Shown in pieces: positions 1-20,000 of a stretch of 20,000 nucleotides of DNA. The translations under genes were made by a program, and so were the position numbers. The stretch is from an uncultured virus (IMG/VR IMGVR_UViG_3300020037_004263) (lineage: Duplodnaviria > Heunggongvirae > Uroviricota > Caudoviricetes), in the IMG/VR virus record IMGVR_UViG_3300020037_004263. The stretch is one strand, 5' to 3'. Positions within the stretch are counted from its first letter, which is position 1, and every line of letters starts with the position of its first letter. The notes under the pieces were generated by a model, which worked only from the letters and a program-made list of their open reading frames with translations, did not search any database and had not been told where the DNA came from.

Positions 1-661
1 AGCTGTCTTCGATCCGTTCAAGACCGGTTCGACGTTCACCGGTCCAGAGATGCAAATAATCAAACGCGATCTTGAAAAGATCAAACGCAACTACCGTAAC
101 GACCCAAGGGGGGAAGCCGTCAGGAAAGCAGTCGACGAAGTGAAAGACGCTGTATTCGGCATATTCCGCCGACAGACGCCGGAGGTGGTCCCTGACTACC
201 AAAAGGCCGACATGGCCTATCGCAGGCTCTCAACGGTCGAGGACGCCGTGCTCGCAGGCAAGAACACCAAAGGCAAATTCACCCCTGCGCAGCTCGGGAC
301 GGCCGACAGGGCGTCAACTGTCAAGTTCGAGGGCAAGCGCGCAGCGGCGCGTGGCGACAGTCCGTTCCATGACTTCCAGCGCGACGCGCAGAACGTCCTG
401 CCGAACGAGGTGCCCGACAGCGGCACTGCGGGACGTCTGGCGGCGGGCATGCCTGCCACGGCAGCTGGGCTGACGCTGGCGGGCATTCTCGGCGCGGCTT
501 ACACCAAGGCCGGGCAACGGCTCCTGACCAAGCCCGGTCGCGGCGTCGAGAACGAGATGCTGAAGAAGGCGCTTACCGACGAAAGAACCCGCCTACTGCT
601 CGGTAAAGCGGGAGCAGGAACCGGGGCGGCTCTCGGGCTGGGAACATATCCCGGCCCGTGA
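1..661 (+). CDS. C-terminal part of a probable virion/DNA-ejection (internal) protein, 5'-truncated by window edge
   Basis: Frame is open from position 2 (AVFDPFKTGSTFTGPEM...) to TGA 659-661; Ala/Gly-rich C-terminus with VPDSGTAGRL; converges on the replication block. The CDS is well supported, the function is inferred. Confidence 0.55.
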   Translation, partial: AVFDPFKTGSTFTGPEMQIIKRDLEKIKRNYRNDPRGEAVRKAVDEVKDAVFGIFRRQTPEVVPDYQKADMAYRRLSTVEDAVLAGKNTKGKFTPAQLGTADRASTVKFEGKRAAARGDSPFHDFQRDAQNVLPNEVPDSGTAGRLAAGMPATAAGLTLAGILGAAYTKAGQRLLTKPGRGVENEMLKKALTDERTRLLLGKAGAGTGAALGLGTYPGP

Positions 662-731
662 GGCTCTTGAAGCCGATGACGATCAACGTGTGCAGGAACG
701 CGCCTGCGGCGATAGCCAAGCCGGTGCTCAT
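573..731 (-). CDS. putative 52-aa membrane protein, antisense-overlapping the upstream + gene (not in ORF track)
   Basis: ATG 731 to TAA 573: MSTGLAIAAGAFLHTLIVIGFKSLTGRDMFPAREPPRFLLPLYRAVGGFFRR; N-terminal hydrophobic helix; weak RBS. Confidence 0.45.
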   Translation of the reverse strand: MSTGLAIAAGAFLHTLIVIGFKSLTGRDMFPAREPPRFLLPLYRAVGGFFRR

Positions 732-762
732 CCACGTCACGTAGCACACGCTGCTTACTGTG

Positions 763-969
763 TCAGCTCCGCGTTTTATGGACTCCGGTGGTCGTCGGTG
801 CTCCTTCGCTGACGTGGTCCGGGCAGAGGTGCGTCCCGCCGCTGCAGTACCAGCCCATGTTCATCAGGCCGTGGCCCTCCTGGATGGTCTCGGCCGGCGG
901 CGCCACGATCTCGCAGGCATTGCACTTGATGCCGACGTACTCGCTGGTGATTTCGTCTCGTATGATCAT
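763..969 (-). CDS. small Cys/His (zinc-binding-like) hypothetical protein, 68 aa
   Basis: GGAGGG RBS before ATG 969; CNAC...WYCSGGTHLCPDH pattern. Confidence 0.65.
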   Translation of the reverse strand: MIIRDEITSEYVGIKCNACEIVAPPAETIQEGHGLMNMGWYCSGGTHLCPDHVSEGAPTTTGVHKTRS

Positions 970-980
970 CGCACCCTCCG

Positions 981-1451
981 TTAGTCGCCGCAACCGCGGC
1001 CAATTTTTCCAGTGTCGCGAGCGTCAACGAACTGCTGCCACGGCACCCAGCCTTGCGGACAGGCAAACCCCCATTCACGCACGACAGGGCCGGTCATAAA
1101 CAGCGAAACAACCCGCGCACCAGGCACTACGACAAGGCGATGCAGGCTCTCAGGCTGTCGTTCGACGATGTCGCCCGGTCTGCGCGCAAACTGACCCTCC
1201 GGCGTACACTCGACATAGCTGCCGGCGATGATGACGCTGCGGTTGGCCCACGGATGGTCGTGCATCGCCCGGTCGTCGTCGCTGTGCAGGATTTCGTGCA
1301 GGTAGACGTTGCAGAACGGGTTGCGCGGCACGACCCACCAGCGCCGCAGATAGTTGTCGCCGATGATAAAGTCCGGCTCGCGCGCCATCACGCCCGAAGC
1401 CCAGTCCTGCATACCTTCCAGTGTCGCGCTTGGCATTGTACTACCGCTCAT
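981..1451 (-). CDS. cupin / cysteine-dioxygenase-like phage protein
   Basis: YLRRW, NVYLHEI, SDDDRAMHDHPW, HRL, SLFMTGP, REWGF motifs; ATGA overlap with helicase stop. Confidence 0.75.
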   Translation of the reverse strand: MSGSTMPSATLEGMQDWASGVMAREPDFIIGDNYLRRWWVVPRNPFCNVYLHEILHSDDDRAMHDHPWANRSVIIAGSYVECTPEGQFARRPGDIVERQPESLHRLVVVPGARVVSLFMTGPVVREWGFACPQGWVPWQQFVDARDTGKIGRGCGD

Positions 1452-2809
1452 CCCCGTCTCTCCATCGCCGCCAATAAGATGCTCTGTACGCTCCGCTTCG
1501 TCGTCAGCCGCTCGAGCACGTCCTCGTCGATGGTGCCCCGCGCGACGATCCGGTGGACGAATACCGGCCGGTCATACCCGCTCTGTTTCTGCCGCATCGG
1601 CCCGATGCGTTCAATGATTTGTTCGTGCTCTTCGAGGTTCCACGACACCCCGAAGAAGACGATAATATTACCGCCATCCTGCAAATTGATTCCATGCCCG
1701 GCGCTAGCGGGATGGGCGACGAGCATCTGGATATTGCCCTTGTTCCAGTCCTTGATCGTCTGCGGATTGGCGTCGAGGTGGCGGGCACCGGGGAAGCGCT
1801 TCAAAATACGCGCGAGGTCGTGCTTGAAGGTGTAAGCGACGAGGACCGGCATGCCCGCAGCTTCCTCGACGACGCTCTCCAGCGCTTCCAGCTTGGCGTC
1901 GTGCAGATGCTCCCAGTCGCCGCCCTCATTTTTATAGATCGCTCCGTTGCAGATTTGGAGCAATTTTCCGGACTTTACTGCGGCGTTGGCCGCCTCGACG
2001 CCCTCCTCGCCAATCTCGGCGAAGAACTCCTTCTCCATGTCGTCGTAGTGACGGAGTACCTTACCCTTGAGATCGACATAGATCGTGTTGAATACGGGCT
2101 TGTCGACCGGCTCGCCCTTTGTCGTGAGGCAGATGTCCTTGAGCGCGGTCTGGATCTCGTCCTGCGCGTGGGCCATCGGCTCCAGTGTAAAGCCGTCGTA
2201 GCCGCGTCGGAACCAACGCTGCTCGAAGGCGCTGAATGAGTGGCCGAGGCGCTGGCCCTTGTCGAGGAACCAGCTCTGCCCCCAAAGGTCCTTGAGGCCG
2301 TTGCCCGCCGGCGTGCCGGTCAGGCCGATGAACCGCTCAACCTTGTCATGGGCGACCTTGCCGAGCGCAGCCGCGTTCTTGCCGCCCTGCCGCAGCCGGA
2401 ACGACTTGAGGCGGCTGAGCTCGTCGGCGACGACCGTCCTGAACGGCCAGTCCTTGCCGAGCGTATCGACCAGCCAGACGAGGTTGTCGTAGGAGCAGCA
2501 GTAGATGTCGGCCGGGACGTGCAGCGCGGCTGCGCGCTCCGCAGCGCTGCCGGTGGCCACCGAGACGCGCAGGTGCTGGCTGAAGGCCCACTTCTCGACC
2601 TCAGCTGTCCATGTCGACTGGATGACCCGCTTCGGCCCGAGGATGAGCGCGGGGAAGACTTCTTCGAACGTGTCGAGATCGCAGAGCGCCTTGAGCGTCG
2701 AGACCGACTTGCCGCCGCCCAGACGCATCCACAGCGCTGCGCGCGGGGTCGCGTGCAGGAAGCGGATCGCCTCGCGCTGGTCGTCGTGGGGGACGAAGGG
2801 GCGGCTCAT
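1448..2809 (-). CDS. SNF2-family (SF2) DNA helicase
   Basis: Walker A-like LGGGKS, Walker B VADELS, LTGTP, HPASAGHGINLQDGG, QIIERI; start moved to ATG 2809 (ATGA overlap with upstream stop). Confidence 0.92.
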   Translation of the reverse strand: MSRPFVPHDDQREAIRFLHATPRAALWMRLGGGKSVSTLKALCDLDTFEEVFPALILGPKRVIQSTWTAEVEKWAFSQHLRVSVATGSAAERAAALHVPADIYCCSYDNLVWLVDTLGKDWPFRTVVADELSRLKSFRLRQGGKNAAALGKVAHDKVERFIGLTGTPAGNGLKDLWGQSWFLDKGQRLGHSFSAFEQRWFRRGYDGFTLEPMAHAQDEIQTALKDICLTTKGEPVDKPVFNTIYVDLKGKVLRHYDDMEKEFFAEIGEEGVEAANAAVKSGKLLQICNGAIYKNEGGDWEHLHDAKLEALESVVEEAAGMPVLVAYTFKHDLARILKRFPGARHLDANPQTIKDWNKGNIQMLVAHPASAGHGINLQDGGNIIVFFGVSWNLEEHEQIIERIGPMRQKQSGYDRPVFVHRIVARGTIDEDVLERLTTKRSVQSILLAAMERRG

Positions 2810-3432
2810 ACGTAGTCGGCGCCCCAGTAGTCGCTGGCGCGCTCCAAGCGCTTGCGACAGGGCGGAATCCAACCGAACCGGGTGCCGTCGCCGAAGTTGT
2901 CCCAGATCACCCAGCAGTAGGCCGTGGCAGTCGAGCCGGTCTGTGTCAGGACGCCCTTGTGCATCACGACGCGCTCGGTGAACTGCAGGATCCACGACGG
3001 CGGCTCGTACAGGAACAGCTTCTCGTAGCGCCCGACGCTCTCCAGAAAGGCCGTGCGGACCAGCACGGCGGCGTTACGGCTGTCCCACCGGGCGCGCTGG
3101 ATGAATGCCTCGGCCAGCTTGAACGGCGGGTTGGTGATCGTCCAATCGACCGTGTCGCCTTGGCAGGCGAGATAGTCCATTACCGGGAACCCGGCGCCGT
3201 AGTCGTGGATATCGAACGCATCGACGCTCTTGAAATACTCGCGCAGCGGCCGGACCATGTGGCCTCGATTCGCCGACGGCTCGCGGCAGGTCTGATCCTT
3301 GAGCGAGCCGCGCTGGTCGACGATCCACTCGCACAGCGCCCGCGTCGCCCAAGGCGGCGTTGGGAAGTCGTCGGGACTATCTTTCGGCTCCGTGCGCTGC
3401 TGCATGACCGCTGAGGACGTATTCTGGACCAC
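2806..3432 (-). CDS. DNA amino-methyltransferase (N6-adenine or N4-cytosine)
   Basis: DDFPTPPWATRAL, SAM-binding EPSANRGHM, catalytic ITNPPF, TATAYCW; GTG 3432 overlaps upstream TAG. Confidence 0.85.
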   Translation of the reverse strand: MVQNTSSAVMQQRTEPKDSPDDFPTPPWATRALCEWIVDQRGSLKDQTCREPSANRGHMVRPLREYFKSVDAFDIHDYGAGFPVMDYLACQGDTVDWTITNPPFKLAEAFIQRARWDSRNAAVLVRTAFLESVGRYEKLFLYEPPSWILQFTERVVMHKGVLTQTGSTATAYCWVIWDNFGDGTRFGWIPPCRKRLERASDYWGADYV

Positions 3433-3962
3433 TACAACTTGATCCCCTGCCTGAGCGCCGCCGACACAGCCACGGCCTGCGCGATGGCGTCGTCGAGCGC
3501 GTTGTGGTGCGTGCCCTTGCTCCTGAGCGGCTTGCGGTTGTTCAACGCCAGCACGGTCCGGCAACAGCGCACGTTCCAGAAATCCCATGGCGCTTCGAGC
3601 ATCACCGCAGCGATGGCCGACTTGAGCAGCACCTCGTCGAAGTTGGCCCCGTGCGACCAGATCGTCTCACCGCCGACCGCGTCCCACCACTTGAAGAAGT
3701 CGAGCAGCACCGTCGTCAGCGGCTGCTGGTCGGGCTCAAGGGCCGCTCGCGCCTCGGGAGACTGGTCGTCCCACCACTTGGTTGTCTCGGGGTCCACGAC
3801 CAGCCCTACGGCCTCGCAGGACCCCCTCGTGATGTTCCTGTAGAAGGTCTGCGGTGTCTCGCCCGTCTGCAGGACGAACGTGCAGGCACCGATCGAACGG
3901 AGCGCGGAGCCGGGGGCGGTACCCCACGTCTCGAGGTCGAGCATGATATTTTTACCGGCCAT
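3432..3962 (-). CDS. DEDDh 3'-5' exonuclease (DUF5051 / exonuclease VIII-like)
   Basis: MLDLETWG (ExoI), WSHGANFD (ExoII), HHNALDDA (ExoIII). Confidence 0.88.
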   Translation of the reverse strand: MAGKNIMLDLETWGTAPGSALRSIGACTFVLQTGETPQTFYRNITRGSCEAVGLVVDPETTKWWDDQSPEARAALEPDQQPLTTVLLDFFKWWDAVGGETIWSHGANFDEVLLKSAIAAVMLEAPWDFWNVRCCRTVLALNNRKPLRSKGTHHNALDDAIAQAVAVSAALRQGIKL

Positions 3963-4239
3963 TCTTCATCTCCTCTACTACCGCATCGGCATCTGCCCGA
4001 TTGCGGACCACAAACACCTTCCAGCCCCGTCCTCGCAGCCTGGCAATCTCGCGCTTCTGCAAGTAGCTCAGAACGTCGTCCCCGGCCTTCACCTCTACCA
4101 GCGCGACGTTCGGGAAGCCGAAGTCGATCAGGCAGTCGGGGGCGCCCCGGCGGTTGACCCATTGCAGCTTACGATACTCGCCTCGGGCGAGGCGCACCTT
4201 GCTTTTAATGTACTGCTGGAGCTTGGCGGCAGGGGTCAT
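3952..4239 (-). CDS. VRR-NUC domain PD-(D/E)XK nuclease
   Basis: RRGAPDCL...LVEVKAG...LSYLQ motif; usual position between PolA and SNF2 helicase. Confidence 0.85.
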   Translation of the reverse strand: MTPAAKLQQYIKSKVRLARGEYRKLQWVNRRGAPDCLIDFGFPNVALVEVKAGDDVLSYLQKREIARLRGRGWKVFVVRNRADADAVVEEMKNGR

Positions 4240-4439
4240 CTGGCGAGGTGCCTCCGTGTTAGAGTCAGTTCCCTGAAGCCTTTGGCTCTGACCCCTTCAA
4301 CAGCGCCCGGAAGGTAGCACACGACCTCGGGCTCCAGTTCGCTCACCCACCTGCCCAGCAGCGCGAGGCGATCGGAATCGAACGAGGCACATCGACTTAC
4401 CCACAGATCCATGAAAATTTCCCTTGAAACCAAAACCAT
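4236..4439 (-). CDS. hypothetical protein, 67 aa
   Basis: Fills the gap exactly: ATG 4 nt after PolA stop, ATGA overlap with VRR-NUC; no recognisable motif. Confidence 0.5.
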   Translation of the reverse strand: MVLVSREIFMDLWVSRCASFDSDRLALLGRWVSELEPEVVCYLPGAVEGVRAKGFRELTLTRRHLAR

Positions 4440-4443
4440 TGTT

Positions 4444-6489
4444 TCAATCCTGTTTCGCGTACCTGAGCATCTCGTGACCCGCCGCAGCGAGCGGCAGGCC
4501 CAGCGACCACGGCGGATTCGTCGCCATGATGGCGCTCAGGCCCTCGGCGGTGTAGTTGTCGTTGTCGGGGGTCTCGGTGATGTTTTCATCATGCACGGGC
4601 AGCAGGATGGCGTATCCGGCCGCCTCAGCGTGCTTGGCGCCGAACTTGAAGACATCGCGAGCCGTGCCCTGAGTGGATTGCTCCCCAAACTTGCCTCCAT
4701 ATGTCTCGATCGTTTCCCATTGCCGGGTGTACTGGTTCAGGCCGTCGTAGCGTATCTGGCTGTCGCTCTTGCCGGTGCCGTCGCACCCGGGGCACATCAC
4801 TTCGGTATCCGCCGCAACGAACGTCTTGCCGGTGCCCTCGCAACGGATGCACTTCGCACCGATCCGGGCGTTCGGGTAGCTGAGGTATCGGCCCGACGGC
4901 AGCCGCAGGCGGAGCCAGGCGCCGCGCATGTCGAACCGTAGCCCGCGCACCTCGAAGGCTTCCTTGGGGAAGCGAATCGCGGCCTTGGCAGCGTCCTCCA
5001 GAGCGTACCACAGACGCACGATGTTCGGGTGAGTCTTGCGCCACGCCTTGACGATGGTGACGGCCTCTTCCTCGGCCATCACGACGCCGTAGTTAGCGCC
5101 CATTTTGGCGAAGGCTCCCGGCCCTCCCTGAAAACCTAGGGCGAGCTCAGGCACCTTACCGTATGCCTGCCGCTCGTCCTTGGTGATGTCCTCCGGCCGC
5201 TTCCGAAGGATGTTCCCGGCGGTCAGTTTATAGATGTCGTGACCCGTTCCTCGATCGAACGAGCGGAAGGCGTCGAGCTTCCAGTCCTCGCCGGCGAGCC
5301 ATGCCAGCACGCGGCCCTCGATGTTGGACAGGTCGGCGACGACCAGCTTCTTGCCTTCGTCGGCGATGAGGCAGCCGCGCACGGCGTTCGAGCACAGCTC
5401 GCTGACATTCTCGTAGAGCAGATCCTCGCAGTCCGCCTTCATGGCACGGATGGCGCGCTCGATCTCCCACGGCCTGAGCGTCGGTCTCGGCAGGTTCTGC
5501 GGCTGGAACAGACGGCCGGCGTCCCGACCCGTGCGGGAGGCCCCGCAGAACTGGATAGTGCCGCGCAGCCGGGCGTCAGACGAGGCGGCCTTGAGCAGCA
5601 CTTTGTACTTGGCCGGTGACGTCGCGGCGGCCTGCTGCCTGATCTCCAGCAGCTCGCGCACCTCGTCGGTGATGTCGTCGCGCTTGAGCGCCGCAGTGAC
5701 GGTGCCCTTGGTTAAATCCGCTGTCTCGAAGTCGTGGGCGTCGGACAGGTGGTCGAGCAGCTTCTGCCGCTGCGTCATGCTGCCGACGGCCCCACCAGTC
5801 AGGTCGGTGGACCGCTTCGCGAGTTCCTTAGACGTGCGCTCGAAAGCGCGCAGGGCAGAGCGCGCAAGGTCCAGGTCGACCTTGACGCCGCGGTCGTTGA
5901 TCTTCTGGTCAAGCAGCCACAGCTCGCGCTCCGACGGCGTGTCGTTCCAGCGGGGGATGCGCTTCAACACCTCGCGCATGGCCTCGATGTCCGAGGCGCC
6001 GTAGCTTTTGAACGCCTCCCACTCGGCCGGGTGTGTCTCGCGCGTCGCCCGGTCCAGCTTTCGATTTTTCCCGAGAGGTTTGCAGAAAAGCTGGATCAGC
6101 TTCTTGCCAGCCTTGTCCTTGGCCTTATCGACCGGGACGCCCAGAACCTCGCATAGCTTGTCCAGCCCGGCCGGCAGGCTGTGCATCAGCGCGAGCACCA
6201 TGGTGTCGGTGATCTTCTCGGTGGGGATGGTGACGCCGCAGTGGCGCAGAACGGTGCGGTCGAACGACGAGTTCTGGATAATGATCTCGTCGGCCTCGTC
6301 GATCATCCACTGCAGCTGCGGGGCGTAGCGCTCCCACTCGTGGGGGCCAGAGACGTCCTCGACATGCACCGGGCCGTCGTCCCAAGCGTGCTGCACGAGC
6401 AGCAGCTCGGCATGCTCAGCATAGGCGTGAACCCCACTTGTGATGGGCACGGTGCTGAACGCCTCAGTATCAAGGTAGAGAGCGGTCAC
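4444..6489 (-). CDS. polA: DNA polymerase family A with 3'-5' exonuclease domain
   Basis: Exo YLDTE, NSSFDR, YGASD; SRTGRDAGRLFQPQNLP; motif A DLSNIEGR; motif B RQAYGKVPELALGF; motif C VHDE; GTG 6489 overlaps upstream TGA. Confidence 0.95.
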   Translation of the reverse strand: MTALYLDTEAFSTVPITSGVHAYAEHAELLLVQHAWDDGPVHVEDVSGPHEWERYAPQLQWMIDEADEIIIQNSSFDRTVLRHCGVTIPTEKITDTMVLALMHSLPAGLDKLCEVLGVPVDKAKDKAGKKLIQLFCKPLGKNRKLDRATRETHPAEWEAFKSYGASDIEAMREVLKRIPRWNDTPSERELWLLDQKINDRGVKVDLDLARSALRAFERTSKELAKRSTDLTGGAVGSMTQRQKLLDHLSDAHDFETADLTKGTVTAALKRDDITDEVRELLEIRQQAAATSPAKYKVLLKAASSDARLRGTIQFCGASRTGRDAGRLFQPQNLPRPTLRPWEIERAIRAMKADCEDLLYENVSELCSNAVRGCLIADEGKKLVVADLSNIEGRVLAWLAGEDWKLDAFRSFDRGTGHDIYKLTAGNILRKRPEDITKDERQAYGKVPELALGFQGGPGAFAKMGANYGVVMAEEEAVTIVKAWRKTHPNIVRLWYALEDAAKAAIRFPKEAFEVRGLRFDMRGAWLRLRLPSGRYLSYPNARIGAKCIRCEGTGKTFVAADTEVMCPGCDGTGKSDSQIRYDGLNQYTRQWETIETYGGKFGEQSTQGTARDVFKFGAKHAEAAGYAILLPVHDENITETPDNDNYTAEGLSAIMATNPPWSLGLPLAAAGHEMLRYAKQD

Positions 6490-7004
6490 ACGTACTCCCA
6501 CCCGGCAACCGGCGGTGCGTAGAGATGCAGCTTGTCGCGCTTGAGCGGCCCTTTCTCCCAGCCCGCCATGACGTAGCAGTAGCCAGTGCGCCTGCGCGCG
6601 GAGACATCGACCTCGGTACGCAGGCGCTCGTCAGGCAGCTCGCCATAGCGCTCGGCCCATTTGGCGTAGGTCATCTCTGTCGCGGCGCGGATGAGATCGC
6701 TGGAGAGACCAGCGCCGAGATTCCGGAACAGCATGTTGCGCCAGACGTAGGTCGCCCTAACGTCGGTCTGAGCCGTGCGCCCGCGCGAGGCACCAGAGCC
6801 TCGGGCCATCGGCGTCTTCTGCCTGACGACTGCCCAGACGGCTTTCCCGCACGGGGTTACGAGCACGATCTCCTGCCCGACGCCCGTGAAGGTCTTCGAT
6901 CCCGGTGTGCGCCGCGAGTAGTGGGGTCCGTGCCCTTCACAGACACCGCAGCCGTCGACCACGTCAAGAGCCCGCCGATCGCTGGATGAACTGAGCAGCC
7001 ACAC
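6486..7004 (-). CDS. conserved phage protein, possible Mom-like (GNAT-fold) DNA modification enzyme
   Basis: HYSRR, FRNLGAGLSSDLIRAA, LRTEVD, TGYCYVMAGW pattern; GTG 7004 just after upstream TAG. The CDS is well supported, the function tentative. Confidence 0.55.
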   Translation of the reverse strand: MWLLSSSSDRRALDVVDGCGVCEGHGPHYSRRTPGSKTFTGVGQEIVLVTPCGKAVWAVVRQKTPMARGSGASRGRTAQTDVRATYVWRNMLFRNLGAGLSSDLIRAATEMTYAKWAERYGELPDERLRTEVDVSARRRTGYCYVMAGWEKGPLKRDKLHLYAPPVAGWEYV

Positions 7005-7006
7005 GG

Positions 7007-7246
7007 CTACAGCACGAAGTTCGGCTGGCCGTCCTTGGCTTTCCACTTGAGGTGAATCCAGCCCGGCGGAACGTAGTGCGAGATGCCATCAGCGTCGAAC
7101 AGCCGGTGACTGCCTCGTTCGCTGACGTGCAGCTGCAAAGGCGTCTTGATCCAGACGTGCCGTCCGTTTTCGAACTCGTACTCTCGCCACGCTTCGCTGG
7201 AGATATCCACGAAAACGAGATCGGTAACGTTGTTGAAGTTTGTCAT
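7007..7246 (-). CDS. hypothetical phage protein, 79 aa
   Basis: ATG 7246; DISSEAWREY, SHRLFDADGISHYVPPGWIHLKW. Confidence 0.75.
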   Translation of the reverse strand: MTNFNNVTDLVFVDISSEAWREYEFENGRHVWIKTPLQLHVSERGSHRLFDADGISHYVPPGWIHLKWKAKDGQPNFVL

Positions 7247-7253
7247 GGTTTTT

Positions 7254-7459
7254 CGCCCTATTCTTGAAGAGAACATGCCGCGAAAGCGTCAGCAACCTGG
7301 CTGCCATTTGGCGGGGATCAACCAGACCGCAGCATGCCCTCTTCAAAAATAGGGCGTTCCGACCGGCTCACATGTCAGGGGAGACAATCGCGGAGTTCAG
7401 GGAGAACCACCGGTCGGAACGCCTTCAGTCTACGCTTGAAAGTGGTCTATTTCAAGCGC
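7254..7459 (-). ncRNA. structured intergenic RNA element of three stem-loops (family unknown)
   Basis: Stems 7254-7283/7327-7356 (30 bp, 5 G-U), 7353-7367/7409-7423 (14 WC + 1 G-U), 7432-7441/7450-7459 (9 WC + 1 G-U); wobbles work only on the minus strand. Confidence 0.65.
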
Positions 7460-7467
7460 TTTCGTCG

Positions 7468-7725
7468 TCACACGTACTGCAAGCCGATGGCCCGCTCGTA
7501 CGTTTCGATCAACTCGTCGAGCGTGGTCCGCTCGTCCTTGTCCATCTTCATCCGCGCGTAGACCTTGCGCATGATCTTGGTGTCGTAGCCGAGCGCCTTG
7601 GCCTCCGCGTAGATATCCTTGATGTCGTCCGCCGCGGCCTGCTTCTCCTCGTCGCGGTTGCCGATGCGCTCGAAGAACTGCTTGAGGCGTTTATCCTCGT
7701 CGCCGTTGTGACCGATGCCCGCCAT
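7468..7725 (-). CDS. DUF2312/UPF0335 GapR-like DNA-binding protein
   Basis: GIGHN, RLKQFFERI, EEKQAAADDIKDIYAEAKALGYDTKIMRK, ELIETYERAIG. Confidence 0.9.
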   Translation of the reverse strand: MAGIGHNGDEDKRLKQFFERIGNRDEEKQAAADDIKDIYAEAKALGYDTKIMRKVYARMKMDKDERTTLDELIETYERAIGLQYV

Positions 7726-8318
7726 CAGACGTAGTCCTCGCTGTCACTACCCAGCGCTTCCTCGGGCTTCTTCGCGTACTCGGCGAAGTCGTCGGCCGTG
7801 GCGGGAGCCGAGCCGCCGCCGAAGCTGTCGCCGTCGCCGGCGAACATCACCCCGAGCAGCGAGCAGTTGACCCGGCGCCCGAAGCTGTTGTCCTGCGCCC
7901 AGATCTCGACCTGCGCGTGGACCTTGCAGCCGGCGTAGAGGATGCGTTCGATCTGGGAGAGATCGGTGATCTCGGTGCCGTAGGCGTCGACCGCCGTAGG
8001 CCGGGTCTTCGGGTTGCGCGTGCCGAGCGAATACTTGCCTTCGAAGCCGTCGTAGACCTTGCCGGTCTTGGTGCTCTTGTAAGGCAGCTTCGAGAAGGCG
8101 ACCTTCTTGTCCTCCACCAGCATGGCGAGGATGTCGGCGCCTTTGTCCTTCCACTGCTTCTTGGCGACGTCGAGCATCGCCGCGTCGAGCACCTTCACGT
8201 CCTTGTCGTCGGGGTCGATGATCAGCCGGGCGCCGTAGGCCGGCTCACCGTCGCCGATCGCCTGCGGCTTGGCCAGAGCGGGGAACGCCAGGCGCTTGTT
8301 CTTCAACATCAGTTTCAT
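7725..8318 (-). CDS. DUF2815 single-stranded DNA-binding protein
   Basis: RLAFPAL, LYAGCKV, WAQDNSFGRRVNCSLLGVMFAGDGDSFGG, acidic tail; downstream of DUF2800. Confidence 0.88.
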   Translation of the reverse strand: MKLMLKNKRLAFPALAKPQAIGDGEPAYGARLIIDPDDKDVKVLDAAMLDVAKKQWKDKGADILAMLVEDKKVAFSKLPYKSTKTGKVYDGFEGKYSLGTRNPKTRPTAVDAYGTEITDLSQIERILYAGCKVHAQVEIWAQDNSFGRRVNCSLLGVMFAGDGDSFGGGSAPATADDFAEYAKKPEEALGSDSEDYV

Positions 8319-8322
8319 ATCG

Positions 8323-9579
8323 CTATTCCTCTACGTCATCAGTGGCGAGCGCACGGAACTTCTCCGCGACGTCGGTGGCCAGCGAAGGCCGGGGGTCGGT
8401 GGCCGGAGCCACGGACGGCTTGCCGTCGGCGCGGGTGACGAAGGCGTTGACCTTCTCCCAGCGCTTCGGGGTCGGCTTGAGCAGCTTCTCGGCCTTGGTC
8501 GGACTGATCAGCTTCATGTCGTACATGTCGTCGACCTTCAGCCGGAACGACTTCTTGAGCATGTCCTCGACCTGTGCCTCGTCGGTCCATGCCCGGTTCC
8601 CGGCGCGGCCGGCGACGAGCTTGAAGCCCTCGACCGGCTTGCCGTCGGCCAGCAGTCGGAAGACCTCGGCGCGGACCGCCTTGCACCATTGCTCGACCAG
8701 CTCCACCTTCGACATGGCGATGGCGAGGTAGTTGTCGCCGGTGGTCTCATCGACTTCCATCGGGGCGAAGGCTGCGAACTCCTCGACGGTCGCGGGCGAG
8801 AACACCTCGCCGGACGTGGCGAGCATCATCTCCTCGCGCAGCGCGGGACAGACCGCCTTGGCGCGACAAAATCTGCAACCCTTCGCAGAAGGCTGCAAAT
8901 AGGCCAACAGCGCTTCGTCATCGGGCGCAAACTGTCGTGCTTCATGTGTTTTAGCAGCGCAGATTTTGACCTTTTCGCCAAACTCGCGTAGCTGTGTGAC
9001 CGGGATAGTCCATTCGCTAAAGTTTCCTTTTCGCGGCTGGTCGATCGCCAGAGTGATCGTCTCGAAGTCCGCAAACACACCGTAGTGGTCGACAGCGCAC
9101 AGCCCGTAAATCTGGGTCTGTTCATCCTCCTCGGCGTCGACCTCGACGCCTTGACCGTATTTCAAATCCTTGATCTTGAGCCAGCCATCGCCGATAACCA
9201 CGACATCCGATATCGCAACTCCGTTATCTTCGCCTGTGAGATGCCCCCGCGGCATCTTCTGCTCTACAAGCAGCGTGCCGCCCTTGGCAAAAGCCCTGAC
9301 GCGCTCGCAGTAGCCTTTGACGTACTCAACCATCTCTCCCGAGACAGTGAAAGTCGAACCATCCTCGAAAGTCCAACGCTCCCCGACGTATTCGTCGAGA
9401 TGCCAGCCGTCGCGGAGGTGCCCCGCAGCTAACTCGTGGGCTAGATTACCTTCGTTCGCGTAGATAGAACTTGTGTTTGGGAACTGACTCTCCAAGACGA
9501 CGCTGCCTGGGCACGTCATCCAGCGCGCCGCGCTGGATGGCGAAAGGCGCACTGGGTGTTTACCGTTCGGTGCTGACAC
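8323..9579 (-). CDS. DUF2800 Cas4-like PD-(D/E)XK exonuclease with Fe-S cysteines
   Basis: RLSPSSAARWMTCPGS, EGNLAHELA, SD...DLKYGQG, QIY, CRFCRAKAVC, GFKLVAGR; AGGGAG RBS 7 nt before GTG 9579. Confidence 0.9.
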   Translation of the reverse strand: MSAPNGKHPVRLSPSSAARWMTCPGSVVLESQFPNTSSIYANEGNLAHELAAGHLRDGWHLDEYVGERWTFEDGSTFTVSGEMVEYVKGYCERVRAFAKGGTLLVEQKMPRGHLTGEDNGVAISDVVVIGDGWLKIKDLKYGQGVEVDAEEDEQTQIYGLCAVDHYGVFADFETITLAIDQPRKGNFSEWTIPVTQLREFGEKVKICAAKTHEARQFAPDDEALLAYLQPSAKGCRFCRAKAVCPALREEMMLATSGEVFSPATVEEFAAFAPMEVDETTGDNYLAIAMSKVELVEQWCKAVRAEVFRLLADGKPVEGFKLVAGRAGNRAWTDEAQVEDMLKKSFRLKVDDMYDMKLISPTKAEKLLKPTPKRWEKVNAFVTRADGKPSVAPATDPRPSLATDVAEKFRALATDDVEE

Positions 9580-9700
9580 GTTCAAACTCCCTGTACGCAG
9601 CCTCTCGCGCTGCGGCTGCTGATTCGGCGGTCGGAAAGCTGCCGGCGCAGGCCATCCATCTCGCTGCGCCGGAGGGTGATAGACGGGCGTGGACGCTCAT
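9560..9700 (-). pseudogene. 46-aa chimeric stub: duplicated DUF2800 N-terminus fused to an AP2-domain-like fragment
   Basis: MSVHARLSPSGAARWMACAGS followed by FPTAESAAAAREAAYREF; ATG overlaps NADAR stop; GAGGAG RBS. Confidence 0.7.
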
Positions 9701-10140
9701 TGTTCGGGCTCCTCTTCGGTTTGCAGGCGCTCCCGGAGGGCCATAAGCAACCGACCGAGGTGATTGTCGCCTTTGCCGTTGCAAACACCCCAGAAGGTAT
9801 CGCCCCACTTGTTGCCTTCGACCAGATCGGCGGTGCCGGTTGCGATGAGTTTGTTTTTGAGTCCCGGATTGGTGAATTTCTGCGCCAGTAGGTTTTCCAT
9901 CACCGTCAGTTTCACGTCGTCCCAGTCGGGGCGGAGAACCGCGCGCCGCCCAAGGCGTTTGGCGTCGCCGGGCTTGGCGCAGTCGCTAACTTTCCAGCGA
10001 AAATCCGGGTCCAAACTCTTAGCGGCTACGTAGGCGTGCTCCACCGAAGGATAGCAAATTCCGTCGAGCATAACGGTCGCAGGCCAGAAGTTGGAAAGCC
10101 AACGGTACTCGCCTTGGAACTGTGCGATCGGCTCGGGCAT
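9697..10140 (-). CDS. NADAR family (YbiA-like) hydrolase
   Basis: WLSNFW, YPSVEHAYVAAK, AKRLGR, DWDDVK, QKF, LVEGNKWGDTFWG, GDNHLGRLLM; ATG 10140 overlaps upstream TGA. Confidence 0.93.
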   Translation of the reverse strand: MPEPIAQFQGEYRWLSNFWPATVMLDGICYPSVEHAYVAAKSLDPDFRWKVSDCAKPGDAKRLGRRAVLRPDWDDVKLTVMENLLAQKFTNPGLKNKLIATGTADLVEGNKWGDTFWGVCNGKGDNHLGRLLMALRERLQTEEEPEQ

Positions 10141-10679
10141 CACGCAACGACCGCTGCGTCGAGAGCATCCTGCAGCGCATCGCGCAGCTCGGGCCGACGC
10201 TCCTCGGGCACCTGGGTCGCGCGAGCGACACCGAACTGCTCGAGAACGGCCTCGATGCCGGGCTTGCCGCACTTGTCGACGACCTTGAGGGTCAGTTCGC
10301 GGATGTCCTCGATCGTGACCTCGTCAGAAGGGGATACATCCGTCTCGGCAGTCTGGCCACTGTCGGAGGTCTGCGACGTATCGTCCTGTGCAGTAGCCGG
10401 GTCCGACGATGCTGCTGTGCCCTCGTTCACAGAGGCGTTTCCCTCCGGCTCCTTCTCGGCCTTCGGCTTGCGCGGCGTGCGCGTTGGGGCGGGTTTGTCG
10501 GCCGCAGCCGCGGCATCGGCGTCGCGCACTTCTTGCATGACGGGATCGCGTTCGGTTAGCAGCATGGAGCCTTTGAGAACATCGTGGACGAACGATGTGT
10601 TGGCAGTCGTGCCGAGCAGCGCCTGAAGCTGCTTGCGCAGGTCGGCACCGTCGGTTGCTTCGATCTTCAGTTTGATCAC
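10140..10679 (-). CDS. conserved phage protein with acidic disordered linker and C-terminal helical domain
   Basis: GAGGAG RBS, GTG start; C-terminal VTIEDIR...VLEQFGVARATQVPEE pattern typical of the gene preceding DUF2800. Confidence 0.75.
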   Translation of the reverse strand: MIKLKIEATDGADLRKQLQALLGTTANTSFVHDVLKGSMLLTERDPVMQEVRDADAAAAADKPAPTRTPRKPKAEKEPEGNASVNEGTAASSDPATAQDDTSQTSDSGQTAETDVSPSDEVTIEDIRELTLKVVDKCGKPGIEAVLEQFGVARATQVPEERRPELRDALQDALDAAVVA

Positions 10680-10698
10680 GTAGTTTTCTCCTCAGTTG

Positions 10699-10851
10699 TT
10701 AGATTAGGTTGGCGTAGTGAAGCGCCGCGAACAGCAGCGTGAAACTGAGGGCGGCGAGACCGACTGCGGAACCAGTATCGCGATCCCTGACGAAAGCTAA
10801 CGCGAGCATGAAGGTGAAACCCGACGCCCATGCGGTGCCGAGCACGCTCAT
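10699..10851 (-). CDS. 50-aa membrane protein with two predicted helices
   Basis: MSVLGTAWASGFTFMLALAFVRDRDTGSAVGLAALSFTLLFAALHYANLI; ATGA coupling at 10848-10851. Confidence 0.65.
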   Translation of the reverse strand: MSVLGTAWASGFTFMLALAFVRDRDTGSAVGLAALSFTLLFAALHYANLI

Positions 10852-11096
10852 CGCACCATGCCCTTGTAAGCCGCAGCCAGTTGCTCCTCCAGATCGACGA
10901 TCCGCAGAGCCTGCTCGTTGAGATGCTGGAGCATCAGCTCCTCGGCGCGGTCGTACTCGTCGTACAGCGCCTCGTGCGCGGCGATGGCTTCCTCGCTGTC
11001 CCACGGGATCGTGCCGTCGAACGCTTTGTCGTAGGCCGCGCGCTCGAAGCGGCGCAGACGGCGGATGCCGAGACGGTCGGGGACGACAGTGGTCAT
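10848..11096 (-). CDS. hypothetical protein with coiled-coil C-terminus
   Basis: ATGA coupling at both ends; typical codon usage. Confidence 0.7.
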   Translation of the reverse strand: MTTVVPDRLGIRRLRRFERAAYDKAFDGTIPWDSEEAIAAHEALYDEYDRAEELMLQHLNEQALRIVDLEEQLAAAYKGMVR

Positions 11097-11437
11097 TCGC
11101 CGACGCCTTCGCTGAGCGCCAGCGCGGCGCGTGCTGCTTTCACTCGGCTGTCGGTTTGGAAGAAAGTGTCGGGCATCGCCAGCTCAGCGACTTCCAGAAG
11201 ACCCAACAGCGCGCTGCGCAGTTCCGGTGCCGAAGCGGCGAGGAAGATGTCGCTCTCTTCACCGGTGAGATGCCAGCCGGTCCAGTGGTTGTGATCGGTG
11301 GAGATGGGACCGAAGCCGTCGGAGGTGCGCCACAGCGCGTCGCCGACCTTAATCTTGCGACCTTCCGTTTTGGCGAAGGCAACGTCATCGGCGTTAGCCA
11401 GACACTCGCGCCAGTCGATCGGCCAAACCCTATCCAT
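11093..11437 (-). CDS. hypothetical protein
   Basis: AGGAGGT RBS; FLAASAPELRSAL...ARAALA pattern common in phage early proteins. Confidence 0.75.
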   Translation of the reverse strand: MDRVWPIDWRECLANADDVAFAKTEGRKIKVGDALWRTSDGFGPISTDHNHWTGWHLTGEESDIFLAASAPELRSALLGLLEVAELAMPDTFFQTDSRVKAARAALALSEGVGE

Positions 11438-11477
11438 ATCCGATACCTCCTATCCGCAAATCTCTATCTTGAAACAG

Positions 11478-11506
11478 AGCTTAAACCAACCGCTTTAGGG
11501 CGTCAA
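11478..11506 (-). promoter_or_regulatory. sigma70-type promoter for the recombination/replication gene block
   Basis: TTGACG (11506-11501), 17 nt spacer, TAAGCT (11483-11478); intergenic, upstream of a strong RBS. Confidence 0.75.
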
Positions 11507-11511
11507 CCCTC

Positions 11512-13575
11512 TTACGAACAAAAAATCACTTTTCCACGATCGATCATCAGCACGGCGTCGCGCCGCTTGGCAAGCGATTGAATAGCCCGGTTAATCTCGA
11601 ACCGGCGGACATCGCGCTTGCCCTCTTCGGGTGAAGGAGCAGCCGCGATGCAGGCTTCCAGGAACTTGTAGTAGTCACAATCCGCATCGCTCGCGTAGAC
11701 GCTCTCCATCACTTCGAGCACATGCCGCTCGTGCTTGCCGTAGCGCACCACGGACCGCGCAGCAGGACCGTCGTCAGTCTCCTGCGCAGCAAGCTCCGCG
11801 GGCACGACCACGAGGCTCTCGAGCGGATCGCCGTCAGGATCGAACCCGAGGCTGATGGTCTCCAGCTTAAAGCCGAAGCGCTCCCCGTCCTTGCCGTCCT
11901 TCATCTTCTCGACGTGGATCTCGCGCTGGCCGTCGTCGTGCTTGATAATCTCGATCTGGGCAGCGGCAGCGCCCTTGATCCCCGACCAGCCGCGCGAGCC
12001 TTTGGAGGCATCCTTGCCGGTGTGGTGGATCAGGACGACGGTGGCGCCCGTCACCTCGGAGACGACCTGCGCGTTACGCAGCGCCGGTCCCATGTCCTCA
12101 CCCGCATTCTCGTTGGCGCCCGGCGTGACCTGCGCGAAGGTGTCGATGATTACGAGGACGACATTGCCGATGGCTGCGATCGTCTTGATGATCTCGCCGA
12201 TATCCCCTTTGTCGAGGAAGTTGGGCGCCGCGGTAACGAACGCGATGTCGATGCTCGCCGGATCAAGGTCATACTTACGGGCGTAGGCCCGGACGCGCTG
12301 CGGCGCACCGCCCGAGCCTTCGGCCATGACGATCAGGACGCGGCCCTGCTTGACCTTACGTCCGTACCAGTCGGCGCCGCGCGCCACTGAGGCGGCGATG
12401 TCGGTCGCCACAAAGCTCTTGCCGCTGCCCGAGGGGCCGAACACGATGATCGGATCAGTACCCTTCGGCACGATCCCCTTGACCAGCCAGTCGATCGGCG
12501 GGCGCGTGGCGATCTCGGCGGCGCTGTAGGCCCTGAACTTGCCGTCGAAGCCGTCAGGTGTGCGCGGGCCGCTGTCGGCCTCCGTGGTGGCTGTGACGGC
12601 CAGAGCGCGCAGATCGTCGAGGTTAAGGTCGCTCGCCTCCTGCGCCATCTTGATGACGCTGGCCATCGTGACCTGGCGCTGGCCGGGACCGGCCCTGCGG
12701 GTCATCGACTCCCACTGGCCGCGCAGCGCTTCCTCGCCGGGGTACTTGGCCCCCTGCTGCGACCATTCGTCCCAGATCGCGAAGCCGGTGTCGTCGCCCT
12801 CGGTTTCGTGGTGAACGGCCATGCCGACCCGGATCCAGTCGTCGCGGCCGAGATCGGGGTCTAGAGTGCTTAGAAGCTCCTCCATGCGCTCGACGGTCAG
12901 ACCAAGGCGCGGCTCGCGCCCAGCCATGAAATCTTGGGGGTCTATCTCCTTGGGAGCGGCACTGCCGAAGCGCTTCTCGCACAGCGCCTTGACCGCCGGC
13001 GTCACCGGTGCGACCACGTCCTCCAGTTCCAGCAGCTCGACATGCGGCAGCCGGTTGCCGGTGACGGTGCAGAAGCCAGACGAAGAGAAGGTCTCGAACC
13101 CCCAGCCGAAGTCCTTGGCGTGCGTCTTACGGTTGCCGAGATCGCCGCGCATGAAAGCGCGGATGCCTTGGCCCGACGGGCTGTACTCGCAGAAGGTATC
13201 CTTGACGACGGCCATGACCTCGGCAGGCATGTGGCCGTCGGCATCCAGACAGAAATCGAAGTCGAGCGCGACGATGCCGAACTCGGCGAGCGGCGCGAAG
13301 CCGACACCGTCGAAGCCGAGGCGCTGCGCCGCGGCGACAGCGGCCGGGAACGTCACCAGCTTCGCTGCGTCCTCTGGACCGCCCTGCTTGCCGTGGCGGC
13401 GACCGCCCGAGGCGTACATCGGCACCTTGCGCGGCTTGGACTCGCCCTCAATCTGCTCGCTACGCCAGCACAACCACGCCGGCAGCACGCGGAGCTCGGC
13501 TGGTGCCGTGATGAACTTGTGCTCGGGTACGATCTTGGCCACGTTGTTCACAACCGGGGCCTGCTCGTCCGGCAT
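11512..13575 (-). CDS. primase-helicase: prim-pol-like N-terminus, PriCT-2, AAA_25/RepA-like helicase
   Basis: GVGF, IVALDFD, EYSPSGQGIR; DDWIRVGMAVH...IWDEWS..GAKY (PriCT-2); Walker A GPSGSGKS, Walker B VIIDT, LIHHTGKD, RGWSG. Confidence 0.92.
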   Translation of the reverse strand: MPDEQAPVVNNVAKIVPEHKFITAPAELRVLPAWLCWRSEQIEGESKPRKVPMYASGGRRHGKQGGPEDAAKLVTFPAAVAAAQRLGFDGVGFAPLAEFGIVALDFDFCLDADGHMPAEVMAVVKDTFCEYSPSGQGIRAFMRGDLGNRKTHAKDFGWGFETFSSSGFCTVTGNRLPHVELLELEDVVAPVTPAVKALCEKRFGSAAPKEIDPQDFMAGREPRLGLTVERMEELLSTLDPDLGRDDWIRVGMAVHHETEGDDTGFAIWDEWSQQGAKYPGEEALRGQWESMTRRAGPGQRQVTMASVIKMAQEASDLNLDDLRALAVTATTEADSGPRTPDGFDGKFRAYSAAEIATRPPIDWLVKGIVPKGTDPIIVFGPSGSGKSFVATDIAASVARGADWYGRKVKQGRVLIVMAEGSGGAPQRVRAYARKYDLDPASIDIAFVTAAPNFLDKGDIGEIIKTIAAIGNVVLVIIDTFAQVTPGANENAGEDMGPALRNAQVVSEVTGATVVLIHHTGKDASKGSRGWSGIKGAAAAQIEIIKHDDGQREIHVEKMKDGKDGERFGFKLETISLGFDPDGDPLESLVVVPAELAAQETDDGPAARSVVRYGKHERHVLEVMESVYASDADCDYYKFLEACIAAAPSPEEGKRDVRRFEINRAIQSLAKRRDAVLMIDRGKVIFCS

Positions 13576-13576
13576 G

Positions 13577-14845
13577 TCATACGACTTCCAGCGCGTCGAT
13601 CGAGACCATCACGCTTTCGACGAAGCCTTTCGTGACTTCCGCGTTGACCGCATTACCGTAGCCCCGCAGAAGCCCCATTCGATTGGCAATCCCATTAGCC
13701 AGCGGGAATGAGCCGGATTCAACGGCGCGCCACGCTGGCTCTCCGTCAGGATTTCGGCACAGCAGCCAGTCTGCATCTCGCCAGAAGCCGTTAACCGGCC
13801 CCGGATCGCGAACTGCAAGTCTTTCACTGCTGCTACCGACGACACGAACCGGTTGTTCCCGGCTTGGTGCCCGTTCGCGTTCACCGGACACGTTGGTGTT
13901 TGCCACGCTACCAGCTGCACCGCCAGCGAGCAGTGCGTCACCGCCCCCGCGCCCATCTGGATGCCCCGCGCGACGCACGCTTTCTTGCGTGCCAAGTGCT
14001 GCTCCGGCGTCCCTCCCGGCTCTGCTGCTGGCGTCGGCCAAGCGCTCAGCCACGCCTGACGGCCCAGCAGGCAGTTGATCGGTACGTTCGGGCACTCCGT
14101 CCCGTCCTTGTAGTCGCGGGTGGTGGGCCACGCCGCTAGCTTCGCTACCGGGTTGAGCGCCACTGTCGCCTTGCTCCCGTCGGGCCGCTTGCCCGTCGCG
14201 CTGGCGTCCTTCGCCATCTGCGAGCCCGATGCGTTCCCGACAGTCGGAGACGGCCAGAAGGCCAGTGCTGCTGCTGCTGGCAGCCGGTCCGCGCCCTGCG
14301 ACGGACCTCCGTGCGGGCCGTCCTGCTGGCACGGTGTCGGCCAGCCATGCAAAATAGAGACGTTGACGGATGTGCGGCGCCCCGAAGCCCGCAGAGCAGA
14401 GATCGAGCGCCCCTCCGGCGTAACCCGCGCCTTCCATGTCAGCTTGTACAAGGTCGAGCCAAGCAAGTCCGTCCTTGCTCGCAACCTGCTCTCCAAGAAC
14501 GACAGGAAATCGGCGCTCCGAGATGAGATGGTAGAACGCCGGCCAAAGGTGCCGCTCGTCGTCGAACCCGCCTCGGCCGCCTGCCGCGCTGAAAGGTTGG
14601 CACGGGCAGGACCCGGTCGTGACGGGTCTGTCGTCGGGCCATCCGGCCCGGCGCAAGGCGTAGGACCAGACTCCGATTCCGGCGAAGAAATGGTGCTGAG
14701 CGTAGCCGTCGATGTCGCTTGGTCGAACGTCACGAATGTCCCTTTCGTCGACATCGCCCGGTGCGATGTGGCCTGCGTCTATCAGATTGCGTAGCCAGGC
14801 CGCGGCGAACGGATCATGCTCGTTGTAGTAGGCGCACTTCTCCAC
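13577..14845 (-). CDS. C5-cytosine DNA methyltransferase, alpha polypeptide (motifs I-VIII and X)
   Basis: FFAGIG (I), GSCPCQPFS (IV), GEQV (VI), APHIRQRL (VIII), LRGYGNAV (X); no motif IX visible in this frame. Confidence 0.9.
13609..14754 (-). CDS. nested +1-frame beta polypeptide of the C5 methyltransferase (motif IX and five WPTP modules); start uncertain
   Basis: 381 codons without a stop inside the alpha gene; [16 protein letters not shown] (motif IX-like); repeats WPTP/WPSP/WPTT/WPTP/WQTP. Confidence 0.8.
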
Positions 14846-14869
14846 AACCTCATCCCCCGCCGTTAAAAC

Positions 14870-15109
14870 CTAGTTGTCGATCGGCTCGCCGACCAGCGCC
14901 CTGAGCGACGGCTTGACCAGCAAAGCGCGGTCTACTCCGTAAAGTTCTTCAACCTCGAGCGCGCGCTGCGGAGGCAGCCACCCCCTCCGGACCCACTCGC
15001 CGACGGCCTGGACCGAGACGCCGAGATGCCGGGCGAAAGCGGAGCGTGCGCGCAGCGGGTTGCCGCAGGCTTCGCCCGCCTTCAGGATCGCTTGCTCGAT
15101 GCCGGTCAT
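14870..15109 (-). CDS. Cro/YdaS-like HTH transcriptional regulator
   Basis: RSAFARHLGVSVQAVGEWVRRGWLPPQRALEVE; immediately upstream of replication genes. Confidence 0.85.
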   Translation of the reverse strand: MTGIEQAILKAGEACGNPLRARSAFARHLGVSVQAVGEWVRRGWLPPQRALEVEELYGVDRALLVKPSLRALVGEPIDN

Positions 15110-15144
15110 GTCTGAGTGGTCTCCGTAAATTGCGTCATGGCTTG

Positions 15145-15173
15145 CAAGTATCAGGTTTAAGGTCGGGGTTCAA
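15145..15173 (-). promoter_or_regulatory. possible promoter for the cro-like gene
   Basis: TTGAAC (15173-15168), 17 nt, TACTTG; flanked by inverted repeat TGGCTTG/CAAGCCA. Confidence 0.45.
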
Positions 15174-15697
15174 GCCAGGTTCCACCGCCCTACCCACCTC
15201 ATTCGCCGCGAACATGTTCCCGTAGTCTGGCTCCGGCACTCGTCACAAACGAAATTGTTGTTTTCGATCACGTCCACGCACACAAAAGACATCCGGGTTT
15301 GAGTGGCATCCTTCCCGCACGCGGAGCAAACCGCCATGGGGTTGAAGTGCTCACCAACATACCGGTACTCTCGCTTCACTGCGCCTAGAGCGCGGATGGC
15401 TGCTGCGATGCGATCGGCATCTAGAGCACGCATGGCGTCTTGCTGGTTCCACTCTTCGTTCAGGACGCTTGGATTGCGCCGCCAGCCTTCCGCAACTTCG
15501 GTGGCCACCTTCGCGCTCGCCTCCACGCCTTGCTGGAAGCCTAGCTCGCGGTGGGCGGCGAAGGCGTGAGTTACAGGATAGACGTCAGCAGCTCCAGCAA
15601 GCCATTTGGATTTCGCTTCCAGTTTAGGCTTGTTGTGAAACTCCACCGGAGCAAACGCCCACGCCGCCAAACGATCCGCAAGCGTAACCTCAACCAT
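15170..15697 (-). CDS. hypothetical protein with C-terminal CxxC...CxxC
   Basis: GGAGG RBS before ATG 15697; CSAC and CDEC. Confidence 0.7.
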   Translation of the reverse strand: MVEVTLADRLAAWAFAPVEFHNKPKLEAKSKWLAGAADVYPVTHAFAAHRELGFQQGVEASAKVATEVAEGWRRNPSVLNEEWNQQDAMRALDADRIAAAIRALGAVKREYRYVGEHFNPMAVCSACGKDATQTRMSFVCVDVIENNNFVCDECRSQTTGTCSRRMRWVGRWNLA

Positions 15698-16514
15698 TAT
15701 CGCCTCCAAGATGATCGCCGCGTTCGAGGGCGTTGGCGATTGCTTCCGGCCAACTGCCATATTCGAACCATTCGGCCAGTCCTCGCAGCCACGCCACGAC
15801 CACCTCCCGCTCCTTCGCCGCATCGGTGCCGAGGGCGGACAGGGCGGCGCGCCCCTTATCGAGCAGGACAACCACGAAGTTGTTATCGCCGGCCTGCATC
15901 TGATCGAGATATCCAGCATCAAAGCAACGGTTAATAGTGTCTTCGATGCCGTGGCCATCATCACAGAAAAGCGCGACCCGTTCGTCCTCGGCAGACATTC
16001 GGCCGTTCTCTGACGCGACGAGCTTGATCAGCTCTGCCATCTTCGCAGCCTGCGGACCAAACATCTCCATTGCGATGCGATGCTCGACAGTCTCCACCCC
16101 CGGCGCGGGGGAAGGCTTGAGCGCCTCGGCTGCGATAAGCGCCGCGTCCCAGCCACAATCGAATATGTACTCCGGGCTGCAATCTCCGCCGTCGAAATCA
16201 TGTTCACGGTTGGCTGTGCCAAAAGCTGCGTGACGCGCTGCCTCGAATGATTGAGGCGCGGGGGAAGGGGAAAGGCGCGCAGCAATACGAAGAGCCATAA
16301 ACACCGGGTCAGGGCAATGGCGCTCGCTGGGGATGGCGCAGTAGCGATATTCGCCGTCTCCGCCAGTCAGAAGGTCGATAAACTGGACAGCCTCGGAGAA
16401 ACCATCGCGCTCGGCAATGGCGATCATAGCTTCGTGTTCGCTTAGGTCGGCAAAGTTTGCTGTGCTGTCGAGAACGCTCCAACGATCCCGCAGCCTCTCG
16501 GCGAGTGTGGTCAT
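15690..16514 (-). CDS. mosaic hypothetical protein with PSPAP-delimited segments
   Basis: GGAGG RBS and ATGA coupling at 16511-16514; two PSPAP linkers. Confidence 0.7.
   Translation of the reverse strand: MTTLAERLRDRWSVLDSTANFADLSEHEAMIAIAERDGFSEAVQFIDLLTGGDGEYRYCAIPSERHCPDPVFMALRIAARLSPSPAPQSFEAARHAAFGTANREHDFDGGDCSPEYIFDCGWDAALIAAEALKPSPAPGVETVEHRIAMEMFGPQAAKMAELIKLVASENGRMSAEDERVALFCDDGHGIEDTINRCFDAGYLDQMQAGDNNFVVVLLDKGRAALSALGTDAAKEREVVVAWLRGLAEWFEYGSWPEAIANALERGDHLGGDNG
16102..16268. repeat. 14-bp direct repeat GGCGCGGGGGAAGG
   Basis: Exact copies at 16102-16115 and 16255-16268, 153 bp apart (in frame). Confidence 0.8.
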
Positions 16515-16705
16515 TGGCCCGCCTCCCATAAAATGGCGTCCGCTCTGCCTGTGAAGACAAGCCATGCCGCGCGTATGCGGTTCCAAAAGCCTGGATAGCC
16601 GCTAGGTCGCGCCGGCACCCACGCCACCCCCGGCGGCACCTTCTGCTGCATTGCGTTTGCTTGCTCGACCAAGTTTCGGACTCTTAGAATGTTAGGCTGT
16701 TTCAT
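16511..16705 (-). CDS. hypothetical phage protein, 64 aa
   Basis: WVPARP...RIRAAWLVFTGRADAILW; AAGGAG RBS. Confidence 0.7.
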   Translation of the reverse strand: MKQPNILRVRNLVEQANAMQQKVPPGVAWVPARPSGYPGFWNRIRAAWLVFTGRADAILWEAGQ

Positions 16706-16892
16706 CGCTGGGCTCCTTGGCGCGGAGGATGGCGGTCAAACGCTCGTTGATTGCCGCGACGAGATATTGTGACGTGAGAACGTCGCTGGCTCCCAGGCGC
16801 GGCCATTGCATAATGACCTGCGCGACATGCTCCCACTCGGCAAAGGTGAGACCGCCGAAGACTTCCGCCCGCTGCTGGTCCTCAGTCTGCAT
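16692..16892 (-). CDS. hypothetical protein, 66 aa
   Basis: AGGAGG RBS; overlaps both neighbours in operon fashion. Confidence 0.6.
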   Translation of the reverse strand: MQTEDQQRAEVFGGLTFAEWEHVAQVIMQWPRLGASDVLTSQYLVAAINERLTAILRAKEPSDETA

Positions 16893-17301
16893 CACCAGCC
16901 TCCTTCGCCTTCAAGATCGCGGCGAGAAGGGCTAAGGCAAGTGTGGAGTACAGGGGCTCTAGATCGGGCAGTCTGGCCTCCCCCGGCCAAAGAACTCTTG
17001 CAGCTCCGCGTCCGTCTTCCATTTCAATGAACTCGATACGAGAGCCGTCAGGTTTGAGCATCATCGCCGCCGACTCCCACGCCGAGGCGTCGAGCATGGC
17101 GAGGAAATTATTCCGTGTGTTGCGCCACGCAACGATGGCGGTCGACAGGGCTTTCAATTCTTCGTCTGTCGCATCGGGCTCCTGCACTCTCATCATGAGC
17201 GAGTGTGGCCTCGGAAAGATCAGCTCGAACGCCTCTTCCAGCAACGCCCGCTGGTCCTCTGCCCCGGCTTCCTCGACGCGGTGGGGGAGGTTGTTAGGCA
17301 T
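16882..17301 (-). CDS. hypothetical protein, 139 aa
   Basis: ATG 17301 overlapping upstream small ORF; AWESAAMML...TLALALLAAILKA. Confidence 0.7.
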   Translation of the reverse strand: MPNNLPHRVEEAGAEDQRALLEEAFELIFPRPHSLMMRVQEPDATDEELKALSTAIVAWRNTRNNFLAMLDASAWESAAMMLKPDGSRIEFIEMEDGRGAARVLWPGEARLPDLEPLYSTLALALLAAILKAKEAGDAD

Positions 17302-17425
17302 TGACCACCACGTCGTCAGCGTTAAGCGGCTGCGTCCATTTCCAGCCTTCGGTGCTGGTCCAGATGCGATCCCAGCCATTGCACTCGCCGTTCATCGGGC
17401 AGAGTGGGCCGGTCACCATAGCCAT
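17294..17425 (-). CDS. 43-aa Trp/Cys-containing peptide (not in ORF track)
   Basis: GGAGGAG RBS; MAMVTGPLCPMNGECNGWDRIWTSTEGWKWTQPLNADDVVVNA; fills the gap exactly. Confidence 0.55.
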   Translation of the reverse strand: MAMVTGPLCPMNGECNGWDRIWTSTEGWKWTQPLNADDVVVNA

Positions 17426-17426
17426 C

Positions 17427-17570
17427 TCACTGCTCCTCCGCGTTGATGTGGTGGATCAGCGGCGGGGTCATGCAGAGACCGGATGCAGCGATCATCACCA
17501 GAGCCGCAATGAAAGCCGTGAGCCCAAACAGGGCAAAGAACGCCGTCAGCACATTGAGCCACACCCTCAT
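17427..17570 (-). CDS. 47-aa single-helix membrane protein (not in ORF track)
   Basis: AGGAGG RBS, ATGA overlap; MRVWLNVLTAFFALFGLTAFIAALVMIAASGLCMTPPLIHHINAEEQ. Confidence 0.65.
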   Translation of the reverse strand: MRVWLNVLTAFFALFGLTAFIAALVMIAASGLCMTPPLIHHINAEEQ

Positions 17571-18472
17571 GTCGCGCACCCTCCTGTGCATTCGTCATCG
17601 GGCAGCAGGGTTACCGGCACCGACAAATCGACCTCGCGCAACGGGATGCGATCGGCGTGTAGATAGGGCATACTCTTGAAGCCCCGTGGCGGTGTGTCGT
17701 TACTGCGAATGAAGTCGTCCACTTGGCAGGCGTGCTCAAAGTCGGACGGCGAAAGCGATCGCCAGCTCTCATTCGATCGAAATGGGCAGACGCGGCAACG
17801 CGATCTCGGCGGCTTGCGGTACTGCCGTTCTTCAAGCCAGCGCACGCAACCGTTGAACGACATATCGGCGTTGAGCAGCGGATAGGTGATTGTCTGCCAA
17901 TAGGTGGCCGGGAAGCCGCCCGCGCGCAGATATTCGTCGGTGCTGATGCCTATGCAGACTTCGACTTGCGTACCTGGCTTTACACGGCAGCCCTTGGCGA
18001 TGCCGAGAATGCGCCGGATTTCCTGCGTCACCGGATCAATCTTGAGCGTCTTCGTGCAGGTCCGCCACATGCGCCCGCCGTCCGCAAGGAAGTATGGCAG
18101 CGTCACTAAAAGCTTGCCATCGGGCGGCCCCTTGGAACGCTTGATATGTTCCAGAATGCTCCCAGTTTTGCTCATAGTGCGAATAACGGGAACGCCGGTC
18201 TGCTCGATAGCGTATTCGAGGTAGTCCCAAACTTCCTCTGGTTCGTCCCCGGTGTCGCTGATAATCACGGCGTCGAACGGCGCGATCTCGCCGCGAGCAG
18301 CCTTGAACAGCAGGGTCGAAGTTTGGATTCCCCCACCGTGAGATAACACACGCAAAGTCGGGCTCTCTGGCGACGGGAATGTGGCAGCCCACATCTCGCC
18401 GGGGGATCGGCCCGCCGCTCGGTGCTGGCTCGTTTCCATCCAGTGCGCGGGAATGGCAGCAACGGCACTCAC
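17567..18472 (-). CDS. PAPS-reductase-like (adenine nucleotide alpha hydrolase) protein with Fe-S-type cysteines
   Basis: VLSHGGGIQT PP-loop variant, SDTGDE, RTCTKTLKIDP, IGISTDE..R, YPLL, PPRSRCRVCPF, ECTGGC; GTG 18472 in a GTGA overlap. Confidence 0.8.
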   Translation of the reverse strand: MSAVAAIPAHWMETSQHRAAGRSPGEMWAATFPSPESPTLRVLSHGGGIQTSTLLFKAARGEIAPFDAVIISDTGDEPEEVWDYLEYAIEQTGVPVIRTMSKTGSILEHIKRSKGPPDGKLLVTLPYFLADGGRMWRTCTKTLKIDPVTQEIRRILGIAKGCRVKPGTQVEVCIGISTDEYLRAGGFPATYWQTITYPLLNADMSFNGCVRWLEERQYRKPPRSRCRVCPFRSNESWRSLSPSDFEHACQVDDFIRSNDTPPRGFKSMPYLHADRIPLREVDLSVPVTLLPDDECTGGCAT

Positions 18473-18570
18473 CGCCCGGCCCCAACTCTGGTGCGCCCGC
18501 CCGAAAAGCTGATCAGCGCAGGCCCGGTGATCAGGAAGGGGTCTTCCATCAATGAGCGATCGGGGGTCAT
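18469..18570 (-). pseudogene. 33-aa N-terminal stub of a second PAPS-reductase-like gene
   Basis: MTPDRSLMEDPFLITGPALISFSGGRT then RVGAGR-stop; coupled to neighbours at both ends. Confidence 0.7.
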
Positions 18571-18737
18571 CAGTACGGGCTCCCATCTTCGTAATAGCCG
18601 CTGATGCCGAGGTCGATCTCGTCATCGCTAAGTTCGTCGTCAAGCTCTTCCCAGGGGCAGAACCCGCCGGTTACTTCCTCAAGCTCGCAGGAGCGCGGGC
18701 TGTAAGCGCCGCAGAAGGGGCAGAGAGGCGTGTCCAT
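18570..18737 (-). CDS. 55-aa Cys-rich acidic hypothetical protein
   Basis: GGGAGGG RBS; CPFC...C...CPW followed by acidic tail. Confidence 0.6.
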   Translation of the reverse strand: MDTPLCPFCGAYSPRSCELEEVTGGFCPWEELDDELSDDEIDLGISGYYEDGSPY

Positions 18738-18777
18738 CAACGCCCTCCCGCATGAGTGTGGCTGGTGCAGGGCGAAA

Positions 18778-18957
18778 CCCGTTTCCCGCAACACCCCCAT
18801 CCCATTGATTCATATCGAATCCCGTTTCCCGGCAAATTGCCAGAAAAGCCCGGATTTCTGCGGTTTCTGCCTAATTTAGGAATAAGTTGTCCGGCTTCCA
18901 CGGCGTTGATTCCTTTACGTTTTATTAATCCGTTTCCCGAGCCGTTTCCTGTTCCCG
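18778..18957. other. attP-like site with arm-type direct repeats
   Basis: CCGTTTCC(CG) at 18779, 18822, 18930, 18942 plus a degenerate copy near 18948; AT-rich centre; two AATCAA IHF-like half-motifs; directly after the integrase stop. Confidence 0.7.
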
Positions 18958-18978
18958 GTTTGGACGAGGCGGTTGCGT

Positions 18979-19195
18979 TCACTTCGCGTTCCTCCTGCTG
19001 TCCATCTTGAGTATCGCCGCCTCGCCGAGCTTCCGGTTGTTCACCCGCGCGGCGTAGTGCTCGATAACCTGCATCGACTGGCCCGTGATCGAACCGACTT
19101 CGGCGATCGTGCAGCCCGCCAGCAGCAAGGCGTTGACCGCGTTCTTGCGCAGGCCGTGCGGCACGGTCTCAAAGCCGAGCCCGGCCGTGAAGGTG
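18979..19195 (-). pseudogene. int: tyrosine integrase C-terminal remnant
   Basis: VPHGLRKNAV (HxxR), ITGQS, IEHYA (catalytic Tyr); in-frame stop upstream at 19243-19245, so about 70 aa remain. Confidence 0.85.
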
Positions 19196-19242
19196 CTGGC
19201 GCCGGGCCTCTGTTTGAGGGTTCTTTGTTGTATACTGATGAC

Positions 19243-19515
19243 TCACAGATCGCTCCTCTCGGTCTTGACGAACCGGCCGCGGGTGTCGCGGTCGGTGAGC
19301 CGCTTCAGCTCCTGCCGGGTCGCTGCAAGGTTTCCTTGGACCGCCTCCAGACACGCGCCTAGTTCGTCCCGCTGGCTCCTGAGCTCGTCGATCTCGGCAA
19401 GCATGCTCTCGGCACTGGATCCGGCGAACAGGGCGCAGGTGAGGAAGCCGAGGCCGGCGCCGATGAACAGTGAGACGGCGATGGTGATGATGAGGATGAT
19501 TGGTGCATGTTCCAC
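19243..19515 (-). CDS. membrane-anchored coiled-coil protein
   Basis: N-terminal hydrophobic helix, heptad region, C-terminal RDTRGRF; AAGGA RBS favours GTG 19515 over TTG 19524. Confidence 0.7.
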   Translation of the reverse strand: MEHAPIILIITIAVSLFIGAGLGFLTCALFAGSSAESMLAEIDELRSQRDELGACLEAVQGNLAATRQELKRLTDRDTRGRFVKTERSDL

Positions 19516-19530
19516 GTGGATCAATTCCTT

Positions 19531-20000
19531 TTATTGCCGCTGCACCACAGCACTGGTTTCCTTGGCGTCGGTCACCTTGGCGGGGTCGATGTCGCCGGGG
19601 CATTCGACCGCGACGGCCGACGCGGGGAGCCTGCCGGGTGTCGTGACCACGTCGGGCTCTATCAGCGCCGTGCGAGCTTTGCCCGTCAGAGGATCAACCA
19701 AGTTGACGATGGTCGCCGCGCCGCTGTCGGGCATGTAGAGACCGTTCGGCTCGGGTTGTGCTTGCTCGTACACGCCGCGCGCGAACCCGGCACCCGGATC
19801 AACGACCTGCGGGTATGTCGGGGCGGTAAACTGCGTGCCGAGACTCACGCCGTAGCCGACAGCTTGCCCGAGGCAGACAAACCGCCCGTCGAGAGCCTGT
19901 GTGTAGACGTAGACCAGCGTCGTCTGGTCCATATCCTCGTAAGCATTCTTGAGCAGTTTGCGCTGCGAATAGTTGGCGATCCGGGGCATGCCGATTTCTC
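19531..20000 (-). CDS. conserved phage protein, 5'-truncated by window edge
   Basis: Frame open to the window end (EIGMPRIANY...); GYGVSLGTQFTAP, QPEPNGLYMP, IEPDVV. Confidence 0.7.
   Translation of the reverse strand, partial: EIGMPRIANYSQRKLLKNAYEDMDQTTLVYVYTQALDGRFVCLGQAVGYGVSLGTQFTAPTYPQVVDPGAGFARGVYEQAQPEPNGLYMPDSGAATIVNLVDPLTGKARTALIEPDVVTTPGRLPASAVAVECPGDIDPAKVTDAKETSAVVQRQ

Follow-up and report, generated by a model that had tools for sequence, protein, structure and literature searches.

The c4 RNA of phages P1 and P7 (Rfam C4, RF01695) is presented, in the sections of PMC12197685 devoted to it, as an operon-leader phage RNA with two exposed segments complementary to ribosome-site regions, features shared by the leader RNA described here; the same sections portray phage sRNAs mostly as cis-antisense, lysogeny or host-directed RNAs. 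Whereas c4 and the P4 CI RNA act on their own operon only, the present RNA would have many distant targets. The CI RNA is presumably likewise leader-encoded, with two exposed segments complementary to ribosome-site regions. Both c4 and CI are processed by RNase P, in contrast to the RNase III-like stem found here.

In enterobacteria, the seed of the sRNA GcvB is rich in G and U and targets C/A-rich elements that immediately precede the Shine-Dalgarno (SD) sequences of many mRNAs, as summarized in the part of PMC3879156 that concerns these targets. Our leader similarly sets a G/U seed against C/A-rich enhancers of many mRNAs, but unlike the free-standing host RNA it is phage-encoded, embedded in an mRNA leader and directed at the phage's own genes, and no sequence relation is claimed. 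GcvB is bound by Hfq.

A one-directional tag before many gene starts, the start-associated sequence (SAS), occurs in cluster K mycobacteriophages, and the part of PMC3203893 that treats it proposes binding to an unknown RNA or protein. Here sequence and host differ, and the matching RNA was identified in the same genome. Among the entries of Fremin et al. 2023 (PMC10690425) that concern DNA_pol_A are unnamed candidates upstream of this gene (DNAVirus_1115, 4643, 561 and others), structured elements of 80–90 nt within 25 nt of the phage PolA gene, of which 1115 is flagged as palindromic. These entries name marine or gut sources and other predicted hosts and describe no antisense function; compared by description, they possibly already include our stem. 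Apart from these entries, the literature searched, including the sections consulted of PMC5737381 and PMC11053796, held no account of the leader RNA.

Layout of the leader in a phage replication module

The window, i.e., the whole 20,000-nt stretch analyzed (IMG/VR record IMGVR_UViG_3300020037_004263), covers a phage replication module in the order primase/helicase, exonuclease (DUF2800), SSB, GapR-like gene and leader element, followed by a 79-aa ORF, a 186-aa ORF, PolA, VRR-NUC and a helicase. This arrangement of genes recurs in Caulobacter phage RW, and because of the GapR-like gene the host is probably alphaproteobacterial. BLASTN of the region against cultured phages gave only GapR among the matches listed. 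The leader of ∼170 nt consists of a host-type promoter, the 5′ hairpin P1, the second helix P2 and a ribosome site (Table 1).

Table 1. Features of the leader and its surroundings in the window.
Feature	Position	Strand	Remarks
GapR-like gene (PF10073)	7468..7725	-	constant upstream neighbour of the leader
Palindrome over −35 box and spacer	7432..7459	.	roughly retained in close relative L238
Sigma70-type promoter, TTGAAA-17-TAGACT	7427..7455	-	from promoter scan; overlaps GapR stop in relatives
P1, 5′-terminal hairpin	7353..7423	-	begins at predicted start site
P2, 5′ arm	7327..7356	-	first 4 nt contested by P1; includes anti-SD part
P3, inner hairpin	7297..7325	-	C-rich loop is seed A region, ∼7319-7310
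Seed B, GUUGCUGAC	7288..7296	-	largely unpaired; complement of early-leader tag in relatives
P2, 3′ arm	7254..7283	-	ends in weak SD-like AUAGGGCG
Predicted RNase III dyad	7265..7345	-	best of nine registers, 6/9 consensus pairs
79-aa gene	7007..7246	-	function not assigned; inserted behind leader
DNA polymerase A	4444..6501	-	usual first gene behind leader
Best candidate own target, exonuclease start	9570..9595	-	not above chance

Recomputation of P2 returned exactly the coordinates of the original prediction, with 30 gapless pairs, 25 of them Watson-Crick and five (7263, 7272, 7273, 7279 and 7283) G-U on the minus strand, which corresponds to C-A on the plus strand. Pairing stops at the four nucleotides that follow inward (7284-7287). 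P2 is the longest gapless stem on either strand of the window (30 bp; next 16), and its minus-strand fold of −60.3 kcal/mol (z −7.6) was matched by 0 of 200 shuffles, the plus-strand fold being −48.9 kcal/mol. Equally borne out were the 7 nt between the end of the 3′ arm and ATG 7246 and the four nucleotides (7356-7353) that P2 has in common with the upstream hairpin 7423-7353. The SD-like stretch within P2 has an unpaired probability of 0–0.19. Five of five wobbles on one strand amount by themselves to about 1 in 16, and the case for a strand bias rests on the homologues described below.

P1 of the window is a three-way structure with two C-rich loops (7407-7395 and 7386-7373). This branched form is lineage-specific: it is also present in L238, and among the 35 loci returned by a pattern search of viral contigs for the two P1 loops the structure itself was found only in the same phage.

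The palindrome over the −35 box may be operator-like. Two further TTG-17-TA promoters (15173-15145 and 11506-11478, minus strand) carry similar TTGAA..TTTCAAG-like palindromes, and a third site (4449-4420, minus strand) has the same kind of palindrome without a −10 box; these are probably operators of a Cro-like protein encoded at 14870-15109. P2 itself holds TTGAAG/CTTCAA, possibly by chance.

A connection of the leader to the 79-aa gene was considered and rejected: the leader is absent from the loci of the gene's homologues elsewhere. The gene belongs to a wide phage family (711 representatives). Several of the homologues (loci L091-L139) lie directly behind a tRNA-like sequence. Just downstream of the gene in the window, inside the 186-aa ORF, is a 15-bp stem with four G-U pairs (6878-6948, minus strand).

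Conservation of the leader among related phages

GapR and SSB-alignment searches collected 190 SSB loci, of which 113 distinct loci were kept once rows that were truncated, short, duplicated or devoid of GapR had been removed; manual placement was used for two boundaries. P2 is present behind the GapR-like gene in 108 of the 113, the loci without it being, by inspection, L154, L157, L160, L237 and L300. Among the 108, the next gene is PolA in 60, an inserted gene in 44 and not known in 4. Judged from this gene order, the 79-aa gene is a passenger of a PolA-operon leader. The RNase III site or translational switch that had been proposed for the genes from 7246 through PolA is partly supported; that reading had overlooked the promoter directly upstream, the membership in a family of PolA-operon leaders and the loop, which in related phages is an antisense element.

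The TTG-17-TA promoter is found in 68 of 84 distinct homologues, compared to 0 of 344 coding controls, and in all 84 the P1 region folds at −12 kcal/mol or below. P1 and P2 overlap by at least 1 nt in 68 of the 84, and 69 of 84 copies have an SD-like sequence within the P2 3′ arm; both the competition between the two stems and the burial of the ribosome-binding region, belonging to PolA or to a gene inserted ahead of it, are kept in relatives. As to the proposed covariation across related phages, 37 diverse copies show double changes at all 23 core pairs, with 95.5% of cells paired, a level that 0 of 500 shuffles reach; slid registers give 45–60% pairing, a lenient control since the structure was derived from those 37 sequences. 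In 56 distinct stems, leaving aside the central mismatch, the non-standard pairs are G-U in 44 cases, C-A/A-C in 5 and other in 43; like the other family counts, these do not represent independent events, the sequences being related by descent. With this strand bias retained in relatives, the claim of selection at the RNA level is upheld.

With the window left out of its construction, a covariance model detects this copy on the minus strand at 26.2 bits (E 4.4e-6) and scores the plus strand at 15.6 bits, where unrelated hairpins reach 10–16 bits. Among 71 control loci it gave only two weak matches, both in phage RW (22.2 and 15.4 bits), which has the promoter, P1 and a reduced second stem without seed B, and in which no significant leader matches were found. 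The window copy is a divergent member of the leader family with the loop seed kept: it occupies the family position from the GapR-like gene to the PolA operon behind a TTG-17-TA promoter, shows P1 overlapping an SD-covering P2 within the family length of 23–34 bp, and carries the unpaired seed B at 7296-7288, but is paired at the central 1x1 mismatch of P2, which is unpaired in 103 of the 108 loci.

Rfam gave no match for the window or for 14 related loci, and the leader RNA is real, conserved and uncatalogued. Membership in C4 was rejected: the RF01695 model had no match in the window, nor at E up to 1 in the 14 related loci; no icd, ant or kil gene but PolA or small inserts lie downstream of the leader; and a search of 30 related virus records, 18 of which have a completeness of 90% or more, found the integrase family in none. 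Prophage immunity was likewise rejected on this last result.

The element is very probably a functional leader RNA. That P2 is instead a DNA cruciform, a single-strand origin or a chance structure is very improbable, even if G-T wobbles would stabilize single-stranded DNA hairpins as well and the element lies in a replication module: most copies extend from a conserved promoter start to the SD, and the loop complement is located in mRNA leaders.

The double hairpins of BPP-1 (L147:2055-2150) and JessA (L153:2123-2175), a hairpin plus long stem directly after SSB and before the next ribosome site, were rejected as members, being alike in layout but different in letters and reaching only 15–16 bits. 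Upstream of the exonuclease module, L159 has a second P2-like stem (605-697; 26 bits) that shares the central motif and may be a second processing site. In L168 (3074-3215) a deletion cuts GapR and removes the promoter and most of P1, and spares P2 entirely.

A predicted RNase III site in P2

In the parts of PMC6212723 used here, and likewise of PMC1540722, the E. coli in vivo rules for RNase III comprise 24 positions with strong central pairs, weak flanks and A-U at D/D′, a scheme that the family pattern fits; the host enzyme is not that of E. coli, and its rules may differ. The P2 core consists of 12 + 1 + 11 positions, the upper stem in homologues being mostly 11 or 14 bp and the lower mostly 12–13. 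Its pairs are arranged with two-fold symmetry about two central G-C pairs (54/56 and 56/56 stems, counts partly built in because a GG-x-G pattern served to choose the dyad anchor). D′ is U-A in 53/56 and D is A-U or U-A in 43/56, while the position beside the center is unpaired in 54/56; the central mismatch is C-A in 38/56, i.e., G-U on the other strand, and U-U in 14. As in intramolecular E. coli sites, there is a duplex of ∼24 positions with two central G-C pairs, weak flanks and A-U/U-A at D/D′, a pattern which we take to be shared by the early RNase III sites of T7. Unlike those of E. coli, D is G-C in 12/56 stems, which is inhibitory for the E. coli enzyme, and the enclosed loop holds an antisense seed. 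A further E. coli RNase III consensus fitted the window in another register and did not fit the homologues, and was dropped.

In the window, predicted cuts between 7343 and 7342 and between 7266 and 7265 (register within ∼2 nt either way) would release 7342-7266, an RNA of 77 nt. When such a cut is modelled, the SD-covering duplex is held by only −7.5 kcal/mol instead of −45.7 kcal/mol (family means), and in the window by −5.5 kcal/mol at the best register. For the RNase III site of the original prediction the family pair pattern is favorable and the cleavage itself modelled; overall, we lean towards a cut in P2.

Alternatively, the leader might act uncut, with the 5′ UTR or a prematurely ended P1-P2 RNA pairing in trans with early leaders and with P2 opened by pairing or by a phage protein (SSB, GapR or PolA) instead of RNase III. 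None of the antisense evidence presented below depends on cleavage, P1 together with the pyrimidine run after it is similar to a weak terminator, and D is G-C in the 12 stems mentioned; yet a stem of about −45 kcal/mol would demand a strong opener, the conserved length and dyad symmetry suit a dimeric dsRNA enzyme, and a terminator scan of the window leader found none. We consider an uncut leader unlikely, and processing by RNase III remains our preferred reading.

Complementarity of the loop to early-gene leaders

The seed A region of relatives corresponds to an anti-SD/spacer sequence, and a match of at least 7 nt between the loop and the sequence immediately following P2 is present in 42 of 86 copies (2% in shuffles), the complementarity to the own spacer being below 7 nt in the other 44. 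A pseudoknot in cis with this adjacent spacer was rejected: across an intact stem of 24–30 bp the distance would be too great, and the match is therefore read as pairing in trans or after a cut. A second loop match, immediately following a promoter, is located ∼1.2 kb upstream of the exonuclease.

In 16 of 17 other genomes the early genes carry, between promoter and SD, a tag complementary to the phage's own loop, with 3–11 same-strand leader matches per genome; G008, whose loop has 5 nt, has none. Altogether, the 17 genomes contain 87 matches on the same strand and 10 on the opposite one, where shuffled loops would lead one to expect ∼8; single genomes are not each beyond shuffles, as several have shuffle maxima equal to or above the observed count. 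Perfect loop-leader runs extend over 16–19 nt, the SD being part of them. Seed and tag vary in concert: the tags ATCAGCAAC, GTCAGCAAC, ATCAACAAC and ACCAACAAC accompany matching loops at 46 of 60 sites, and the remaining 14 tags differ from their own loop, three of them by a C-A mismatch. Promoter-led tags were found in 14 of 14 genomes with seed B (60 sites) and in 0 of 5 sequences that lack this seed. For 46 of 65 leaders, the own SD-spacer is a better partner of seed A than foreign ones are, at a mean of −14.1 versus −11.9 kcal/mol for sites that are not independent; G001 is reversed, its own spacers being paired worse. Taken from these complementarities, antisense pairing in the family is probable.

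The early tag could also be a DNA element, either an operator or an initially transcribed promoter sequence, with the loop a mere inverted copy and P2 a translational or processing stem acting only in cis. Such an element would fit the position of 57 of 65 tagged leaders at about +1 of a TTG promoter-like box, a protein site evolving in concert would yield covariation as well, and the window retains the seed without any tag. However, the complementarity spans SD and spacer in phage-specific letters, the longest runs being 19 nt in G002 and 16 nt in G001 and G004; G005, G017 and G026 have SD-spacer seeds in place of, or besides, seed B; eight tagged leaders have no promoter; in 42 of 86 copies there is, in addition, a match to the spacer following the SD; and the inverted copy, seed B, is mostly unpaired in the RNA loop (73 of 74 copies). 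This explanation is quite unlikely, and we continue with antisense RNA as the favored one.

Four RNA libraries, sought with the relative L207, contained only contigs of relatives, for which DNA is a possible source and in which no ends were readable.

A model for the leader

Host RNA polymerase would start the transcript at P1, and P2 would then fold over the SD and keep the first gene off, a repression suggested by the computed structure and its conservation. RNase III would most likely cut P2 at the two central G-C pairs beside the conserved mismatch, whereupon the short lower duplex, contested by P1, would fall apart and PolA could be translated. The upper part would be released as a hairpin RNA of 60–80 nt, whose loop could pair with the 5′-terminal tag, rich in C and A, and the SD of early mRNAs, and often with the PolA spacer. 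Complementarity and covariation are observed, and the pairing would presumably damp early genes. In the window phage the gate in cis would be intact and the antisense seed apparently orphaned after replacement of the early region.

The chances of this proposal as a whole, in which a cut frees PolA and releases an antisense RNA in phages with the Exo-SSB-GapR-PolA arrangement, appear to us about evenly balanced. Only tentatively do we extend it to an RNA-only lytic timing switch, where one RNase III cut starts the replication operon and frees an RNA that silences multiple early mRNAs; seed and shared 5′ tags would then co-evolve as phage-specific codes.

With the opposite sign, the RNA might activate its targets, or early transcripts pairing with the loop might trigger P2 processing and so time PolA. 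The same complementarity would serve here, many early 5′ ends facing one loop would suit a sensor, and PolA requires an on-switch. Against this, SDs and C/A-rich enhancers lie within the paired stretches, a placement that results in repression in the case of GcvB (PMC3879156, in its part on such targets), and the window copy keeps the stem without trigger sites; activation or sensing is improbable, and repression of early genes stays the preferred direction.

As a candidate for early shut-off the family is concrete: the RNA is named, its cut sites are predicted, and the pairs of seed and target are specific to each phage. To our knowledge, early-gene shut-off in lytic phages without their own RNA polymerase is poorly known. 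The leader family also suggests a possible role for repeated start-associated tags in other phages, and its seed variants would be natural orthogonal riboregulators.

The window copy retains a seed without own targets

In the window phage (G000 plus the second contig G006, ∼48 kb; record 63% complete), 0 own leaders match the window loop; with G-U pairs allowed there is one match, versus 4.3 in shuffles. The same loop matches eight leaders of G001 and seven of G021. Only two other promoter-led leaders were found in the window phage, and nothing homologous to the stretch left of the Cro-like gene is present in 18 related genomes. The best candidate target (Table 1) combines 9 bp with seed B, one of them G-U, and 7 bp with a P1 loop; this exonuclease start, the methylase start and the leader at 11506 were rejected as own targets, not being above shuffles. 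The simplest reading of these sequences is that the seed was orphaned by replacement of the early region, or that its targets lie in the missing part of the genome. Action in trans of the window copy is doubtful.

Just before the full exonuclease gene, and behind an inserted NADAR gene, a short ORF (9560-9700, minus strand) repeats the exonuclease N-terminus (PHROG 69); L238 has neither the duplication nor NADAR at that site. A 61-aa ORF (18979-19164, minus strand), followed by an AT-rich stretch, has no Pfam or PHROG match and, by its motif, resembles the C-terminal end of a tyrosine integrase. The DNA methyltransferase at 13577-14845 is apparently split into overlapping minus-strand frames (13577-14845 and 13609-14754). 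Outside the window, G000:C1:1-11158 carries lambda-like terminase, portal and protease genes without homology to the 18 relatives; it is absent from G006, has an 85-bp inverted repeat at 1-85 and 6953-7037, and is possibly a chimera or mosaic.

Follow-up and report, generated by a model that had tools for sequence, protein, structure and literature searches.

Does the second reading frame of this phage methyltransferase gene encode a set of exchangeable DNA-recognition units? The window, a stretch of 20,000 nucleotides, is part of a 34-kb virus record. The methylase gene lies in the replication module, flanked by genes encoding a Cro-like protein and a primase-helicase, with genes for an exonuclease, a single-strand binding protein, DNA polymerase A and a helicase downstream. 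No restriction endonuclease family was found in the 25 window ORFs scanned and a cognate endonuclease is absent beside the gene. From comparison of sequences, the locus is a candidate multispecific anti-restriction methylase with plug-in recognition modules, a reading to which we assign a probability of about two in three; thanks to its modules, a single enzyme probably marks several sequences in DNA as protection from host restriction.

The replication module also contains a second orphan methyltransferase-like gene (2806-3588, minus strand), which matches phrog_799 (E 2e-49), carries TNPPF and is of the amino-methylase type. Elsewhere on the minus strand of the same phage are genes encoding a PAPS-reductase-like protein (17567-18643), a NADAR domain (9697-10272) and a GapR-like DNA-binding protein (7468-7725), together with a match to a PHROG labelled 'cysteine dioxygenase' (981-1451).

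The C5-methyltransferase gene is open in two minus-strand frames, alpha and, nested in the +1 frame, beta. Alpha (13577..14845, 422 aa) is the catalytic chain and matches PF00145 (E 3e-9) and the phrog_363 DNA methyltransferase (E 5e-73). The labels of motifs on both chains are ones that we take from general knowledge and from alignments. Alpha encodes motifs I-VIII and X, including motif I (FFAGIG, 14672..14689), the catalytic PCQ of motif IV (14597..14605), which is invariant in alpha alignment A2, motif VIII (PHIRQRLYF, 14351..14377; from a motif search and alignments) and motif X (RGYGNAV, 13646..13666), whose G and N are invariant in A2. Profile alignment revealed no motif IX in alpha; a motif IX-like segment sits in beta, so that the PF00145 motif set is spread over two chains, with I, IV, VI (EQV), VIII and X in alpha and IX in beta.

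The order of motifs at the start of alpha is unusual. Segments resembling motifs II and III lie before motif I and not after it (14600-14845), an arrangement common to 101 aligned alphas, and alignment with the M.EcoHK31I alpha profile leaves a 33-residue gap between motifs I and IV. Actinophage relatives have the usual order, with II and III after I.

Beta (13609..14754, 381 aa) consists of an N-domain, five modules and motif IX, and matches the phrog_1008 DNA methyltransferase (E 1e-24). It presumably starts at ATG 14754; relatives often have an ATG about 95-105 codons ahead of a conserved WK motif. The N-domain (14380..14514), a helix and a beta-hairpin, was predicted by AlphaFold2 with pLDDT 78-94 over model residues 1-50. 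It overlaps motifs VI-VIII of alpha, and in this region of overlap both frames are constrained. Motif IX of beta, 13 residues at 13684..13722, aligns with motif IX of single-chain relatives, which itself aligns weakly with residues 272-285 of M.HhaI, directly ahead of motif X. The comparison of the window's motif IX with that of M.EcoHK31I beta gave E 0.095.

Between the N-domain and motif IX, beta carries the array. As the first-pass annotation had read it, five modules begin at Trp codons 14343, 14256, 14130, 14040 and 13905 with WPTP, WPSP, WPTT, WPTP and WQTP, and translation of the window reproduced their spacing of 29, 42, 30 and 45 aa. The pattern W[PQ][TS][PT], picked post hoc, was sought at 39,996 positions over the six frames of the window and occurs five times, always in the array. 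Contigs from three public runs (X1, X2 and X4) span all five module starts with zero letter differences; therefore, the array is not an assembly artefact. The same annotation described the alpha frame over the array as a low-complexity linker. This label is fair because 56% of residues there are G, A, R or S and entropy is 3.49 bits, compared with 4.0 in the catalytic part. It had also proposed that the first four modules end in a similar hydrophobic helix. Similar hydrophobic ends proved to be a trait of the whole family, non-terminal modules having L at -9 (77%), A or V at -5 (84%), L at -3 (77%) and G at -1 (88%); a helix was predicted by AlphaFold2, at low to middling confidence, at the ends of A, B and D and not of C.

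Each of the five modules recurs at several positions in 299 other arrays (matches counted at ≥ 50% identity). The protein hits in this set were found using the window's own array, which biases the frequencies. Module A (14257..14343, 29 aa, WPTPCQQDG type) had 66 matches at positions 1-5, and module B (14131..14256, 42 aa, WPSPTVGNA type) had 72, also at positions 1-5. Module D (13906..14040, 45 aa), whose type is defined by a signature of ten residues, had 13 matches at positions 1-3. Module E (13807..13905, about 33 aa, WQTPTCPVN type), the end of which was defined by the parser, had 22 at positions 1-5. Module C (14041..14130, 30 aa), of the RD[WHY]K type and resembling a Dcm loop, was the most frequent, with 95 matches at positions 1-4. 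Among 156 distinct RD[WHY]K modules the spacing from W to R is 3, 4, 5 and 6 in 2, 4, 148 and 2, respectively. At a spacing of 3, module C is two residues short of its family between W and R, and may possibly be inactive or silent. Variation of this spacing from 3 to 6 suggests slippage that may switch a module off. The shortening of module C falls in a run of Thr codons. Some target-recognition domains (TRDs) of Bacillus phages are silent.

If modules are exchangeable units, their number and identity should differ among homologues in steps that leave both frames open. Relatives were collected from three viral scans, one genome scan, annotated phage records and 120 proteins. Parsing of 250 loci (L001-L089, L093 and L179-L338) gave 210 with intact beta by the search patterns; when the patterns were relaxed, 19 of the 40 unparsed loci proved to have both frames, modules and motif IX. 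The remaining 21 are truncated at contig ends, broken or divergent; L084 and L085, both intact, are among the divergent ones. Scoring of 8,000 candidates puts the family at no fewer than 3,007 protein clusters. Cultured members include epsilon15, K1H and Rhodobacter phages, and beta is annotated in three of ten proteobacterial phage records viewed.

The proposal that whole modules come and go by recombination at conserved borders, with both frames kept open, was borne out by in-frame indels and swaps among relatives, which also show reordering; modules are not invariant across homologues. Rhodobacter phages RcWhiteOak and RcMcDreamy differ by one exact module of 117 nt between 16-nt direct repeats. 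In four further pairs single-module indels of 96, 123, 141 and 141 nt were flanked by repeats of 10, 1, 0 and 4 nt, which shows that an indel can occur without leaving a repeat. Each of the five clean indels has a length divisible by 3, and the paired sequences are 85-99.8% identical apart from the gap. Two Xanthomonas phages differ by gain of one module and loss of another. More than one architecture was found in 10 of 22 clusters with ≥ 88% identical catalytic DNA, and the epsilon15 cluster has 13 architectures in 23 loci. The relative P0001 has the flanks of the window and its modules A, B and C at 92, 95 and 91% identity in the order A-x-C-B-y, where x and y are modules other than those of the window. 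DNA at the junctions is the most conserved part of the array and is therefore the likely site of crossover. Mapping of breakpoints gap by gap in pairs with unrelated modules was unreliable and was abandoned.

The repertoire is large. Arrays have one to six modules (three in 130 of 210 loci), with lengths of 29-47 aa (5th-95th percentile, first 150 loci). Clustering of the 654 modules at 55% identity gave 133 similarity types, which are approximate; 61 of these have at least two members, and the types are strung together in 155 orders over the 210 loci. Duplicate records are included in these counts. Eighteen pairs of types were found in both orders (first 150 loci), and the window's order A-B-C-D-E was found in none of the 299 other arrays. 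The same type is present twice in only one of 151 distinct arrays, compared with 15.6 expected. Such scarcity of duplicates counts in favour of the modules being TRDs, but their loss through recombination could be all that lies behind it. Types are biased in position (χ2 134, 32 df), so there is some limit on exchange; of 17 common types, 13 are represented in all three position classes and two are never last.

Dual-frame relatives with x-P-T-P modules were seen in a Paenibacillus phage and in Nostoc and Bacteroides plasmids (L090, L345 and L346), and at four plasmid loci no restriction enzyme is annotated next to a module-bearing member. Two beta homologues, P0103 and P0108, have long Cys/His-rich insertions, one after motif IX and one ahead of the N-domain, which by eye have the look of HNH or similar homing endonucleases. 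Five PCQ-bearing proteins among the beta hits all lack motif X, and the four examined are alpha-beta frame fusions, probably frameshifts.

Which frame is under selection over the array was revealed by pairing arrays as DNA. At 75-85% identity (639 HSPs), change was 0.13, 0.07 and 0.43 at beta codon positions 1, 2 and 3, the third-position excess was present in all three identity bands and 0 of 1,069 HSPs were out of register. The strength of purifying selection did not depend on whether a module was first, in the middle or last (position 2/3 ratio 0.16-0.20). A first pN/pS estimate (beta 0.24, alpha 2.09) was biased by grouping on beta protein and was superseded by this DNA pairing. Alignment and substitution tests showed alpha over the array to be unconstrained, with no conserved TRD there. 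Nevertheless, in all 210 parsed loci it stays open over the array: over 137 distinct arrays it has no stops, compared with about 419 expected from synonymous recoding of beta, and the third frame has 691 over the same arrays. Selection therefore acts on the beta modules as protein, and the alpha frame is maintained solely so that the chain extends to motif X.

These results bear directly on the possibility that the repeats are neutral expansions of the alpha linker and that beta is open by accident. In favour of this, alpha does have a low-complexity stretch with repeated LAD. Since substitutions track beta codon positions, and motif IX is in beta and absent from alpha, this origin is barely credible.

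The modules lie where an assembled C5-methyltransferase would have its TRD, as had been proposed; in each of the three chain layouts found, they occupy the variable region that separates motif VIII from motif IX. Eighty loci were found with a mycobacteriophage enzyme, 50 of them with an alpha chain by pattern. In 22 of these 50, LPTP modules are in alpha itself, between motif VIII and motifs IX-X. In 25, alpha ends after VIII and the modules, IX and X are in beta, which is the layout of M.AquI, and the remaining three are other or cut. Actinophage modules and motif IX align with those of the window (hhalign 94.5%, E 7e-8). In addition, the single-module members L009, L089, L257 and K1H have no other candidate TRD. 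The model of one single-chain actinophage relative superposes on M.HhaI (Z 22.1, rmsd 3.4, 245 residues aligned) with its modules poorly placed. In the AlphaFold2 model of single-chain L100 the catalytic part and IX-X are confident; the module region is mostly below pLDDT 65, so the docking site of the module is not shown.

Two further observations concern the actinophage relatives. The point at which the frame changes within the array varies in L099-L147, where 19 of 50 loci have modules in both chains of one gene. A module type, TPRATDG..GGPNQ, is common to actinophage relatives and proteobacterial phages.

Nested chains and tandem TRDs are each known separately, the former from M.EcoHK31I and the latter from Bacillus phages. 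In M.EcoHK31I, according to the available text of PMC2836561 and PMC3404938, beta is nested in the other frame of alpha, alpha carries motifs I-VIII as well as X, with IX in beta, and the TRD is assigned to alpha. Its gene was located via a published primer and encodes chains of 309 and 176 aa. As in M.EcoHK31I, the window's beta is wholly in the other frame of alpha, with IX in beta and X in alpha. In contrast, M.EcoHK31I (E. coli, YGGCCR) is monospecific, adjoins a restriction endonuclease, has its TL loop in alpha and has no W-x-T-P module in beta. The window does not share the assignment of the TRD to alpha, being unconstrained there over the array, and its motifs II-III have moved ahead of I. 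The N-terminal part of M.EcoHK31I beta matches the wider family's N-domain profile at 12.3 bits (best of 50 shuffles, 5.4), whereas the window's beta scores -2.1 bits against it and aligns with M.EcoHK31I beta only at motif IX. M.EcoHK31I-like genes were found in 80 of 5,426 complete E. coli genomes; in the one viewed (L341, 1514-2443) the beta chain is without annotation.

The multispecific C5-methyltransferases of Bacillus phages have tandem TRDs and are read as anti-restriction enzymes in the available parts of PMC12707154 and PMC8936443. Like the window's enzyme, those of SPR, phi3T, rho11s, H2 and SPbeta (MtbP) are orphans with tandem units in the variable region, and several units between VIII and IX are also found in the window, before IX in beta. 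The two TL-like loops of MtbP are 47 aa apart, a scale near that of the window family's 29-47 aa modules. Loss or exchange of a unit that leaves the gene unbroken is seen in both, in the window's family as natural in-frame indels and swaps, with frames judged from sequence. Unlike the window's enzyme, the Bacillus phage enzymes are single chains with a true TL dipeptide and no second frame to keep open. The TL consensus per unit is missing from the window's family, where I, L or V is present at position 4 in 3 of 520 modules. Comparison of modules with MtbP gave an hhalign probability of 0.07% and loops not above decoys, for segments that are short and fast-evolving and models of low confidence. 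Few TRD types are known in the Bacillus phage enzymes, compared with about 130 in the window's family. Thus the locus appears to be built like M.EcoHK31I and may work like a multispecific enzyme, yet it departs from a defining trait of each.

Two other systems were set beside it. M.AquI (CYCGRG) has a small subunit with the distal variable region and motifs IX and X (available text of PMC3404938); by this description its layout is that of the 25 actinophage-type relatives mentioned above, and the window's beta differs in lacking X. Some phage m5C enzymes of about 700 aa have relaxed specificity (available parts of PMC3925955 and PMC5537653); these are larger, possibly unrelated proteins, compared with the window by description. 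The available text of PMC7556043 and PMC8601537 does not mention this methylase family. No description of the module array was found in full-text literature, a coverage that leaves out most subscription papers and REBASE.

Whether the modules themselves have the features of TRDs was examined by several approaches. The published TL consensus, PT(ILV)(TASV), lies 10-50 aa ahead of motif IX, and key recognition residues are placed N-terminal of TL (available text of PMC2413257); T250 of M.HhaI is a backbone contact required for activity (available text of PMC11879396). Of 520 distinct modules, 94% have Thr at position 3, and this residue presumably corresponds to the one in TL that contacts the DNA backbone. 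Agreement with the consensus is partial: PT occupies positions 2-3 in 334 of 520 modules and position 4 is Pro in 433, while the Thr of the last module is a median of 58 aa ahead of motif IX. What lies N-terminal of the module Thr is a conserved helix, and the variable part is C-terminal of it.

The commonest module family, RD[WHY]K, matches the TL loop of E. coli Dcm (CCWGG) in register with a score of 30, TLSARYYKDG aligning gaplessly to T-x-x-x-RD[WHY]KDG. This score was reached by 1 of 210 and 0 of 167 decoys and by 1 of 500 shuffles, although the match was seen by eye before being tested. The sole decoy above the Dcm loop owed its score to chance similarity with the shifted module C of the window. 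The likeness is local, over 11 residues, and module C itself matches only after a two-residue shift. Dcm was the only one of five canonical TL loops tested to match a module; likenesses seen by eye to the loops of an NgoMIV-associated methylase, of MtbP (two loops) and of M.EcoHK31I were rejected because they failed at least one of the two controls. No profile similarity was detected between beta and either Dcm or MtbP, and a junction matrix gave no significant site in five canonical chains.

Structure prediction and genome composition added little. The AlphaFold2 model of the window's beta (pTM 0.31) is confident in the N-domain and module B only; it had no Foldseek match at E ≤ 0.001 and its best VIA Z was 3.5. 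Searches of PDB sequences with beta and its profile gave nothing at E < 0.03, and matches in the ESM Atlas were to unnamed viral clusters only. Tests of module type against under- or over-use of palindromes in flanking DNA (119 tests, 107 loci) gave a best p of 6.5e-4, and none survives correction; for the Dcm-like type and CCWGG in the flanks, p was 0.34. CCWGG is depleted in this genome (138 compared with 194 expected), but the depletion is not specific because CTAG, GGCC, CGCG and others are also depleted.

The modules might instead touch DNA jointly or loosely and give one relaxed specificity, their content setting its breadth or efficiency and not a list of motifs. Short loops, Pro in place of the TL hydrophobe and the lack of a recognition segment N-terminal of TL fit this reading, and relaxed specificity has a precedent in the possibly unrelated m5C enzymes of about 700 aa (available parts of PMC3925955 and PMC5537653). 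About 130 discrete types, with purifying selection in each unique loop, are more than it needs, and we regard it as unlikely, though it is the strongest of the alternatives. The chances are slimmer still that the modules are peptide epitopes that bind host proteins, for example those of restriction or defence, and ride on a methylase subunit. The low predicted order of the loops, with no compact fold, suits such epitopes, and fast turnover suits any arms race; their constant place between VIII and IX in three chain layouts, the single-module members with no other candidate TRD and the Dcm-loop match all speak for a part in the methylase itself.

An equally slender prospect is that one module, for example the last, is active and the others are a silent archive deployed by deletion, making the array a specificity switch. 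Direct repeats of 16 and 10 nt do flank two of the five deletions, some types favour the last place and module C of the window looks damaged. A silent archive is, however, difficult to reconcile with purifying selection that is equal in first, middle and last modules, or with the presence of 13 of 17 common types in all position classes and two that are never last.

The preferred reading of the locus is thus a two-chain orphan C5-cytosine methyltransferase. Alpha would provide the SAM-binding and catalytic domain and motif X, and beta the N-domain, the array of target-recognition modules and motif IX, the two chains assembling into one enzyme. Each module would consist of a conserved W-x-T-P anchor, a loop that differs by type and reads bases, and a short helix finishing in L-A-G. 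The catalytic core would engage a single module at any one time, as in the multispecific enzymes of Bacillus phages. The enzyme would then methylate the sum of its modules' motifs, which would protect phage DNA against several restriction systems of the host. Whole modules would be deleted, added or swapped by recombination in the conserved DNA of the junctions; because each module has a length divisible by three and no stop in the alpha frame, alpha still extends to motif X.

A broader form of this reading has somewhat better than even odds in our judgement: that phages share an interchangeable library of more than 100 DNA-recognition modules of a new type, 29-47 residues long, each adding one C5 target. 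At the same odds, this includes an anchor of TP and not TL, recognition solely in the loop after Thr and shuffling in a gene kept open in two frames. Even if the idea of specificity fails, shuffling of whole modules under a two-frame constraint is an unusual mode of gene evolution.

If each module specifies one motif, the family would offer many short plug-in recognition units that share a single fixed catalytic core, as well as a tool for multiplex methylation. The old question of a code from TRD to sequence in C5-methyltransferases would then become testable by module. If the reading is true, this is a natural programmable methylase, and its arrays would be a direct read-out of the restriction specificities that phages meet. 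Multispecific anti-restriction methylation would then extend from a few Bacillus phages to a family of at least 3,007 clusters.
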